From the NCBI GenBank assembly GCA_000993205.1, contig LBVU01000002.1, forward strand, positions 28,250-92,249: a DNA stretch of 64,000 nucleotides, given 5' to 3'. Positions 1-64,000 of this stretch are shown piece by piece. Within the stretch, counting starts at the first letter, position 1. The number at the start of each line of letters is the position of its first letter. The notes beneath the pieces are model-generated. The model was not told where the DNA came from. It worked only from the letters and a program-made list of their open reading frames with translations, and searched no databases. The translations under genes were made by a program, and so were the position numbers. The stretch is from Candidatus Woesebacteria bacterium GW2011_GWB1_39_10. Lineage in GTDB: Bacteria > Patescibacteriota > Microgenomatia > UBA8517.

Positions 1-1463
1 AGTTAATTAATGAGTTTTCCAAGAAGGGGCAGAGTCTTACTCTCTATAAATCTGGTGATTTTTCTGATCTTTGCCGAGGAGGGCATGTAGTCCACCCAAA
101 TCAAGAGATTGCACATTTCAAATTATTGTCCATCGCCGGCGCCTATTGGAGAGGCAATGAGAAGAATAAAATGCTTACGCGCATTTATGCCACGTGTTTT
201 CCGACAAAAGAAAAGCTGGAAAAATATCTTTTTCAACAAGATGAAGCTAAAAAGAGAGATCACAGAAAATTAGGCAAGGAAATGGGTTTGTTTACAATTA
301 ATGATCAGGTTGGACAAGGTCTTACCATTTGGTTACCAAATGGTTCAACCATAAGACGCGAGATAGAAAACTTCATGGTCGCCGAACAAGAAAAGCTTGG
401 TTACAAGCACGTTTATAGTCCCCACATTGGCCAAAAATCGCTTTGGGAAAAAAGCGGACACTGGGCCCTTTATAGAGAAAAAATGTATTCACCAATGGAT
501 GTTGATGGAACGGAGTATCTTGTTAAACCAATGACATGCCCAATGCACATTCAAACATATCAATTTAAATCAAGATCTTACAGGGAGCTACCGCTAAAAA
601 TTGCCGAAATAGCATCTGTTTACAGATACGAAAAATCAGGAGAACTGAATGGACTTCTGAGAGTTCGGGCATTTACTCAGGATGATGCGCATATTTTTTG
701 CACACCTGAACAGGCAGTTGATGAATTCATTTCGGTCTTTAAATTAATTCAGAAAATATATATGACTTTTGGGTTTACTGATTACAAAGTTCGTCTTGGA
801 GTTAGATCAAAGAAAGAAAAATACCTTGGAAACGATTCTCTATGGAAAGGGGCTGAAAAGAAGGCAGTTGAGGCATTAAAGAAAGTTGGATCTGACTACT
901 TTGTATCTGAGGGCGATGCCGCCTTTTATGGTCCCAAGGCTGATTTTCTAATTAAGGATGCATTAGGACGTGAATGGCAATGTGGTACCGTTCAAGTTGA
1001 TTTCATGTTACCCGAACGATTCGGCCTCAAATATATTGACCAAGATGGTAAAGAGAAAACACCTGTTATGGTTCATAGGGCACCACTGGGTTCAATCGAA
1101 AGATTCTTGGCGATTCTTATTGAAAATTATGCCGGTAATTTTCCAACTTGGCTAACACCAGTTCAGGTAAAAATTTTGCCAATTTCTGAAAAACATCTTG
1201 GTTATGCAAGGACAGTCCTTGCTAGGCTCAAAGAAAGCGGAATTCGCGTTGAACTTGACGACAGAAACGAGAGATTGCAGGCAAAAATCCGCGATTCCCA
1301 AATGGAGAAAGTTGCCTATATGTTAATTGTGGGAGACAAAGAAATGGAAAACGATTTAGTTGCACCAAGAAGTAGAACCGGTAAAAATTTTGGTACTCAG
1401 AAATTGGATAAATTTGTCAGAAATATTTTAGATGAGATTAAAAACAAAAAATCTGAAGTGTAA
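1..1463 (+). CDS. thrS: Threonyl-tRNA synthetase, 5'-truncated by the window edge (frame is open from nt 3).
   Basis: The upstream in-frame translation reads ...DLCRGGHVVHPNQEIAHFKLLSIAGAYWRG, which matches the ThrRS catalytic core. The C-terminal anticodon-binding region is present. Confidence 0.9.
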   Translation, partial: LINEFSKKGQSLTLYKSGDFSDLCRGGHVVHPNQEIAHFKLLSIAGAYWRGNEKNKMLTRIYATCFPTKEKLEKYLFQQDEAKKRDHRKLGKEMGLFTINDQVGQGLTIWLPNGSTIRREIENFMVAEQEKLGYKHVYSPHIGQKSLWEKSGHWALYREKMYSPMDVDGTEYLVKPMTCPMHIQTYQFKSRSYRELPLKIAEIASVYRYEKSGELNGLLRVRAFTQDDAHIFCTPEQAVDEFISVFKLIQKIYMTFGFTDYKVRLGVRSKKEKYLGNDSLWKGAEKKAVEALKKVGSDYFVSEGDAAFYGPKADFLIKDALGREWQCGTVQVDFMLPERFGLKYIDQDGKEKTPVMVHRAPLGSIERFLAILIENYAGNFPTWLTPVQVKILPISEKHLGYARTVLARLKESGIRVELDDRNERLQAKIRDSQMEKVAYMLIVGDKEMENDLVAPRSRTGKNFGTQKLDKFVRNILDEIKNKKSEV

Positions 1464-1568
1464 CAACCCCCAAGGTTCTTCAAAAATGGATGGGAAAGGA
1501 AAAGATTGAAATTAAGTAAGTTTGACAGAAACTGAAGTCGGCCGTAAACTACATCATAATCAAAATAT

Positions 1569-3020
1569 ATGGCAACTTTTGGAGCGGAAATTGAGAAACC
1601 TATATCAGATATAGCTTCTGGTTTACCTCGTGGAATTTCTCAAAAATCATTTACAAGAATTTCAGCAAGTTATAAGAATGGAGAACTGGACTACAGCGAC
1701 ATCCAACCCGAAACGGCAATTGCAGTAAACGCACCAGAGATTGGGCACATAGGTCTAGATAATGGTTTTAATCTCCAAGAAACTTCTACACGTGTTACCA
1801 GGAACTTGGGAGAACTTGAGGCCATCTTAAAAACCGATTTAAAGACCTTACAAAATGTTTTAGCTGAAGAAGGAGCGACTGTTATAAATCTTTCGATTCA
1901 TCCCTTGGGAAAAACTGATTCAGCTACTCATAAAGTTTTTGTTGCGCCAAAAGGTGTTTATAAATATATTGCTCTGAGAGGTTGGGATCACGCTGCAGGA
2001 ATTGACGCTAAAGCACAGAATAGTCCATCAACTGGTGTCGAGCCACAAAACGCAGCAAAAGCTCTCACCGCAGTAATTGGCGCCTCCGCAGCAATGATAG
2101 GACTTTTTGCAAACAGCCCATTCGAGGAAGGTCAAGTAAGCCCATTTAAGGAGACTAGATTAAAAATGTGGGATAGGTTTATGAAAAATTCTACATCGGA
2201 AGGTGATAGGTTAACTGCTAAATTTCCCGAAAAACCATTCTTTACACTAAAAGATTATTTTACTTGGATGTTTGGTCCCGGAACTAATATGCATTTTGTA
2301 ATAGCTTCGGGTGGAAACTACAAAACATTCGGGGATGCAGCAATTATAATTAACGACAATCCATCTGTTTTGAGTTATTTATCAATGGGAAAAGCAGAAG
2401 GGAAATTCTTAAATTCAGGCCAAAAAATTACTATTATACCAGACCTAAAACATATGGAGGCGCTTCAATTTGCACAATTTACCAGTGCAAGAATTAGATG
2501 GCATTTTGATTCATTAAAGGTGAATAAACAGGAATTCCTTAATGCATATAAGAATGATTCTCTTGAGGAATTGTTTACAAACGGCTCGGTTTCTGACATT
2601 TACATTGAAGGTAGAGACCCGGGAGCAAATTTTCCTGATACACATCTAAACTCACTTGGTAATGAATTATCCTGGTCAACTATTATGGCGCCAAGCGCAA
2701 TTCAATCAGGAATAATTAACAATTTAGACGAGGCGCTTCAATATCTCAGAACTTTTAAGTGGCAACATCTTAATCTTTTGAGAGAAGCCGCAATTAAGGA
2801 CGGGTTGCACGGTGAGGTGGGTGGTGTAAAGGTTTTTGAGTTCACAAAAAAAGTTCTTGAAATTTCAGCAAAGGGACTTCCTGTAGGGCAACAAAAATTA
2901 CTAGCGTATCCTGTCCATGTCTTACAAACAAAACAAAACGGAGCGGATAGAGCGCTTGTAGATTATTCCAAAGGAAAATCAATTAAGGATATTGTAAAAT
3001 CAAGAAATGTCTCCGTCTAG
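1569..3020 (+). CDS. Carboxylate-amine ligase of the glutamate-cysteine ligase (GCS/GshA)-like family.
   Basis: The 483-aa protein carries GAEIE near its N-terminus and IHPLG motifs that resemble GCS2/GshA-type ligases. The assignment rests on remembered motifs only. Confidence 0.35.
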   Translation: MATFGAEIEKPISDIASGLPRGISQKSFTRISASYKNGELDYSDIQPETAIAVNAPEIGHIGLDNGFNLQETSTRVTRNLGELEAILKTDLKTLQNVLAEEGATVINLSIHPLGKTDSATHKVFVAPKGVYKYIALRGWDHAAGIDAKAQNSPSTGVEPQNAAKALTAVIGASAAMIGLFANSPFEEGQVSPFKETRLKMWDRFMKNSTSEGDRLTAKFPEKPFFTLKDYFTWMFGPGTNMHFVIASGGNYKTFGDAAIIINDNPSVLSYLSMGKAEGKFLNSGQKITIIPDLKHMEALQFAQFTSARIRWHFDSLKVNKQEFLNAYKNDSLEELFTNGSVSDIYIEGRDPGANFPDTHLNSLGNELSWSTIMAPSAIQSGIINNLDEALQYLRTFKWQHLNLLREAAIKDGLHGEVGGVKVFEFTKKVLEISAKGLPVGQQKLLAYPVHVLQTKQNGADRALVDYSKGKSIKDIVKSRNVSV

Positions 3021-4143
3021 CAAACCTATCGTCATTAAAAAAATAGAAGTAAGACTTTTACGATTGCCTTTAATTACGACCTTCACAACGGGATTTGGAA
3101 CAATCAATTACAAAGAAACAGTTGTGGTCAGGCTTGAAGATTCCGACGGAGTAGTTGGTTGGGGTGAAGGGGCTGCTTTATCTTTTCCGAATTACTCCCC
3201 CGAAACTGCCATTACAACATATTTAGGACTTAAAGAATATTTATTACCATCGATTGTCGGAAAGCGTATTTCTGGTCCTGAAGGTCTCGATAATTTATAT
3301 TCACAAGTAAAAGGTTACCATTTTGCCAAAACAGCAATTGACTGTGCGATGTGGATGATTTGTTCAATCAAGTCCCAACAATCATTGAAACAGCTTCTTG
3401 GAGGAAAAAGTGAGAGTGTCGCTATTGGCGAAAGTATCGGAATTAAAAATTCCATCGATGAAACTTTGGAAGAAATTTCATTAAGACTGGACCAGGGATA
3501 TCAAAGAATAAAAATTAAAATTAAACCTGGCTGGGATGTCGAGCTCGTTAGAAAAGTTAGAGCAAAATTTAGTGACATTCCCTTGATGGTGGATGCCAAC
3601 TCTTCTTATTCATTAAATGATGTTCCCATATTTAAAAAACTTGATAAATTTAACTTAATGATGATTGAACAACCGTTAGGTGATACCGATATTGTTGACC
3701 ACTCGTTTTTGCAAAAAGAAATTACAACCCCTATTTGCCTTGATGAAAGCATTCTGTCAGTGGAGGATGCCAGGAAGGCTATAAAAATAGGGGCATGTAA
3801 AATAATAAATATTAAGCCCGGACGTGTTGGCGGGATTTCAGAATCTAAAAAAATCCACGATTTTTGCCAAGATAATAATATCGGCGTATGGTGCGGTGGA
3901 CTATTAGAAACTGGGATCGGTCGCGCCTTTAATATCGCACTTTCTTCCCTTCCGGGTTTTAAATATCCTGCAGACATGTCTCCGAGTTCGTTTTTTTATA
4001 AAGAAGACTTAATCGATCCAACATACGAAGTGGATAAAAACGGATATATTGCAATACCAACAGCTACAGGTCTTGGCTACAATCTTGAAATGAAACGTAT
4101 TAATAAATATACAAAACAAAAATACAATACAAGGGCATATTGA
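3007..4143 (+). CDS. Enolase-superfamily MR/MLE enzyme, likely an o-succinylbenzoate synthase / N-succinylamino-acid racemase / dipeptide epimerase.
   Basis: It has the KIKIKPG K-x-K catalytic motif, the MVDANSSY metal-ligand region and a length typical of OSBS/NSAR. It overlaps the upstream ligase gene by 14 nt. Confidence 0.65.
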   Translation: MSPSSKPIVIKKIEVRLLRLPLITTFTTGFGTINYKETVVVRLEDSDGVVGWGEGAALSFPNYSPETAITTYLGLKEYLLPSIVGKRISGPEGLDNLYSQVKGYHFAKTAIDCAMWMICSIKSQQSLKQLLGGKSESVAIGESIGIKNSIDETLEEISLRLDQGYQRIKIKIKPGWDVELVRKVRAKFSDIPLMVDANSSYSLNDVPIFKKLDKFNLMMIEQPLGDTDIVDHSFLQKEITTPICLDESILSVEDARKAIKIGACKIINIKPGRVGGISESKKIHDFCQDNNIGVWCGGLLETGIGRAFNIALSSLPGFKYPADMSPSSFFYKEDLIDPTYEVDKNGYIAIPTATGLGYNLEMKRINKYTKQKYNTRAY

Positions 4144-4178
4144 CATTAAAATTTATTTTTGTTAGTCTCCTCTAAACA

Positions 4179-5390
4179 ATGAATGCTGAAAATAAAAAGA
4201 GTGAGGGTTATGTAGCCACTGGTTTGCCAGTTGAATATAGAGGAGAATATGGGCAAATTATAGACTTAGGTCTTGCAGCAAATCCCAGTGGCGCAGCATT
4301 CGATGCTAAGAAATTAGCCGATCTAACTTCTACAAAACAAATCGCAGAATATGATGAAGATGTCCACCATTCGGACATTAAAGACCTGTTAATCGAAGGA
4401 ATTGGTCTTAAAAATATAGGAAACGAATCCGTCATTTTTCATCCAAACGGCAGTTACGGAGCGGGTGATGAGGTTATAAGGGCTTTATCAAACCATTCTC
4501 ACCAACAAGGAAAAACGTTAACGGTTTATGTTCCAACTTATTCTTTTCCGAATGTTGAACAATATGCCGCGCGTAATAATGCCAGGTATGTACCGGTAAT
4601 TTCCGATAAGTCGTTTTTGCAAAGCGATTCTCTTAATGCCGTTCTAGACATGAAAAGTAATCAGTTATCGGGAAATGTTGTTTATGTTGACTATCCAAAT
4701 AACCCCTCAGGCGTTGCGAACAAAGATCTTTTACGAAAAGTTGTAAACCATGTAAGTTTCCACGGAGGAATACCTTTTGTTGATTTGGCGTTTGGTGAAG
4801 TTTTAGGCGATGAATTTAAAGACGGTATTCAATATACGATAGATCGTGGAGGTGTGTGCGTGGGTTCATTAACCAAAACACAGGGCCTGGCTGCTCTACG
4901 TGCAGGTTATATTCTTATGAACCCGGGATTGTCTAAAAACCTATATAGTAAAGGCGAAAAACTTGTATTTGGTCTTCCAGCCCATGTTAAAAATGCCTAC
5001 ACATTGTTGTTCACGGGTTCTGAAGGAAAAACTCTCGCTAGGGCACAAGCTCTTAAGGCGATTAATTATAATCACCAGACAAATAGCAAACTTTATGAAG
5101 CTTTAACAAATTTAGGTCTAAAAATAGCGCCTACTATTTACGAAACCCCCGTGCAAATCGTGGCAAATGCCAACGACGACCTCTTCACCAGGCTTGCATG
5201 TGTAGGAATTAAAAGCGAAAGTTTGAACGAGTATTCTAATACTTTGGGCAAAGAGGCCTCAAAAGGATATGGAAACCAAGCTGTTAGAATATTGACCCCA
5301 AGAGTGGGAATGCTTGAAGAAACAATTAAAAGATTTCGTGTTGCAATGCAATTAACAGACAACCATATTCAATCAAAGGCCAAGAAATAA
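4179..5390 (+). CDS. PLP-dependent class I/II aminotransferase.
   Basis: It carries the YVDYPNNPSGV motif (the NPxNPTG-like aminotransferase signature), is 403 aa long, and has a likely PLP-lysine region around SLTKTQG. Confidence 0.6.
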   Translation: MNAENKKSEGYVATGLPVEYRGEYGQIIDLGLAANPSGAAFDAKKLADLTSTKQIAEYDEDVHHSDIKDLLIEGIGLKNIGNESVIFHPNGSYGAGDEVIRALSNHSHQQGKTLTVYVPTYSFPNVEQYAARNNARYVPVISDKSFLQSDSLNAVLDMKSNQLSGNVVYVDYPNNPSGVANKDLLRKVVNHVSFHGGIPFVDLAFGEVLGDEFKDGIQYTIDRGGVCVGSLTKTQGLAALRAGYILMNPGLSKNLYSKGEKLVFGLPAHVKNAYTLLFTGSEGKTLARAQALKAINYNHQTNSKLYEALTNLGLKIAPTIYETPVQIVANANDDLFTRLACVGIKSESLNEYSNTLGKEASKGYGNQAVRILTPRVGMLEETIKRFRVAMQLTDNHIQSKAKK

Positions 5391-5395
5391 ACACC

Positions 5396-6472
5396 ATGGA
5401 GAGAAAATATTTTAAAGAAAAATTAACTGAACTTGTAGCCATCCCGACTATCAGAGAAAAAGAGATGCTAAAAGAAAGTTCCGAAGCTTTAGATCTCATA
5501 GAAAGTTGGGCCGACTCCGCATTGTCAAAAAGGCGTATTAAAAATGGAAAAACTGAAATTTTACTTTTAGGAAACGGAAATTTACTAAACCCAGATATCG
5601 GTTATTTAGCACACGTGGATGTAGTCGATGCCGACAAAGAAATGTTTAAAATGACCGAGACTGATGGAAAATTTTATGGACGAGGAGTAAGCGATATGAA
5701 ATTTTCGATACCTATTGGAATTGAAATACTAAACAAATTAGCCAAAGATAAAGGCGCTCCAGTTATGACTCTCGCCATAACAACAGACGAGGAAGTCGGA
5801 GGCGGGGATGGAGGAAATTATTTAGCAAATGAAATTAAATTTATTCCTGAAGTTCTTATAGTACCGGACGGAGGAGATGATTTTGTTTTTGTTAATAAAT
5901 CTAAAGGTAAGGCAACTCACGCCTCAACTCCTTGGCTTGGAAAAAATGCATTAACGCCATTAATCAAAATAGCAAGTGGGCTGGGCGCGATATATGATCA
6001 GAATTCTGCATCACCCAATTGGGAAACCACGATGAATTTGGGAGTACTCCAAGGTGGCAAATCGACCAATCAGGTTTGTGACGAAGCTACTCTCAAATTG
6101 GATTTTAGATTTCCCGAGACCAGAAGTGCTAACGAAATATTGGAAGAGGTAAGAAAAGCTTCTGAAAAAATTGATCCCAATCTTTCCATTAAACTTGGTG
6201 CCCAAGGTGACCCAATATATACAGACATAAAAAATCTTGAAGTGACAAGATTTTTAAAAATAGCTAGAGATGTTCTCGGCAGAAATATAAAAATTGAAGG
6301 AGAAAACGGAGCATCTGACGCTAGATACTGGGCCAAGTATAATATTCCTATAATAATGAAGCCGAATGGAGGAGGTATACATAGTGACAAAGAGTGGATC
6401 GATGTTGAATCTTGTCTAACGTATTATGAAATATTATCAAAGTATGTAAACGAATTCACTAGTATAATTTGA
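5396..6472 (+). CDS. M20 family metallopeptidase / deacylase (ArgE/DapE-like).
   Basis: It has the M20 metal-ligand motifs HVDVV, GRGVSDMK and TTDEEVGG. A paralogue sits at 12196..13356. Confidence 0.7.
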   Translation: MERKYFKEKLTELVAIPTIREKEMLKESSEALDLIESWADSALSKRRIKNGKTEILLLGNGNLLNPDIGYLAHVDVVDADKEMFKMTETDGKFYGRGVSDMKFSIPIGIEILNKLAKDKGAPVMTLAITTDEEVGGGDGGNYLANEIKFIPEVLIVPDGGDDFVFVNKSKGKATHASTPWLGKNALTPLIKIASGLGAIYDQNSASPNWETTMNLGVLQGGKSTNQVCDEATLKLDFRFPETRSANEILEEVRKASEKIDPNLSIKLGAQGDPIYTDIKNLEVTRFLKIARDVLGRNIKIEGENGASDARYWAKYNIPIIMKPNGGGIHSDKEWIDVESCLTYYEILSKYVNEFTSII

Positions 6473-6595
6473 CAAGAGATAATCTAATGTTAGAATACCA
6501 ATTAGTATGAATCCTAAAGATTTCGCATTCAAATTTTTCTTTATTGAAAAGGAGCTTAAATAAAGCGCCACAGGGCACTTTTTTTTATTTATAAA

Positions 6596-8113
6596 ATGGA
6601 AAGATTTTTACCTGCAAACAAAGATAAAGAACAAGCTCGAGTTTTGCAATATTTTATTGACCCTCAAAATCCCAACATGCAGTATAAACAATTTGCGAGA
6701 AACTTGACGTCAATGTTTTTGGGAGCAAACCCTTCAGCTGAACAACAAAAAATCGCCAGACAACTCATGGGGATTTTTGATGAAGTAAAAGACGCAAGAC
6801 AATTTAATGAAACATATATCGGACACATGCTGTCTGAGGCATCAATTCCTGGAATGTGGGGTTATATGCTTGCTACAAGACTTGGGAGCAATACCGTAGC
6901 CCGTGAAGTTTCTGAATTGGAATCAAGACTGGAACCGGAAGCTATTCGAGGATTGATGAAAATGGTTGGCTATGACCAAAACGAAGCAAGTGGAACTTTT
7001 ACTTCGGGAGGCTCAATTGCAGTTTTTACTGCAATTGATGTTGCAGTCAAAAGAATAAAAAGACAATTCGACGAGGCGGAAAAACAAATAGACAAACCAT
7101 TGGTAATTTTATACAACAAATTTGCCCATTATAGTTTTCATAAAGCTGTAGATGCCTTGGGCGGGCCAGCTAGAATGATCGAAAAAATGGAGGTAGAATC
7201 TCCCGGTTTCAGAATGAATCCTCGCGATCTTGAAAAAAAGATCGAACAGAGTTTGAAAGAAGGCAAGATCGTCGCAGCCGTGTTTGCTATTGCCGGGGAA
7301 ACAGAAACCGGAATCGTCGATGATCTAACCCAAATATCAAAGATATCAAAAAAACATGGCATTTTTACTATTGCCGACGGAGCTTACGGAGCACCATACA
7401 GATTGTCTCGCAAAAGTTCACTTTTCAAATCCTTAAACGAATATGATGCAATCACTATCGATGGCCACAAGGCACTTTACACACCCTATTCAAATGGGGC
7501 AGTACTTTTTAAAGATAAACACAACCACGTTCTTCTAAATCTGGGGGTCAAAGCGCCATACGTTAAGTTTGAAGAAAAAGAAGAGGCAATTTTAAGAAAT
7601 TTATCTTATAAAAATCTCGGGTTTAGTCTTGGAGAAAAAAGATTCGAAGGATCAGGTGGAGCTGGGTCAATCCTTTCAACTGTAGCAGTATTGAGAACTC
7701 TAGGGCTTGAAGGGCTGACCACCGTCTACGACATCACGCTAGATAGAATCGAATATTTGAATGACAGATTGAATCGTTCTAAAATACTAATGCCCATACA
7801 TGAACCAGATGTAAATTTGCAGTGCTTTAGAATTAGACCAGATGTTGAACACTTGTTCGGTGTAAACGATAACAGTCGAAGATCAGATATTGTTGAAAAA
7901 AGTAGAATCGATGATGTAGATAAAGGGTTGAGAGGCAAAGGCGGGTTTTTCTTCTCTTCAACAGATTTTGATCTTCCCAATTATTATGGAAAAATTGAGC
8001 AAACTGCGGTTTGGAGAGCTTGTCTTATGAATCCAAGAACTTCTAACAAAATATTGGACCAGGCCGTAGCCGAACTTGAAAGTTCAGTTCTTAAAAGATT
8101 AGGGTCAAAATAG
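6596..8113 (+). CDS. PLP-dependent group II amino-acid decarboxylase.
   Basis: It has the TSGGSIAV motif and DGHKALYTPY (the S-x-HK PLP-lysine motif), and its 505 aa fit the GAD/MfnA/TyrDC family. Confidence 0.65.
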   Translation: MERFLPANKDKEQARVLQYFIDPQNPNMQYKQFARNLTSMFLGANPSAEQQKIARQLMGIFDEVKDARQFNETYIGHMLSEASIPGMWGYMLATRLGSNTVAREVSELESRLEPEAIRGLMKMVGYDQNEASGTFTSGGSIAVFTAIDVAVKRIKRQFDEAEKQIDKPLVILYNKFAHYSFHKAVDALGGPARMIEKMEVESPGFRMNPRDLEKKIEQSLKEGKIVAAVFAIAGETETGIVDDLTQISKISKKHGIFTIADGAYGAPYRLSRKSSLFKSLNEYDAITIDGHKALYTPYSNGAVLFKDKHNHVLLNLGVKAPYVKFEEKEEAILRNLSYKNLGFSLGEKRFEGSGGAGSILSTVAVLRTLGLEGLTTVYDITLDRIEYLNDRLNRSKILMPIHEPDVNLQCFRIRPDVEHLFGVNDNSRRSDIVEKSRIDDVDKGLRGKGGFFFSSTDFDLPNYYGKIEQTAVWRACLMNPRTSNKILDQAVAELESSVLKRLGSK

Positions 8114-8238
8114 TTGACAACGTCTTTAAAAAAAACTAAGCTATACGTAATGACTTTGATTTCTAACAGATTTTTCTTTTTTACCTTCCTTTCAACGGGA
8201 GGTAATCTTATGTAGCTAAAAAACAAAGCAAATAAGGG

Positions 8239-8262
8239 ACCTCCCCAAAAGGGAGGTTTTTT
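8239..8262 (+). terminator. Rho-independent terminator.
   Basis: CCTCCC / GGGAGG stem, loop CAAAA, followed by TTTTTTG. It lies downstream of the decarboxylase gene. Confidence 0.5.
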
Positions 8263-8286
8263 GTTGGTTAGAAAGGAGACAAAAAC

Positions 8287-8463
8287 ATGCGCGAAACAGA
8301 AATACAAAATACAACTGCATCTAAAGTTGTAACAACTGTAGATGCCGTCATCCACGATGCAATTAAAACCAGTCCTCCTATTGATAAAAAAAGAGGAGAT
8401 CTTATTCGCGGAGAAACATATTATTTAACCGGAGGCGACCCAGATAAAAGAAATCAAATATAG
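8287..8463 (+). CDS. Small hypothetical ORF of 58 aa.
   Basis: It has a good SD (AGGAGA, 7 nt upstream of ATG) and translates as MRETEIQNTTASKVV.... There is no recognisable family. Confidence 0.2.
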   Translation: MRETEIQNTTASKVVTTVDAVIHDAIKTSPPIDKKRGDLIRGETYYLTGGDPDKRNQI

Positions 8464-9074
8464 TTTGCCGGAACGATAATTGGCAAAACTCTCACATCAC
8501 TATTGCTAGTTTTTCCCGGTCTATAGGCCACCAATGGTAAACCATTAAAAGACCTACCTACATACAAATAATTTTCACCAGGACCAATTGTTGTGGTGGA
8601 TGCGTTATCGTAGCTTCCGGCTCTTCTAAAAAAACTCATATTTGTTTTTGAGGTGTAACCACAATCAAGGTCTAAGTAATCCAACGCCGTCCCAATAATT
8701 GCTTTTACACCAGGAATGATCTGAGAAAGTGACTGGCTGTATTTCTTCGTCATTTCCTGTTGCCCCTGAAGCGTCAAACCACCCGAACCGGGAAGAAATA
8801 AATCATCAACATTAATAGCGACCTCTGACGCTTTACATCGCTCATTTTCAATTTCAAGTCCATTGTGCCAATTAGACCAAAAACCTACACCATTCATTTT
8901 CAATGATGCAACTGATTCGCCTCTGAGCTCGAAAATTTGAAAACCTCGCTTTTCTAATTCAATTCGTTGTTCGGAAGAAAACCTTGTAATTGCAAATACC
9001 TCCCGGCCTGATAAAATATCCTTCATGTTGATACTATAACATGGCATGTCAATCTGGGAAAACAATATAGTCAT
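8454..9074 (-). CDS. Hypothetical protein.
   Basis: A 206-aa ORF with no recognisable motifs. It is divergent from the 9046..9456 ORF. Confidence 0.4.
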   Translation of the reverse strand: MTILFSQIDMPCYSINMKDILSGREVFAITRFSSEQRIELEKRGFQIFELRGESVASLKMNGVGFWSNWHNGLEIENERCKASEVAINVDDLFLPGSGGLTLQGQQEMTKKYSQSLSQIIPGVKAIIGTALDYLDLDCGYTSKTNMSFFRRAGSYDNASTTTIGPGENYLYVGRSFNGLPLVAYRPGKTSNSDVRVLPIIVPANYI

Positions 9075-9456
9075 GGAACGTCACAGTGAGGGAAAAAGGA
9101 TTATCACAAGATTAAACAGCAACCAAAATCTTATCGAGATTGGTGAACCTGGCAACTGTCGAATATGGACAACTTTGGCATTTAAAATAGTCCGATCAGC
9201 GTTTCCAAACACACAACTCGAAGCCAGAGAAGTGGATATTTCCGAATACCTACAACACACTTTTTTAAAAATCACACCTATCAATGAAGAGCCTCTTTTG
9301 TGTGATGGACTGGGGCAGAAAAACATCCTCCTTTTTTTTGATTACGAATCCGAAGCTCCAAAACATCTTCAAAATAGTCGCATGGATATACTTAACAGTT
9401 ATTTAAAATTTGACAACTCCAAATTCCGTGATAATATACATTTGTTAACATCGTAA
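9046..9456 (+). CDS. Hypothetical protein; the alternative start is at 9073.
   Basis: A 136-aa ORF with no recognisable motifs. Confidence 0.3.
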   Translation: MSIWENNIVMERHSEGKRIITRLNSNQNLIEIGEPGNCRIWTTLAFKIVRSAFPNTQLEAREVDISEYLQHTFLKITPINEEPLLCDGLGQKNILLFFDYESEAPKHLQNSRMDILNSYLKFDNSKFRDNIHLLTS

Positions 9457-9465
9457 AAGCTGTGA

Positions 9466-9781
9466 AGCAGTGAAGTAGTTAAGTTGAGTGGTAAATAGAG
9501 ACGAGGCGGTTGGTGCAAGACCTCGCAAGCTCAAATTAATGAATTACCCTGCAGAGCCGGTTCGACAAAATCGAGCCCGGGAGTGCCCGTAAACGCACTA
9601 GAGTCTGTTGGAAATCAAAGGACTTGAATAATGAGGGTTATCTCATAATTTCTAGTCCCGCGGAGCCTAAAGGCGAAGTGGGATTTTTTGTTGAGATAAC
9701 TAAAGAAGGGTGGTAACGCCTTTAAAGGGCCCCTTCAGTTTCTGAGATTTTGTCTCGGGAATTGGAGGGGCTTTTTTGTTT
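9466..9781 (+). promoter_or_regulatory. Candidate T-box riboswitch leader: Stem I with specifier loop, stem IIA/B-like pseudoknot, stem III, T-box sequence, antiterminator/terminator.
   Basis: Stem I pairs GCAG 9467-70 with CUGC 9549-52, UUGAG 9484-88 with CUCAA 9530-34, and CGAGG/CCUCG at the apex. The internal loop has AGUA on the 5' side and GAA on the 3' side. An AGAGA element lies at 9497-9501. An F-box-like CCGUAAA lies at 9587-93 inside a pseudoknot-capable CGGG AGUGC CCG UAAAC GCACU. Stem III pairs GUUAUCUC 9637-44 with GAGAUAAC 9693-9700. The T-box-like sequence AGAAGGGUGGUAACGCC at 9704-9720 forms an antiterminator (AAGGG/CCCUU with a 7-nt UGGUAAC bulge). That antiterminator is mutually exclusive with the terminator GCCCCUUC 9729-36 / GGAGGGGC 9764-71 plus U6 9772-77. 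SD GGGGGTG and the ATG at 9803 follow. Confidence 0.5.
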
Positions 9782-9802
9782 TCCCAAAAGGGGGTGATAA
9801 AC

Positions 9803-10876
9803 ATGAATAAAGAAATATTACGCGAACAATTGATAAATCTTGAGACGCGAAATGCCGGAATGAAAATTCTTAACCCGGGAGACTTAACGTCCGAAAAAAC
9901 TGCAGACAATGTCATTAAGTTATTAAAAGCGATGTATGTTGAACATGGTATTACCAAAGATAAGAAAAAACTAGTAAAGGATATTGAAGTCGGAAACGTT
10001 TTAAGTTGGTTTGCCCAAAAAGACGAAAATTTTGTCGCAACAGCTTCTCTTGTAAAACAAGACGATGGCGCTTGGGAGCTCGGTAGAGCAGTATCGCTTG
10101 ATCGCGGCAATGGACTAGGCAAAAGGGTAATTCTTGAAGCCTTAAAATTTCATCTAAAAAATCATTCTAATGAGGCGTTAATTGCTGAAGTTCGCGCCGC
10201 AGACGAATTCAAGCAAGTTCCGTCCGGACTTGCAACTCAAAAGATATTTTTTGGTACTATCAACTCGATTTTGCCAATTACACCCTTTGCAATTGCTCCG
10301 TTATTTGCGCACGGGGATCCACTAAGAAATGAGCAATTTATTCTTTCGGCAAGTGATATAAAGCCGGGAAAAACTATCAGTGAAAAAATTTCTGACTCTA
10401 TTAACAATAGGTCAACCAAGGGAACTATTCCAAGGTTACAGGTGATACAAACTGCTCCTTTTCGTCTGGCGATTCCTAATGATAACGGAAAAAAAGCTAG
10501 TCAAGTAGCATCAGAGTCCGTTGATTTTAAAGGTTGCTCACTATTTCCGGTAGAAGTTACAGACCGAAACATGCCGTTAATTGGTATGTTGTCTTCGAGA
10601 TCTGACATGGTTTTGTGTGGAGTTGACCGTCTATTGGGTAATGAAGGGAAACCGGTAGTATTAATCGCCACATTAGGTTTCCACGGCAATATTTTGACTG
10701 GTCAGTCATCAGAGTTGGCGCCCACTGAAGTTTCTGAAGTGCTTCCGACTGAAATGCGGAAAGACACACAAGCAATTGCTGATAAATTTTCGCATATACG
10801 CGAAGCGCAACTAAACGAGTTTAGAGATGGACTGCACCCTTATTTCCGTACAGACATAATTAAGTTATCACTTTAA
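9803..10876 (+). CDS. Hypothetical protein with a GNAT-like motif; its last ~14 codons are encoded by the left end of the IS3-family element.
   Basis: SD GGGGGTG lies 6 nt upstream of ATG 9803; the ORF track extends to 9776. The N-terminal region carries RGNGLGKRVILEAL, which resembles GNAT motif A. Coding runs into the IS left inverted repeat (10833..). Confidence 0.5.
   Translation: MNKEILREQLINLETRNAGMKILNPGDLTSEKTADNVIKLLKAMYVEHGITKDKKKLVKDIEVGNVLSWFAQKDENFVATASLVKQDDGAWELGRAVSLDRGNGLGKRVILEALKFHLKNHSNEALIAEVRAADEFKQVPSGLATQKIFFGTINSILPITPFAIAPLFAHGDPLRNEQFILSASDIKPGKTISEKISDSINNRSTKGTIPRLQVIQTAPFRLAIPNDNGKKASQVASESVDFKGCSLFPVEVTDRNMPLIGMLSSRSDMVLCGVDRLLGNEGKPVVLIATLGFHGNILTGQSSELAPTEVSEVLPTEMRKDTQAIADKFSHIREAQLNEFRDGLHPYFRTDIIKLSL
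10833..10861 (+). repeat. IS3 left terminal inverted repeat (IRL).
   Basis: It begins TG and includes the 10-nt core CGTACAGACA, which recurs inverted at 12081-12090. Confidence 0.55.
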
Positions 10877-10916
10877 ACTATCGGTTAAACTGTAGCCAGA
10901 AAGGAGGTGAAAAATT

Positions 10917-11234
10917 ATGTCAGGTACTAAACGAAAATTTACCAGAGAATTTAAACTTCAGGTTGTCACTGAAATTGAATCAGGGACTAAGACCAGAGCT
11001 CAAATTACTCGTGAATATGAATTATCAGAGGGACTAGTTACTAAGTGGGTTGCGGTCTATCGAGCTAATCCTCAAACTGCCTTTACAGGTAGACTGGTAG
11101 CCAGTGAGGAGGAAAGACTAAAAATTAAAATTAAAGAGCTTGAGTGGGCATTGGGTAGAAAGACAATGGAGGTGGAAACCCTGAAATTTACACTGGAAGG
11201 ATTAAATGTTAAAAAAGGGGGCTTTATGAAGTAG
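10917..11234 (+). CDS. IS3-family transposase OrfA (HTH DNA-binding).
   Basis: The sequence FTREFKLQVVTEIESGTKTRAQITREYELSEGLVTKWV followed by a leucine-zipper-like LKIKIKELEWAL is a classic IS3/IS911 OrfA. RBS AAGGAGGTG. Confidence 0.85.
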   Translation: MSGTKRKFTREFKLQVVTEIESGTKTRAQITREYELSEGLVTKWVAVYRANPQTAFTGRLVASEEERLKIKIKELEWALGRKTMEVETLKFTLEGLNVKKGGFMK

Positions 11235-12097
11235 CAGAAACATTTTGTCAAAAAGGACAATCTATTACAGATTTGTGTAGAACCCTACATGTCTCAAGGA
11301 GCGGGTATTATGAATATCTGAAAAACAAAAATCTTAAAAATATGGATGAAGAATTAGTTAAAAACCAAATTGAACAAATTGCCCTGGAATATCCAAGATA
11401 TGGATACAGAAGGATTACTGAGGAACTTAAAAGAAGAGATTTTATAGTTAATCACAAAAGGGTCCTAAAACTGATGCAAGAAGAAGATTTACTTTGCAAA
11501 CACAAAAAGAAGTTTATGGTTACAACTGATTCTAACCATCCACTTCCAATTTACCCAAACTTAATTAAAGGAATGATTGTGACTAGGATTAACCAAATCT
11601 GGGTGGCAGACATTACTTATATCCCCCTGACCACTGGCAAATTTGTATTTTTAGCAGTAGTACTGGATCTTTATTCAAGAAAAGTAGTTGGTTGGCATTT
11701 AGGAAGTGACTTATCATCCATTTTAGTTTGTCATGCCCTGCAGATGGCAATACTCAGCCGAAAACCACCTGCAGGGCTAACTCATCATTCAGACCGTGGA
11801 GTTCAATATGCCAGTTATGAGTATACAAATATTTTAAAACTAAATAATATTCAAATTTCTATGAGTAGAAAGGGTAATCCATATGACAATGCAGTTTGTG
11901 AAAGTTTTAACAAAACATTCAAATGGGATGAGGTTAGGCTAAATAAATACAACAATTATTTTGAAGCTAAAGAAGCCATTGCAAACTATATTGAGCAGAT
12001 TTACAATGCAAAAAGGTTACATTCAAGCCTAAACTACAGGCCACCGAATGAATTTGAAGAGAGTTTAATTAACAGTCAATTGTCTGTACGTTATTAG
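11213..12097 (+). CDS. IS3-family transposase OrfB (DDE integrase core), probably expressed as an OrfAB fusion by -1 frameshifting.
   Basis: The -1 frame opens at 11213, directly over AAAAAAG (11211-17). The rve-type motifs are LCRTLHVSRSGYY, HSDRGVQYAS and GNPYDNAVCESFN. Confidence 0.85.
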   Translation, partial: KRGLYEVAETFCQKGQSITDLCRTLHVSRSGYYEYLKNKNLKNMDEELVKNQIEQIALEYPRYGYRRITEELKRRDFIVNHKRVLKLMQEEDLLCKHKKKFMVTTDSNHPLPIYPNLIKGMIVTRINQIWVADITYIPLTTGKFVFLAVVLDLYSRKVVGWHLGSDLSSILVCHALQMAILSRKPPAGLTHHSDRGVQYASYEYTNILKLNNIQISMSRKGNPYDNAVCESFNKTFKWDEVRLNKYNNYFEAKEAIANYIEQIYNAKRLHSSLNYRPPNEFEESLINSQLSVRY

Positions 12098-12104
12098 GGG
12101 TTCA
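12075..12104 (+). repeat. IS3 right terminal inverted repeat (IRR); it overlaps the orfB C-terminus.
   Basis: The reverse complement TGAACCCCTAATAACGTACAGACAATTG matches IRL at about 19 of 24 positions and ends ...TTCA. Confidence 0.55.
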
Positions 12105-12195
12105 CTCCAAGAAAATGGCACAGAGGTTTTGGGAAATTGAGATGAATTGGTCAAAACAAGATGAGAGGTGGAAAGGCTAATACTTTGCATCTCTT

Positions 12196-13356
12196 ATGGC
12201 ACAAGGGATGCGTAGCCTGTCGGTAAGTGATAGAATCGGAATGGTAAAGATATATAAACTTATGAAAAAAGAAGAATTTATTAGTCAGATTGCAAAACTT
12301 GTTTCCTTTGAAACTGTTACCGGTAACGTAGCAGAAAACTCAGAGGCCTTGAGTTATGTGGAATCCTTAATAAGCAAGGACGCGGAAGTAAAAAGAATCA
12401 AGAATAAAGACGCCGAAATTTTAATTGCCGGTAATTCCAACATAATGACGCCGGATGTTGGATATATGGTGCACATGGACGTAGTTGCTGGCAAACCTGA
12501 ACAATTTAAGGTCTCCATAAAAGCAGATAAAATATTCGGTCGGGGTACCAGCGACATGAAGTTTTCTATTCCAATCGGAATCTCTCTTTTGAATCAGCTT
12601 ATTGCCACTAAATCAAAAATTACTTTTTCTTTAGCTATTACAACAGATGAAGAAATTGGAGGATTTGCAGGTGGAGCGTTTCTTGCAGAAAAACTTAAAT
12701 TCAGACCGAAAGTTTTAATCGTTCCGGATGGCGGAGATAATTTAACATTTGTAAACAAAGCCAAAGGAGTTTGCCAATTGGTTATTACCGCTAAAGGCTC
12801 CCCAGCCCACGCCAGCAGGCCATGGGTGGGTAGAAACGCCCTGGACATGCTTTCTACACTTTCTGTGGAGCTTTTGAAAATTTACGGCAAAAACAATATC
12901 AAAGAAAATTGGAATACGACCATGAATACGGGCCAAATTCAGGGTGGAATTTCTATCAACCAGGTCTGCCCAGTTGCAGTAATGAAAGTTGATTTCAGAT
13001 ATCCCGAAACTGACAGCATAGAAAAGATTACGAAAACTGTTTCCGGTATTGCCGCCAAAATCAGCAATAACATAACCATAGAAAAGGCCTCAACCGGTTT
13101 GCCCACTTTTACAAATACCGATTTGTTTGTTGTCAAGGATTTCCTAAAGACAATGGAAAAAGCATACGGCAAAAAGATCGTAGTTACACACACATACGGA
13201 GCTTCCGATGCCCGCCATTTTGCCAAATTTAATGTTCCTGTTTTAATGATGAAACCTATGGGTGGCGAGATCCACTCAGAAACAGAATGGGTAAGTATTT
13301 CTTCTTCATTGAAATTTTACGATGGACTGTTAGAATTCATATATGGACAAAATTGA
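12196..13356 (+). CDS. M20 family metallopeptidase / deacylase, a paralogue of 5396..6472.
   Basis: It has HMDVV, GRGTSDMKFSIPIGI and TTDEEIGG motifs and aligns along its whole length with the 5396 gene. Confidence 0.7.
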   Translation: MAQGMRSLSVSDRIGMVKIYKLMKKEEFISQIAKLVSFETVTGNVAENSEALSYVESLISKDAEVKRIKNKDAEILIAGNSNIMTPDVGYMVHMDVVAGKPEQFKVSIKADKIFGRGTSDMKFSIPIGISLLNQLIATKSKITFSLAITTDEEIGGFAGGAFLAEKLKFRPKVLIVPDGGDNLTFVNKAKGVCQLVITAKGSPAHASRPWVGRNALDMLSTLSVELLKIYGKNNIKENWNTTMNTGQIQGGISINQVCPVAVMKVDFRYPETDSIEKITKTVSGIAAKISNNITIEKASTGLPTFTNTDLFVVKDFLKTMEKAYGKKIVVTHTYGASDARHFAKFNVPVLMMKPMGGEIHSETEWVSISSSLKFYDGLLEFIYGQN

Positions 13357-14509
13357 GGAAGTATTAACACGTGGTGTTGCAGAAATATTGCCGACCAAAG
13401 AAGGTTTGGCAAAACTGATGTCAGAAAAGAAAATAACGCTATATCAAGGATTCGATCCGACAGGCGCTCAACTTCACATTGGCCACGCAGTCGGCTTTAG
13501 GAAACTCGCGCAATTTCAGGCGCTTGGACACAAGGTAATCTTCCTCATTGGAGATTTTACCGGAATGATAGGGGACCCTTCCGGAAAATCGACTGAAAGA
13601 AAAGTTTTAACTAGGGAAGAGGTTTTGGAAAATGCTAAAACTTATAAAGAGCAGGCAGGTAGAATATTAAAATTCGATGGGGAAAATCCTGTCGAAATTA
13701 AATATAACAGTGAATGGCTGGGGAAAATGAGTGCAATTGAATTCTTACAACTTTCTCACAATTTGACATACACCCAAGTTGTTGAACGGGATATGTTCCA
13801 GGAACGTCTTAAAAAGAGACAGGATGTTTACATGAATGAATTTCTTTATCCTTTTATGCAAGCTTATGATTCGGTTGCGATGAATGTGGATTTGGAAATC
13901 GGTGGACAAGACCAGAAGTTTAACATGTTGATGGGCAGAAAATTAATGCGAAATATCTTACATAAAGAAAAATATGTAATGACACTTCCACTTCTGACAG
14001 ACTCAAAAGGAAATAAAATTGGTAAGACTGAGGGTAATGTAATTGGTTTAACAGATTCTGCAAAAGAATTTTATGCAAAAATAATGTCGCTTTCGGACAA
14101 CTCGATTGTAAACTGTTTTACAATCTTAACCGACAAATCTATTGGGGAAATAAAACAAATAGAGAAAGATATTGCGAAAGGCAAGAATCCTTTTGAATTT
14201 AAAAAACAATTAGCTTTTGATTTAACCAAGTGGTTAAATTCTGAAAAAGACGCTAAAGAAGCTCAGGCAAATTTTGAAAAGACTTTTCAGGAGAGGGCGC
14301 CAGAATTTAACATTAAAGTTAATGCGGGAGAGTCTCTAATCAAAACCATCATTCCTTTTACCAACAGACAAAGCGTAAGCGCCGCTAAGGAGTTGATTAA
14401 ACAGGGAGCGGTGGACATTAACGGACAAAAAGTTACTGATGGATCAACTACGCTTAAAACCGGTGATGAAATAAAGGTCGGAGGCCGGACCTTTCTCAAG
14501 GTAAAGTAA
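13343..14509 (+). CDS. tyrS: Tyrosyl-tRNA synthetase.
   Basis: It has the HIGH motif (LHIGHAVG) and a KMSKS-like motif (KIGKTEG) on a class I Rossmann fold with a C-terminal S4-like domain. It is 388 aa. Confidence 0.9.
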   Translation: MDKIEEVLTRGVAEILPTKEGLAKLMSEKKITLYQGFDPTGAQLHIGHAVGFRKLAQFQALGHKVIFLIGDFTGMIGDPSGKSTERKVLTREEVLENAKTYKEQAGRILKFDGENPVEIKYNSEWLGKMSAIEFLQLSHNLTYTQVVERDMFQERLKKRQDVYMNEFLYPFMQAYDSVAMNVDLEIGGQDQKFNMLMGRKLMRNILHKEKYVMTLPLLTDSKGNKIGKTEGNVIGLTDSAKEFYAKIMSLSDNSIVNCFTILTDKSIGEIKQIEKDIAKGKNPFEFKKQLAFDLTKWLNSEKDAKEAQANFEKTFQERAPEFNIKVNAGESLIKTIIPFTNRQSVSAAKELIKQGAVDINGQKVTDGSTTLKTGDEIKVGGRTFLKVK

Positions 14510-14577
14510 GGTATGAGTAAAAGTTGGCCAAAGAACGTTTTTATTGCGCAAGCGTCTCATATGATAGAATAGTAGGA

Positions 14578-14601
14578 ATATCATATATCGATATATGATA
14601 T
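14578..14601. promoter_or_regulatory. Perfect 24-nt AT-rich palindrome (ATATCATATATCGATATATGATAT) in the tyrS-recG intergenic region.
   Basis: It is exactly self-complementary. A second 14-nt palindrome TCTGATATATCAGA lies at 14758-14771, and AATTCGGA direct repeats lie between the two. Confidence 0.3.
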
Positions 14602-14611
14602 TAAATAATAA

Positions 14612-14716
14612 ATGATATCTAAAAAGGGCAAAAAAATATTTGTAGTAATAGTTATAATTTCTTCCTTGGCACTTCTGGCCGGAGCAGTGTTACCTTATAT
14701 TCTATACGCAAGATAG
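14612..14716 (+). CDS. Small hydrophobic peptide of 34 aa; speculative.
   Basis: It translates as MISKKGKKIFVVIVIISSLALLAGAVLPYILYAR, a single predicted TM helix. It has no clear SD. Confidence 0.15.
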   Translation: MISKKGKKIFVVIVIISSLALLAGAVLPYILYAR

Positions 14717-14789
14717 ATTCCAGATACATCAGAATAATTCGGAAGAATTCGGATATATCTGATATATCAGACCTGTCTGACTTCTCCGA

Positions 14790-14798
14790 TGATATAAT
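14790..14798 (+). promoter_or_regulatory. Extended -10 promoter (TGaTATAAT) only 7 nt upstream of the recG ATG, implying a leaderless transcript.
   Basis: TG at 14790-91, TATAAT at 14793-98, ATG at 14806. Confidence 0.35.
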
Positions 14799-14805
14799 CT
14801 GAGTA

Positions 14806-16848
14806 ATGAATCTTGATTCACCGATTTCCAACCTTCCCAAAGTCGGACCGATATTCGAAAAGAAATTTGAAAGATTGGGTATTAATACCATTGAGGATCT
14901 TTTTTACCATGTTCCTTCGCGCTATCTGGACTATTCATTAATAACAACTATTAACAAACTTCGCGCGGATGAAACCGTTACCATTCACGCCAAAATTGCT
15001 TCCATCGCTAATATTTTTTCTAAAAGAGGAGTGAGAATGCAGATTGGGTCGGTTGAGGATGAAACGGGAAAATTAATGGTCGTTTGGTTTAACCAACCAT
15101 TCTTATTAAAAATGCTTTACCCGGGACGCCTTGTTTCCTTGTCGGGAAAGGTTGGATTTTTCAATAGAAAATTGTGTTTAAGTTCACCCGATTACGAAAT
15201 ATTGGATGAAGAAGGAGACCAAACTTTCCACACAGGCCGTTTTGTTCCTGTTTATCCCGAAACTTCTGGTCTTTCTTCCAAATGGCTTCGAACCAAAATC
15301 CGCGATGCGTTTGCCACCACAGAAATCGAAGAATATTTGCCGAAGGATGTGTTGACAGGGGGGGCCCTTGTCAGTCTGAAGGATGCGATACAAAAAGTGC
15401 ATTTCCCTAAAAATCTAGAGGAAGCTGAGGAGGGGAGAAAAAGATTGGCCTTTAACGAAGTCCTAAATCTCCAACTAAAAAGCTTAATCAGAAAATCAAA
15501 CTGGAAAGAAAATCGCGTCATCAATAGATTAGAAATTAACAGTTCAGTAGTTCAACAGTTTATCAGTTCATTACCTTTCAAATTAACCGAATCCCAATCT
15601 AAAGCCATGGATGAAATTCTTAAAGATTTGGGTGGAGAAATTCCCATGAATCGTTTGTTGGAAGGGGATGTGGGAAGCGGAAAAACAGTTGTCGCGGCAG
15701 TCGGGGCATTTGTGGCATTTTTAAACGGTTACCAAACATTAATAATGGCTCCCACTCAAATTTTAGCATCCCAGCATTACGAGACCCTTAATCGTCTATT
15801 TTCCAAATTCAAGCTTCGTCTCTCACTTCTAACTTCCGCAGTCAAACTTCACGATCTTGGACGAACGGATGTCTTTGTCGGTACTCATTCGTTAATTCAT
15901 AGTAAAGTTGACTTTAGTAAAGTAGCTTTTGTAGTGATTGACGAACAACACAGATTCGGCGTCGAGCAAAGAAGACATCTGGTTAAAAAAACCGGAACTC
16001 CGCATGTTTTAACAATGACCGCAACCCCCATTCCAAGAACCGTAGCCCTTACCACTTACGGTGACTTGGATTTGTCAGTCTTGACCGAAATGCCGGAAGG
16101 ACGCCAAAAAGTTACAACCTGGGTTGTTCCAGAAATCAAAAGAGATGGAGCATACGAGTGGATGAAAAAACAAATAATAAATAACAAATCTCAAATCTTT
16201 ATTGTTTGCCCTTTGATTGAAGACTCAGACACCGAAACTCTTGCAGACGTAAAATCAGTCACCTCCGAATTCTTAAATCTTAAATCTGTATTCATAAATC
16301 AAAAACTCGGCCTATTGCATGGCCGCCTCAAGTCCAAGGAAAAAGATGAGATTTTGGACAAATTCAGATCGGGTACGATCGATATTTTGGTCGCGACCCC
16401 TGTTGTTGAAGTTGGAATAGATATCCCCAACGCCACTATAATGGTAATTGAGGCTGCCGAGCGTTTTGGCCTTGCCGGGCTTCATCAGCTTCGCGGCCGA
16501 GTTGGGAGGGGATCGAAACGATCATATTGTCTAATCTTTTCAAATTACCACTCCGGGGCAGCCTACACACGATTGCGCGCGATGGAAAAGAGTTATTCCG
16601 GCTTTGAGTTGGCTGAACTGGATTTAAAGCTAAGAGGCCCCGGAGAAATCTTCGGAACTGCCCAATCAGGTTTCCCGGAGCTTAAGATCGCCTCTTGGAA
16701 CAACTTTGAGTTAATTAAGGCAACCAAAGAAGTTGCGGAGGACATCATCAAAAACCCCAAAAAATACACATTGGTTAAAACCAAATTCGAATATACTAAA
16801 AAATACGGCTGGCGTCTTTCCTACTTGAATGACGTCACTCATGTTTAA
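14806..16848 (+). CDS. recG: ATP-dependent DNA helicase RecG.
   Basis: It has a wedge-domain N-terminus, GDVGSGKT (Walker A), DEQHRFGV and TATPIPRT motifs, and is 680 aa. Confidence 0.9.
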   Translation: MNLDSPISNLPKVGPIFEKKFERLGINTIEDLFYHVPSRYLDYSLITTINKLRADETVTIHAKIASIANIFSKRGVRMQIGSVEDETGKLMVVWFNQPFLLKMLYPGRLVSLSGKVGFFNRKLCLSSPDYEILDEEGDQTFHTGRFVPVYPETSGLSSKWLRTKIRDAFATTEIEEYLPKDVLTGGALVSLKDAIQKVHFPKNLEEAEEGRKRLAFNEVLNLQLKSLIRKSNWKENRVINRLEINSSVVQQFISSLPFKLTESQSKAMDEILKDLGGEIPMNRLLEGDVGSGKTVVAAVGAFVAFLNGYQTLIMAPTQILASQHYETLNRLFSKFKLRLSLLTSAVKLHDLGRTDVFVGTHSLIHSKVDFSKVAFVVIDEQHRFGVEQRRHLVKKTGTPHVLTMTATPIPRTVALTTYGDLDLSVLTEMPEGRQKVTTWVVPEIKRDGAYEWMKKQIINNKSQIFIVCPLIEDSDTETLADVKSVTSEFLNLKSVFINQKLGLLHGRLKSKEKDEILDKFRSGTIDILVATPVVEVGIDIPNATIMVIEAAERFGLAGLHQLRGRVGRGSKRSYCLIFSNYHSGAAYTRLRAMEKSYSGFELAELDLKLRGPGEIFGTAQSGFPELKIASWNNFELIKATKEVAEDIIKNPKKYTLVKTKFEYTKKYGWRLSYLNDVTHV

Positions 16849-16940
16849 TTGAAAATTATAAATTGATAATTGTAAATTTCGTAATTTTAACATAAGCAGA
16901 GCTTGCCATGAGCAGAGCCTCATGGTAAAATTACGGTTAT

Positions 16941-17099
16941 ATGGTACCTTTACCAAAACGAAAACACACAAGAAGTAGAACCGGAATTAGACGCGGAGGA
17001 CAGCCCAAAATGGTTCTTTCAAATCTGACAAAGTGTACCAGTTGTGGAAAATTGAAGGAAAATCACAGAACTTGTCCGTATTGTGGCTTCTGGCGATAA
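16941..17099 (+). CDS. rpmF: 50S ribosomal protein L32; below the ORF-track length cutoff.
   Basis: It translates as [23 protein letters not shown]...[21 protein letters not shown], with the L32 signature and zinc-ribbon cysteines. Confidence 0.75.
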
Positions 17100-17103
17100 T
17101 TCG

Positions 17104-17478
17104 ATGAAAACATCAACTGACCCCAGGCACATTAGAAGAAGGGAAGCCGTCAAGTCCCTTTTTGCCGAAACTTTTGCCAAACAACCGGGGAACGGCGAGT
17201 TGGTAATCAAGATTCTTAGCCAAAAAAAGAAAATCGATAAACTAATTGAGGACGCGGCCCCGCAATGGCCCATCGATAAACTTAACAAGATTGATTTGGC
17301 AATTTTGAGGCTTGCCGTCTACGAACTTGAGAATGACGATACTCCGCCTAAAGTCGTAATCGACGAAGCGGTGGAACTTGCCAAAGAGTACGGCGCCGAA
17401 TCTTCCTCTTCATTTATCAACGGTGTATTGGGTACAATATACAAGGACGAGACTGATGCCGCAGCTACGAAAAAATAA
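17104..17478 (+). CDS. nusB: Transcription antitermination factor NusB.
   Basis: The NusB-family stretch is [42 protein letters not shown]. The start is taken as the ATG 4 nt after the rpmF stop; the ORF-track start is 17083. Confidence 0.75.
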
Positions 17479-17480
17479 CA

Positions 17481-17723
17481 ATGGATACAGATCTAAATAA
17501 TATCTCAGTAAAAATTAAAAGAGAGTTGTCTGATTTTCTGGGAATTGACATGGAAGACGTTGACGATGAAACATCTTTAAAAGAGGACCTTCACATGGAC
17601 CCGGCAAGCATAACAGACTACATAGAAATATTGTCAAAGGCCGGTTTTGACACGGACAGGCTTGATTTAACAGAAATCGAAACCTTCGGAGATCTTCTTG
17701 AGGCATTATCCTCTCACACCTAA
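17481..17723 (+). CDS. Acyl-carrier-protein-like protein (80 aa) lacking the canonical DSL serine.
   Basis: It aligns to ACP helix II: ...EDLHMDPASITDYIEIL against ...EDLGADSLDTVELVMAL. Its position immediately upstream of rnc mirrors acpP-rnc synteny in Firmicutes. Confidence 0.5.
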   Translation: MDTDLNNISVKIKRELSDFLGIDMEDVDDETSLKEDLHMDPASITDYIEILSKAGFDTDRLDLTEIETFGDLLEALSSHT

Positions 17724-17725
17724 GT

Positions 17726-18397
17726 ATGGATAAAATAAAATCCTTAAAAGCAAAATTCAAAAACCAGAATCTCTTCGACTCGGCTCTCACCCACAGGTCC
17801 TGGGTTAATGAACATAAAGGAGTACGTACAAATAACGAAAGACTTGAGTTTCTGGGAGATGCTGTTTTGGAATTTATTGTTTCCAAAGAACTTTTTGCTA
17901 AATTCCCCGATAAAGAAGAAGGATATCTTACTGCGCTACGGGCGAATATAGTCAACACCATTTCGCTCTCAGAAGTAGCAAAAAAGCTTGATTTAGGACC
18001 ACTGATTTTTTTAAGTAAAGGCGAGGAGGATGGCGGCGGAAGGCAAAACACATCCCTTCTGGCAGATACGGTTGAAGCAATAATCGGAGCCATGTTTATT
18101 GACCGCGGGATCGAGGCTTCCGAAAAGTTTATTGAAGAAAATCTACTGAAAGATGTTGAGGTCCGCGCCAAGGAACCTCTTAAAGACAGCAAGTCCCAGC
18201 TTCAGGAACACGTTCAGTCGCTTGGTTTTTCCGCGCCAAAATATCAGGTAGTAGAAGAGTCCGGTCCGGATCACAATAAAAAATTTATTATCGAGGTTGT
18301 TGTAAACGGAAAACCCTGGGGCAGGGGAGAAGGAAAAAGTAAAAGTACCGCCGAACAGGATGCGGCTAGACAGGCTCTGGCAAAAAAGGTACAATAG
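17726..18397 (+). CDS. rnc: Ribonuclease III.
   Basis: It has the ERLEFLGDAVL signature and a C-terminal dsRBD. Confidence 0.9.
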   Translation: MDKIKSLKAKFKNQNLFDSALTHRSWVNEHKGVRTNNERLEFLGDAVLEFIVSKELFAKFPDKEEGYLTALRANIVNTISLSEVAKKLDLGPLIFLSKGEEDGGGRQNTSLLADTVEAIIGAMFIDRGIEASEKFIEENLLKDVEVRAKEPLKDSKSQLQEHVQSLGFSAPKYQVVEESGPDHNKKFIIEVVVNGKPWGRGEGKSKSTAEQDAARQALAKKVQ

Positions 18398-18415
18398 CTT
18401 CATGATAAGCAAAGC

Positions 18416-18658
18416 TTGTCACAAAATTATTTTATGATTGCAATAAGATTATCAAGATTCGGCCGCAAAAAAGCTCCCTTTTATAGGGTTGTGGCTGTTG
18501 ATTCAAGAAAAAAGGCAACCGGGATGGTTTTAAAAACCCTAGGAACATGGAACCCTGCAAAAAAAGAATTTAAAATTAATAAAGATGAATTAAAAGTCTG
18601 GGTAGAAAAAGGTGCGCAAGTTAGCGCTACCGTCAAAAAATTAATTAGTACCAAATAA
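18416..18658 (+). CDS. rpsP: 30S ribosomal protein S16.
   Basis: The sequence IAIRLSRFGRKKAPFYRVVAVDSRKKATG is S16. Confidence 0.85.
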   Translation: MSQNYFMIAIRLSRFGRKKAPFYRVVAVDSRKKATGMVLKTLGTWNPAKKEFKINKDELKVWVEKGAQVSATVKKLISTK

Positions 18659-18660
18659 AT

Positions 18661-18888
18661 ATGCGTGATTTACTGGATTTTATACTTAAAGGAGTGCTCG
18701 GGGAAGAAAAATTTGATGTCGACGAAGCAGAGATCGAAGGCCGAATTGCTTATTCCATTAAAACCGATCCCAAAAACATCGGCCTTATTATCGGAAAAGG
18801 CGGGCATATGATTAAGTCTCTTAGAAACATCCTCAAAGTCCGCGCCACGCTCGAAAAGAAAGCGGTCTCTTTGGATATTTCTGAGTAA
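18661..18888 (+). CDS. KH-domain RNA-binding protein (YlqC/UPF0109-like).
   Basis: It carries the GLIIGKGGHMIKSLR GXXG KH motif. The rpsP-KH synteny is conserved. Confidence 0.7.
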   Translation: MRDLLDFILKGVLGEEKFDVDEAEIEGRIAYSIKTDPKNIGLIIGKGGHMIKSLRNILKVRATLEKKAVSLDISE

Positions 18889-18889
18889 A

Positions 18890-19567
18890 TTAAGGACTAA
18901 AAGGATCAGTTCTGCCTGTTCCAGTAGACGGAGGAACAATAACAAAAACAGGCTTCCTAAGACTTCCCATATCGGTAATCAACTGTTTTTCGGCTTCGGT
19001 AAGGTTTGTAATCTCTGTAGTTAACAAAGGCAATTTGGTGGGAAGAGGGGACCAAAAAGACTTCACGGAAATAGCGGCTCTTTCTACTCCTCCGTTTTCG
19101 CTAAGTTTTATTTTATCAACAACAATAACCGGAGCAATATTCCCCGTAGCTTTTATGAATGCTATCATTTGGTCCCGCGGCGCAATAATATCAAAACTGA
19201 TATCGGTTCTAAGAAGCCCTGTTTTATCAGCAATTTCGGGACCGCTTTTTATTCCTGAGACCAAAACTGAATTTTCCAAAGCCAGTAATTTAATTTGCGA
19301 GACTACTGCCAGCGACGGGTTGGATTCGGGAAGCACAACAAGTGCGGCGTTGGCCGATTCTCCCACAGAAGCCGAAACGGTTCTCAGAATGTCTGTTTTT
19401 TGAGTTAAAATCGTCCGGTCTTTTTGCGCCTTGGCAAGACCAGCTCTTACTTCCGATATTTTTGATAATCCGAATTTACCAACAATAATAAAAAGTATTA
19501 TAACGGCAAGAAGAGGAAATACCGCTACTGTTATCTGTTTTGTTCCCGTCGATAAATTCTTAAACAT
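18890..19567 (-). CDS. pilO: Type IV pilus assembly protein PilO.
   Basis: It has a single N-terminal TM, a coiled-coil region and a periplasmic domain, and sits immediately downstream of pilN-like and pilM-like genes. Confidence 0.55.
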   Translation of the reverse strand: MFKNLSTGTKQITVAVFPLLAVIILFIIVGKFGLSKISEVRAGLAKAQKDRTILTQKTDILRTVSASVGESANAALVVLPESNPSLAVVSQIKLLALENSVLVSGIKSGPEIADKTGLLRTDISFDIIAPRDQMIAFIKATGNIAPVIVVDKIKLSENGGVERAAISVKSFWSPLPTKLPLLTTEITNLTEAEKQLITDMGSLRKPVFVIVPPSTGTGRTDPFSP

Positions 19568-19569
19568 TA

Positions 19570-20097
19570 TTACAATATATGAAAGGTGGCAAGATATCCA
19601 CTTGCCGGATTGTATCCAAAGGTCGTAAGCGTAACAAATTTAAAAACTTCGGAATCTGAAATATTTTTAAGAAAAGCGGACAAATCGCTGTTGCTTCTAA
19701 AAACTACGGATAAATCAAGTTTTTGCGGATCGATGCTAAGTTCGCTTAAATTTGAATTCGGACCGATGTTTATCAAAAACGGCTCGATCCTGGAGAATAT
19801 TTTAATCGAACTTACAACACCCCGGGCCATTCCGATCTTTGCAAGACGGTCTTTAAGAAGAACCACTGCCTGTTCTGTCTTTTCCTGAGAAACAATTAGG
19901 GATTTAATTTCGTCCACTTCAGAAGAAATACTCTGTAATTGAATCGAACTAAAAGCAAAAAAGGCTGCCAGTCCAAGAGCAAAAATTATAAATCCGGAAA
20001 GCAAAATTACATTCAACATCCGCACCAACTTAAGTGTTTTTCCCAAAGTACTGCTTATTGTATGCTCCGGAGGCAATAAATTAAGTGTGACAGTCAT
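19570..20097 (-). CDS. pilN: Type IV pilus assembly protein PilN.
   Basis: It has the N-terminal LNLLPPE motif (PilN INLLP) followed by a TM helix. Confidence 0.65.
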   Translation of the reverse strand: MTVTLNLLPPEHTISSTLGKTLKLVRMLNVILLSGFIIFALGLAAFFAFSSIQLQSISSEVDEIKSLIVSQEKTEQAVVLLKDRLAKIGMARGVVSSIKIFSRIEPFLINIGPNSNLSELSIDPQKLDLSVVFRSNSDLSAFLKNISDSEVFKFVTLTTFGYNPASGYLATFHIL

Positions 20098-20106
20098 ATT
20101 TGTTAA

Positions 20107-21120
20107 CTATTCCCCGCGCATAGCCAAACCAACCGCCACCGAATAAAGTGATGCGTAGGGTGCCAGGCGTTTGGCAGTATCCGGGTCAACAGCGGTTTTG
20201 ATAAAAGGATTGCCGACCAACACTTCCAGTCCCAAAAGAGAGCTTAGGGCAGAAACGATCTCGCGCATACCGCTTGTTCCACCCGAAATAATTATAGCTT
20301 TCGGAGAATCTCCCTTTTCCTCCGTCTGATAATAATTAATGGCTTTTTTGATCTCGTCTACAACCATTCTTAATACAGGGTCAAGGGCACCTTTAATTTT
20401 CCCTTCCAACTCTTTTGAAGAAAGTCCGTAAGTTTTTTTGTACTCTTCAGCCTGCGGGGCAGATATGCCAAGGCCCTGGGAAACAGCCCTCGTAAAAGCT
20501 TCTCCGGCAATTGGAATAGACCTGGAAAAACTAAGAAGACCATTTTTGACGATTGCGATATCGGTACTGGTTGCCCCAAAATCGGTAATTAAAACCGTCT
20601 TGTCAACCGGCGCAAGCGCTCGGGTTAAAGCAATCAGTTCCGTTTCAACTGCAACCGGAGTCAACCCCGCAGCCTCCACTACTTTGGTATACCTTTCAAC
20701 TACAACCTTTGGCGCCGCCACCAGTAAAACCAAAACTTCCGGGGGACTGGTTTTTTCGTTCCGCTCAAGAATAGAGTGCTGAATAACTGCTTCAGCAACA
20801 GGAATCGGAATATATTGCTCAGATTCCCATTTAATAGCAGAGGCAATTTCGGAATCGGTTAACATAGGAAACCTGATTGTTCTTGTAAATACTTGGGATT
20901 CGGGAACGGAGATAACCACATCTTTTGATGATACGCCGGCCTCATTATGAAGATGTTTAACAACAGAGCCTAAGTCGGCATATTCTTTATCATCAACCAA
21001 TTTATCCACACTATTGCCAGAATAACCGACAATTCCGGAAGCGGAAAGAGCAAATCCATTCCCCTCTTTTTGAAGTTCTACTATTTTAATTGTTTTACTT
21101 CCAATATCAAGTCCGGTCAT
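20107..21120 (-). CDS. pilM: Type IV pilus assembly ATPase-like protein PilM (actin fold).
   Basis: The N-terminus reads GLDIGSKTIKIVEL and the fold is actin/FtsA-like. It is 337 aa. Confidence 0.8.
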   Translation of the reverse strand: MTGLDIGSKTIKIVELQKEGNGFALSASGIVGYSGNSVDKLVDDKEYADLGSVVKHLHNEAGVSSKDVVISVPESQVFTRTIRFPMLTDSEIASAIKWESEQYIPIPVAEAVIQHSILERNEKTSPPEVLVLLVAAPKVVVERYTKVVEAAGLTPVAVETELIALTRALAPVDKTVLITDFGATSTDIAIVKNGLLSFSRSIPIAGEAFTRAVSQGLGISAPQAEEYKKTYGLSSKELEGKIKGALDPVLRMVVDEIKKAINYYQTEEKGDSPKAIIISGGTSGMREIVSALSSLLGLEVLVGNPFIKTAVDPDTAKRLAPYASLYSVAVGLAMRGE

Positions 21121-21153
21121 GTGAGCAGTTATATAATTATACTAGATACTTTT

Positions 21154-22065
21154 TTATTTTGTAATCCCGGTTGAGCTATAAATTGCAAAGTCAAAAATAG
21201 GCGGCGGTTCCGGCCAACCCTGAAAAACGCTCAAACGTCTGTTTGATTGCCCCGCAGTACCGGTTGAATCAATCTGAGATCCTTGAGAGGGAAGTACGGT
21301 ATTTCCGGGAAAATTTACGTCAAAACCAATTTTGTGGGCAACATCGGTGTTATAAAAAATTCTAAGACGCGCAAACTGTAAACCGTTTTGCTCATTGTAA
21401 GATCCGGCAGGAATACCCAATGTCGATAAATCAATTTCTCTTCCAAATTCATAAATCTCGCCTCCGATTGCGCAGGTTCCCGCATCGGGGAGGGAAAAAT
21501 TATTGGCGGGATTGCGCGCGGCAAAAGGGTCAAAAGCGGCTCTTGCAATTTTTATCGTGGCTAAATCCCCCGGGGTTGTTTCGTAAAAAACTGACAATTC
21601 AATAGCCGGTGTTGTGGCGTCGGATGCAGCTGTGCCCGGGTTTCCCCAACAAACCTTAATGGTCTGGCCGGTAAAACAAGGGCTGCCTATGCTACAAATT
21701 AAAGCGTCGTTATTTGCAGAATCATGCGCTACAAACCAGATAGTTGCGCTCCCCCCGGACGTGAGAGATAGGGGATAAACAAAATTATTTGATCCCTGGG
21801 CAACATCTGAAACGTCTGATGAATAAGTGGCAGAGCCTATGGAAACATTCGTTCCTCCCGCACCGATTACCAACGCCTTCTCAATTCCCGCCTCAGCGGC
21901 AGAAAAAGCGCGGATCGCCTCTTCGCTTCCCGATGAAACGGCAATGCCGGTTATACTTCGGGAAAGAATAAAAAGCACCAGGGTAAGTACCACCGCAAGG
22001 AAAAGGAGTACCAATACCAATGCCTGTCCGCTATCTGCTTTGTACTTTATACTTTGGACTTTCAT
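21154..22065 (-). CDS. PilX-like minor pilin / pilus-associated protein.
   Basis: The N-terminus QALVLVLLFLAVVLTLVLFIL resembles the PilX_N domain. It is the first gene of the pilMNO operon. Confidence 0.45.
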   Translation of the reverse strand: MKVQSIKYKADSGQALVLVLLFLAVVLTLVLFILSRSITGIAVSSGSEEAIRAFSAAEAGIEKALVIGAGGTNVSIGSATYSSDVSDVAQGSNNFVYPLSLTSGGSATIWFVAHDSANNDALICSIGSPCFTGQTIKVCWGNPGTAASDATTPAIELSVFYETTPGDLATIKIARAAFDPFAARNPANNFSLPDAGTCAIGGEIYEFGREIDLSTLGIPAGSYNEQNGLQFARLRIFYNTDVAHKIGFDVNFPGNTVLPSQGSQIDSTGTAGQSNRRLSVFQGWPEPPPIFDFAIYSSTGITK

Positions 22066-22089
22066 CTAATTTAGTTTAACAGCGTTTGA

Positions 22090-22791
22090 ATGGTGGGTCA
22101 ACGAAAACATGATATAATTTTATTGATGAAGCTGTTCAAGATCATAACAATCGGGGCAATCATACTTCTTATAACTATTCTGGCCGGCTTGTCTTTCCAA
22201 TATTACAAACAGAGTAAACTTCTTCAGGAATCCTCAAATAACCTTAATGGGCCCAAAAAAATAGAGTTAAACCTTAAGGGGATAGTAAAAAAAGGCAAAG
22301 ATATCGATCCTCAAAAATCGTATTGCCCGAACGGCATTTATATTGTTACTACTGACAAAACCTATCAACTAAGAACCCCGGATGATTTAAATGAAAAGGC
22401 CTCAACTGCATACGCAATGTACCGCGACGCAGAAGTTGCCCTGACTGCCAAATTTCAGGATATATCGCCAAACTGCGGCAGTGTTAAAAACTGCGGCTGT
22501 GACGAATTTGTGCTGGTTGAAAAAATTGAGAAAACAAAGGATACTCCGAGCAGCTTTAACTCATATAACGGAAGGATTGTCTGTCTACCGTTGGTAGAAG
22601 GAAATGTAAATTCTGCCAACTGCGCGCTTGGCCTGGCCACAGATGACGGCAAGTATTACATTTTGGAGGACGTGCCGGACAGCCTTATCGTCGAGGGAAA
22701 CGATGTCAAAATCACCGGAGAGCTTGTCAAGGAAAAAACCGCTACAAAATATCGGATCGATGGTGTAATAAACGTAGTGGAAGTTAAATAA
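22090..22791 (+). CDS. Hypothetical membrane-anchored Cys-containing protein.
   Basis: It has an N-terminal TM (IITIGAIILLITILAGL) and several Cys pairs. The likely start is 22123. Confidence 0.4.
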   Translation: MVGQRKHDIILLMKLFKIITIGAIILLITILAGLSFQYYKQSKLLQESSNNLNGPKKIELNLKGIVKKGKDIDPQKSYCPNGIYIVTTDKTYQLRTPDDLNEKASTAYAMYRDAEVALTAKFQDISPNCGSVKNCGCDEFVLVEKIEKTKDTPSSFNSYNGRIVCLPLVEGNVNSANCALGLATDDGKYYILEDVPDSLIVEGNDVKITGELVKEKTATKYRIDGVINVVEVK

Positions 22792-22835
22792 AGTTCAAAC
22801 TTGACAGATCTGAATTAATATACTATTATAGGACT

Positions 22836-24233
22836 ATGGCTACAGAAGATGACGCAAAAATAACAAGGCGAGATTTTTTGAAGTTTGCTAGTTTAGCTTT
22901 TGGTGGGCTTGCTTTTGCTCCTCTTTTACGTACAAAGGAGAGTGTTTCCAACTCAAACTTTGAACCGTACACTTCGATGCTCGGTACAAACGGTCTGACG
23001 ATGGTTCTTGATAAAAATACGAAAACTCTGAGCTTGTTCGAAGGCCAACCGGACAAAATGGAGATCAACGGCATTCAACTTATCCAAGTTACAGGTCAGC
23101 CTAAAGCGCTCGTGGAAAATTTTCCACTTATTCTTTCACCTGAACAACCTACAAAAAGAGCGGGTGTCAGGAAATTTTCGTATCAAATCGAAGATGTTCT
23201 CATCTATTCATCTCTTCTCGCAAATGGGACACTTGGCACTAAAAAGTACGAAGAAGAAAAAGCTAAAAAACAAATATTGATTGATGCCAATCCCAATAAA
23301 TTTACGTCTCTTGACACAAATGGAAACATAGTTAGCGGTCTGTATGGAAAAGTGACAATTGAAATAGGAAGAAATTGGGACGATTCCCCCAGATACGGAA
23401 GTGTTAAAGTTGTATCGAATGATAATACAATATCACGGTTTTTTAGAATGTACCCCGCTTCCCCCCAAATAACTCAACCTGATGAAAAATTTGCCGAATC
23501 AACTGGCAAGGGAACCTATCTTATTAGAGCAATTCCTACGGCGCGCACCACCCCCGAAGCCCCGGAACCTTCCGTCCCCGATTTGGGCGACCCAAGATAT
23601 GGACAAGCAATTAAAGCGCTTGGGCCAGACCGCGTTCAAATTACAGAAGACCAAGTCCTTGTGGACTGGGAAGGCACCGGCAATTTTGTACCGGCTTTCT
23701 GGAAAGATAAAAATGGAAATTGGAAAAAGCGTTTTCTTTTAAGAGCCGATGGCGCCGAGAACATCACAGCCCAAGGCCTTCGCTATTCAAAGCTGGACAA
23801 CAAACAAAATTCAACCCACGTAGGAATTGTTTTCTCACACCAGAATATAGGCTTTGTAGATGCCATTCTAAACGGGAACTTATGGGAAATAGACAATCCA
23901 AACGGCAAAGAAGGCAAAGTTATAGTCTCGGAGGCTCTTACGCAAAGGGGTGGTGTTGAAGAGCTCATCGCCGTAACAATCGCCTATGATATAGGAGACG
24001 GTATTGACGTTTCCGTGCCGGGTGGTAAAAAAATAGGCAACGTTTTTGACTATTCACTAAAATTCAAGCAGGGGAACCAACGTTATTTTCAGTTTCGGAT
24101 AAAAGAAGATTCCTCTTACGAAAAATATCCTGTATACATATACAATAAACCTGATATTCCGGCCAACAAAGAATTCGTGGAGGGTGGCCGGGCTCCAGAC
24201 ATACTTTTCACAACAGGTACAGGAAAATTATAA
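22836..24233 (+). CDS. Hypothetical secreted protein with a twin-arginine (Tat) signal.
   Basis: The N-terminus reads TRRDFLKFASLAFGGLAFAPLL. Confidence 0.5.
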   Translation: MATEDDAKITRRDFLKFASLAFGGLAFAPLLRTKESVSNSNFEPYTSMLGTNGLTMVLDKNTKTLSLFEGQPDKMEINGIQLIQVTGQPKALVENFPLILSPEQPTKRAGVRKFSYQIEDVLIYSSLLANGTLGTKKYEEEKAKKQILIDANPNKFTSLDTNGNIVSGLYGKVTIEIGRNWDDSPRYGSVKVVSNDNTISRFFRMYPASPQITQPDEKFAESTGKGTYLIRAIPTARTTPEAPEPSVPDLGDPRYGQAIKALGPDRVQITEDQVLVDWEGTGNFVPAFWKDKNGNWKKRFLLRADGAENITAQGLRYSKLDNKQNSTHVGIVFSHQNIGFVDAILNGNLWEIDNPNGKEGKVIVSEALTQRGGVEELIAVTIAYDIGDGIDVSVPGGKKIGNVFDYSLKFKQGNQRYFQFRIKEDSSYEKYPVYIYNKPDIPANKEFVEGGRAPDILFTTGTGKL

Positions 24234-24287
24234 CCAAATTGCCATAAAAGACTGGCGAACTTCTCATCAAAGTAGTAGTATTTAAGT

Positions 24288-26075
24288 GTGAATAAATTCG
24301 CCTTAACGACACTACTCATTCTTTCCTTTGCCTTCCTTTTTTCTAAAGTAGCAATAGCAGAAAGCGGTTGCGGGGGAACCGAATTTTGCCAAGACACAAA
24401 AATCGTCAACGAAATCGAATGTAACTATCAAGTAGAATCCCAGAGCTGCAAAAGAGATCTTACCGGGCAGTCAACGACAATCAACTGCACGGCGACACAG
24501 GATGATTGCTATTCGTATGAAACAGGAACGGCCTGCCGATATTCTCAGAATCTTGAGGAGTGCGAACCCACCGGTAGAAAAAAAGTCAGTTGTTGCTCGG
24601 GGGCGGGCGGGGGGAATTATGAATGCAATGGGGAAACAGAATTGATCAGAGATTGTCTTCCCAGAAGCTCGTGCAATGATGACAGAAGAGGGGCAAGGTG
24701 TGGCGAGGGAAATCAATTTTGGTGCTTTTCGCTTCAATGCATGGATTGCGCTGCAACGGATCCAAGTGTCCCGGAGGTTTCATTTAACGAAACAGGGAAT
24801 TCGGCCACTATTTCGTGGAATGCCGGCACGGGCGGGGTAAGCCAAAGCCTCTATGTTGGAAGCGACCAAACCATGGTCAACAACAATTGCACCGGCGCAG
24901 GCACTCCTTGTGTTTACTCAAGCGCAAATGCAACTTCGCCTACGGAAGTTCCGGGACTAACTCCGGGGACTTTCTATTATGCAAAAGTGGTAAATTATAA
25001 AGACGCCGCCTGCAGCGCGGAATCGTCTCAAAAGTTTATCTCCTGCAATAACATTACCCCTCTTTCAATGACCCTCAAACCCAATGAAGCAAAAGTTCTG
25101 ACGGCTACCCTAACTGGTTCGTCCGAAACTCCCACGGTTAATTTTTCTGTTAATAACGGAGTTGTTTCGGTTTCACCGCTCTCCGATAACGATGGGACTG
25201 ACGGATATAAAACCACTGTTACGGCGGGACCCGGGTCGGGACAATCGGTAGTCACATCGGGTGTGGCAATCGGGGCCATAACTTACTGCTCCGCAGACAC
25301 GGCGGTTGACATTATTCCACCCGGCGCGTGGTGGCAGGTGGGGGATGGGGATGTGTCTGCCGGCGGGGATTTAACAAGCGATGTGCCAAATGGAAACTAT
25401 TTTGATCTTAGTGGTAGCGGAGGATACCCTGGAATTCCAATATACTCAGGCGTCACGAACTTAACCGCTTCTAATGTATCCCCACCCGGGTTTGGATGGC
25501 TGGCTCAAAGCGGGGGAACCGACGGTAAAATTTACGATTATCAATTTTTCGCAAACCAGATTCCGGCTGATACCGTAATTACAACTGTCCCCAATGGCAA
25601 TGTCGACGGCAGTTTTTTTGAAAGCGGGGGAACACTTTCCTACGGCTACTATTGGTACAAATATACAGGGAACGGAACAAATCTTTCAGTTGATACGCCC
25701 ATAGATCTTACTGGTACAGACCGGAAGATTATTCTTTTAGTTGAAGGGGCGGGACTAACAATAAAAGGAGACATTGTTTTGACCGACGGACGGGAATTTT
25801 TTGGCGCATTTGTAAACGGGGCAATTGATGTTGACCCACTTGTTACATCACTTGAAGGAATTTATCTGGCCGATTCCACTTTTGGAACAGGAATAGGCAT
25901 CGACCAACTGCATGTCCGCGGATCGATAGCTTCATACGGAGGGGTTGCTCTACAAAGAGATTTGAATAACGATACCAATCCTTCAGAATTTTTTGAATAC
26001 GCCCCGGACCAAATTCTTATGTTCCCCACAAAGCTCGGCGCAAGAAAAATTAGTTGGAAAGAAGTCGCGCCTTAG
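24288..26075 (+). CDS. Large secreted Cys-rich hypothetical protein (GTG start).
   Basis: It has a signal peptide (LTTLLILSFAFLFSKVAIA) followed by an N-terminal Cys-rich ~130 aa. It is 595 aa. Confidence 0.5.
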   Translation: MNKFALTTLLILSFAFLFSKVAIAESGCGGTEFCQDTKIVNEIECNYQVESQSCKRDLTGQSTTINCTATQDDCYSYETGTACRYSQNLEECEPTGRKKVSCCSGAGGGNYECNGETELIRDCLPRSSCNDDRRGARCGEGNQFWCFSLQCMDCAATDPSVPEVSFNETGNSATISWNAGTGGVSQSLYVGSDQTMVNNNCTGAGTPCVYSSANATSPTEVPGLTPGTFYYAKVVNYKDAACSAESSQKFISCNNITPLSMTLKPNEAKVLTATLTGSSETPTVNFSVNNGVVSVSPLSDNDGTDGYKTTVTAGPGSGQSVVTSGVAIGAITYCSADTAVDIIPPGAWWQVGDGDVSAGGDLTSDVPNGNYFDLSGSGGYPGIPIYSGVTNLTASNVSPPGFGWLAQSGGTDGKIYDYQFFANQIPADTVITTVPNGNVDGSFFESGGTLSYGYYWYKYTGNGTNLSVDTPIDLTGTDRKIILLVEGAGLTIKGDIVLTDGREFFGAFVNGAIDVDPLVTSLEGIYLADSTFGTGIGIDQLHVRGSIASYGGVALQRDLNNDTNPSEFFEYAPDQILMFPTKLGARKISWKEVAP

Positions 26076-26137
26076 CCGGAATCTAACCTTCGCTAAAAGT
26101 TTAGTCAACAAAGAAAGCGTTCCTATATCCCTTATTT

Positions 26138-26166
26138 TTGACTTAATTTACAAACTAGGATACTAT
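26138..26166 (+). promoter_or_regulatory. Candidate sigma70-type promoter for folE.
   Basis: TTGACT (26138-43), a 17-nt spacer, then TACTAT (26161-66). The ATG is 10 nt downstream with no SD, which indicates a near-leaderless transcript. Confidence 0.35.
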
Positions 26167-26176
26167 ACATCCTCAG

Positions 26177-26761
26177 ATGGTTAACTCAAGAACTGGCACA
26201 TATGATTCTCTAGAAGAACTTGCTAGACAAGTTATATCTTTAACTGGTGAAGATCCAAACAGAGAAGGATTGAAAGAAACACCAAAAAGGGTAGCAAAGA
26301 CTTATAAAGAGCTATTGAGTGGGTATGAAATGGACCCAAGCCATGAAATTACAATGTTTGACAGTAATGGTTTCAATGAATTGGTTAGTGTAACCGAGAT
26401 TGACTTCTACAGCTTATGCGAACACCACATGCTTCCATTTTTTGGTAAAGTACATATAGGTTATGTACCAGACAAGAAGATTTTGGGTTTATCCAAATTT
26501 TCTAGAATTGTAGATATATATTCAAGAAGGCTTCAGACTCAAGAGAATCTAACAAAACAAATATTTGATTTGTTAGAAAATAAACTTTCTCCAAAGGGAT
26601 TGATCGTTTCTATTGAAGCAAGACATTTATGTGTACGGATGAGGGGTGTAAAAGAAAAGGGAAGTTCAACAAAAACTACAATTAAAAACGGTATATTATT
26701 AAAAAGACGTGATTTTGCCGATCAATTCTTCATAGATTCTCATTTAAAAGTTATTTCTTGA
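26177..26761 (+). CDS. folE: GTP cyclohydrolase I.
   Basis: It has the CEHHMLPF motif and the HIGYVP/SRRLQTQENLT region. Confidence 0.9.
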   Translation: MVNSRTGTYDSLEELARQVISLTGEDPNREGLKETPKRVAKTYKELLSGYEMDPSHEITMFDSNGFNELVSVTEIDFYSLCEHHMLPFFGKVHIGYVPDKKILGLSKFSRIVDIYSRRLQTQENLTKQIFDLLENKLSPKGLIVSIEARHLCVRMRGVKEKGSSTKTTIKNGILLKRRDFADQFFIDSHLKVIS

Positions 26762-26776
26762 TATTATCAATTGTAG

Positions 26777-27457
26777 TTAAATTGTTCTTTTAATATAAGT
26801 GCCCCCATCAAAAGGTATAATTTTGCCTGTTGAATAAAAATTATTTTCGGAAAGAATAAAATCTATCAAATTAATCAACCCCTCACATGGGTTTTTTACA
26901 GAGACCAAACTCCTTGAATAATACCCTGTTTTATTGGTAGCACTTTCTCTAGTTTTGGTTGGTCCCAATCCAATGCCTATTACAGATGTTGTTTGAGCTA
27001 GTTCAACAGCAAGCAATCTAATGTAGACTTCTAAAAGTGCTTTTGAGAAGGAATAATAAAAATGATTCTTTTTTGGTTGAACTAATCCTTCATCTGTGAG
27101 GCAAATAATTTTAGAATTAGCTCTAAATTTTAGATTAAAAATCAAATCTAAATAACTTATAAAGTTTATATTGACAGTGGAAATGAATTTCATTTTATTC
27201 CATTTTGATTCGACGCTATAAACACTGGCAAAGAATAATAATCCGTCATATTTATTACCTCTTGTTTTATTAATAAAATTCTCAATCGACGCCTCATCGG
27301 CTAAATTTAATTGATAATATTTAATTTTAGACAAATGAGGATTGATTTTTATGTTTTTGTGTATTGTAATATCCATCTGATATTTTAGATAGTATTTTTT
27401 AACAAAAGTCTGAGCGATTTTTGACTTACCTCCAATTAGTAAAATTCTCTTTTTCAT
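26777..27457 (-). CDS. Short-chain dehydrogenase/reductase.
   Basis: It has an N-terminal LLIGGKSKIAQ Rossmann motif and a YSFSK (YxxxK) catalytic motif. It overlaps the upstream transketolase-like gene by 4 nt. Confidence 0.6.
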   Translation of the reverse strand: MKKRILLIGGKSKIAQTFVKKYYLKYQMDITIHKNIKINPHLSKIKYYQLNLADEASIENFINKTRGNKYDGLLFFASVYSVESKWNKMKFISTVNINFISYLDLIFNLKFRANSKIICLTDEGLVQPKKNHFYYSFSKALLEVYIRLLAVELAQTTSVIGIGLGPTKTRESATNKTGYYSRSLVSVKNPCEGLINLIDFILSENNFYSTGKIIPFDGGTYIKRTI

Positions 27458-29397
27458 TTATCTAATAAACTTTTTGCTTTTCGCACAATACCCAGTTCAT
27501 CAATTTGATAATATCTTTCAAGATCGACAATACTCCCAGTTGTTCCAAAATCAAATCCGTGACCTGCGATAACACTGGGTCTTATTGATGTAAATTCCAT
27601 AACAGCCATACTCACAACCGATTGCAAAACTTTGTGAAAACCGTTATAGACAGTCAATACTGGCGTATCATTTTCTAATAAATTTAAAAAATCTTTTCCA
27701 AGTTCACCTGGGCTGATAACATTAACTACTCTAGTTGGTATATTATATTTGGATTCTAAAATTTCGGCTGCTTTAACAGAATTATGTGTTGTAAAACCAC
27801 TACTAACAATTACCAACCCAGGTTTTTTGCCGGGATCGTGCGTAATATAATGTCGAATATTTTTTAAGTCATCGATCTGGCGGTATAAAGGAGAAATATT
27901 TTTTCTGTGGAGTCTCGCATAAACAACTCCTGGATTATTTGTAAACGCCCAATTTAAAACATTAAACAAATCTTGCACATCGGCTGGTTCTTTTATGTTT
28001 AGTCCTGGCATATTTATCAGTGCTCCCGGTTGCCCACTTGTTTGGTGTGTCTTACCGTTCCTTTCTTGTGTTAAACCACTGTGTTCACCAACAATTATCA
28101 TTTTACTTCCACCCTGGGCAACAGCGTTTAATTGATCCATTGCTCTGTATATAAAAGCATCTCCAAAATTAATGAAAATACGAGCAAGTGGATCAGAAAT
28201 TGAAATCCCATGTGCCATCGCAACGGCATGCTGTTCCCTGATGCCTGTATCAATAAATTTAGTAAATCGCTCAAAATTAGCCATTTCTACTAAATCTTTT
28301 CTAATAAAGTCTGGAGTAATTACGTACATTTTTATCCGGTTGTCGGCCTCGATGATACTTCTCAATTCTTTAAAGTAAAATCCTTGGGAGTTATCAAGAT
28401 TGGTTTCATCATCGGGATTGACTGCAATATTAACATTTGGAAATTCGACTTTTGATTCTAACGATTGATCTAGCTTTTCAGGTCTAGTGACTAATCCATT
28501 AGCTAACAATTTTGCTTGCTGAACCTCGTCATTACGACTTTTTATTTCTTTTGCAGATAATTCTAATGCCTGACGCGCTAAATCTTTAGGAGTAACACTT
28601 AGGGTGTGATATCCACAAAAGTTTTCTTCTGCACCAGAAATGCCCCGACCTTTAATTGTATGTGCAATTACAAATGTTGGTTTTTGAATGTCTTCAAATT
28701 TTGAATACACCTCCATTATCTCTTCAACATTATGCCCGTCTGAAATTTCTAAAACATTCCAGCCATATCCCTCCCATATCCGTCTAACATCAGATCCGCT
28801 GTCAGATTCATTAGTCGGGCGAGATAATTGTTTGTCATTTTTATCAAGAATACAAATTAGGTTATCTAAACCCAAATTTGCGGCGTGTCTGGCAGCCTCA
28901 CTTATATTGCCTTCTTGTTCCTCACCGTCTCCTAAAAAAACGAATGTCTTGTGATTTGACCCTTTCTCTTTTGCGACAATTGCATCTCCAACTCCGTAGG
29001 ATAAAATCATACCAAGTGAACCCGACGGGGTTATGTCAACACCTGGGGTCGTATGCATATCTTCGTGACCTTGCAGCCTCGAGCCGAATTGCCTGTAAGT
29101 TTTTAGTTCATCTTCAGAAAACAAACCCATTAAACTAAATATTTTATATCTAACAGGTCCTTTATGACCAAGTATTAGAACCCTGTCTCTATTTTTATCT
29201 TGCGGATTAGCTGGATCAAATTTTAATACTCCTCCAAAATACAAACAGGTTAGTAACTCAATACATGAGGAATTTCCACCTAAATGTCCACTATTTGCAT
29301 TGATAATCGTTTCGAATACTGATTTTCTAATTTCTAGTGCGAGATTATTCAAAATATCTTTATCGTATTGCTTCACTGGTGGTGATAGTCTTTCCAT
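27454..29397 (-). CDS. Transketolase-like TPP-dependent enzyme.
   Basis: It has GHLGGNSS and DRVLILGHKG (TK N-terminal TPP motifs) and a pyrimidine-binding domain with GIREQHAV and GKTHQ. It is 647 aa. Confidence 0.65.
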   Translation of the reverse strand: MERLSPPVKQYDKDILNNLALEIRKSVFETIINANSGHLGGNSSCIELLTCLYFGGVLKFDPANPQDKNRDRVLILGHKGPVRYKIFSLMGLFSEDELKTYRQFGSRLQGHEDMHTTPGVDITPSGSLGMILSYGVGDAIVAKEKGSNHKTFVFLGDGEEQEGNISEAARHAANLGLDNLICILDKNDKQLSRPTNESDSGSDVRRIWEGYGWNVLEISDGHNVEEIMEVYSKFEDIQKPTFVIAHTIKGRGISGAEENFCGYHTLSVTPKDLARQALELSAKEIKSRNDEVQQAKLLANGLVTRPEKLDQSLESKVEFPNVNIAVNPDDETNLDNSQGFYFKELRSIIEADNRIKMYVITPDFIRKDLVEMANFERFTKFIDTGIREQHAVAMAHGISISDPLARIFINFGDAFIYRAMDQLNAVAQGGSKMIIVGEHSGLTQERNGKTHQTSGQPGALINMPGLNIKEPADVQDLFNVLNWAFTNNPGVVYARLHRKNISPLYRQIDDLKNIRHYITHDPGKKPGLVIVSSGFTTHNSVKAAEILESKYNIPTRVVNVISPGELGKDFLNLLENDTPVLTVYNGFHKVLQSVVSMAVMEFTSIRPSVIAGHGFDFGTTGSIVDLERYYQIDELGIVRKAKSLLDK

Positions 29398-29408
29398 AAA
29401 ATATAAAT

Positions 29409-30749
29409 CTAATTAATGTCCCTCCAAAATTGTCTTATAGAAAAATCTCTTAAAATTCCTTTCGGATTTTCTGTGTCAATTCTTCTAGCATAGACTATCG
29501 GTATAGAAAAATTTAGATCTTTGATTGTAGTCTTTTCATAATAACCTTTTTTGTAGGCCGTATACTGATAACTTTCGTGATCTCGATCAATACCTATTCC
29601 TACAATGCCTTTTTCTGCTGATTCATAACCCCAAAAATAATAAAAAGCAGTTTCATACAACGCTTTGCCAAACTGGGTCATTTGTTGTGAATCAACAAAC
29701 CATTTGAAGATATCACCAATTGCAAATTCACCATCTTTGTCTTTTACTCCTTGTAGATTTGTATCCAAATATTTTTGAAGTTCTTTTTTTTCTCTTCCCG
29801 AATTTTCATAAAATGGCATTAATCTTCCTATTTCTGGCATTGCTATTTGACTGACAATCTTTGATAATTGATCATTTTCATTAGGTATACTTCGTAACAG
29901 GCCCCAACGTGGCCCATATCTATTTTCAAGAAACTCTTCTACCTGAGAAGTAAAACTATCTAATGACAGTAGATTTATGTCAACAGCTTCTGTTGAGGTA
30001 TTTTTCATTAAAATTTTCATTTCTGCTTCATGCAAATCAAGCGTTTTTACCAATTCTGCGAGTCTTCCAGTTTTTAAATAATGTATAAAAATTTCAGGAA
30101 ACATATTCGAAGAGGCTCTTTTGGTTGCAGTTTGCTGATACCAATCGATCGTTAATTTATCTACACCAGCATTTACTAATAATCCTACTTCCAAATTCAA
30201 AGCCCTTACTATTTTTATTTTGTGAATATGATCTCTGAGAGAGAGTTCTCTAATTTTATGTGATTCGCGATGTGCGCATAAAAATGACTGTATACGAATG
30301 GAGGGTTCTTTATAAATCTTTGTAATAAAAGAGACCCCATCATCGATAAAATTAGAATCAGCCACAAAATTTTTATTCAAATGAAAATTAAACCCACTCA
30401 AAAGATAAGGTAAGAATCCCAATACAAACTGCTTGTCTATATTTTTTTTAATAATTTTGGGCAACCTCTCAATAATTTGTCTACCTTTTTTGACCTCTTC
30501 TCTATTGGGAATTTGATCAGAAATGACATATATCATAGTTGCCACAGCCCGTTCCCAACGCGAAGGTTTTTTGATACCTAATGGATCGAAATCGAGAGAG
30601 CCAATATTCTGCAGTAAACCATTCGATTCAAACAAAGCTGGTTCTTCTGATTTTTTAAGTTTTGAGAGATCGTCAACCTCAACTTCATCACCTGACAATG
30701 AGGAAAGTTTTTGATTTGCTGAGATATCGTAGTAATTAACTCTTTCCAT
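29409..30749 (-). CDS. Hypothetical protein of 446 aa.
   Basis: It has no recognisable motifs. It is co-oriented and tightly spaced with the TK-like gene. Confidence 0.4.
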   Translation of the reverse strand: MERVNYYDISANQKLSSLSGDEVEVDDLSKLKKSEEPALFESNGLLQNIGSLDFDPLGIKKPSRWERAVATMIYVISDQIPNREEVKKGRQIIERLPKIIKKNIDKQFVLGFLPYLLSGFNFHLNKNFVADSNFIDDGVSFITKIYKEPSIRIQSFLCAHRESHKIRELSLRDHIHKIKIVRALNLEVGLLVNAGVDKLTIDWYQQTATKRASSNMFPEIFIHYLKTGRLAELVKTLDLHEAEMKILMKNTSTEAVDINLLSLDSFTSQVEEFLENRYGPRWGLLRSIPNENDQLSKIVSQIAMPEIGRLMPFYENSGREKKELQKYLDTNLQGVKDKDGEFAIGDIFKWFVDSQQMTQFGKALYETAFYYFWGYESAEKGIVGIGIDRDHESYQYTAYKKGYYEKTTIKDLNFSIPIVYARRIDTENPKGILRDFSIRQFWRDIN

Positions 30750-30871
30750 ACTTTTAACGTCGAATATACCGCATTACTGCGATTAGAGGATTATATCACT
30801 AAATGCAAATTTAAGCCCAAATTGATTATTGAGTAACAAAGTTACTCGGCTGAAGCGATCCTAGTAGAAAT

Positions 30872-31396
30872 TTATTTAGCGGTGTTTATTACAAAAGTTT
30901 TTATTCTGTCAAGCTCCTTATAAAAATGATCGTTACCTGGCCATTCAACTAAATTGTAATTAATCACACCCTCAGCTTTAAGAAAAATTTTTAATTCTTT
31001 GGCTGACGTAATTGGATCATTTGTATGTTGGATTATTGTCAATGGTACTTTAAGATTTTTAAACCATTTATTAATATCAAAATTATGTTTGTAAGCCCAA
31101 TGTACTGGAACACCTACAAAAAAACATTTTATAGGTAATATTTTTTCATCAAATATCGCCTTCGTGGCTACCAAACTGCCGACAGATTTAGCAAATATTA
31201 TATATTTGGCTTTTAAATTTATATTCTTAATCAATTTATCGACTTCCTTGTTGAGGTTAATTAATTCCGTACCAGATTTCCAATGATCGTAATACTGGAT
31301 TTGAGTTGATTTAAAGTATGGCTTAAGGATCAATTCAATTTCTTCTATCCAATCTTTATTGTCTACACCATTTCCACCCAAAAGTATTAAATTCAT
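30872..31396 (-). CDS. RBBP9/YdeN-like small serine hydrolase (alpha/beta fold).
   Basis: It has a nucleophile-elbow-like FAKSVGS and resembles YdeN along its length (GGNG...DWI; NDP; GNDHF). Confidence 0.4.
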   Translation of the reverse strand: MNLILLGGNGVDNKDWIEEIELILKPYFKSTQIQYYDHWKSGTELINLNKEVDKLIKNINLKAKYIIFAKSVGSLVATKAIFDEKILPIKCFFVGVPVHWAYKHNFDINKWFKNLKVPLTIIQHTNDPITSAKELKIFLKAEGVINYNLVEWPGNDHFYKELDRIKTFVINTAK

Positions 31397-31598
31397 ATGA
31401 TTGCTTATAATTTAGCTTTCCAGCATATTCTCTCACACTTGAAAATCCTTTTTATAGTTATATCCCGCTAAAGGTTTTCCATTCTTGATTACAACCAATC
31501 TCAACCTGACATTTAATTTATGCTCATTCATGTGGGAACCTCATTATAACACCAAACCTGGCAAGGGTTTACATTGAAGTGTATAATCCCTATTTAAT

Positions 31599-33440
31599 AT
31601 GGAGATCCTCCATCCTTCATTTTCTCCCGAATTGGCGGCGCCCACCCGTCTGGAAGATTTAGTAGCCAAGGAACCATTTCTTCAAAAAGCCTGGGATGTC
31701 GCCGAAACTGCTCATGCAGGCCAAACCAGGAAAGACGGGAAAACTCCGTATTTCACTCATTGTATAGGTGTAGCCAGAATCATGTACGAAGAGTGGGGGA
31801 TTACCGATCCGGAAAAACTTTCCGTTGGCCTTCTTCACGATACGATTGAGGATACCGATTTAACTCTCGATAACATCCGAACAGTTTTCGGTGAAGAAGT
31901 GGCCTTCGGTGTTGAAAGTGTTACCCAATTCAGCCCCGAAAATGAAGCAAAATTAATTAAAGCTGAGGCTGATTTTGAAAGCGCCAAAAAAGTTTTTGCA
32001 AAAACTTTGATTGACCCGATCGTTGCGATCTACAAACTTGCCGACAGACTTTACAACATGAGAGATATGGCTGCAATAACACCACAAAAACGCACGGAGA
32101 ACGGAATTACGTCCCTGAACTATTTTGCCCCTCTTGCAGAATCTCTTGGAATGTGGGTTGTTAAAAGGGAGTTGGAAAATTTATCACTCCAATATACAGA
32201 TTCAAAAAAATTTGAAATTTATTCAGGTTTGATGGAAAAGGACCCACGCACAAACGAGCATTTTATCGCCTACATGACATCATTTTTAACCGAAAAATTA
32301 AAAGATGAAGGTACCGAATGTAAAGTATCCTATCGAAAAAACAGTCTTGTAAAAATAATGGACAAGGCAAAAAACAATTTATTTAAAGATATTGACGATG
32401 TTATCAGTTTCCGTGTAACTGTTAGTTCAAAGGATGAAAGGAGCATTAGAAACGAATGCATGAAAGCGCTTGGTGTTATTTGGGAAGAGTTTGGGGGTAC
32501 TGAGGATCAAAAAAGATTTGACAATTTTTATTTTGTACCCAGAGACAATGGCTATAGCGCTTTTCAGGTAACTTTAAATCTGCCCGAAGGGGCAATAAAA
32601 ATCGCTATAACGTCAAAGGAAAAGGAAGATTACAACAATTGGGGTGTTCTAAGTTCACTTAAGAAGGGTAAAACGGACCTAAAAAAGTATGCTCTTAAGC
32701 TGGTCTTTACGCCAATGGGGGAGGTTAAATTCTTTCCTCCAAGCGCCAATGGATTCGATTATGCCTATCACATTGACGAAAAACTAGGCGCGCAAGCGAT
32801 GGAAATGTTAGTCAACGGGCAACGGCAAGATCTTGCAACAATTATTCCAAACGGAGCGGTTGTAAAAATCCTGGGAGGAGAGGAAAGAATTGCGCCGGAC
32901 GCCGGAGTGGTCCACCATGTATTACCCAAAACAAAACAAAAAATCGATCGGCAGTTTTTGGAGCTTGAAATGACTGAACAACAAAAAAGTGGGCGCGAAA
33001 TTGTTACAAAAATAATTTCCCAAAGAGGACTCTTAAATTTGTACGATATCTTGAGATTAAAGGAATACTCCAGAATAATTATGGATATTCTGGACCAGCT
33101 CGGAAGTAAGGGTTCTTTAACCAGACTTTATCAATCGATTGGCTCAGGAGTGGTCAGTGAGAAAGATTTAATCTCAGAACTGGATAGAAACGGAATAACT
33201 AAAGAGGCTATGGGTTTTACTTCAGTTCTTATTGAAGGGCCGGATGGACCCGGGCGGCTGAACTTCTTCACCTCAACGGTCGAAAAACTCGGGGGGAACA
33301 TTCGCAGGAACTATGGTGAAAGCGCTAAACAAATTTTTACTCAACACTTCGTTATTGAAAATTTAAATGAGGGGGCCGAGAAAAAGTTGGGGGAATTGCT
33401 TAAAAAAGATCCAAGAATAGCCAAGGTAATCGTTGTTTAA
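31599..33440 (+). CDS. RelA/SpoT-homologue (p)ppGpp hydrolase/synthetase.
   Basis: Its HD domain carries HAGQTRKDGKTPYFTHCIGVA...LLHDTIEDT. The synthetase-like region (DVISFRVTV...NGYSAFQVTL) has substitutions at the conserved Gly and His. Confidence 0.65.
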   Translation: MEILHPSFSPELAAPTRLEDLVAKEPFLQKAWDVAETAHAGQTRKDGKTPYFTHCIGVARIMYEEWGITDPEKLSVGLLHDTIEDTDLTLDNIRTVFGEEVAFGVESVTQFSPENEAKLIKAEADFESAKKVFAKTLIDPIVAIYKLADRLYNMRDMAAITPQKRTENGITSLNYFAPLAESLGMWVVKRELENLSLQYTDSKKFEIYSGLMEKDPRTNEHFIAYMTSFLTEKLKDEGTECKVSYRKNSLVKIMDKAKNNLFKDIDDVISFRVTVSSKDERSIRNECMKALGVIWEEFGGTEDQKRFDNFYFVPRDNGYSAFQVTLNLPEGAIKIAITSKEKEDYNNWGVLSSLKKGKTDLKKYALKLVFTPMGEVKFFPPSANGFDYAYHIDEKLGAQAMEMLVNGQRQDLATIIPNGAVVKILGGEERIAPDAGVVHHVLPKTKQKIDRQFLELEMTEQQKSGREIVTKIISQRGLLNLYDILRLKEYSRIIMDILDQLGSKGSLTRLYQSIGSGVVSEKDLISELDRNGITKEAMGFTSVLIEGPDGPGRLNFFTSTVEKLGGNIRRNYGESAKQIFTQHFVIENLNEGAEKKLGELLKKDPRIAKVIVV

Positions 33441-33448
33441 ATTAAAAA

Positions 33449-34009
33449 TTAATAACTTCTCAGAAGAATTTGTGAATTCGATGATAATGTTGTGTCTTGA
33501 ATACCGCCTCCAATAACACTCCGCATTTCAAGAAAAACATTGACTGATGGTGGATTCGCCGAAGCGCCTTTTTGACAGATAAAACTGCATGATGTGACTA
33601 TTACATCATCTGACGTAAGCCTACCCGAACCCGAAGCCACATGAGCGTCGGCGCCGCCAATATTCACGCATGAAAAAGAAGTAGCATCTCCTTGTTGGTC
33701 GGTATAATTTAAAATGTGAGAATCCGGATTAGTGACACAGTCGGGAATCGAATTCGCATTTCTAATCTGGCGTTCTATAACGCTCATCGCATAATTAAGA
33801 TTTTCACCCACTTTGACTTGACTCTCGCTTTTCCTACCTCCCCGCAAAGATAGGGCAATTGATCCGGTAACAATAATTCCCAAAAAAGCAAAAATCGCCA
33901 CAACAATCAATATTTCTAAAAGACTCATCCCGCGAATCAGTTCCTGTTTGGACTTAGTTGTAAATTGTAAATTGTAAATTGTAAATTTTTTCATCACCTC
34001 TGTCTCCAA
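33449..34009 (-). CDS. Type IV pilin-like protein (prepilin).
   Basis: It has a class III signal ...ELIRG|MSLLEILIVVAIFAFL. A 27-aa leader contains a perfect (ATTTACA)x4 repeat. The likely start is the inner Met at 33994. Confidence 0.6.
   Translation of the reverse strand: METEVMKKFTIYNLQFTTKSKQELIRGMSLLEILIVVAIFAFLGIIVTGSIALSLRGGRKSESQVKVGENLNYAMSVIERQIRNANSIPDCVTNPDSHILNYTDQQGDATSFSCVNIGGADAHVASGSGRLTSDDVIVTSCSFICQKGASANPPSVNVFLEMRSVIGGGIQDTTLSSNSQILLRSY
33960..33987. repeat. Perfect heptanucleotide tandem repeat (GTAAATT)x4 inside the leader-coding region of the pilin gene.
   Basis: The sequence gtaaatt gtaaatt gtaaatt gtaaatt encodes KFTIYNLQFTT on the minus strand. Confidence 0.9.
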
Positions 34010-34446
34010 TCGGAAAAGTTTGTTGTACTTCTAACTTCATGTATTCCCTGAGAATCTTGCCATGTGACGACAATGTCTGCTTCAATTAGGGTTTTTGTGT
34101 TAACAGTCGTTATATTAAAATTGACCTGCCTTTTGAATAAAGTGTCGGAAATTTCATCACCACCGATACAGGCCCTCTGTAAATTCCACGAAAGTTCGAC
34201 AAGACACCAAACTCCTGATTGAGCTTTAATGATAAACCCATCCATATCGCTGTCTCTCTGACCTCTAAGCCATTCTGTCGCTTGTTGAGCATAAATGGCC
34301 GCCTGATTGCTATTTTTAGAATAAGTCGAATTTCTTATAGAACTTGCAACCAGCGAAACAATTCCGGTAATAATAAGGGCGGAAATGGCCAGCGCAATAA
34401 CTATCTCAAACATTGATTGCCCTAAATTTTTTTCTTTACTGATCAT
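33994..34446 (-). CDS. Pseudopilin-like protein.
   Basis: It has N-terminal KNLG|QSMFEIVIALAISALIITG, a prepilin-like site with Glu at +5. Confidence 0.5.
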   Translation of the reverse strand: MISKEKNLGQSMFEIVIALAISALIITGIVSLVASSIRNSTYSKNSNQAAIYAQQATEWLRGQRDSDMDGFIIKAQSGVWCLVELSWNLQRACIGGDEISDTLFKRQVNFNITTVNTKTLIEADIVVTWQDSQGIHEVRSTTNFSDWRQR

Positions 34447-34447
34447 T

Positions 34448-34957
34448 TTACTTGATTTCGCCCGATGAACTAACGATTACGTCCAATGTATTATTTATTC
34501 CAACTTGGCTAATGGTAACTACTGCTGTCGCTCCGCTCACGAGATTTGTACCATGACCCAATACTTTGAACTCAATCGGGTTCGGAGAAGGCGTTGAAAG
34601 TATAATTCCGTCCGGCATGTTGACAGTTTTAACCGTAACCGGCCCTCCGCTACAATTGGCGGCGACAAGATACTGCGATGAACTACTTACAGTGAATGTG
34701 AAGCCGCTCAAATTATTTGGCGGGTCGCATTTTGCGTCTATTGGTTTTTGTCCGGACAGAGCCTGCTCCTGCGCCAGTCTCAAGTCTCCCACAACAAGTT
34801 TCCCAACCCCGCCAACTGCCTGACGCCTCGAAAAATCTCTAAAACTGGTAAATCCAAAGCCAAAAAGCATTCCAATAATCGTTAAGCCCACCAGAATTTC
34901 AATCAGGGTATATGCCGAAGTATTTTGTATATTGTATTTAGTATATTGGGCAGACAT
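34448..34957 (-). CDS. Type IV pilin-like protein.
   Basis: It has NTSA|YTLIEILVGLTIIGMLFGF, with Ala at -1 and Glu at +5. Confidence 0.5.
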   Translation of the reverse strand: MSAQYTKYNIQNTSAYTLIEILVGLTIIGMLFGFGFTSFRDFSRRQAVGGVGKLVVGDLRLAQEQALSGQKPIDAKCDPPNNLSGFTFTVSSSSQYLVAANCSGGPVTVKTVNMPDGIILSTPSPNPIEFKVLGHGTNLVSGATAVVTISQVGINNTLDVIVSSSGEIK

Positions 34958-34970
34958 TTGATTGGGCTAT

Positions 34971-34996
34971 ATACAATATACTACATACTACATACC
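34971..34996. repeat. ATACTAC-type heptamer tandem repeat (~3.5 units) directly upstream of the pilin gene start at 34957.
   Basis: The sequence is atacaat atactac atactac atacc. Confidence 0.7.
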
Positions 34997-35001
34997 CGAG
35001 C

Positions 35002-35559
35002 CTAGGGGTTTGTTACTTTATAGTTGCAGGTAGACGTCCCACACGAGGAGCTTTCTTCACAAGTAACTGTGGTTCCTCCTTGCTCCAGAGCGGCGCATAA
35101 TTCGTAAGCTGTTCCGTCTGCCGAATAATATTTATAATCGTTGTTAGGAGAGATTGGATCAACGGGGACACTGGAAAGATAAATATTTGAATCTAAACAA
35201 GAAGTAGTAGAAGTTCCATCGCCTTTGAGTACAGAACCCAAAGACAACGGATATTTATTGCAATCAGCTTTATATATTTCAACGGCGCTTCTTATCTGTT
35301 CCAAATCCGCCTTTCTTCTTGAATCGCGGGCAGATTGCCTGGCGCCCTGAAGACCAAAAACAGAAAGTCCGATCAGGATTCCGATTATGGAAATCGTTAC
35401 CAATAGCTCAATCAGCGTGAAGCCCGAATTTGTAATTTGAAATTTGCTTGCACTCGCTTGACGTGTGTAATTTGAAATTTTCATTATAGTGGGCATACTC
35501 CTCCCACGGGCAAACTCCAACTTGCTACCGTAATCGTTCCAACTTTTCCACCTGAACAA
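35002..35559 (-). CDS. Type IV pilin-like protein.
   Basis: It has ...QITNSG|FTLIELLVTISIIGILIGL. The leader coding contains a 15-nt direct repeat AAATTTCAAATTACA x2. The likely start is 35496 or 35484. Confidence 0.65.
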   Translation of the reverse strand: MFRWKSWNDYGSKLEFARGRSMPTIMKISNYTRQASASKFQITNSGFTLIELLVTISIIGILIGLSVFGLQGARQSARDSRRKADLEQIRSAVEIYKADCNKYPLSLGSVLKGDGTSTTSCLDSNIYLSSVPVDPISPNNDYKYYSADGTAYELCAALEQGGTTVTCEESSSCGTSTCNYKVTNP

Positions 35560-36035
35560 ATAATCCAGTAATTATCCGAGCTCTCCAACTTGTCCCATAA
35601 AACATATTGAATTCCCAAAGCTGTCCCGTCTGATACGGTACCATCCGATTGATATTTGTATACATAGAAACCGCTCGTATCGGTTTTGCTTGGATCCGAA
35701 GGACAACCGGTCATGGATAAATCTGAACACAGTGTGGTTGCGGCGCCTATCCCTGATGCGTCGGGGCGGGAAGGGTAGAAAGTATTATTTTTATTTGCAT
35801 AACTTTCGAGCGAACTTTGAAATTGTTTTAAATCCGATTTTCTTTGAGTATCGCGGCCTTGGCGTTGGGCGGTAGTAAAAGAAGCTAAAGATAAGGCAGC
35901 TAAAATCCCGATTATTGAAATCACCACTAGAAGCTCAATCAGTGTGAAGCCCAAATTCTTCGTTCTTCGTTCTTCGTTCATCGTTTTTATAGTCATTGTT
36001 CTATTTGAAACATCCATTTTGTTGTTGGACACCAA
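35484..36035 (-). CDS. Type IV pilin-like protein.
   Basis: It has MNEERRTKNLG|FTLIELLVVISIIGILAAL. Codons 2-8 are encoded by (AACGAAG)x3. The likely start is 35981. Confidence 0.65.
   Translation of the reverse strand: MVSNNKMDVSNRTMTIKTMNEERRTKNLGFTLIELLVVISIIGILAALSLASFTTAQRQGRDTQRKSDLKQFQSSLESYANKNNTFYPSRPDASGIGAATTLCSDLSMTGCPSDPSKTDTSGFYVYKYQSDGTVSDGTALGIQYVLWDKLESSDNYWIICSGGKVGTITVASWSLPVGGVCPL
35958..35985. repeat. Heptanucleotide tandem repeat (CTTCGTT)x3 plus one imperfect unit at the 5' end of the pilin coding sequence.
   Basis: The sequence is cttcgtt cttcgtt cttcgtt catcgtt. The imperfect unit contains the ATG on the minus strand. Confidence 0.9.
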
Positions 36036-36436
36036 GCATCGTACGGCGCGGCTGCGGCCGAAACCCCTTGAGTATCACTGGCATTCTCCAAACACGCAGA
36101 AAGAATATAACTATTACCATCTGTGCCAACTTCATATTTATGTGTTTGACTTGTAAGCGGGTCTCCCGGTAATTTGCTCATATAAGTAACCCCGCTGTCC
36201 GTCCATGAAGATCCCCAAAGACTGTCAAAATAGCCATCCACAGGATAGGTGTTTTTATCATTGTAATAAAGTCTTAAGGCGGTTGCGATGCTTCTAATAT
36301 CGGATTTTCTTGCAGCATCCCGCGCCCTGCTTCTTGCCGAATTAAGATTTGCGCTAACCAAGGTAGCCAATATACCGATAATAGAAATAACCACAAGAAG
36401 TTCAATTAAGGTAAAGCCCCGGGCAAGTTTGTACAT
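35993..36436 (-). CDS. Type IV pilin.
   Basis: It has MYKLARG|FTLIELLVVISIIGILATL, a canonical short leader. Confidence 0.75.
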   Translation of the reverse strand: MYKLARGFTLIELLVVISIIGILATLVSANLNSARSRARDAARKSDIRSIATALRLYYNDKNTYPVDGYFDSLWGSSWTDSGVTYMSKLPGDPLTSQTHKYEVGTDGNSYILSACLENASDTQGVSAAAAPYDAWCPTTKWMFQIEQ

Positions 36437-36451
36437 AATTAAGTATATAAT

Positions 36452-36982
36452 TTATTCGGACGGTTTAGTATTACTACTGGTTATGGCAAAATTGCAATAC
36501 TTAGTGCCTCCTCCACATAGATAACCCGTCGGAGGAATAATCAAATCCGGATCCTGAGTGTTTTCAAGGTATGCAAAAAGCTGAAACTTTTGACCGTTCG
36601 GCGCGTCTGCTATACGATAATAATAATTTTGACCTGATACGGGATCTTTGGGCATTACCTTGAAATAAATTGTTTTTCCGTCCCCAAATTCCCCGGTTCC
36701 CCAAGCGCACGTAGTAGAAGTATTATACGGACAAGCCAAGATCGCCCCTCCTGAATCATCAGGATATTTCCCGTAATCAGAATAAAAAAGCTCAAGGGCG
36801 CTTGATATCTGTTTTAAATCACTCTTCCTTTGGGCATCTCTTCCTCTCGCTTGAGAATTTCTAAAAGAAACTAGAGCAATTGTAACTAAAACACCTAAAA
36901 TCGCCATTACCACAAGAAGCTCAACCAGAGTAAATCCAATTTCATAAATCTTGAATCTTGATGGAATATAATTACTTTTCAT
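36452..36982 (-). CDS. Type IV pilin-like protein.
   Basis: It has ...KIYEIG|FTLVELLVVMAILGVL. Confidence 0.7.
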   Translation of the reverse strand: MKSNYIPSRFKIYEIGFTLVELLVVMAILGVLVTIALVSFRNSQARGRDAQRKSDLKQISSALELFYSDYGKYPDDSGGAILACPYNTSTTCAWGTGEFGDGKTIYFKVMPKDPVSGQNYYYRIADAPNGQKFQLFAYLENTQDPDLIIPPTGYLCGGGTKYCNFAITSSNTKPSE

Positions 36983-36984
36983 TA

Positions 36985-37578
36985 TTATTTCTTAAGAAAA
37001 CGTTCCTGTTCGCACTGCTCTAAACTTTTGTTCGTTGTACAACCAAAACCCCGACCCATATTGCAAATTTTGACTCCGCACATAATGTTTCTTGATAAAA
37101 TTTTGGGGTCGTATTCCGGTTCTGTCTCCACCTCAAAAGAAGCAAAAACCTGATAAGTGCTACCATCAGAAAAATAGGTATATGTTACCCCTTTATCTAA
37201 ATCGGGGTCTCGCGGCATTATTTTTAGATATACTTTTGAGCTTCCCGGAGTCAAATCCACCAAAGAATCTTTTCCCCACCGACAAGGTATAAGATTAACC
37301 GTTAATTTACCATCTTTGCCTATCTGGACATTGTCTCCCTCTTTTTTACATCCAAGAATCATTCCGTCTTGCGATGGCGGAAAGGCACCAAAATCATCCC
37401 GATACGAAGCCAAAACATTAGAAAGCGCTCCCATATCATCTCTACGTACCTGATCCCTGGATCTTTTGATACTCGAAACAAAATTGGGAACTGATATGGC
37501 TATCAAAACCACAAAGATAATAATGACTGATAAAGTTTCTTCTTTAGTAAAAAGTTTCATTATTTCCAACTCATACAC
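36985..37578 (-). CDS. Degenerate pilin-like / pilus-associated protein.
   Basis: It has an N-terminal hydrophobic helix (MKLFTKEETLSVIIIFVVLIAI) but no canonical G-FTLIE. Confidence 0.35.
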   Translation of the reverse strand: MYELEIMKLFTKEETLSVIIIFVVLIAISVPNFVSSIKRSRDQVRRDDMGALSNVLASYRDDFGAFPPSQDGMILGCKKEGDNVQIGKDGKLTVNLIPCRWGKDSLVDLTPGSSKVYLKIMPRDPDLDKGVTYTYFSDGSTYQVFASFEVETEPEYDPKILSRNIMCGVKICNMGRGFGCTTNKSLEQCEQERFLKK

Positions 37579-38222
37579 TCGCTAACCGGTAATCCGCATT
37601 GTCCATAACAACTCGAGTTCTGATAATTGGGATCGCATTCGGGTCCAGGGCGGGCCGGGTCCCAAAGAATAGACACACAAACATCATTTCTACATCCATA
37701 AAAACTTGAGGGAACTCCGCCTCCTCCCGGTGGAGGAGTTTCCCCCGTTGGTAGAGGAGTGCTCTCCGGCGACGGACCTATACCCACCGTAGCTGTTGGA
37801 GCGTTTGCAGAAGAAGAGTAATAATCGAAGGCAAAATTTGGACCCACCCAGCCGACTACCGAAGAATCCAAATGATTTTCAAACTTAGCATAAATTCTAT
37901 ACCAGTTCGGGCAAACACTATCAGTGTATTCATAAAAGTATGAAGCGTTGGTTAGTGGATCGCATGGAATCCTGTCAAGATAGGGTACAAGCCCTGTTCC
38001 GGGGTTACAGGTAACCAGTTGAGAAAGAGGATAGCAATTATGGTCTTTTTCGTACTCCTCAAGAGCAACTTGGATTCTTTGAATATCGGCCTTTCTTTTT
38101 GCGTCCTTACCTTTAAAAATTTGTCCACGAAAATAAGCAAGCGCAACTAGGGCCAAAGCCGCAATAATAAAAACAACAATGACAAGTTCTATCAAAGTCA
38201 TACCCCGCAAATTTCTTTTCAT
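37560..38222 (-). CDS. Type IV pilin-like protein with a Cys-rich C-terminus.
   Basis: It has MKRNLRG|MTLIELVIVVFIIAALAL. The C-terminus is PPGGGG followed by six Cys. Confidence 0.7.
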   Translation of the reverse strand: MKRNLRGMTLIELVIVVFIIAALALVALAYFRGQIFKGKDAKRKADIQRIQVALEEYEKDHNCYPLSQLVTCNPGTGLVPYLDRIPCDPLTNASYFYEYTDSVCPNWYRIYAKFENHLDSSVVGWVGPNFAFDYYSSSANAPTATVGIGPSPESTPLPTGETPPPGGGGVPSSFYGCRNDVCVSILWDPARPGPECDPNYQNSSCYGQCGLPVSECMSWK

Positions 38223-38223
38223 T

Positions 38224-38973
38224 TTAAAATCCTAAAAAGGATAAAAGTTTACTACCAAGTACAAAAGTTAATAAAAGTCCCGTTATTAAAAACGGTCCGA
38301 ATGCTACCCGATCCTTAAGTGCGGCACGCCCAAGCAAAATCAGTATGATTCCGGCTACTCCTCCTGTCAAGAAAGACAGAAAAAGCCATATCGGGGAAAA
38401 TTTGAGTCCAATAATAATTCCGCCCATAACTGCAAACTTAACATCCCCAAGTCCCATTCCGCGGCCTTTTGTAAATAAGTTAATTAAAAGCAAAAAAGAC
38501 GCGCTGGCAAATCCGGCGAGAAGGTCGGAGTATAGTGAATGAGTAGTAGATAGTAGAGAAAAAAATAATAAATAAAAAACCATTCCGGAAAAAGTTAAGT
38601 AATCTGGAATGATCTGATGCTCCAAATCAATTATAAAAATAAGAATTAAAATAGAAAATACAACAAGATATGTAAAAAGGGGGATATATTCAAAGGAGAA
38701 TTTTTGCCAGATTAGTAAAAAACCTAAGGCAGTTGTAATTTCAATCAGGGGATAACGCCAGGAAATATGTTTTGTACAATTTCTACATCTACCTCTCAAA
38801 AACAAAAAGGACAAAACCGGCACATTGTCATACCAGGCAATTTTGTGTTTACACTTGGGACAATAACTTCTGCCTGATACTATCGATATTCCTTTCGGAA
38901 AACGAAACGAAAAAGCGGTAAAAAAAGAACCAAAAACTAAACCTAATGCAATAAAAAGAATTTCTAAAAACAT
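38224..38973 (-). CDS. pilD: Prepilin peptidase (A24 family).
   Basis: It has an N-terminal CPKC...CRNC zinc motif and the DLEHQIIPD and GMGLGDVKF active-site regions. Confidence 0.85.
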   Translation of the reverse strand: MFLEILFIALGLVFGSFFTAFSFRFPKGISIVSGRSYCPKCKHKIAWYDNVPVLSFLFLRGRCRNCTKHISWRYPLIEITTALGFLLIWQKFSFEYIPLFTYLVVFSILILIFIIDLEHQIIPDYLTFSGMVFYLLFFSLLSTTHSLYSDLLAGFASASFLLLINLFTKGRGMGLGDVKFAVMGGIIIGLKFSPIWLFLSFLTGGVAGIILILLGRAALKDRVAFGPFLITGLLLTFVLGSKLLSFLGF

Positions 38974-38979
38974 CGGGAG

Positions 38980-39594
38980 TTAATCCGGAATACAGACGTA
39001 GCAGAGATCTGTTACCCAATTTGTATCACTTCCCGTTGTGCAGGCGCCATTGACGGCCACCGTTCCGTTCGCTTGAAATGAAAGACTGTGTACTTTGCTA
39101 GGAGTTGAGGTTGCCGCCTTGTCGCGCTCTGACTTGGAAATGGGGATAAAACAGGCATAAACACTGGCGGATGAGGTCCCGGCCTTTCCTATCATGATTT
39201 GCTTGTCAGCTGTAGCGCCGCTGACCCAATCACGGCTCAAAAATTCAGTTTTAAGTTCGTCATTGGTAATCAAAATACCAGATGTGGAACAGTCGCTTCC
39301 GCAGAGCCCAACAGCTTCACTCGAAGCCGAGAGAAACGCAAATTCTACATCCGAAGATGTTGTACAGCCAGCCGCAGCACATCCTTCCCAAGGAAACTTA
39401 CTGTGAGATGCATAATATCTTTCAACCGCTGAAATAAGTTGCCCGCCGTCTGCCTTAAACCTTGCGTCCCTTGCACGATTGCTTTGTTCAATGGGATTAA
39501 TAGCAGCAATGACAATAAGAGCGATAGCGCCAAGAAGCCCTATAACTATGAGGAGCTCAACTAACGTAAAACCTTTGGACAGATACTTTTTCAT
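38980..39594 (-). CDS. Type IV pilin and major-pilin candidate.
   Basis: It has MKKYLSKG|FTLVELLIVIGLLGAIALIV, the first position in the pilin gene run, and C-terminal Cys pairs. Confidence 0.7.
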   Translation of the reverse strand: MKKYLSKGFTLVELLIVIGLLGAIALIVIAAINPIEQSNRARDARFKADGGQLISAVERYYASHSKFPWEGCAAAGCTTSSDVEFAFLSASSEAVGLCGSDCSTSGILITNDELKTEFLSRDWVSGATADKQIMIGKAGTSSASVYACFIPISKSERDKAATSTPSKVHSLSFQANGTVAVNGACTTGSDTNWVTDLCYVCIPD

Positions 39595-39641
39595 CTACAA
39601 ATAAGTATTCTATGTTTGAATATGCTTGTCAAGTGGCTTCT

Positions 39642-40052
39642 TTAAAACAACTTCAATTTTAACCCTGCCAACCTAATTTTTCTGATTATTTCGTGTTTAA
39701 ACCACTTTTCCTGAAACTCAACCTGTTTTTCAATCTCGCTATCTGACAGGGTGCGACCCTGTCCAACGACAACCAATTTATCATCGTCGTCATCAGTACG
39801 CTGAATAACGGCACCACAGACTCCTTTGAATTTTTCTAAGGGCTTATTCTCGCCAAGTATAAACGCATCTAACTCATCACCGTCACCTGAGGCTGTATTT
39901 GGAATATATCCGTAATTGACCGGATAGATGTAATTATATTCCGGGTGTTTACTACCCAAGGGCCGATCAACCACAACTTTCATCTCTTTTCCCAAAAAAT
40001 CTTTCGCGTTTGTCAGTTGATCGATTTTACCATTTGTAGTCCAAATGGCCAA
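39642..40052 (-). CDS. Short inorganic-pyrophosphatase-like protein (family I PPase core, 136 aa).
   Basis: It has YPVNYGYIPNT and SGDGDELDAF, the PPase NYGFIP and DGDPLD-like motifs. It is shorter than the canonical ppa at 49566. Confidence 0.45.
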   Translation of the reverse strand: MAIWTTNGKIDQLTNAKDFLGKEMKVVVDRPLGSKHPEYNYIYPVNYGYIPNTASGDGDELDAFILGENKPLEKFKGVCGAVIQRTDDDDDKLVVVGQGRTLSDSEIEKQVEFQEKWFKHEIIRKIRLAGLKLKLF

Positions 40053-40088
40053 GCCCTGCTTATCGTGTCAGATGGTATAATTCTTATT

Positions 40089-40667
40089 ATGTATACCGAA
40101 TTTGAGGCGACATTTACAAACATTGATAAAGACGACATAAGGAATCGTCTTAAAAATGCGGGGGCAAAACTGATCCGTCCTGAATTTATGCAAAAACGTG
40201 TGGTTTTTAATCTGCCACAAGGACACGAAATCCCCGGCGGATGGTTAAGAGTCCGCGATGAAGGGGATAAAATCACAATGAGCTTAAAAATAGTAAACGG
40301 AGACAAAATTGAAGATCAAAAAGAAACACAGTTAACGGTTAACAGTTTTGACGAAGCAGCAACAATTTTGGAAACAATAGGTTGCGACAAAAAAGCGTAC
40401 CAGGAAAGCAAGCGCGAACTTTGGGAATTGGACGGAGCAGAAATCACCATCGATGAGTGGCCATTTCTAGAACCATTTGTGGAAATTGAAGGAAAGTCCG
40501 AAGAAGAAGTTAAAAATGTTTCGGAAAAGCTTAATTTTGATTATAGCAAGGCAAAGTTTTGCGCGGTGGACGTTTTATATAGTGAAAAATATGGAATAAG
40601 CCAAGACAAAATAAACAATCACACCCCCGAAATCTTATTTAACGGTCAAAATCCGTTTATAAATTAG
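40089..40667 (+). CDS. CYTH-domain protein (class IV adenylyl cyclase / triphosphate tunnel metalloenzyme-like).
   Basis: The N-terminus YTEFEATF carries an ExExK-like motif and the size is ~190 aa. The ORF-track start at 39945 is upstream of the likely Met at 40089. Confidence 0.55.
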   Translation: MYTEFEATFTNIDKDDIRNRLKNAGAKLIRPEFMQKRVVFNLPQGHEIPGGWLRVRDEGDKITMSLKIVNGDKIEDQKETQLTVNSFDEAATILETIGCDKKAYQESKRELWELDGAEITIDEWPFLEPFVEIEGKSEEEVKNVSEKLNFDYSKAKFCAVDVLYSEKYGISQDKINNHTPEILFNGQNPFIN

Positions 40668-41869
40668 AAGCTACTAGTCAAATTATAAATTGGTAAGATA
40701 ACAGCAATAACTAGAAATCCCACTCCAAGTCCCAACATTACCATTACCAACGGTTCAATTGCGGCTGTTAACCCTTTTACCTTTTCGTCGCTTTCCAGTT
40801 CAAAAATATGACTGATTTTGGTTAAAACCTCATCCATTTTTCCGGTCTCCTCACCAACCGCAATCATCTGGGAAAGCAAAAAGGGGAAGGCCTCGGGGTG
40901 TCTGGCAAAAGAAAATGCAATCGGAAACCCTTTCTCTACTTGTCTGGAAGCGTCTTTTAAAGCATCTGATATCACGCTGTTTCCCACAACCTCGCTCGTT
41001 ATGTTTAAAGCTTCCAAAATTGGAACTCCCGCCCCAACCATTAAGGATAGTGTTCTTGTAAGCTCGGTCAAAATTATTTGTTTTTGAAGGTATCCAAAAA
41101 CAGGGATTTTAAAAATAAGTTCATCAACTTTTCTTTTTCCAGTTTTTGTGCTTTTATAAAGTTTGAATAAATAGAAACCAAGGCCCGCTATTGCCAAAAC
41201 GATAAACCAATAACTAACAAAGAAATTCGAAATTCCGATTAAAATTCTTGTAGGCAAGGGAAGTGTGGCATTGAACTCAGAATAAAGCGAGGTCAATCGT
41301 GGAATAACGAATATCATCATTATAAAAGCAACTATCACCATGCCGGTTCCAATAATTGCGGGGTAAATTAAGGCGCCTTTAACCTTGCCGTTAAATTCCT
41401 GCTGCTTTTCCAAAGTATCAGCCAACCGAAGAAGTACCGCGTCCATTACCCCTCCAACTTCGCCCGATTTAACCAGAGCCAAATAAGTTCTTGAAAAAAT
41501 TTTTGGATGTTTATTCATTGCGCCGGAAAGAGATTCTCCTGCTTCAACGTCCGCCAAAATTTGCGCAACAACTTTTTGCATAGCGCCATTACTTTGAGAT
41601 CTAAGTATTAGAAGAGCTTCTGTTATAGGAAGCCCTGCACTTATCATTGTTGAAAGCTGACGGGTAAAAGTTGAAACGTCACCTGTGGTAATTCGCTCCT
41701 TAATTCTTTTTATAATGGAAAAGGGCGAATCCATTTTTGCGGAAATTGAAATAACATAAAGCCCTTTGCCGCGAACTAGTTTTGCGGCATGACTCATGTC
41801 TGCCCCTTCAACTTCGCCGGCTACCAGCCTGCCTTGTTTGTCTTTTGCTTTATAATTAAACCTCTTCAT
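40664..41869 (-). CDS. pilC: Type IV pilus platform protein PilC (GspF family).
   Basis: It has two GspF repeats (FTRQLSTMISAGLPITEAL; LTRTLSLMVGAGVPILEAL) and three TM regions. Confidence 0.85.
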   Translation of the reverse strand: MKRFNYKAKDKQGRLVAGEVEGADMSHAAKLVRGKGLYVISISAKMDSPFSIIKRIKERITTGDVSTFTRQLSTMISAGLPITEALLILRSQSNGAMQKVVAQILADVEAGESLSGAMNKHPKIFSRTYLALVKSGEVGGVMDAVLLRLADTLEKQQEFNGKVKGALIYPAIIGTGMVIVAFIMMIFVIPRLTSLYSEFNATLPLPTRILIGISNFFVSYWFIVLAIAGLGFYLFKLYKSTKTGKRKVDELIFKIPVFGYLQKQIILTELTRTLSLMVGAGVPILEALNITSEVVGNSVISDALKDASRQVEKGFPIAFSFARHPEAFPFLLSQMIAVGEETGKMDEVLTKISHIFELESDEKVKGLTAAIEPLVMVMLGLGVGFLVIAVILPIYNLTSSF

Positions 41870-41964
41870 ATATATATAAATAGCTTAATTACAAGCTTAG
41901 TCCACACAGAGTCTTCGAGGTGTCTTCTTGGCTTATAATTAAATCTCTTCATGCAGAAGTTTTT

Positions 41965-43023
41965 CTAGACACTACGCACTAAACGCGACAATTCTTCGGG
42001 CCTAAGGGACCAGCTTTGGGCAACTTCCATAGATACTATTCCACGCCTTACCAAATCCGCCAGAGAGCGTTCAAGCGTGCTCATTCCGGCCTCCTGCGAA
42101 GTTTCCAAAATACTCTCAATCTGATGGGTCTTGCCTTCACGAATAGAAGTCTTTATGGCGGTGGTTCCCAGCATTATTTCGTAAGTTACAACGCGTCCTT
42201 TGGTTGTTGAGGGGATCAGCCTTTGGGAAAATACCGCCTCAATAACATTCGATAGCTGAAGTTTAACCTGTCCCTGCTGTTCCTCCGGAAATACATCTAC
42301 TATTCTGTCAATTGTTTGAGCGGCGCTATTTGTATGAAGTGTTGCAAAAACCAAATGCCCCGTCTCGGCAACAGTTAATGCCGCCGCGATTGTTTCATAA
42401 TCGCGCATTTCCCCAACGAGTACTACATCGGGATCCTCTCTTAATGCCGATCTGAGAGCTGTCTCCCAGGAATGAGTATCACTCTGCATTTCGCGCTGAG
42501 AGATGATCGATTTGATAGGTTTAAAAATAAACTCAATTGGATCCTCAATTGTTACAATATGAGAAGCGCGGGTTTCGTTAATTTCATCTATCATTGCTGC
42601 AAGAGTAGTTGATTTTCCGTGACCTGTTGGCCCGGTGACAAGAACCAGTCCTTGCCTTAAGGTTGTAAATGAATGAAGAATTTTGGGTAACCCCAGAGCG
42701 TCTATCTTTGGAATCGTTAAAGGTATTTGTCTAAAAGAAACAGCCGTCGTGTTTTTCTGGGTGTACGCATTAGCTCTAAATCTGGCTTTATCAGAAAACG
42801 GCAACGAAAAATCAATTTCTTTGTTTACAGTTAATCTCTCTATCTGCTCACTCGTAAGAACTTGTTTAAGAAGTCCGCCAATCGAATCCGGCGTAGAAAT
42901 ATCTGTACCCGGCGCAGCCAAAAGCTCGCCATCTATCCTTAAAGTAGGAGGAACTCCTGAAACCAAATGCAAATCGCTGGCTTTTAGATCAACTACTTGT
43001 TGTAATAATTGTTTAATATCCAT
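41965..43023 (-). CDS. pilT: Twitching-motility ATPase PilT.
   Basis: It has Walker A GPTGHGKST and the VLVGEMRD, AETGHLVFATLHT motifs. It is 352 aa. Confidence 0.85.
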   Translation of the reverse strand: MDIKQLLQQVVDLKASDLHLVSGVPPTLRIDGELLAAPGTDISTPDSIGGLLKQVLTSEQIERLTVNKEIDFSLPFSDKARFRANAYTQKNTTAVSFRQIPLTIPKIDALGLPKILHSFTTLRQGLVLVTGPTGHGKSTTLAAMIDEINETRASHIVTIEDPIEFIFKPIKSIISQREMQSDTHSWETALRSALREDPDVVLVGEMRDYETIAAALTVAETGHLVFATLHTNSAAQTIDRIVDVFPEEQQGQVKLQLSNVIEAVFSQRLIPSTTKGRVVTYEIMLGTTAIKTSIREGKTHQIESILETSQEAGMSTLERSLADLVRRGIVSMEVAQSWSLRPEELSRLVRSV

Positions 43024-43110
43024 AACTTTTAACTAAAAACTAATAATTAATATGTAATAACTTCATTCATCAGTTTTAAATTATTAATTCTAAATTATTA
43101 ATTCGTGGCG

Positions 43111-44901
43111 CTATTCCTGAGCGACACGCAGTATCTCTTCTACTGTAGTGATTCCTTCGGCAACCTTCAAGTACCCATCCTGTTTAAGCGATATCATGCC
43201 ACCCTCCCTGGCTGCGCGATCAATATCTCCGGCAGAAGCTCTTTCCAAAATAAGTTTACCGATTTTTTCAGTTATAGTAATCGTCTCAAAAATTCCCATC
43301 CTTCCCAAATAGCCCGAGTTTCCGCAATCCGGATCCCCTTTACCTCTATAAAGTTTAACCTCACCCTGAGACTGCCAAAGACTGCCTAATTCTTTTTTCA
43401 TTTCACCAACAATTTTAGGGTCTGGGGTATAGCTCTCTTTACAATCGTCATGAATTTTTCTAACAACTCTTTGGGCAACAAGGCAAGTAATGGAGGAGGC
43501 CAATAAATACGGTTCCGCACCCATGTCCAGTAGTCTTGGCAAAGCGCCCGAAGCGTCGTTTGTGTGAAGTGTAGAAAATACCAAATGCCCCGTCAAAGAT
43601 GCCTGAATAGCAAGATCTGCGGTTTCACTGTCGCGGATTTCTCCCACAAGAATGATATTGGGATCTTGTCTAAGGAAAGATTTTAAACCATCTGCGAATG
43701 TTAGTCCCACGGCAGAATTAATTTGCACTTGATTTACCCCCGGTATTTTATATTCGATTGGATCTTCCAATGTCACAATATTTACTTTTGGGGTATTAAG
43801 TCGCGATAGCACAGAATATAAGGTCGTGGTCTTTCCGGAACCTGTCGGACCGCAGATTAGTATTATTCCGTGCGGACGCAGAATTGCGTCCTGAAGATCT
43901 TTAAGGCTTTTTCCCCGAAGTCCCAATTCCTGAAGAGTTGGAACTCCTCCGGACTTTTTTAATAACCTCATAACTATTTTCTCCCCCCAGGTTGTGGGCA
44001 AACTGGAAATACGAAGATCTACTTCTTCCTCACTGCCTTTAAAATTAAACCTGCCGTCCTGAGGAATTCTTTTTTCATCAATCTTCATTCCGCCTAAAAT
44101 CTTTATCCTACTTATTAATGAGTCGTGCAGTTCCTGAGGAATAGTAAGCTTCTCCTGCAAAATTCCGTCAATTCTATAACGCACGCGGGTTGACTTCTCT
44201 TCAGGCTCAATGTGAACATCGCTAGCTCTTGATTTAATGGCAAAATCGAGTATTTGGGAAACAATCTCGGCTATTTTTTCTTCCCTTATAAAACCGCCCC
44301 GTGATGATTCAATTGCTTTTACACCTTCTTTTTCTTCCGGAGTAACCTCCTTCATTGCAGCCGTAACCTGTTTCGTGAGAGAGGTTGTGTAGCGGGTTTG
44401 AATAAAATCATCCACCTTCATGGGCTCCGCCGCATATGTTTTAACGTGTAACCCCGTCTTTTGTTCAATAAATTCTATGGCCGCCAAGTCCAGCGGGTCA
44501 GCCATGGCCAAACCCAAAATTTTATCTTTCTTATCGTAATTAACAGGGAAAACCCTAAATCTTTCCGCAACCTCCGAGGGAAGAACCGCTAAAGCGTTGG
44601 GGTCGATTGGGGCGATGTTTAAATCAACGTACGGAATATTATAAAGTTGAGCCTTGGCCTGAACAAGCTTATCTTCAGGAACCATCGAAGCTTCTTTGAT
44701 AATATCTTCCTGGGTTTTTCCGCTTTGAATTTCGGTAAACTTTACCTGTTCGGCCCGCCGGGCGTCAAGTGCCCCAAGTGTCACTAAAATATCGGCAAGA
44801 GTTCCGGTGGAGTTTAAACTATTGGTACCGTTTACAGGTTGAGCAGTGGGCATATTTATAGCTAAAAACTTAGAGCTAAAATCTAAGAGCTCTAAATACA
44901 T
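43111..44901 (-). CDS. pilB: Type IV pilus assembly ATPase PilB (GspE family).
   Basis: It has an N-terminal GspII-like domain, Walker A GPTGSGKTTT, ILVGEIRD and a CxxC tetracysteine. It is 596 aa. Confidence 0.85.
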   Translation of the reverse strand: MYLELLDFSSKFLAINMPTAQPVNGTNSLNSTGTLADILVTLGALDARRAEQVKFTEIQSGKTQEDIIKEASMVPEDKLVQAKAQLYNIPYVDLNIAPIDPNALAVLPSEVAERFRVFPVNYDKKDKILGLAMADPLDLAAIEFIEQKTGLHVKTYAAEPMKVDDFIQTRYTTSLTKQVTAAMKEVTPEEKEGVKAIESSRGGFIREEKIAEIVSQILDFAIKSRASDVHIEPEEKSTRVRYRIDGILQEKLTIPQELHDSLISRIKILGGMKIDEKRIPQDGRFNFKGSEEEVDLRISSLPTTWGEKIVMRLLKKSGGVPTLQELGLRGKSLKDLQDAILRPHGIILICGPTGSGKTTTLYSVLSRLNTPKVNIVTLEDPIEYKIPGVNQVQINSAVGLTFADGLKSFLRQDPNIILVGEIRDSETADLAIQASLTGHLVFSTLHTNDASGALPRLLDMGAEPYLLASSITCLVAQRVVRKIHDDCKESYTPDPKIVGEMKKELGSLWQSQGEVKLYRGKGDPDCGNSGYLGRMGIFETITITEKIGKLILERASAGDIDRAAREGGMISLKQDGYLKVAEGITTVEEILRVAQE

Positions 44902-44973
44902 TATTACCTAAAGCGCCGTTAGTATCAAGATCCCACTTGATTAGTTGTTAGTTATTAGATATTAGTTAGTAAT

Positions 44974-45606
44974 ATGCATGCATACCTTCTGATAAATCAA
45001 GACTTAAATGTCAAAAGTCAAATCGAGGATTTGGCGAAAAAATTGAATGCAAAGATGTTGAGCTTTCCGATTGTTAAAGTAGAGGACACCAGAAATTTGA
45101 ATGATCTGATCAGATTAAGTTTTAATGAACCAACTTTGATAATTTGCGAACGGATCAACGAAGCGGGAGATGAAGCTTTAAATGCATTTCTTAAAAATTT
45201 GGAAGAACCGCAAGAGAATATTTATTTTGCCCTGACTGCGCCGTCTGTAAGAAAGGTTTTGCCAACCATCGTCTCACGATGTGAGATTGTAAAAATTCGA
45301 AGCACGAATATCGAAATCCGAAACAATGATGAAATTGAAAAATTCCTAAATGGGAACGTTGGGGAAAAACTTAATTACATCGATAAAATCAAGGATAGAA
45401 ATAAAGCCATAGAATTAGTCGAGAATTCGGTCATTTTCCTTCATGGAACACTACATGAAAATGCTGTAAAATGTAAAGTTCAGGCAAATAACATTGAGGT
45501 TGCCATAAAAACTCTTACTGGACTAAAAGCAAACGGCAATGTAAATTTACAACTGACTAACATGCTAATTAATATCTCGAATCTAAAAACTAATAGCCAT
45601 AACTAA
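44974..45606 (+). CDS. DNA polymerase III delta'-like subunit (short).
   Basis: It has FLKNLEEP and TIVSRCE motifs, like the clamp-loader delta' region. Confidence 0.45.
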   Translation: MHAYLLINQDLNVKSQIEDLAKKLNAKMLSFPIVKVEDTRNLNDLIRLSFNEPTLIICERINEAGDEALNAFLKNLEEPQENIYFALTAPSVRKVLPTIVSRCEIVKIRSTNIEIRNNDEIEKFLNGNVGEKLNYIDKIKDRNKAIELVENSVIFLHGTLHENAVKCKVQANNIEVAIKTLTGLKANGNVNLQLTNMLINISNLKTNSHN

Positions 45607-45670
45607 AAACTAATTAACTTTTCAGAAGATTTTTAGTTCAAAAATATAGATTTTAGATATTAATTTTTAG

Positions 45671-47602
<1,932 letters not shown>

Positions 47603-47736
47603 TCGCTAACGGAGTCCGTCGGCCAATTTTGGCATGAGGCGTGAACGGATAGTTCTGAAAAGCCGTATGCGAAAATCAGACGGGCCAAGTTGGCAACATT
47701 GGATGTCTAAATTTTAATTTTTGGTATACTTCAATT

Positions 47737-48411
47737 ATGAAAACTGCGGTTGTAATTGGTGCAAATGGAGGAATTGGCAAGGAACTATCCAACACACTTA
47801 AAAATGATGGGTATAATATTATTTCTGTGGCACGATCTTCTGATATCTCGTGCGATTTAACTGATTACAATCAGATTGAACAGGCAATTGGTGAAATAAA
47901 AAAACTAACAAATAAAGTCGATCTTCTGGTTAATGCAGCGGGTGTCGCAACTTATAAAAATTTAAGCGATGTCACCAATGAAAACATCCAAGAAGCTTTT
48001 ATGGTTAATGTAATAGCGCCTTCAATTTTTATCAGAGAACTTAGCACTCTCATGACCCACAAAGATGCGTTGATTTTAACTATTGGTTCAGGTATGGGAA
48101 CAATTCCATCAAAAGGGCGAAGTATTTATTGTTCCACCAAATTTGCTATTCGAGGACTATCTCTAAGTCTTAGTGAAGAATATCAAGATAAATATCCCAA
48201 GTTTTGTTTGATTACATTAGGAAGCACTTTAACCAGTTTCGGCCCAATGACAGTTGAGGAAAAGAAAAAAGAGTTTAAAAAGGGGAAAGCATACTTCCCT
48301 GTTGAATGGGTTGTTAACAAATTAATGGAAATCATAAAAGGCAAAAGCAGGAGTGACGAGATAACTCTTTTCCCTGGTGAATTTGGCTTCGGCACTTGGG
48401 TAAAACCATAG
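47737..48411 (+). CDS. Short-chain dehydrogenase/reductase.
   Basis: It has VIGANGGIGKEL and a YCSTK catalytic motif. Confidence 0.65.
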   Translation: MKTAVVIGANGGIGKELSNTLKNDGYNIISVARSSDISCDLTDYNQIEQAIGEIKKLTNKVDLLVNAAGVATYKNLSDVTNENIQEAFMVNVIAPSIFIRELSTLMTHKDALILTIGSGMGTIPSKGRSIYCSTKFAIRGLSLSLSEEYQDKYPKFCLITLGSTLTSFGPMTVEEKKKEFKKGKAYFPVEWVVNKLMEIIKGKSRSDEITLFPGEFGFGTWVKP

Positions 48412-48445
48412 AATTTAAGATTACGAACAATTTGTCTTTCACTAT

Positions 48446-48468
48446 CATAATATATATTATGTAAGTAT
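48446..48468. promoter_or_regulatory. Palindromic element CATAATATATATTATGTAAGTAT immediately upstream of, and overlapping, the start of the TrpR-like gene.
   Basis: A 16-nt perfect palindrome plus TAAGTAT. An identical copy lies at 48920-48942 just after the gene's stop. Confidence 0.4.
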
Positions 48469-48910
48469 GACACTCATTTCCAAACATCCATTAAGAGGTG
48501 ATACGCTACAACGAACTTTTGAACTTTTTACACAAACAATTCTAAACATCAAAGACAAAGAAACTACTAAAAACTTCATCGACGGATTCTTCACCCCCAC
48601 AGAAAAAATCATATTTGCTAAACGAATTGCCATTTACGTAATGCTTGCTAAAGGCAATAATTATATAGATATTATAAGTCTACTTAAAGTTAGTCCGCCC
48701 ACAATCGCGCGTGCAAGTAGCCACCTAAAATATTCACACGAATTAGATAGCGTCATTAAAAAAATTCTAATTAAAGACTCTGCAAAAGAGGCTATTGAAG
48801 AACTCGCGAGTGTCTTTGATATTCCAGGAAAAGGTAGGAGTTTGTCATCAGTAGGAAAAAGCAGATTTGAGAGATCGAAAAGAATTGCCAAACTTAAAAG
48901 CGAATTCTAG
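48467..48910 (+). CDS. Trp-repressor-like (YerC/YecD family) HTH protein.
   Basis: It has LTPTEKIIFAKRIAIYVMLAKGNNYIDIISLLKVSPPTIARASSHLK, like the TrpR/YerC fold. Confidence 0.45.
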   Translation: MTLISKHPLRGDTLQRTFELFTQTILNIKDKETTKNFIDGFFTPTEKIIFAKRIAIYVMLAKGNNYIDIISLLKVSPPTIARASSHLKYSHELDSVIKKILIKDSAKEAIEELASVFDIPGKGRSLSSVGKSRFERSKRIAKLKSEF

Positions 48911-48915
48911 TTCTA

Positions 48916-48942
48916 CTTACATAATATATATTATGTAAGTAT
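48916..48942. promoter_or_regulatory. Second copy of the palindromic element (CTTACATAATATATATTATGTAAG, a 24-nt perfect palindrome) downstream of the TrpR-like gene.
   Basis: It is identical to the upstream copy across the 23-nt core. It may be a bidirectional terminator or an operator. Confidence 0.4.
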
Positions 48943-48953
48943 TTACAACTAAA

Positions 48954-49517
48954 TTAAATTGACAAAGTAATTAGGTTCCGTTGGGTTGTTTTATCACGGC
49001 GAAACGAAGGAAGGATTGGATCATCAAAGGTACATTTTGAGTCAATCGTTATATCTTCATTTTTAACTCCAAGCGAAACCAATTGCTGTCTTGCAACTTC
49101 ACTCAAATCCAAGAATGTACGACCACTGTTCAAGGTGACACCTTTGACGTATGACGAGAATTTGGAAGCAACGTCTTCTTTAACTTCGTAGTGTTCCGGA
49201 CAGATGTGTGGTCCGATAATGATTTTCAATTTTCCAGTTTCCATTTTCCATTGATTTTCCATTTTCTGAATTGTTTTGACGATGATTTCGTTCTCAAGTC
49301 CCCTCCACCCGGCATGAATAAGACCGATTCCTCGACCTTTTTCGTCAACTACAAAAATCGGTAAACAATCAGCAACACGAACGCCAAGAGTGACGCCGGG
49401 ATCACTTGTTATCATCGCATCGCAGTTGGGGATAGTTGTCCCAATATCTTTTTTACCAACCATAACGACATTATTTCCATGAATCTGTTGCATCAAAATA
49501 ACATCTTTCATTTTCAT
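48954..49517 (-). CDS. YfiH/PgeF (DUF152, laccase-domain) family protein.
   Basis: It has VADCLPIF and HAGWRG motifs. Confidence 0.7.
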   Translation of the reverse strand: MKMKDVILMQQIHGNNVVMVGKKDIGTTIPNCDAMITSDPGVTLGVRVADCLPIFVVDEKGRGIGLIHAGWRGLENEIIVKTIQKMENQWKMETGKLKIIIGPHICPEHYEVKEDVASKFSSYVKGVTLNSGRTFLDLSEVARQQLVSLGVKNEDITIDSKCTFDDPILPSFRRDKTTQRNLITLSI

Positions 49518-49526
49518 ATCATCCTA

Positions 49527-49556
49527 TTGTAAATCGTAAATCGTAAATTGTATAAT
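49527..49556 (+). promoter_or_regulatory. Candidate promoter for ppa: TTGTAA, an 18-nt spacer made of GTAAATC heptamer repeats, then TATAAT.
   Basis: -35 at 49527-32 and -10 at 49551-56. The ATG at 49566 lies 9 nt after the -10 box, so the transcript is leaderless or near-leaderless. Confidence 0.35.
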
Positions 49557-49565
49557 TGTCAGAAT

Positions 49566-50042
49566 ATGGATTTTAAAGCATTCATCGAAATTCCACTCAA
49601 CTCAAATATTAAATATGAGGTGGATGAAGAAACGGGAGAGCTTACAGTAGACAGATTCCTGCACACCGCAATGAGCTACCCCTTCAACTACGGTTATGTT
49701 AAGGGCACCAAAGGAAAAGACGACGATCCACTTGATGTTTGTATCTTTTCCTCCCTTCCCGTTACCCCCGGAGTAGTTATGAAATGCCATGCTATCGGAC
49801 TTTTGGAGATGGAAGACGAAGGCGGAATAGATACCAAAATTTTTGCCGTTCCCGATAAAAAAATAGATCCAATATTCGGAGTTTGGACAAATATTAAAGA
49901 TGTGCCGGAAATAATTTTATTAAGAACCAAACACTTCTTTGACCATATGAAAGAGCTTGAACCGGGTAAATGGGTTAAAACAGGAGAATTCAAAGATGCT
50001 CCTGAAGCTGAAAAAGAAATCGATGCTTCCAAAAATAAATAG
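49566..50042 (+). CDS. ppa: Inorganic pyrophosphatase (family I).
   Basis: It has PFNYGYVKGT and DDDPLDVCIF (the DGDPLDVLV-type motif). The ORF-track TTG start is at 49548 and the likely ATG is at 49566. Confidence 0.85.
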   Translation: MDFKAFIEIPLNSNIKYEVDEETGELTVDRFLHTAMSYPFNYGYVKGTKGKDDDPLDVCIFSSLPVTPGVVMKCHAIGLLEMEDEGGIDTKIFAVPDKKIDPIFGVWTNIKDVPEIILLRTKHFFDHMKELEPGKWVKTGEFKDAPEAEKEIDASKNK

Positions 50043-50049
50043 CAGTTCT

Positions 50050-50826
50050 ATGAAGAAAATTTTATTGACTTTGTCAGTTTTTGTTTTGCTTCTCGTCGTT
50101 TTTTCCTCTCCCGTTTCTGCAAATCATTCGTGGGGTGGATATCATTGGGCAAGAACTGCAAACCCTTTTACCTTGAAACTGGGAGACAATCTTTCTCCAA
50201 ATTGGAAGCCATTTTTGGCAACGGCGTCTGCTGATTGGTCTACATCTACCATACTTGATACAACAATTGTCACAGGGCAAGGCGGCAAAAACTGTAAGGC
50301 GACTAACGGGAGGGTTGAGGTTTGCAACAGAAAATACGGAAACAACGGTTGGCTGGGAATTGCCCAAATATGGATTACCGGCGGAGTACATATAACTCAA
50401 GGGGTAACCAAAATGAATGATACCTATTTCGGTAAGCCTGCGTACAATACACCAGCCTGGAAACAAATGGTTATGTGTCAAGAAGTGGGACACACATTGG
50501 GCCTTGATCATCAGGATGAGATTTTTGACAACTCCAATCTTGGAACCTGTATGGATTACACAAGCGATCCAAGCACAAACCAGCATCCCAATCAGCATGA
50601 TTATGATGAGTTGGATACTATATATAGTCACCTGGACAGTTTCACCACGATTGGCCAGGCTTCCGGACAGGTTACCAGACAGCTTGGACAACTCGCAGCA
50701 AACCAAGATCTTAACAATCCCGGAGAGTGGGGTAGATCAATACGGGATAATGGCAAGGTTGCCATATTTGAACGCGATCTTGGCTTGGGAAATAAAGTCT
50801 TCACATTTGTCATTTGGGCCAAATAA
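50050..50826 (+). CDS. Secreted zinc-metalloprotease-like protein (metzincin-like).
   Basis: It has a signal peptide MKKILLTLSVFVLLLVVFSSPVSA and QEVGHTLGLDHQ (a HExxHxxGxxH-like motif with Q at the first position). Confidence 0.4.
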   Translation: MKKILLTLSVFVLLLVVFSSPVSANHSWGGYHWARTANPFTLKLGDNLSPNWKPFLATASADWSTSTILDTTIVTGQGGKNCKATNGRVEVCNRKYGNNGWLGIAQIWITGGVHITQGVTKMNDTYFGKPAYNTPAWKQMVMCQEVGHTLGLDHQDEIFDNSNLGTCMDYTSDPSTNQHPNQHDYDELDTIYSHLDSFTTIGQASGQVTRQLGQLAANQDLNNPGEWGRSIRDNGKVAIFERDLGLGNKVFTFVIWAK

Positions 50827-50866
50827 TTTATTTCGCTCCTTCATTTTGCGATGATATACTAAATAA

Positions 50867-51478
50867 ATGCTTAAAATCATCTCCTGGTTATTAATTATTT
50901 TAGGGCTCGCTCTACTGATTTTTATTTTTGGTCCCGTTATTAAAGAAGAAACCAAATATAAACTTGGGCAAATTGCTAATGTTAAATATGTAATTGGTAC
51001 TGAACAGTTGGATACTTTTGAAAAACCGCTCACTCCTCCAAACACAGATTTCTCTGTAATTATCCCCAAAATTGGCGCCGTAGCCCCTGTTGTCGATAAT
51101 GTGGACGCTACAGACCCAAAACAATACCTTTCAGCTCTCAAAAAAGGTGTTGCCCATGCGACAGGAACTGGAATCCCAGATGAAATCGGAAATGTATACC
51201 TTTTTGCCCACTCAACGGATGCTTTCTGGAATGTTAGTTCATATAATGCCGTATTTTATCTAATAGGGAAACTTAAACCGGGAGATGAGATAGTTATTTA
51301 TTACCAAAACAGGTTAATAACATACCAAGTTTATGACAAGAAAGTAGTTAGTGCCGACTCGTCCCAATATTTGGGCACACTAACACCCGACGAAAAGACA
51401 TTAACACTCCAAACATGTTATCCGCCTGGAACAACTTTTGAAAGACTTATAGTACTGGCAAAGCAGACGAGCCCTTGA
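50867..51478 (+). CDS. Sortase (transpeptidase).
   Basis: It has an N-terminal TM, the His region VYLFAHST, the active-site LTLQTCYP (the TLxTC motif) and an Arg near the C-terminus. Confidence 0.75.
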   Translation: MLKIISWLLIILGLALLIFIFGPVIKEETKYKLGQIANVKYVIGTEQLDTFEKPLTPPNTDFSVIIPKIGAVAPVVDNVDATDPKQYLSALKKGVAHATGTGIPDEIGNVYLFAHSTDAFWNVSSYNAVFYLIGKLKPGDEIVIYYQNRLITYQVYDKKVVSADSSQYLGTLTPDEKTLTLQTCYPPGTTFERLIVLAKQTSP

Positions 51479-51526
51479 CATTGTGGTAACTGATAGTATA
51501 ATCACGACATAAAGATAAATATTGAT

Positions 51527-54500
51527 GTGAAAAAAACCTTATTTCAAAAAACAGCCTCATTCATTGCCACCATTGCGGTTTTAATTAATTCGTTTGGAGC
51601 CCCCCTGACAGTTATAGCTCAGGAAATTACCCCAAGTCCCACACCTGCTGAAACGAGTTCACCGACACCTGAGGCTACTGCTTCGACTGAGCTCACCGCT
51701 TCGCCTACTGCTCAGTCCGATGCAACACCCGCCGAAACTGCAAGTCCGACACCTGAAATTACCCCAACCCCGACTGATACAGTTACACCAGCCCCAACTG
51801 ATACTCCCATTGCAACACAAGCACCGGAAAGTAACCCTACGGTTCAAGGTCCTCCGGCTTCCGATCAACCAACTTCAAGCCCAACAGCAACCCCGATAGT
51901 GACACCTGCTCAGCCTGAAGTAGAGGGAAGTTTAACAACAGAGATAGTAGAAACAAATTTGTTCTCAGAAACACTTCAGGAAAATAGCTGGTTTAACCTT
52001 GTCACAGATAAACTTGATTATGCGCCCACTGAGGCCGCAGTAATTACCGGAACCGGTTTCGCGGCAGGGAAAACTTACAATCTAACGGTAAGTTCGGTAG
52101 ACGAACCGGCAACCACAACCACGGTTGAAGTAATCGCGGATCTAAACGGTTCATTTGCTTACGTTTACCAACTCGACGGCAACTACCGACCAAATTATTC
52201 GGTTGAAGTTAAAAGTGATGGAGTGATTGTTGCCTCAACGACCTTTACCGACTCGCCGGTTTCCGGCACCCTTCTAGACTCTGACGGAGCAAACGATGAA
52301 CCGGGACAAAAAGATTTAACCAAACTTTTTTTTGATTATACGAATATCCCCACCTCAATAAATATCGGGTGGGACTGGGACGACTCTGGTTTCTCTGGAG
52401 CAAACACGGGTGATGCCTGTGCATTATTTGACACAGACACTGATGGTTATGCCAATTATGCTCTTTGTGTTACTGTTGACAATGACCCGGCAACTTTTCA
52501 GACAACCAGTCTTTACTCCTGTAACGATACCCGTTCTGACAGATGTCCAAGCGAGGCGCCAATTTCCCTGTTCACTTCTACTTGCGGTGCCAATGTTCAG
52601 GCAACTGACCCCTTCCCCGGACCTCCAGCAGCTCAACAGGGCGATGATTATCCAAACGACTCTGTAGCCAGCTGCACCGCTCAATTATCCGAAGTGGGAG
52701 GAGCTTCGTCAAAACTACTTGATGTTTGTTCTTTTCCATCGTCAATTTCCCATTCTGACCCTTCGGACTGTATAGTTGCCTCGACAGCTTCTCAAACAGG
52801 ATTTTTGGAGGTTAAAAAAGTATTAGACCCCACAAGCGATACCGGGAAATTTGATTTGCAAATTGACGGAACTACTTACGCTTTTGACGCAACTCATAAC
52901 GGTACAACCGGAGAAAAAATTGTGGATGCTGACAGCCACACTGTCAGTGAAACCGCCGGAACAGGTACGACATTAAGCAATTACACTTCGTCAGTTGTTT
53001 GTAGAGATACCAATGGCACCGGGAGCGTAGTCTCAACTACGGGAAGTGCCCCTTCTTGGACAGTTGGCGTTGGAAACGGAGACGATATTGTCTGCACTAT
53101 CACAAACACTCTCCGGCAAGCACATCTTATCGTTGTAAAACATGTAATTAACGATAATGGAGGCACTGCGGTCGCCGGCAATTTTACTTTAGATTCAGGA
53201 GGAACCAACGACACCCCGGATAATTTTGCCGGAGTTGAATCACCCGGAACCGACGTCACACTTGATGCAGGTTCATATAACGTGACCGAGTCCGGCCCAG
53301 GTGGATACTCTGCAAACTATTCAGCAGATTGTTCCGGATCGATTTCGGCCGGACAAACAAAAACCTGTACAGTAACAAACGATGACCAAGCTGCAACCTT
53401 ACATGTTATTAAAGTAGTAACAAACGATAACGGTGGAACAAAAACATTTACTGATTTTTCATTCCAAGTAAATGGGGGTGGAGCAACCGCCTTTGAAGCA
53501 GATGGACAAAACGATCTTACCGTAAACGCAGGAACATATAGTGTGACAGAACCTGGAGTTGCAGGTTATTCTACAACTTACGATAACTGTTCAAACCTCG
53601 TTATTTCAAATGGGGGAAGTGCCACCTGTACTATTACCAACGATGATATTCAACCCAAACTCACACTTACAAAAATTGTAACAAACGACAATGGGGGGAA
53701 TGCGGTAGTTAACGATTTTCCGCTATTTGTAGGAGCAACCGGAGTTACAAGTGGTGTTCAAAACGGATTTGATGTCGGTAGTTATACCGCTTCTGAAACA
53801 AATCTTACAGGTTACACTGCAGGTTCATGGGGAGGGGACTGTGCAACTGATGGTTCAATTACGCTCGCTGCAGGAGATGTAAAGGCTTGCAGCATTACCA
53901 ACAACGACCAAGCTGCACACATTGTCTTGATTAAAAATGTCACAAATGACAATGGAGGTTCAGCAGGCGCAAACGATTTTGGGTTGACTGTTGGTAGTTC
54001 TTCTGTCACTTCGAGTAGTACAACTGATGTAAATTCTAACGTATCAACTACGTTAAACGAGACAGGTCTGGCCGGATATGATTTTGTTTCAATTACAGGA
54101 GACGCAAAATGTCCGGCTGTCTTGGGTGGAACGGTAACACTTAATGAAGGGGAAACCGTAACGTGTACCATAACGAATGATGATATTGCCCCAACACTTA
54201 AGCTTACAAAAAGCGTCACCAACGACAATGGTGGAACAGCAGTAGCCGGGAGTTGGACACTTGGAGCGGATGGTGATAGCGGATTCCAAGATTTGGGTGA
54301 TTCAACAACTTTCCATACAGTAAAAGCGGGTGTGAGTTACGCGCTTTCCGAGTCCGGATTAGCAGGGTATGCTCAAGACGGAAATTGGTCGTGTGATGGT
54401 GGTGATCAGAACGGGAGCAACATAGCTCTCGGGTTAGCGCAAGACATAATTTGTACGGTTACAAACAATGACATCGCCCCATCGCTTACATTAATCAAAG

Positions 54501-57500
54501 CTTTGGTGACCAACAATGGTGGAAACGACACGGAGTCAGACTGGACTTTGACTGCTTCCGGTCCAACCGGCTTCAGCGGAGTTGGGTCATCTATCAGTAA
54601 TGGTGCGTCTTTTTATACCGGAACTTACGACCTTTCCGAGTCGGGTCCCGGAGGATACATAGCCAGTAACTGGGTTTGTACAGGCGGAACACAAAACGAC
54701 GGCAATACCATAACTTTAAGTTTGGGGCAGTCCGCTACTTGTACCATTACCAACGATGATGTTCCTGCCAGTATTACACTCACTAAAGTGGTCCAAAACA
54801 ATTTTGGTGGAACAGCCGGAGTAGACGATTTCGGTCTATCGATAGGCGGAACGTCAGTCTCTTCCGGTCAAACATTAAGTGTCAATTCCAATAGTTCTTA
54901 TACCCTTAATGAAGCGGGATTGTCTGGGTATTCATTCGTTTCCCTAACAGGCGACGATCTTTGTCCGGACGTACTTGGCGGAACGGTTACTCTTGATGAA
55001 GGGGGAACTATCTCTTGTATAATCACAAACAGTGACGTTCAACCACAGCTGACAGTCATAAAACATGTAATAAATGATAATGGCGGAAGTTCTTTAGCCG
55101 GAGCCTTTACAATAAATGTAACAGGCACAAGTGTTTCAACCACCTCCTTCGGCGGATCAGAATCCGGAACGACAGTAACTTTAAATGCCGGTTCATATAC
55201 TGTCGACGAAGATCTGTTTGCGGGGTACTCAAAAACCCTTGGCGCAGACTGTTTTGGAACAATTGCGGTCGGCGAACACAAAACCTGTACTATTACCAAC
55301 AACGATATTGCTCCAACACTTACATACGTTAAATCAGTAACTAATAATTATGGTGGAACTCTTGGTGCAACTGATTTTCCATTATTCATAAATGGAAGTC
55401 AGGTCATAACTGGCACTCCAAATACTTTATTAGCCAATTACTTATACACTCTTACAGAAACTCAGCAAACTGGATATACCGGCGGTTATTTTACAGGTGA
55501 TTGCTCAGCCGATGGATCAATTGTTCTTTCAGTTGGGGACAATAAAACGTGTTATATAAGTAATACCGACGTTCAACCAAAACTCACAATTACCAAGGTT
55601 GTAATTAATGATGATGGTGGTACAAAAGAGATTACCGATTTTCCTCTTTTTGTAAACTCAACTAGTGTAAAAAGCGGTGTACAAAATGGATTCAACGCTG
55701 ATAGCTACACTGTTAGTGAGACAGGTATCTCAGGATATACATCCACAATCTCAGGGGACTGTACAGCAAACGGGTCAGTAACATTGGCTGTCGGGGATGT
55801 GAAATCTTGCGTCATTACCAACGACGATATTGCTCCTAGATTAACATTGGTAAAAACAGTGGTAAACGACAATGGCGGTGACAAGGTTGTTTCAGATTTT
55901 ATACTTAAAATAAACGACACATCTGTTATAAGCGGTGAAGAAAACATACTTTCTGCTGGAACTTATACAGCAAGTGAGATTGAACTGCCCGGGTATGCTG
56001 CAACTGTTTGGGGCGGGGACTGCAACAGAGACGGAAGCATTACTTTAAACCCCGGAGACAATAAGTCCTGCACAATCACAAACGATGATCAACCGGCAAC
56101 ACTACGTGTAGTAAAAGTTATTGATCCTGGAAATACAGGAGCAACTGAAAGTTTCGGTGATTTCTGGTTCGAGGTAAACGGGGGTGGAACATCCGCCTTT
56201 GAAGCAGACGGACAAAACGACCTGACCGTTGATGCGGGAACTTACAATGTTACAGAGAAGGGAGTTACCGGTTATTCAACTTCTTACGACAACTGTTCAG
56301 ACGTTGCTATTCCGAACGGAGGAGAGGCAACTTGTACTGTTACAAATACGGCGATTGCGCCAACACTGACTGTTATCAAAATCGTCGAGAACGGAAATAC
56401 AGGAGCGACTTTCAGCTCTTCCGATTTTCAAATGAAAGTTGACGACGCAAACGTTCCTCAAAACTCTGCACAAGATGAAACCATCGGCTCTCATACAGTA
56501 AGCGAATTGGGCCCTTCCGGATACACTTCGGTGTTTAGTGGAGATTGCAACACTGACGGAAATGTGACACTTGCCCTCGCCGATGACAAAACTTGCACTA
56601 TTACCAACACTGCTATTGACCCAACGCTAACTTTGATCAAAACGGTTGTAAACGATAACGGTGGACAAAAAGAAGTATCAGATTTTCCTCTTTTCATAGA
56701 TGACAACGGTGTAACGAGTGGTGAATCCCGTGTTCAAACAGTCGGTACGCACACAGCAACTGAGACCTCTGACGCAGGGTACACGGCTTCAGTTTGGGGT
56801 GGGGACTGTGCAGAGAACGGAACCATTACTCTTTCACTGGGCGACGATAAAATCTGTACAATTACCAACGATGATAATCCGGGAACCCTTATAGTCAAAA
56901 AAGTAATCGACGGTGGAGAAGCCAGTTTTCAAGATTTCTCATTCCAAATCAACGGGGGCGAACCAGTCGGTTTTGACTCGGAGGACGGTCAGAATGAGGA
57001 AACCGTAGACGCAGGGACTTATTCCGTTACAGAACCAAAGGTTGAAAATTATGTCACTTCCTACGACAACTGTACCAGAATTCAGATTGCAAACGGGGAG
57101 AGTGCAACTTGTACCATAACCAATATTTGGCAAAATCCTCAAATTTCAATCATTAAAGAGAACAACGCCGGCGGTGGGGTTGGCGCAGGGTCAACCGTAA
57201 TCTACACCATAAAGGTATCAAACAACGGTAATGTAAATTTTGATAACGTACTTGTAACCGACTTCTTACCCGGAGGATTTACGTATGTAGTCGGATCAAC
57301 GACAGGGGCAACATTTATCAACGTCCTTGGTTCAAAATTGACTTGGAATATTGACAACCTGGCACCGGAAGAAACTGCCACCATCACATATCAGGTTACG
57401 ACAAATTCCGCTCTAACCGACGGTGATTATAAAAACTTTGCAACCTGCCAAGCTACTTACAATGAAGAAGAAACAATAAGCTGCGACCAGGTAAATTCAA

Positions 57501-57679
57501 CTGTAAAAATCGGCCACGGAATTAGTTACGGCGGAAATTTGCAGGGTCAGGTCTTGGGAGCATCCACAGAACTTCCCGCAACAGGGAGCCCGACATTACT
57601 TTTGATCCTATCTTTAGGGTTACTCGGAACCGGATTATACTTAAAAGGTTACGACAAAAAACGAAATGTTAAAAATTAA
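51527..57679 (+). CDS. Giant (2050 aa) cell-surface protein with ~17 tandem ~95-aa repeat domains and a C-terminal LPATG cell-wall sorting signal; GTG start.
   Basis: It has a signal peptide and a Thr/Pro-rich N-terminal linker. The repeats read ...TNDD(I/Q)AP(T/K)LT(L/V)IK.V.NDNGG.... The C-terminus is GQVLGASTELPATGSPTLLLILSLGLLGTGLYLKGYDKKRNVKN, that is LPXTG followed by a TM helix and a basic tail. Confidence 0.8.
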   Translation: MKKTLFQKTASFIATIAVLINSFGAPLTVIAQEITPSPTPAETSSPTPEATASTELTASPTAQSDATPAETASPTPEITPTPTDTVTPAPTDTPIATQAPESNPTVQGPPASDQPTSSPTATPIVTPAQPEVEGSLTTEIVETNLFSETLQENSWFNLVTDKLDYAPTEAAVITGTGFAAGKTYNLTVSSVDEPATTTTVEVIADLNGSFAYVYQLDGNYRPNYSVEVKSDGVIVASTTFTDSPVSGTLLDSDGANDEPGQKDLTKLFFDYTNIPTSINIGWDWDDSGFSGANTGDACALFDTDTDGYANYALCVTVDNDPATFQTTSLYSCNDTRSDRCPSEAPISLFTSTCGANVQATDPFPGPPAAQQGDDYPNDSVASCTAQLSEVGGASSKLLDVCSFPSSISHSDPSDCIVASTASQTGFLEVKKVLDPTSDTGKFDLQIDGTTYAFDATHNGTTGEKIVDADSHTVSETAGTGTTLSNYTSSVVCRDTNGTGSVVSTTGSAPSWTVGVGNGDDIVCTITNTLRQAHLIVVKHVINDNGGTAVAGNFTLDSGGTNDTPDNFAGVESPGTDVTLDAGSYNVTESGPGGYSANYSADCSGSISAGQTKTCTVTNDDQAATLHVIKVVTNDNGGTKTFTDFSFQVNGGGATAFEADGQNDLTVNAGTYSVTEPGVAGYSTTYDNCSNLVISNGGSATCTITNDDIQPKLTLTKIVTNDNGGNAVVNDFPLFVGATGVTSGVQNGFDVGSYTASETNLTGYTAGSWGGDCATDGSITLAAGDVKACSITNNDQAAHIVLIKNVTNDNGGSAGANDFGLTVGSSSVTSSSTTDVNSNVSTTLNETGLAGYDFVSITGDAKCPAVLGGTVTLNEGETVTCTITNDDIAPTLKLTKSVTNDNGGTAVAGSWTLGADGDSGFQDLGDSTTFHTVKAGVSYALSESGLAGYAQDGNWSCDGGDQNGSNIALGLAQDIICTVTNNDIAPSLTLIKALVTNNGGNDTESDWTLTASGPTGFSGVGSSISNGASFYTGTYDLSESGPGGYIASNWVCTGGTQNDGNTITLSLGQSATCTITNDDVPASITLTKVVQNNFGGTAGVDDFGLSIGGTSVSSGQTLSVNSNSSYTLNEAGLSGYSFVSLTGDDLCPDVLGGTVTLDEGGTISCIITNSDVQPQLTVIKHVINDNGGSSLAGAFTINVTGTSVSTTSFGGSESGTTVTLNAGSYTVDEDLFAGYSKTLGADCFGTIAVGEHKTCTITNNDIAPTLTYVKSVTNNYGGTLGATDFPLFINGSQVITGTPNTLLANYLYTLTETQQTGYTGGYFTGDCSADGSIVLSVGDNKTCYISNTDVQPKLTITKVVINDDGGTKEITDFPLFVNSTSVKSGVQNGFNADSYTVSETGISGYTSTISGDCTANGSVTLAVGDVKSCVITNDDIAPRLTLVKTVVNDNGGDKVVSDFILKINDTSVISGEENILSAGTYTASEIELPGYAATVWGGDCNRDGSITLNPGDNKSCTITNDDQPATLRVVKVIDPGNTGATESFGDFWFEVNGGGTSAFEADGQNDLTVDAGTYNVTEKGVTGYSTSYDNCSDVAIPNGGEATCTVTNTAIAPTLTVIKIVENGNTGATFSSSDFQMKVDDANVPQNSAQDETIGSHTVSELGPSGYTSVFSGDCNTDGNVTLALADDKTCTITNTAIDPTLTLIKTVVNDNGGQKEVSDFPLFIDDNGVTSGESRVQTVGTHTATETSDAGYTASVWGGDCAENGTITLSLGDDKICTITNDDNPGTLIVKKVIDGGEASFQDFSFQINGGEPVGFDSEDGQNEETVDAGTYSVTEPKVENYVTSYDNCTRIQIANGESATCTITNIWQNPQISIIKENNAGGGVGAGSTVIYTIKVSNNGNVNFDNVLVTDFLPGGFTYVVGSTTGATFINVLGSKLTWNIDNLAPEETATITYQVTTNSALTDGDYKNFATCQATYNEEETISCDQVNSTVKIGHGISYGGNLQGQVLGASTELPATGSPTLLLILSLGLLGTGLYLKGYDKKRNVKN

Positions 57680-58565
57680 ATCAATCACCGGCTTATTTAT
57701 TTGCTCATTCGCTTATTTACTTATTTGCTTATTCGGTGTGAGGCCGGCCTACGCCTCAGTTCTTTCAATCCAAACTCTGCCTTCCTATATAAACACCAAC
57801 AACTTCAAACTTTCCTGTACTAGTGATGGGGGAACGTTCCAATTTGAGGTTAGTGTGCACGGCGGAGCATTTACGACTTTTGGACCGGTAATCAACACAA
57901 GTACGGAGCCTTGCATAGTTCAAGTCGATTCATCTATTGTAAACAGCCAGACCGACTATACATTCAGGATTGGTGGATTCACAACCTCAACTATTTATGA
58001 CACAAACGGTCCCGCCGCACCATCAGGATACTACAAAGAGGGTTTGAGTAATGGCTTCAAAATTCACTGGACCAACCCAAGCGACAGTGATTTTTCTAAA
58101 GTAAAAATCTACCGCGGTGAAACTGCTGACTTTTCTGCCGACAGTTCACATGAGATTACAACCCAACCCGGTGGAGCGGGGAGCCTAATGACTTACGACG
58201 ATATATTCGCAGTGGATTCTTCCAAAACTTATTTTTACGATCTAAGAGCAATTGACTATGCGGGAAATTCCTCTGATCTTGTGGGTGATGGATCTTCCAC
58301 AAGCTCAACAACAGTTACTACAGCCAGTCCTAAGGCCGGAACAGACAAAGTGACACAATTGCCCAAGGGAAACGGCGGTAGTGTCTTAGGAACCGAGACA
58401 AATGGCACTCCAACTCCTTCCGCCAGTCCCACTGAGATAGGAGGGCCAGTTAGCACCAATCCCGGAATCATGAAATGGATTCTGACACACAAAAAGATAT
58501 CTTTAGGGGTTGCTTTCGGACTTATAATAATAAGCTACCTGCTCTTCAGAAGGAAAAAATCTTAA
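57666..58565 (+). CDS. Surface protein with a signal peptide and a C-terminal TM anchor.
   Basis: It has an N-terminal signal, and a C-terminal hydrophobic helix plus RRKKS tail preceded by a Ser/Thr/Pro-rich stalk. Confidence 0.45.
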   Translation: MLKIKSITGLFICSFAYLLICLFGVRPAYASVLSIQTLPSYINTNNFKLSCTSDGGTFQFEVSVHGGAFTTFGPVINTSTEPCIVQVDSSIVNSQTDYTFRIGGFTTSTIYDTNGPAAPSGYYKEGLSNGFKIHWTNPSDSDFSKVKIYRGETADFSADSSHEITTQPGGAGSLMTYDDIFAVDSSKTYFYDLRAIDYAGNSSDLVGDGSSTSSTTVTTASPKAGTDKVTQLPKGNGGSVLGTETNGTPTPSASPTEIGGPVSTNPGIMKWILTHKKISLGVAFGLIIISYLLFRRKKS

Positions 58566-58629
58566 CCTATAATTTTGCCTCTTGACAAGCAGAGAAAGTA
58601 CCGCTATTATCCCATCATAGTTTTATATT

Positions 58630-59373
58630 ATGACTAAGTTTAACTCAGGCAAAGCATCTATTTTAGCTCTCACTTCCGCTTTTGCGGTCGCGGCTTTTTT
58701 TCTCGGAAAATCTTTTACTTTGATTCTAGCCTCTCCTGCCGGTGACGTTCCAAAAGCCTACTGTCATGCAGCTGGACTGACAGGAACCACCCACTTCAAT
58801 TATCACTACAATAAAGCTTGGACGGCCCACTTTTATGACAACGGAAGTCCTAAAGCAGGACACGAAGACGACTTTTACACATTAATCGGCGATAGAGATT
58901 GTGACGGTCAAGTTGACTCAACACCAACCCCTACCCCAACAGATTGTGACGGAGATTGCCCAACTGCAACCCCCGAACCAACCGATGACGTCTGTCCAAA
59001 TATCGAGGGTGTTCAAGACTCTGTCCCTGAAGGATATTTTGTAAATAATGATGATAACTGTGTCGAAGGGGAAGAACCAACTCCCGAGCCTACACCAACA
59101 CCAAATCCTGACGTTTGTGCAAATATCGACGGTGTTCAAACCGGTGTACCTAGCGGGTTACACATGGATGCCGGAAACGTCAACTGTGTTTCGTTCTCTG
59201 ATTCAAATCCTCCCGAAGTTCCATATACACCTCAGGGTCAAGTCCTTGGAGCCTCTACAATGGCAGGGACAGGGTCATTTGCTGAAAACTTATATATGGG
59301 TATAATGGGTGTAGGTGCAATTCTCACTCTTAAAGGCGCAAAGAACTTCAAAAAAGCTTTCAAAAAAGCTTAA
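58630..59373 (+). CDS. Surface protein and candidate sortase substrate with a variant sorting signal.
   Basis: It has an N-terminal TM/signal and a TP-rich linker. The C-terminus GQVLGASTMAGTGSFAENLYMGIMGVGAILTLKGAKNFKK parallels the giant protein's GQVLGAST-ELPATG-S, followed by a hydrophobic helix and a basic tail. Confidence 0.45.
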   Translation: MTKFNSGKASILALTSAFAVAAFFLGKSFTLILASPAGDVPKAYCHAAGLTGTTHFNYHYNKAWTAHFYDNGSPKAGHEDDFYTLIGDRDCDGQVDSTPTPTPTDCDGDCPTATPEPTDDVCPNIEGVQDSVPEGYFVNNDDNCVEGEEPTPEPTPTPNPDVCANIDGVQTGVPSGLHMDAGNVNCVSFSDSNPPEVPYTPQGQVLGASTMAGTGSFAENLYMGIMGVGAILTLKGAKNFKKAFKKA

Positions 59374-59911
59374 GATCTTCCGTGGTCCGCTTTTTTTAAC
59401 CTTTCTAGGATTGTCCATATTTACCTTTGGAATTTACAACTATTATAAAGTCCGAATACTTTCGTTTGACTCTGTTCCTCCGGAAGCTAATAAATCTATT
59501 GAAAATGTTGACTCTCCTGTAGAAATAATTATTCCCTCAATCAAGATTGACCTCAAAGTCGAGCCGGGACAGATTAAAGACGGTGTCTGGCAAATCTCAG
59601 GGTCTTCAGCTACCTTTCTTACAACCTCAGCCGCCCCGAGGACGGAAGGCAATATGGTGATCTATGGTCACAACAAAAAAGTTATTTTTGGCAATCTGCC
59701 TTATTTAAGCCTGGGACAAAGAATTGTCATCAAGACAAAAAGTGGAAAAATCTATAATTATGTGGTCGATCAAAAATACTTTGTTGGCCCCGATAGGGTA
59801 GACTTGGTTTCTCCGTCCGATAAAGAGGAGCTTACTATATATACCTGCTACGGACTTTTTGATGGTCAGCGCGCAGTAATCAAAGCCAGGCCACTCAAGG
59901 ACAGTCCTTGA
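59315..59911 (+). CDS. Sortase (second copy).
   Basis: It has an N-terminal TM, MVIYGHN (His), LTIYTCY (the TLxTC motif) and a conserved Arg. Its stop codon lies inside a REP-like palindrome. Confidence 0.7.
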   Translation: MQFSLLKAQRTSKKLSKKLKIFRGPLFLTFLGLSIFTFGIYNYYKVRILSFDSVPPEANKSIENVDSPVEIIIPSIKIDLKVEPGQIKDGVWQISGSSATFLTTSAAPRTEGNMVIYGHNKKVIFGNLPYLSLGQRIVIKTKSGKIYNYVVDQKYFVGPDRVDLVSPSDKEELTIYTCYGLFDGQRAVIKARPLKDSP

Positions 59912-59912
59912 A
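59895..59912. repeat. REP-like palindromic element copy 1 (CTCAAGGACAGTCCTTGA).
   Basis: A CAAGGA / TCCTTG stem around CAG. Four copies cluster around the Y1 transposase gene. Confidence 0.6.
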
Positions 59913-59930
59913 AACTTCATTTTGTGCCTA

Positions 59931-59950
59931 CTCAAGGACAGTCCTTGCAA
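59931..59950. repeat. REP-like palindromic element copy 2.
   Basis: The sequence CTCAAGGACAGTCCTTGCAA lies 19 nt after copy 1. Confidence 0.6.
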
Positions 59951-60628
59951 TTACTCTAAGATAAGGTCTCCCAGAAATATTGCACTATCCTTCTTGTAAT
60001 CTTCAACAAAACTTTTATACGAATTCACTTTTTTAAATTCCGGTAAAACTTTATTGTTAAAGAACGAGAGAACTGTTTCCGGCTTAATCCAAGGTGTTTG
60101 TCTCTTTCCTAAATATTCAGGGTAAGAGGAATAAGCGCTTAGCAAATCGTCTGTATACTCTCTTGGATTTAGATGGATGTATCTACTTAAATGTAGTAGG
60201 TATTCTTCGCTTGCAACCAATACTGCCTTATATCGACCTTGAAATAGCGATCCAACACGATCATATTTTTTATTGAAATACATTGAGTATCTAGTCATAA
60301 GAGATCTCATTAGTCCTTGAATCGAGTCGAAATCCTTTTGTTTAATCAAAAGGTGAAAATGGTTGGGCATTAGACAATAAGCAATTAGGTCAATTTTTTC
60401 AAAATAACTTTTTACAGGCCTTCTTATGCTCTGCAAGGACAGTCCTTGCATAATATATTTCGTTCTCAGATCTTGTTCCTCAAGCGGGGAAAAAGCCTCT
60501 TTTATATAACGTAAAAAAACTTTGTAATCCTGACTATCTTCAAAAATTATCCTTTTTTCAACCCCGCGGTTATAAATATGATAAAAGCCTTTTTCGACAT
60601 AAATTTTCAAGGAATTTCTGGAAGGCAT
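59951..60628 (-). CDS. HUH Y1 tyrosine transposase (IS200/IS605 TnpA-like / REP-associated tyrosine transposase, RAYT-like).
   Basis: It has the HUH motif LMPNHFHLLI and catalytic-Tyr regions LSRYIHLNP and YKAVLV. It is flanked by REP-like palindromes on both sides. Confidence 0.65.
   Translation of the reverse strand: MPSRNSLKIYVEKGFYHIYNRGVEKRIIFEDSQDYKVFLRYIKEAFSPLEEQDLRTKYIMQGLSLQSIRRPVKSYFEKIDLIAYCLMPNHFHLLIKQKDFDSIQGLMRSLMTRYSMYFNKKYDRVGSLFQGRYKAVLVASEEYLLHLSRYIHLNPREYTDDLLSAYSSYPEYLGKRQTPWIKPETVLSFFNNKVLPEFKKVNSYKSFVEDYKKDSAIFLGDLILE
60431..60450. repeat. REP-like palindrome copy 3, inside the Y1 transposase coding sequence.
   Basis: The sequence is CTGCAAGGACAGTCCTTGCA, with an 8-bp stem. 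Confidence 0.5.
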
Positions 60629-60644
60629 AATTTAAATGTAATAC

Positions 60645-60665
60645 TCAAGGACAGTCCTTGCAAGT
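60645..60665. repeat. REP-like palindrome copy 4, 17 nt upstream of the Y1 transposase start.
   Basis: The sequence is CTCAAGGACAGTCCTTGCAAG. Confidence 0.6.
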
Positions 60666-60849
60666 ATCTCCCCATTGCTTCACGAATAACCTTGAGGTAA
60701 AATAATTTAAAGCTAAATAGCCTCGATTTTTTGTTTGGAACAAAAAATAAATTCGAGTTAATAAATCCGAAATACGAAACAATATTTAAATTCTAAATTT
60801 CAAATAGAAAAGTTTCGAATTTCGTGCTTCGGATTTCGTATTTAAATGT

Positions 60850-63483
60850 ATGGATATCGGTAAAATTCAACAAACAGAGATAACTACAGAGCTTTCCAAG
60901 TCATATTTGGATTACGCAATGAGCGTTATAGTGGCCCGAGCCTTACCCGACGTACGGGACGGACTTAAACCAGTTCACAGGAGAATTTTATACGCAATGC
61001 ATTTGATGGGGCTTCATTTTGTAGGCAGCTCCACAACAAAATCCGCCAAAGTCGTCGGAGAAGTTTTGGGTAAATATCATCCGCACGGAGACATGGCTGT
61101 TTACGATGCCATGGTCCGCTTGGCTCAAATCTTTTCAATGCGCTATCCGTTGGTCCATGGACAGGGAAACTTTGGGTCTGTTGACGGCGACCCGCCCGCG
61201 GCCATGAGGTATACCGAAGTTAAACTTGCAAAAATCGCAGACATGATGCTTGCAGATATGGAGAAAGAAACAGTAGACTTCACGGACAATTTTGACGCAA
61301 CGCTTAAAGAACCGGTTTTTCTTCCCGCAGTTTTACCAAATTTACTTCTTATGGGTAGCGAAGGTATTGCAGTCGGAATGGCTACAAAAATTCCTCCACA
61401 TAATTTAACTGAATTGGTTGATGGCATAACCGCTATGATCAAAAAAGGCAAAGTTATAACTGAACAAAAGGCGCAGGAAGAGCAAACCGATTTTGTTATT
61501 AAAAAGATCAATCTGGTAGCTTCAGGTGAGTCTAAAGCCTTAACTGAGGCCGAAGTTAACCCAACAGCAGTTTCTTTTGAAAGCGAAATAGATATTGATG
61601 AACTAACGGATATTATTCCCGGCCCGGACTTTCCTACAGGGGGAGCAATTTATGACGCCAACGGACTTAAAGAACTTTACGCGACAGGCCGTGGCAAAAT
61701 AGTTGTCCGTGGTATTGCTGAAATTGTAGAGGGTGCAAAAGGCAAACAACAAATTATAATCAGCGAACTTCCGTACCAGGTAAATAAGAGTGAACTTGTA
61801 GCCAAAATCGCCGAACTTGTAAAAGATAAAAAAGTGGTAGGAATTAGCGACCTTCGGGACGAAAGTGACAAAGACGGAATGAGAGTCGCGATTGATCTTA
61901 AACGCGACGCAAAACCCAAGTCGGTTTTGAATAATATTTTCAAACACACCAGGCTTCAAAGCAGCTTCCCGGCAAATTTTGTTGCCCTGGTAGATGGCAC
62001 CCCACACACATTAAATCTTAAAACAATTCTTGTTGAGTACGTTAAGCATAGACAAAGAGTTGTTATAAGACGCACAATCTTTGAGTTAACAGAAGCCAAA
62101 AAACGAGCTCATATTTTAGAAGGGCTTAAAATCGCGCTCGATAATTTGGATGCCGTAATCAAAACCATCAGAGAGAGTAAAACTCAGGAGGATGCCAAGA
62201 AAAACTTAATTGAAAGATTTAAGTTGTCCGAAATTCAAGCAACTGCAATTCTTGATATGCAGCTTAGAAGATTGGCAGCACTTGAACGAGAAAAAATTGA
62301 AAAAGAATACGCAGAAATCAAGAAATTGATTGATCAGCTTATTGCGATTTTGAAAGATCCTAAACAGGTTTTGAATATCATTGTTAAGGAATTAGGGGAG
62401 TTAAAAGAAAAATACGGTGACAAAAGAAGAACTAAAATTTATAAAAACCCGCTCGGGGAAATCAGCGAAGAAGATTTGGTGGCCAAGGAGGAAACATTAA
62501 TCACCGTTACAAAAACAGGATACGTTAAACGCCTTTCTGCAACAAGTTACCGCGCACAACGCAGGGGAGGAAAGGGTGTAATCGGGATGGCAACTAAAGA
62601 AGAGGACGAGATTGAACACATCTTATCCGCTACAACTCATGATACAATTCTTTTCTTTACCAATAAAGGCCGTGTTTTCGGGCTAAAAGCATGGGAAATT
62701 CCGGAAAGCAGCAGGCAGGCAAAGGGCCAGGCCCTTGTCAATTTGTTGAATCTTGAACAAGGCGAAGAAATAAAATCCATTCTTCCGCTTTCGAAAGAAC
62801 TCGGCATTAAGAATTTGGTAATGGCTACTAAAAACGGACTTATTAAAAAGACAGGTATCGACGAATTTGAAAATTTGAGATCATCGGGTCTTATTGCAAT
62901 CAAGCTTAGAGACAATGACATGCTTATTTCTGTTCACCCGACAACTGGCGACGATCACATTATTCTTCTTACCCGAAATGCCAAGTCAATTAGATTTCCT
63001 GAGACAAATGCACGTCCAATGGGGCGCGCCACAACGGGAGTCACCGGCATAAAAATGGACACAGGGGATGAACTGATTGGAATGGAAGTATTTCCTGCAA
63101 AAGAAAATATCCCAACCGACAAAAGGAAAAAGTTCTACCGCGATATTTTAACCATTGCCGAACACGGACTTGGAAAACGCACCCCAATTCATCTTTTCCC
63201 GGTACAAAAAAGGTCGGGTAAGGGAGTTAAAGCAGCTGTAGTTTCAGCAAAAATCGGGAATTTGAAAACCGCCGCGATGGTTACCGAAAAATATGATCAG
63301 GTGATTATTACCAGCAAAATGGGTCAGGTCATTAAACTACCTTTGAAAAATATTCCTCAACTTGGCAGGGCCACTCAAGGAGTCATCTTGATGAGATTTG
63401 CTGACAAAGGAGATAGTGTCGCCGCCGCGGCCGTTTTGGAAAAAGGGGTAGACGAAGAAGATGAAGAAAATATCGAAAAGTAG
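60850..63483 (+). CDS. gyrA: DNA gyrase subunit A.
   Basis: It has [29 protein letters not shown] with the catalytic Tyr region, beta-pinwheel C-terminal repeats and an acidic tail. It is 877 aa. Confidence 0.95.
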
Positions 63484-63492
63484 TATATTTAT

Positions 63493-64000
63493 ATGATGGA
63501 AGAAAAGAAAAACATTCCGCAACAAAACAACTCTTTGGTTTCAGTAATTATCTTTTTCGTTCTCCTTTTTGTATTTGCCAAATGGGGACCGGCAGTTAAT
63601 TTTAGCTCGACTGTTCAATCTAAAGGCGATCCGTTCATCGTCAGCGGGGAAGGGAAAGTCTTTGTAACTCCTGACGTTGCCAAAATTACTTTTGGTATTC
63701 AGGAAAACGGAAGCTCACTTAAACAGGTTCAAAATAGCGTAAATACAAAATCCAAATCTCTAACCGATACAATCAAAAAGCTTGGCATTGCTCAAGATGA
63801 CATCAAAACCATTTCATATAACGTTTATCCGCAATATGACTACACAAATTCAAGCCAAAGGATAACTGGATACCAAGTCTCTACCAACTACCAGGTGACC
63901 GTAAAAGACTTTGACAAAGTAAATGACCTGATAGTTCTGGCAACTGAGGCCGGTGCCAACATTGTCGGAGAAGTTAGTTTTGAGTTAAACGACTCTACTA
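63493..64000 (+). CDS. SIMPL-domain (DUF541/YggE-like) protein, 3'-truncated by the window end.
   Basis: It has an N-terminal TM and then GEGKVFVTPDVAKITFGIQENGSSLKQVQNSVNTKSKSLTDTIKKLGIAQDDIKTISYNVYPQYDY, a SIMPL-family pattern. Confidence 0.55.
   Translation, partial: MMEEKKNIPQQNNSLVSVIIFFVLLFVFAKWGPAVNFSSTVQSKGDPFIVSGEGKVFVTPDVAKITFGIQENGSSLKQVQNSVNTKSKSLTDTIKKLGIAQDDIKTISYNVYPQYDYTNSSQRITGYQVSTNYQVTVKDFDKVNDLIVLATEAGANIVGEVSFELNDST

Follow-up and report, generated by a model that had tools for sequence, protein, structure and literature searches.

A surface-display locus of an uncultured groundwater bacterium, Candidatus Woesebacteria (Microgenomates, CPR), most probably consists of two independent sortase-substrate cassettes, a reading to which we give a probability of roughly 0.7. 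Cassette A runs from the sortase srt1 through a giant LPATG protein to p299 and would use the signal LPAT|G, while cassette B runs from the candidate substrate p247 to a second sortase, srt2, and would use [M/L]Ax[T/A]G. The pairing of srt2 and p247 as dedicated enzyme and substrate would be a new form of a known kind of arrangement, and no published description of an MAxTG sorting signal was found in the literature. Within the window, the whole stretch of 64 kb that was analysed, the features are as follows.

49996..50826, plus strand: p289, a secreted protein carrying QEVGHTLGLDH, a metzincin-like motif; a conserved neighbour, its membership in the locus not shown
50867..51478, plus strand: srt1, a sortase of 203 aa with an N-terminal TM helix (aa 1-29), TLQTC at 51404-51418 and the residues H115, C184 and R193
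51527..57679, plus strand: the giant LPATG surface protein, 2050 aa
51527-51619, plus strand: signal peptide of the giant protein
51620-51931, plus strand: its Pro/Thr/Ser/Ala-rich spacer (70% P/T/S/A)
51932-52903, plus strand: its Cys-rich head, with no family match
52904-53110, plus strand: SpaA_3 (Pfam)
53108-57124, plus strand: 15 SpaA_2 units (Pfam, E 9e-147)
57134-57478, plus strand: DUF11/CLIPPER (Pfam)
57545-57676, plus strand: sorting signal of the giant protein, with LPATG at 57572-57586
57666..58565, plus strand: p299, 299 aa, between the two candidate substrates and absent from the earlier note
58630..59373, plus strand: p247, 247 aa, the candidate MAxTG substrate
59236-59370, plus strand: sorting signal of p247, comprising GQVLGAST, MAGTG at 59260-59274, then SFAENLYMGIMGVGAILTLKG and a Lys-rich tail
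59315..59911, plus strand: srt2, a sortase of 198 aa with a GTG start inside the end of p247

The sortase module is real, and its large protein is an ordinary one. Translation bore out the positions and C-terminal motifs that had been noted for the srt1, giant, p247 and srt2 reading frames, all on the plus strand, and the two flanking frames are indeed sortases. Both match Pfam Sortase PF04203 (E 2.3e-23 for srt1, 1.8e-20 for srt2), and the His/Cys/Arg triad is conserved in alignments of 121 homologues each: H115 in 121, C184 in 114 and R193 in 118 for srt1, and H119, C178 and R186 in all 121 for srt2. The description of two substrates with different pentapeptides after a common octapeptide also stands; GQVLGAST differs at five synonymous positions in 24 nt between the two genes, so that protein-level selection, and not recent copying of the DNA, accounts for its presence in both. 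A six-frame scan of the whole window found no [LM][PA]xTG motif followed by a hydrophobic segment and basic tail besides those of the giant protein and p247. What has to be revised is the idea of two sortases bracketing one module, as comparative loci reveal two separable cassettes that are often neighbours, occur in other orders, and in the case of cassette B also occur alone.

Classification of the sortases by HMMs, which the earlier note had proposed, places both in the Pfam family, but neither reaches the cut-off of any NCBIfam class. The best scores of srt1 are 56 against 140 for class D and 50 against 160 for classes C and E, and srt2 falls far short throughout (D 43/140, GN 36/158, F 30/166, C 29/160, E 28/160). 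The two enzymes are 26% identical over 89 aa, and profile searches recovered 3790 homologues of srt1 and 247 of srt2. The srt2 protein begins with a Lys-rich N-terminus, a TM helix and a near-invariant juxtamembrane segment, NYY(K/R)VRILSF, and carries TIYTC at 59834-59848. Its AF2 model (pLDDT 83) has the sortase fold, with CpSrtD (4d70, E 8e-11) as the best PDB match, followed by class C and class A enzymes. At the site of A104 in SaSrtA, an LPxTG-specific enzyme, srt1 has Ala98 and srt2 a near-invariant Phe101-Leu102. Together with gene adjacency, this one subsite residue suggests how sortases and signals may be assigned, and we propose srt1 as the LPxTG-specific enzyme for the giant protein.

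The C-terminus of p247, ...GQVLGASTMAGTG-SFAENLYMGIMGVGAILTLKGAKNFKKAFKKA, follows the pattern GQVLGAST-MAGTG-SFAENLY.GIM..G. The stretch after MAGTG contains a Glu and is short, which is atypical of a classical sorting signal, and its hydrophobic part of about 15 uncharged residues is unusually conserved in sequence. Neither p247 nor its tail alone, at E up to 10, has a Pfam or NCBIfam match. A homologue search gave 161 matches; among those listed, 110 of 120 end in [MLV]Ax[TA]G, with Met first in 101 of the 110, and over 109 tails the Ala and Gly of the pentapeptide are invariant and Thr is present in 88%. The tail profile recovered 260 protein clusters in 1.84e9 representatives, in every case at the C-terminus of proteins of 42-504 aa. 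Between the tail and a conserved signal peptide (MTKFNSGKASILALT...) lies a variable, Cys/His-rich passenger with two CxNI(E/D)GVQ..VP.G modules, and pairwise identity among homologues falls from 0.50 in the N-terminal signal to 0.25 in the middle before rising to 0.62 in the C-terminal signal. In staphylococci and streptococci, YSIRK/GS-type signal peptides are paired with LPXTG. There too a recognisable signal peptide co-occurs with a particular sorting signal on unrelated passengers, although the p247-type motif, M.KFN.GKAS.LALT..., is unrelated in sequence.

Cassette B is widespread among related bacteria. Each of the eight close srt2 orthologues examined (the window, L007-L011, L030 and L034) has an overlapping upstream gene ending in VLGAST-[ML]Ax[TA]G-(S/N)F.E, and only that of L010 shares the p247 passenger (350 bits, against 48-69 for the others). 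In the window the overlap, which the earlier note did not record, is 59 nt (59315-59373). The pattern VLGA[ST]TMA[GKS], by which only Met-type tails could be found, occurred at 46 metagenome loci, and where enough downstream sequence was available an srt2-type frame began at -73 to +22 nt of the substrate stop in 40 of 43 (93%). These offsets and counts derive from stop-to-stop ORF coordinates and from HMMs built from the same families, and some of the loci repeat one another, L038, L039 and L030 having the same sequence. Three loci, L072, L073 and L078, have an MAxTG tail with a variant hydrophobic segment and no sortase in the 0.6-1 kb available downstream, so the pairing of MAxTG with srt2 is not absolute. 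Family sizes agree: the 260 tail clusters and the p247 matches are of the order of the srt2 family, against the thousands of srt1 matches.

The giant LPxTG gene lies directly downstream of srt1 in the window, L010, L056, L057, L071 and L042, and in L051 srt1 is about 1.3 kb upstream of it. The order srt1-giant-p299-substrate-srt2 is seen again in L056 and L057, while L051, L071 and L042 have the order substrate-srt2-srt1-giant. In many loci the substrate and srt2 are present and the flank that was retained, up to 10 kb, shows neither a giant nor an srt1 gene that can be recognised. This bears on the possibility that the locus encodes one integrated pilus-like system, in which one sortase would link the giant and MAxTG proteins covalently (Thr to Lys, as tip or basal subunits) and the other would anchor the product to the wall, as class C and housekeeping sortases do in Gram-positive pilus islands. 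The clustering of two sortases with two or three secreted proteins, the repeated five-gene order, the GQVLGAST common to both substrates, the pilins that are the best fold matches of the SpaA_2 unit, and the class C sortases 7d6p and 6ixz that are the best sequence matches of srt1 among solved structures are all what such a system would lead one to expect. We nevertheless consider it unlikely, given the frequent absence of giant and srt1 from the flank, the rearranged order where both cassettes are present, the lack of a YPK pilin motif from all three proteins and, from both sortases, of a DP[FWY] lid and a C-terminal TM, and the failure of both sortases to reach the class C cut-off. The MAxTG passenger is moreover hypervariable, which makes a conserved acceptor Lys unlikely.

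Marginally less probable again is that the MAxTG tail is an uncleaved, conserved C-terminal membrane anchor, that srt2 acts on LPxTG proteins elsewhere, and that the two genes lie together because they are co-regulated or because their products are partners in the manner of a chaperone or regulator. Conservation of the post-TG segment, SFxExLYxAIMxLGG, goes well beyond that of ordinary sorting signals and would suit a helix that persists and interacts. The curated LPXTG model does not accept the tail, and p299, encoded nearby, is evidently anchored simply by a C-terminal TM helix. Against this, the pentapeptide keeps the sortase-type pattern hydrophobic-Ala-x-Thr-Gly, has the canonical spacing to the hydrophobic segment and basic tail that follow, and grades in srt2 relatives into LAxTG, an established sortase signal (PMC5148588); immediate adjacency at 93% of loci to a sortase with an intact triad is the pattern of known dedicated enzyme-substrate pairs.

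The earlier suggestion of an LAxTG-type class E motif holds for the motif and fails for the enzyme. The class E enzymes SrtE1/E2 of Streptomyces coelicolor act with chaplins that carry LAxTG (PMC5148588), and MAxTG likewise has Ala for Pro at P3 and ends in TG. The two signals are related because distant srt2 relatives, at 30-44% identity, have genuine LA[NSEAD]TG or LAATG substrates directly upstream, and srt2 has the fold and catalytic triad of a sortase. As a class E sortase srt2 was rejected: its 28 bits compare with a cut-off of 160, and the near-invariant Leu102 occupies the position of the class E hallmark tyrosine (Y229 in SrtE1, F92 in CpSrtD). It differs further in the preference for Met at P4, in its occurrence in another phylum, and in serving essentially one adjacent substrate, as its genomic setting suggests, where class E enzymes are housekeeping sortases with many.

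The arrangement of one sortase with one substrate gene directly upstream recalls class GN ('marine proteobacterial', TIGR03784), which is among the better NCBIfam matches of srt2, albeit at 36 bits against a cut-off of 158. The srt2 profile search reached Photobacterium loci with LAQTG targets and a locus of 'Bacterium sp. HQB-150' (L024) with an MAQTG target; two Grimontia loci from the same search (L025, L029) had no LAQTG- or MAQTG-like motif. Class GN targets are large proteins of Gram-negative bacteria, about 700-750 aa long, whereas the CPR substrates are small (about 150-500 aa), carry the VLGAST pre-motif, and are conserved in their signal peptide and post-TG helix. A dedicated sortase B-substrate operon is represented by SrtB-IsdC. 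A comparable pair is SrtB-AbpA of oral streptococci (PMC4974636). As in these operons, srt2 is a second sortase beside a general one, with a linked candidate substrate and probably its own non-LPxTG signal; class B enzymes differ in having an extra helix and NPxTN-type signals, and their pairs are not known to have the overlap-coupled genes or the hypervariable passenger of p247-srt2.

We prefer to think of srt2, in cassette B, as a sortase lineage of its own. It would be adapted to the signal VLGAST-[M/L]Ax[T/A]G-SFxExLYxAIMxLGG-basic tail and would handle, in each cassette, essentially a single small protein from the gene immediately upstream. The gene overlap probably reflects translational coupling, and the conserved signal peptide and sorting signal would leave the passenger domain free to vary.

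In cassette A, the giant protein is built like a wall-anchored stalk adhesin, as the earlier note had recognised. Its C-terminus, ...GQVLGASTELPATG-SPTLLLILSLGLLGTGLYLKGYDKKRNVKN, passes the TIGR01167 LPXTG_anchor model (16.6 bits, cut-off 15.9). The approximately 17 near-identical repeats of about 95 aa described before are 15 SpaA_2 units of 85-96 aa, also by Pfam count, and the number 17 is right for Ig-like modules, taken as one SpaA_3, 15 SpaA_2 and one DUF11. They are not near-identical: unit pairs average 39% amino acid identity (maximum 70%) and 49% nucleotide identity (range 41-71%), Tandem Repeats Finder reported no long-period array, and the longest pair of DNA repeats measures 266 nt with 71% identity. 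The length of orthologous giants varies from species to species (1410, 1564, 1658, 1682, 1783 and more than 2531 aa), so module number changes over evolutionary time, but a contingency locus in which near-identical repeats recombine to alter protein length is highly improbable and already contradicted for a recent time scale, since any exact repeats are too short for homologous recombination to be efficient and the gene is identical over 6153 nt in the NCBI and ENA assembly records, which may come from one sample.

All 15 SpaA_2 units share an invariant Lys, Glu, Asn and Tyr and a pair of Cys, with the Lys in the first strand and the Asn in the last. The AF2 model of one unit (pLDDT 95.1) has its best PDB fold matches in S. 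pyogenes T-antigen pilins, Cpa, GBS52, a Mobiluncus cross-linked adhesin and SdrD, all weak (E 5e-3 or worse, TM-scores 0.5-0.6), and no solved structure is related to it by sequence (best E 0.55). From the residue pattern, a Lys-Asn isopeptide bond, with the invariant Glu as catalyst, and a disulfide probably lock each module. The Gram-positive CnaB/SpaA stalk adhesins and pilins (S. pyogenes T-antigen/Spy0128, Cpa, GBS52, SdrD B repeats) consist of such isopeptide-bonded Ig-like domains, and the giant shares with them the signal peptide, head, tandem Ig-like stalk and LPxTG anchor, the SpaA_2/SpaA_3 and fold matches, and the Lys/Glu/Asn pattern. It differs in the added Cys pair, in an isopeptide that is predicted from sequence, in having no pilin motif, and in its CPR host. 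After Sec export the hydrophobic segment and basic tail at its C-terminus would keep the protein membrane-bound until srt1 cuts after the Thr of LPAT|G and passes it, as a thioester of Cys184, to the amine of a cell-wall precursor. The product would be a wall-anchored fibre, possibly adhesive, with the Cys-rich head carried on 16 SpaA-type Ig-like modules and the DUF11 module.

The first 14 nt of the p299 gene are shared with the end of the giant gene. The p299 product has a signal peptide, an Fn3-like ectodomain, a Ser/Thr-rich linker, the conserved juxtamembrane motif KWILTHKKISLG (58473-58508), a TM helix and an RRKKS tail, and contains no xxxTG motif. The one NCBIfam match is a weak Fn3-type one, below cut-off (MXAN_2561_fam, E 4.6e-6), and homologues that keep the C-terminal motif lie directly 3' of the giant gene in L007, L017, L051, L056 and L057.

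The same contig encodes, some 2 kb beyond the window, an L,D-transpeptidase with LysM, which fits a wall made of peptidoglycan. On the other side of the locus, p289 has a weak Met-zincin match in Pfam that is below cut-off (E 0.012), and its homologues adjoin sortase genes in L010 (569 bits), L034 (428) and L050 (384).

The most interesting part of this locus, mentioned only in passing in the earlier note, is an apparently undescribed cassette in which a sortase gene would be dedicated to the small gene directly upstream of it, whose product ends in a putative Met-Ala-x-Thr-Gly sorting signal. The four open reading frames (ORFs) claimed by the earlier note were all recovered at their coordinates on the plus strand in an ORF check, and the genes that concern us here are as follows.

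49996-50826, plus strand: p289, a secreted protein of about 276 residues with a metzincin-like motif, QEVGHTLGLDH
50867-51478, plus strand: srt1, the first sortase
51527-57679, plus strand: the giant, a 2050-residue protein with an LPATG tail
57666-58565, plus strand: p299, 299 residues, overlapping the giant gene at its end; overlooked in the earlier note
58630-59373, plus strand: p247, the MAxTG substrate
59315-59911, plus strand: srt2, the second sortase
59951-60628, minus strand: Y1_Tnp (PF01797), an IS200-like/REP-associated tyrosine transposase, between srt2 and gyrA

Both flanking ORFs are sortases of Pfam family PF04203 (peptidase C60), with E-values of 2e-23 for srt1 and 2e-20 for srt2 and scores of 82.8 and 73.4 bits against a gathering cut-off of 26.6. 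The His, Cys and Arg whose absence would count against this assignment are found in each: H115, C184 (in TLQTC) and R193 of srt1 are conserved in 121, 114 and 118 of 121 homologues, and H119, C178 (in TIYTC) and R186 of srt2 in all 121. The two enzymes share 26% identity across 89 residues only, and their orthologue sets (3790 matches for srt1, 247 for srt2) are separate and well conserved. An AF2 model of srt2 (pLDDT 83) matched 112 sortase chains in the PDB at E<=1e-3, the closest being 4d70 (E 7.6e-11), which supports the eight-stranded sortase beta-barrel. The fold is uninformative as to class, as structures of classes D, C and A match at similar E-values. The sortase module is real, and from it we infer the mechanism, namely cleavage, acceptor, cross-links and adhesion.

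The two tails also read as had been claimed. The giant ends in GQVLGASTELPATG, a hydrophobic segment of 19 residues and KKRNVKN, and p247 in GQVLGASTMAGTG-SFAENLYMGIMGVGAILTLKG-AKNFKKAFKKA; no further [LM][PA]xTG tail turned up when the entire window was scanned in six frames. The peptide GASTELPATGSP of the giant has its counterpart in GASTMAGTGSF of p247, and recent gene conversion behind the octapeptide that they share is excluded, because its 24 nt differ by five synonymous changes. The giant tail passes the NCBIfam LPXTG anchor model TIGR01167 marginally (16.6 bits, cut-off 15.9). The p247 tail alone matched nothing in NCBIfam, the LPXTG anchor model included, at E up to 10, and the whole protein has no Pfam or NCBIfam match.

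The MAGTG tail is nevertheless a conserved predicted signal and no local oddity. Contigs of Candidatus Woesebacteria bacterium GW2011_GWA2_40_7 (assembly GCA_000994565.1) carry the exact p247 sequence too, as do several groundwater metagenome assemblies, which places the window in a CPR/Microgenomates genome of about 40% G+C. Among the 120 p247 matches listed, 110 end in [MLV]Ax[TA]G, with VLGAST preceding the motif in 89 of these listed tails and (Q)VLGAST duplicated in 43; behind the motif come SF.E.LY.AIM.LGG and a Lys-rich tail. Many matches share the tail alone, with fn3, TSP_3, PG_binding_1, Ice_binding and Big_7 among their precomputed Pfam domains. Across full-length homologues identity is 50% in the signal peptide and 62% in the tail, against 25% in a middle region of 108-264 residues. 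A 37-residue tail profile run against 1.84 billion cluster representatives retrieved 260 proteins at E<=1e-3; among the 150 matches listed, proteins of 42-504 residues, the tail is at the C-terminus or close to it. Full-text literature searches gave no description of MAGTG, MAxTG, MAKTG or VLGAST, returning noise only, and those for sortase together with CPR, Patescibacteria, Microgenomates or Woesebacteria gave generic mentions only. The passengers of p247 homologues often carry a module CxN(I/L)(D/E)G(I/V)Q..(V/L)P.G.H.D..G..C, and some MAxTG passengers also a His/Cys motif such as TICHATGS..NPY...GH..H..D; neither has a Pfam match.

Gene neighbourhoods connect this tail with srt2. A scan of species-representative genomes with an srt2 profile gave at least 23 loci. 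In all close orthologues (L007-L011 and, in addition, L030 and L034) the start of the sortase gene is overlapped by its immediate upstream neighbour, whose product ends in VLGAST-[ML]Ax[TA]G-(S/N)F.E. At 30-44% identity the upstream proteins of srt2 relatives carry LANTG, LASTG, LAETG, LADTG or LAATG, and the Photobacterium GN-type sortases found by the same profile have LAQTG targets upstream. Metagenome contigs scanned for VLGA[ST]TMA[GKS] yielded 46 loci, of which 43 had a tail ORF that could be recognised and sufficient sequence downstream; an srt2-type ORF starts -73 to +22 nt from the substrate stop in 40 of them, while the three loci that lack one share a variant hydrophobic segment. 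This adjacency pattern is the signature of a predicted dedicated enzyme–substrate pair.

Placing srt2 within a known sortase class is less straightforward. Neither enzyme reached the cut-off of any NCBIfam class model (A, B, C, D, E, F and GN): the top scores against their cut-offs were SrtD 56/140 and class D 53.6/165 bits for srt1, and SrtD 43/140 and GN 36/158 bits for srt2, with no class B match listed for either. The earlier suggestion of an LAxTG-type class E motif fits the substrate only in part, which has Ala at P3 and the TG but mostly Met at P4; Leu is found there in the substrates of more distant srt2 relatives. It does not fit the enzyme. Against the class E model (NF033747, cut-off 160 bits) srt2 scored 28.4 and srt1 50.4 bits. 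The beta3/beta4 loop of class E sortases carries a conserved Tyr (Y229 of SrtE1) that has been proposed to select Ala at P3 (PMC5148588). At this subsite, equivalent to A104 of SaSrtA and F92 of CpSrtD and mapped through the latter by profile-sequence alignment, srt1 has Ala98 (Ala in 119 of 121 homologues) and srt2 has Leu102 following a Phe (Leu in 120 of 121), so that the hallmark Tyr is absent from both. With a score of 28 against 160 and this Tyr missing, srt2 is on sequence grounds not class E. At P4 of the signal, 101 of the 110 listed tails have Met and eight have Leu. A class C sortase in a pilus island was rejected at the level of regular expressions: the DP[FWY] lid motif is in neither sortase, their hydrophobic segments are N-terminal only, and the pilin motif [YFW]PK is in none of giant, p299 and p247.

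In logic, the p247-srt2 cassette comes closest to two known systems, the class GN sortase that serves a single target and the SrtB-type operons that include a linked substrate; in signal chemistry, LAxTG is nearest to MAxTG. A broader reading, to which we give a probability of roughly 30% and which is tentative, is that srt2 and the MAxTG tail together constitute a distinct, Microgenomates-restricted sorting system combining a 1:1 co-translated pairing, extended recognition and a variable display cassette. In such a system srt2 would serve one small gene, both being co-translated, and recognition would extend past the pentapeptide to the VLGAST pre-motif, with SFxExLYxAIMxLGG of the substrate contacting the near-invariant juxtamembrane NYY(K/R)VRILSF of srt2, helix to helix. 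Signal peptide and sorting signal would stay fixed while the passenger is swapped or diversified between lineages, and the duplicated QVLGAST of 43 of the 110 listed tails may be a footprint of such exchange. If true, the system would warrant a sortase class and a C-terminal sorting-domain model of its own, and p247-type proteins would be variable surface determinants for the recognition of a host or of particles.

The prevailing view of CPR bacteria (Patescibacteria) is that they live attached to other cells, and to our knowledge their surface proteins, type IV pili excepted, are almost uncharacterised. Earlier work recorded no more than the near-universal presence of a sortase family in Microgenomates (PMC6744442). 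That observation can now be split into a putative general LPxTG enzyme and a second, apparently dedicated one, whose proposed signal is defined as VLGAST-[M/L]AxTG with a conserved helix behind it. In each cassette this signal marks a single small predicted surface protein that is highly variable, and it provides an annotation tag for a currently nameless class of CPR surface proteins. A Met-Ala-x-Thr-Gly-specific sortase without the class E Tyr would be a natural test case for P4/P3 specificity and could serve as an orthogonal enzyme in sortase-mediated ligation.

The locus had been described as a single module bracketed by two sortases; comparative loci instead reveal two separable cassettes, srt1-giant-p299 and p247-srt2. 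The order srt1-giant-p299-substrate-srt2 recurs in L056 and L057, and L010 has p289-srt1-giant-substrate-srt2. In L051, L071 and L042 the order is substrate-srt2-srt1-giant, and in many loci substrate and srt2 occur with neither giant nor srt1 nearby. The giant LPxTG gene has srt1 immediately 5' of it (at about 1.3 kb in L051). Gene order and the subsite residue support the proposed assignment of LPxTG processing to srt1 and of MAxTG processing to srt2.

By its predicted architecture the giant is a member of a familiar kind, an ordinary wall-anchored stalk adhesin, with adhesion itself presumed, and is useful chiefly as a candidate attachment factor. A signal peptide is followed by a spacer of 104 residues, 70% of them Pro, Thr, Ser or Ala, and by a Cys-rich head of about 320 residues that matches no family. 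Then come one SpaA_3 domain (31 bits, Pfam cut-off 24), 15 SpaA_2 stretches (478.6 bits in sum), a DUF11/CLIPPER region and the sorting signal. Where about 17 near-identical repeats of about 95 residues had been counted, Pfam and an independent segmentation agree on 15 SpaA_2 units of 85-96 residues, with pairwise identity averaging 39% in protein and 49% in DNA (maxima 70% and 71%, respectively). Near-identity is ruled out by Tandem Repeats Finder, a repeat search, and protein and codon alignments. The proposal that the gene is recombination-prone and hence size-variable has no basis in the sequence, because the repeats have diverged, Tandem Repeats Finder detects no long-period array and the longest DNA repeat pair is 266 nt at 71% identity. 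The gene is identical between two assembly records, and the module number of its orthologues varies across species.

A Lys, a Glu, an Asn, a Tyr and two Cys are invariant in all 15 SpaA_2 units. In a very confident AF2 model of one unit (pLDDT 95) the first strand carries the Lys and the last strand the Asn, and the Glu sits where a central strand ends. The model's best fold matches, all with weak E-values, are the S. pyogenes T-antigen pilins, Cpa, GBS52 and SdrD, together with a Mobiluncus adhesin that has isopeptide and ester cross-links; by sequence the only PDB match is a non-significant one to T-antigen (E 0.55). Analogy with CnaB-type domains suggests that each module would hold a Lys-Asn isopeptide bond and a disulfide.

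The p299 protein has a signal peptide, a weakly matching Fn3-like domain and a C-terminal transmembrane helix behind KWILTHKKISLG, and five other loci have a homologue with the same C-terminal motif downstream of the giant gene. Its C-terminus (58370-58565) has a VLG-type pre-motif, GSVLGTET, that resembles both sortase substrates, with no xxxTG; the conserved KWILTHKKISLG before the helix could represent a third type of anchor signal or the degenerate form of one. In p289 the first zinc-binding His of QEVGHTLGLDH is replaced by Gln, and the match to Pfam Met-zincin is weak (E 0.012). The gene is kept beside sortase genes in L010, L034 and L050, and p289 may therefore be a processing protease or a mere syntenic neighbour. 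The window's first 17 kb hold no peptidoglycan synthesis genes, and the sole local hint of a wall is a LysM-YkuD gene just outside the window.

Several smaller features of these loci can be added. Where p247 and srt2 overlap by 59 nt (59315-59373), the same A-rich DNA encodes two Lys-rich ends in two frames, the substrate tail KNFKKAFKKA and the sortase N-terminus RTSKKLSKKLK; overlaps of about 40-70 nt (stop-to-stop ORF coordinates) occur in most related loci. Tandem substrate-sortase cassettes are present in L009 (7603-10516), L032/L033 (3657-7681), L062 and L067. In L009 each of two sortases has its own upstream substrate, with pentapeptide LATTG and then MAGAG, and in L032/L033 a sortase follows each of two Ice_binding-domain substrates; the pentapeptide differs between the tandem pairs of both L009 and L032. 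Some contigs with CPR-type srt2-substrate cassettes (L009, L012-L017, L019 and L021; 35-47% G+C) go under the names 'uncultured Gammaproteobacteria', 'Pseudomonadales' or 'Vitreimonas sp.', and these third-party MAG bins are probably mislabelled or chimeric. The Y1_Tnp gene is present in all six exact-match contigs and missing at this site in the syntenic loci L030 and L034, which belong to related genomes. Beyond it, gyrA is one ORF of 877 residues in the window (60850-63483) and in L002, and is split into 172 and 710 residues in NCBI assembly GCA_000994565.1 (L001, 12221-14814), probably through a frameshift error of that assembly.

Follow-up and report, generated by a model that had tools for sequence, protein, structure and literature searches.

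A Y1 HUH nuclease gene beside gyrA that is apparently single-copy and vertically inherited, together with the short, GC-rich single-stranded DNA hairpins cognate to it, probably constitutes a REPtron-like unit in the 64-kb window (the whole stretch of DNA that was analysed). REPtrons are E. coli-type TnpA_REP/RAYT genes with flanking REP sequences (PDB 4ER8; Nunvar 2010, Ton-Hoang 2012, Messing 2012, Bertels 2017). The system found here is, in the sequence sampled, of low copy number and lacks the GTAG tag. A single hairpin type runs through the family, each lineage's nuclease gene having a distinct variant of it, and the gene is under purifying selection with invariant HUH and tyrosine residues.

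The nuclease gene and its hairpins

The exact 15-mer CAAGGACAGTCCTTG occurs in five copies on the plus strand of the window, at 59896, 59933, 60434, 60646 and 1207. Four of these lie at the nuclease locus and one in thrS. The features concerned are as follows.

1205..1222, dispersed copy TGCAAGGACAGTCCTTGC in thrS, encoding Y-A-R-T-V-L-A
59315..59911, plus strand, sortase gene (Pfam Sortase, E 1.8e-20), C-terminus altered by downstream hairpin 2
59896..59910, downstream hairpin 2, in direct repeat with hairpin 1 (spacing 37 nt)
59933..59947, downstream hairpin 1, ending 3 nt past the nuclease stop codon
59951..60628, minus strand, Y1 HUH nuclease gene (RAYT-like), 225 aa (Pfam Y1_Tnp, E 2.3e-10)
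60432..60450, internal hairpin, a 19-nt perfect palindrome TGCAAGGAC A GTCCTTGCA at codons 60-66 (MQGLSLQ)
60646..60660, upstream hairpin, its edge 18 nt before the ATG (spanning 18-35 nt), single-stranded DNA fold of -5.9 kcal/mol (z -3.8)

Shuffled sequences, with up to two mismatches allowed, gave a mean of 0.12 matches (about 0.1 by chance), and none of the shuffles reached the observed number. Looser variants such as GGAC.GTCC were found nowhere else in the window. All five copies in the window share an identical orientation, with the central A on the plus strand, and folding of the copies as single-stranded DNA gave stems of 6-8 bp closed by a 3-nt CAG loop, with energies of -4.2 to -7.5 kcal/mol. 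The stems and loop described in the first-pass annotation were thereby borne out. That annotation had placed four REP-like copies at 59895, 59931, 60431 and 60645; these palindromes exist, but their positions were off by 1-3 nt and the fifth copy, in thrS, was missed. It had also raised the prospect of a genome-wide REP family. The palindrome does occur beyond the locus, in thrS, but it is not abundant in the 82 kb of the source genome that were sampled, which hold five copies, four at the locus and only one away from it.

On the gene strand the upstream hairpin reads TTGCAAGGACTGTCCT and is invariant in five syntenic genomes, and a 16-nt invariant island lies upstream of the nuclease gene. 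The hairpin overlaps a weak promoter-like site, TTGCAA-17-TACATT, which the promoter scan left uncalled (8 of 12 positions matched, against a threshold of 9) and which is retained here as a weak candidate only. The internal 15-mer at 60434 encodes QGLSL within the nuclease reading frame and falls in the variable loop that separates helix alpha1 from the HUH strand; residues 54-68 are modelled as a peripheral beta-hairpin with pLDDT below 50. The scan made one terminator-like call, on the plus strand at 60432-60450. Downstream of the gene, the position of hairpin 1 is also occupied in four relatives (L001-L004), and the 37-nt-spaced doublet is found in L001 too. An Rfam search of 58500-61500 at E<=1 matched no family, and no guide or cleavage motif was found to be conserved beside the hairpins, where only the stem is conserved. 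GC skew was considered as a replication-direction cue for lagging-strand bias; it tracks gene orientation and is uninformative.

Two copies reach into neighbouring or distant coding sequences. The copy at 59896 encodes the final sortase residues K-D-S-P and supplies the TG of the TGA stop codon, and in the alignment the sortase ends in KARPLKDSP, four residues longer than the KAKPV or KAKLI of relatives. The earlier suggestion that a REP had remodelled the C-terminus and stop of this protein thus stands. The thrS copy substitutes existing codons and leaves the length unchanged. One related thrS (L206) has the same palindrome at the same codon, and the closest ThrRS homologue (L207) reads YAKSVVEK and has no palindrome. 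A simple cut-and-paste model fails to account for the thrS copy, since codons were exchanged there with no net insertion.

The nuclease has the HUH motif H90-F-H92, and its catalytic tyrosine is most likely Y150, within RYIHLNP. In an alignment of 28 homologues, H90, H92, Q130, Y150, N154 and P155 are invariant, as are the motifs NHFH (89-92), LFQGRY (128-133) and RYIHLNP (149-155). The sole NCBIfam match is REP_Tyr_transpos (NF047646), at 44.1 bits and thus under the equivalog cut-off of 80, while no IS200 NCBIfam model matched. No tnpB is present at the locus, where the neighbours are gyrA and the sortase gene. Comparison with the RAYT and IS200 families therefore favors the initial assignment to a RAYT-type Y1 HUH protein rather than a classical IS200 TnpA, REP_Tyr_transpos being the nearest model though below its cut-off. 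A fold search, which cannot tell IS608-type from REP-type proteins, gave matches to IS608 TnpA, TnpA_REP (4er8) and ISDra2 TnpA, with 2vjv and 2xm3 among the structures matched, and a PDB profile search gave marginal ISDra2 matches only (E 0.07). Residues 156-225 gave no Pfam match to a C-terminal HTH or any other domain with the threshold relaxed to E<=10, and the AlphaFold model of residues 167-225 is of low confidence. A second copy of the nuclease gene is absent from the 64-kb window by tblastn; two more 225-aa reading frames in it (17515, 18890) are unrelated to the nuclease. Full-length homologues number in the thousands and form 399 clusters (50% identity, E<=1e-30). In some relatives the catalytic tyrosine has been lost and the protein is a fusion with a transmembrane helix and an SH3 domain, indicating that the nuclease family has non-catalytic roles as well.

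Conservation and co-variation in relatives

In relatives at 71-81% identity the nuclease gene still lies beside gyrA, and the palindrome recurs in front of it, at codon 61 and behind its stop codon. The gyrA-nuclease(-sortase) synteny extends over five genomes, the window and L001-L004, and the same palindrome occupies the same three positions in L001-L003. Nuclease genes of these relatives show dN of 0.12-0.25 with synonymous sites saturated, and the spacing between upstream and internal hairpins is fixed at 212-213 bp. Around the internal copy, a 26-nt run, ATTATGCAAGGACTGTCCTTGCAGAG, is identical in four genomes, the next longest identical run being 10 nt. The internal copy is not a recent accident of the source genome but an ancient feature shared by the family. 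Other neighbours stand beside the nuclease gene in two further relatives (L005 and L006).

The family hairpin has the consensus yTTGCAAGG-nn-N-nn-CCTTGCAAr, with a variable tip on a constant AAGG/CCTT stem. Across 74 relatives each gene has a hairpin variant of its own, and the variant changes with lineage jointly upstream of the gene, inside it and downstream. Upstream and downstream flanks of the same locus share a word of at least 13 nt in 55 of the 74 loci, compared to 5 of 582 pairs taken from different loci, and the upstream flank shares such a word with the coding sequence in 41 of the 74, compared to 5 of 582 control pairs. The arrangement proposed from the single locus, a nuclease gene flanked by its cognate palindrome, is thus maintained in relatives, where palindrome and gene vary together. 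Of the 74 relatives, 46 have one internal copy or more, and internal copies are confined to two hot spots, codons 50-69 (before the HUH strand) and codons 140-169 (after the Tyr helix). The copies do not all keep to one strand in the manner of IS608: the downstream copy has the orientation of the upstream copy in 26 cases and the flipped orientation in 9, with a further tally of 21:11, so that there is a bias only.

Copies far from the nuclease gene are few, with about 16 in 598 kb of relatives' sequence. In five relatives (L131, L160, L177, L187 and L154) the far copies include inverted doublets, which have their own shared variant, and copies inside open reading frames. Among the matches listed, CPR genomes are strongly over-represented for the 15-mer, accounting for 58 of 119 stretches. 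The positions are mostly intergenic, with 36% of the matches inside open reading frames compared to 80% for random positions; the 15-mer occurs on several contigs of one genome, and other CPR genomes among those listed carry the hairpin core on three or more contigs.

Known systems and rival explanations

The locus resembles a REPtron in its Y1 HUH gene, probably single-copy and vertically inherited as judged from one copy in 64 kb and from the synteny in five genomes, and in a flanking cognate hairpin that co-evolves with that gene. Extra copies are mostly extragenic and sometimes inverted doublets in both, and in both a neighbouring gene may take its stop codon from the hairpin (PMC3733652); there is precedent for REPs that lie within tnpA_REP and for REPs that supply stop codons (PMC6006769, PMC3733652). 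However, the hairpin here is short, with a stem of 7-9 bp and without the 5' GTAG (or GT[AG]G) tetranucleotide, as its flanks read cTTG...AGTA and GTAG is absent from the family consensus. Copies are very few in the sequence sampled compared to the tens to hundreds of classical REPs (12-14 for groups 1 and 4), and at 225 aa the protein has a greater length, with a score under the NCBIfam equivalog cut-off. The host also differs, being a member of the CPR/Patescibacteria, whose genomes are about 1 Mb in size. The REP/RAYT arrangement named in the first-pass annotation accordingly holds for the RAYT-type protein and its cognate flanking palindromes, but not for the GTAG tag or the score (44 compared to 80 bits) nor, in the sequence sampled, for an abundant repeat. 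The low copy number, the sub-cut-off score and the lack of GTAG or of a conserved cleavage motif all count against a REPtron-like reading, as do the length-neutral thrS replacement, the relatives that have lost the tyrosine and the sub-threshold promoter.

In-frame REPs within tnpA_REP are known from TnpA-Y1 subclass 2.4 (RAYT group 4) of Cyanobacteria and Bacteroidetes (Quentin et al. 2018, PMC6006769), and in-gene REP copies have been reported earlier solely for this subclass. It shares with the present family cognate hairpins that flank the nuclease gene and lie in frame inside it, in a variable peripheral loop. However, its motifs are WQ and YIxNNP, with insertions between HuH and Y, whereas those here are FQ and YIHLNP, with hot spots before the HUH strand (50-69) and after the Tyr helix (140-169). 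By motifs, the protein agrees with subclass 2.1 (RAYT group 1, TIRYT), sharing NH[YF]H, FQ, Y[IV]HLNP, SS in the C-terminal extension and a length of about 230 aa, against about 238 aa for the subclass (alignment compared to Table 1, PMC6006769). That subclass has no REPs, or long terminal inverted repeats (GGGGWSAS), and a C-terminal HTH (Bac_DnaA_C, HTH_23 or HTH_28) (Di Nocera 2013; Quentin 2018, PMC6006769), whereas the present gene has short hairpins within it and on either side, and no HTH was detected; this comparison is one of motifs and length. Rickettsia palindromic elements (RPE) and intragenic REPs are likewise in-frame palindromic repeats in protein-coding genes, including housekeeping genes, but RPEs are insertions of 100-150 bp, whereas the copies here are patches of 15-24 nt and the thrS copy is length-neutral. 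We know of no dedicated enzyme for RPEs.

The rival to be weighed most seriously, although we consider it unlikely, is that the hairpins are mainly cis-regulatory, serving the nuclease gene as operators or RNA structures, and that the protein is an autoregulating binder of DNA or RNA hairpins that no longer moves DNA; the few distant copies would then be old relics or additional regulatory targets. The position of the upstream copy, 18-35 nt before the ATG and over TTGCAA-17-TACATT, would suit this, even if the promoter match is weak and uncalled. Conservation of the internal and upstream copies far beyond neutral sites, their constant spacing and the persistence of the thrS copy between species also favor regulation, and catalytically dead, SH3-fused relatives retain the upstream TTGCAAGG...CCTT motif. 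However, regulation alone needs neither the HUH motif nor the tyrosine, both of which are invariant in this branch, and the far copies are inverted doublets with their own shared variant, like replicating REPINs. Turnover of the hairpin sequences between lineages, at all positions together, and the copies within unrelated open reading frames likewise speak against it.

Considerably less probable is an autonomous IS200-type insertion sequence, made of hairpin ends and tnpA only, that was inserted between the sortase gene and gyrA and is still mobile as a whole. IS200 elements are about 0.7 kb in size, and the unit of about 750 bp comes near this. The HUH/Y1 fold, resembling IS608 and ISDra2 TnpA, is shared with IS200/IS605 elements (IS200, IS608, ISDra2), as are subterminal hairpins, recognised as single-stranded DNA in those elements, at both ends of a tnpA-sized unit, here alike and mostly in the same orientation, and the differing neighbours in L005 and L006 would also fit mobility. 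This explanation is opposed by the single gene copy in the 64-kb window and by the same place beside gyrA in five genomes with saturated synonymous sites, as well as by a 225-aa protein with a conserved C-terminal extension, RAYT-type motifs and no IS200 NCBIfam match. No tnpB accompanies the gene, and solitary hairpins occur away from any gene copy. Finally, we give almost no credence to the palindromes being ordinary terminators, mRNA-stabilising hairpins of neighbouring genes or a chance repeat unrelated to the Y1 protein. The sortase and nuclease genes do converge on two of the copies, and the terminator-like call coincides with the internal palindrome. However, the co-variation with the gene (55/74 compared to 5/582) contradicts this, and the recurrence inside coding sequences, the small number of matches expected by chance, the intergenic copies without T-runs after them and the lack of an Rfam match point the same way.

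Proposed mechanism and significance

A REPtron-like unit of this kind may act in the manner of E. coli TnpA_REP and of the TnpA proteins of IS608 and ISDra2. By analogy with these enzymes, the nuclease would bind the hairpin once replication or transcription exposes it in single-stranded form, would nick next to it via Y150 and would then re-join the strands, a process that might occasionally seed or overwrite copies. Such seeding and overwriting would keep the copies identical within a genome by concerted evolution and let them diverge between lineages. Copies would last only where they are tolerated, that is, in intergenic DNA, at gene ends such as the sortase stop, and in surface loops such as those of the nuclease itself and a ThrRS helix. 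More speculatively, an upstream copy on a weak promoter-like site together with a conserved internal copy might allow autoregulation.

To our knowledge, no REP/RAYT-type system has been described before in CPR bacteria, and REP/RAYT systems have been studied almost exclusively in Proteobacteria and Cyanobacteria. In these systems a domesticated transposase coexists with a population of mini-elements, and no example of this kind is better known. Meeting the same principle in CPR/Patescibacteria would indicate that this association survives extreme genome reduction. The hairpin family has only a handful of members here, and every copy can be tracked. Additionally, HUH enzymes serve as tools for tagging single-stranded DNA, and the hypervariable tip on a constant AAGG/CCTT stem offers a natural series for the study of HUH enzyme specificity.

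The invariant 26-nt stretch, the two internal hot spots and the length-neutral thrS patch kept between species raise the question of whether DNA structure can override codon drift. We consider it possible, though on balance doubtful, that the in-gene hairpins are functional cis-elements, which selection or continual templated copying makes the nuclease gene carry, rather than tolerated debris. If so, the nuclease would find substrates near the promoter of its gene, in two coding-sequence loops of fixed position and at the 3' end, making it a self-regulating or self-homogenising gene in which the protein sequence of these loops is dictated by DNA structure. This arrangement would then have been kept across hundreds of Patescibacteria lineages and would reach at least one essential gene, thrS.

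Palindrome copies around the nuclease gene

The 15-mer CAAGGACAGTCCTTG matched exactly at five positions of the 64-kb window, most of them at the gene for a Y1 HUH nuclease resembling REP-associated Y1 transposases (RAYTs). The chance expectation from shuffled sequence, with two mismatches allowed, was 0.12 matches, and no degenerate variants were found elsewhere across the 64-kb window. Folded as single-stranded DNA, the copies all form hairpins with stems of 6-8 bp and loops of 3 nt (-4.2 to -7.5 kcal/mol). The features are as follows.

60646, + strand match: upstream hairpin, 18 nt 5' of the nuclease ATG (ORF 59951..60628, minus strand)
60434, + strand match: internal hairpin, nuclease ORF codons 60-66 (MQGLSLQ)
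59933, + strand match: downstream hairpin 1, 3 nt past the nuclease stop codon
59896, + strand match: downstream hairpin 2, 37 nt beyond hairpin 1, in the 3' end of the sortase ORF
1207, + strand match: dispersed copy within thrS, encoding Y-A-R-T-V-L-A
59315..59911: sortase ORF, convergent with the nuclease ORF, its 3' end containing hairpin 2

The first-pass annotation had described four palindromes around a Y1 gene; the four at the locus are exact, and the fifth, in thrS, had been overlooked. It correctly placed one palindrome within the nuclease coding sequence and correctly assigned the sortase stop to another, which encodes K-D-S-P and the TG of TGA. The sortase ends in KAKPV* or KAKLI* in three syntenic relatives (L001-L003) and in KARPLKDSP* in the window, indicating that the second downstream hairpin supplanted the original stop with a gain of four residues, the C-terminal remodeling that had been suggested.

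The 225-residue nuclease matched Pfam Y1_Tnp over residues 78-152 only (2.3e-10). Its sole NCBIfam match was the REP-associated tyrosine transposase equivalog, which supports the RAYT-like assignment made earlier, although the score of 44 bits lies below the cut-off of 80. The contrary outcome named there, an IS200 TnpA with a partner tnpB, was not observed, as no IS200 model in NCBIfam matched the protein and no tnpB accompanies the gene. A profile search of PDB sequences gave only a marginal result. The AlphaFold model (mean pLDDT 60, core 75-80) matched IS608 TnpA, E. coli TnpA_REP (4er8) and ISDra2 TnpA in a fold search, with a best query TM-score of 0.41 to 4er8; residues 54-68, which include those encoded by the internal hairpin, were modeled as a peripheral β-hairpin with low confidence. 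Alignment of 28 homologues showed invariant H90 and H92 (NHFH), Q130 (LFQGRY), and Y150, N154 and P155 (RYIHLNP), and Y150 is likely the catalytic tyrosine by comparison with the YIxxNP motif of TnpA_REP.

Several other features of the window were recorded. The gyrA gene (ATG 60850) is preceded by inverted TTTCG/CGAAA pentamer clusters (60763-60843), AAATCCGAAATACGAAAC at 60763-60780 and GTTTCGAATTTCGTGCTTCGGATTTCGTATTT at 60812-60843, on either side of an AT-rich spacer, and these may regulate gyrA. The interval separating gyrA from the nuclease gene contains a small hairpin, AGCTAAATAGCCT (60705-60748), which relatives have in a better-formed version (AGGCTAnnnTAGCCT). Next to it on the + strand come TTTTTTGTTT and a second inverted repeat, a perfect one of 10 bp, ATTTTTTGTT/AACAAAAAAT. 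This structure is terminator-like for + strand transcripts; if it acts as one for the sortase operon, the nuclease cassette would separate that operon from its terminator. The sortase belongs to a pilus-like cluster (50867-59911), in which sortase genes 50867..51478 and 59315..59911 bracket a 2050-aa SpaA/CLIPPER-domain protein (51527..57679). After it come two smaller proteins, both with a hydrophobic C-terminal segment and basic tail and likely to be sortase substrates. At about 10900-12100 (L209:19349-20529), beside Peptidase_M20-like genes, HTH_Tnp_1 and then rve form a transposase pair of the IS3 family, an ordinary insertion sequence with no relation to the palindromes.

Co-variation of hairpins and gene in relatives

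The annotated proteins of Candidatus Woesebacteria bacterium GW2011_GWA2_40_7 include an identical one, full-length homologues number thousands in Woesebacteria and Patescibacteria (CPR), and an exhaustive phmmer search with the nuclease gave 399 clusters at 50% identity (E<=1e-30). The gene adjoins gyrA in the window and in L001-L004 (homologues 81, 75, 71 and 71% identical), with the sortase on its other side also in L001-L003. Among these syntenic genes, pS is 0.75-0.88 (synonymous sites saturated) and dN 0.12-0.27, so the gene has long occupied this position and purifying selection acts on it. No second copy was found within the 64-kb window, and the profile is that of a domesticated gene, unlike an active insertion sequence.

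The 15-mer of the window recurs in L001-L003 at three matching positions: some 32 nt upstream of the gene, within it at codon 60-61, and directly past the stop. The upstream-to-internal spacing is 212-213 bp. The sole invariant stretch of the upstream intergenic region in five genomes is TTGCAAGGACTGTCCT. Four genomes agree exactly over 26 nt of the coding sequence, ATTATGCAAGGACTGTCCTTGCAGAG, and the runner-up among identical runs spans 10 nt; constraint or continual re-homogenisation therefore acts on the internal copy as DNA, to an extent far greater than the protein sequence demands. More distant homologues carry other hairpins in matching places (AGGAC(W)GTCCT in L004, AAGGCC(W)GGCCTT in L005, and in L006 CAGGGAACATCCCTG), and the residues at the internal site vary accordingly (QGLSL, RGQSY, KGQAF, KGTSF).

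A metagenome scan supplied 74 loci in which both the gene and its flanks are complete, and these were compared by scripts. Exact words of 13 nt or more were common to the upstream 70 nt and downstream 100 nt in 55/74 comparisons within a locus versus 5/582 between different loci; for the upstream flank against its own coding sequence, the figures were 41/74 and 5/582. Internal copies, present in 46 of the 74 loci, fall almost exclusively at two sites, codons 50-69 between helix α1 and the HUH strand (27 cases) and codons 140-169 directly past the Tyr helix (27 cases), of which the window gene has only the former. Centre alignment of 40 upstream hairpins gave the consensus yTTGCAAGG-nn-N-nn-CCTTGCAAr, with GG/CC at ±3 and ±4 in 35 of them, five hypervariable apical bases and no GTAG tag or any other conserved flanking motif. 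Same versus opposite orientation relative to the upstream copy was 26:9 downstream and 21:11 internally, a bias rather than a strict rule. Inverted, REPIN-like upstream doublets in L158, L161, L146, L156, L173, L181 and L183 form perfect palindromes of 25-38 nt (for example, AGGGTTGAACCCTAATAGGGTTCAACCCT), unlike the downstream doublet of the window, which is a direct repeat.

Dispersal and proposed mechanism

In 82 kb of the source genome (the window with flanks of 9.5 kb and 8.4 kb), the thrS copy is the only palindrome away from the locus, so that the dispersal raised as a condition in the first-pass annotation amounts to a single copy in those 82 kb. The window thrS shows no length change at the palindrome compared to homologues. 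The closest ThrRS (L207, 72% identity) has YAKSVVEK there, encoded by unrelated DNA, and a more distant thrS (60% amino acid and 45% third-position identity) in L206, which is from a sister sample of L002, has TATGCAAGGACTGTCCTTGCAGAA at exactly matching codons. The palindrome has thus replaced codons of an essential gene without altering its length, and the replacement is conserved, a pattern that simple insertion does not explain and that points to templated overwriting or to selection for this site.

When each relative was searched with its own hairpin, 16 far copies were found in 598 kb of flank. Among them are perfect 23-mers in L187, at distances of 7.5 kb and 4.2 kb to the nuclease gene, a copy within a 523-aa ORF in L177 and an inverted doublet within a 2621-aa ORF in L131. 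Two intergenic inverted doublets in L160 have a common compensated variant, GTTTC/GAAAC, as against GTCTC/GAGAC in the gene-flanking copies, as would be expected for replicating REPIN-like doublets.

Scanning 185,579 species genomes, in which the CPR share is small by estimate, identified CAAGGACWGTCCTTG in at least 119 stretches. Among the matches listed, 58/119 stretches were from CPR of many classes, several genomes matched on at least three contigs, and eight of the CPR stretches contain distant nuclease homologues (29-54% identity) that have the identical core in their flanks; L125 has five core copies, one of them internal. In the CPR matches listed, the core usually tips a longer hairpin, the lower stem of which varies from copy to copy and stays complementary, with a mean perfect extension of 3.7 bp versus 1.1 bp in other phyla. 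Of these matches, 36% fall within ORFs of 150 codons or more, versus 80% of random positions. Outside CPR, the 15-mer core occurs on two contigs of one acidobacterial genome (L088:7901 and L103:1497; Acidobacteria G2_35) and in one actinobacterial MAG (L053:6709; Actinomycetota), in a common longer hairpin (CGTTGT/GGTTGT-core-ACGACG/ACAACC) that may represent a further REP-like family sharing this apical sequence.

The observation of the first-pass annotation is confirmed and its interpretation largely borne out. We consider the locus to be probably a REPtron-like system, a RAYT-like gene with cognate hairpins, with an active Y1 nuclease, and we infer binding, cleavage and copying from the biochemistry of TnpA_REP and IS608. 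The nuclease would recognise its own hairpin in single-stranded DNA, nick and re-join it, and occasionally copy or overwrite hairpins, which would keep them identical within a genome and diverging between lineages, with copies persisting only at tolerated sites. A mainly regulatory function of the hairpins, suggested by how extremely the upstream and internal copies are conserved and by a weak promoter-like overlap (not called by the promoter scan), appears unlikely. Mobility of the whole element in the manner of IS200 is contradicted by synteny and the single copy and is most improbable, and the co-variation of hairpin and gene leaves almost no likelihood that the hairpins are unrelated terminators or chance palindromes.

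Relation to known REP/RAYT systems

Like RAYT genes, which are flanked by cognate REPs co-evolving with them, the window family is accompanied by its own hairpins. REPs that provide stop codons or sit inside ORFs are documented (PMC3733652), and RAYT groups 1 and 4 have flanking repeats of low abundance (PMC5581495). In-frame REPs within tnpA_REP itself are reported to be a 'unique feature' of subclass 2.4 (PMC6006769); the internal positions in the window family are not those of 2.4. The motifs NH[YF]H, FQ, Y[IV]HLNP and SS and the length resemble the published account of TnpA-Y1 subclass 2.1, which is RAYT group 1 or 'TIRYT' (PMC6006769). In contrast to subclass 2.1, the window nuclease has no detectable C-terminal HTH, and 2.1 is reported to be REP-less, whereas the window family, 2.1-like in motifs, has hairpins. 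The family also differs from known REP/RAYT systems in its short, untagged, tip-variable hairpin, very low copy number and CPR hosts, and our literature search found no paper connecting REP/RAYT with CPR bacteria.

In many 350-450-aa relatives, the Y1 domain is followed by a predicted transmembrane helix and, at the C-terminus, by a bacterial SH3_3 domain (P0256, P0257, P0258, P0261, P0270, P0276, P0281 and P0291; L169:9968-11080). Several of them have C or H in place of the catalytic Tyr (P0261, P0291 and L169), and L169 retains the upstream TTGCAAGGTCTCTCCTTTCAAG motif only. Judged by these sequences, the SH3_3-fused relatives are probably an exapted, membrane-anchored and non-catalytic branch of the HUH 'transposase' family. 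The fusions and the loss of the catalytic Tyr therefore indicate that the Y1 family has been exapted more than once, and the function of no single member should be taken for granted.
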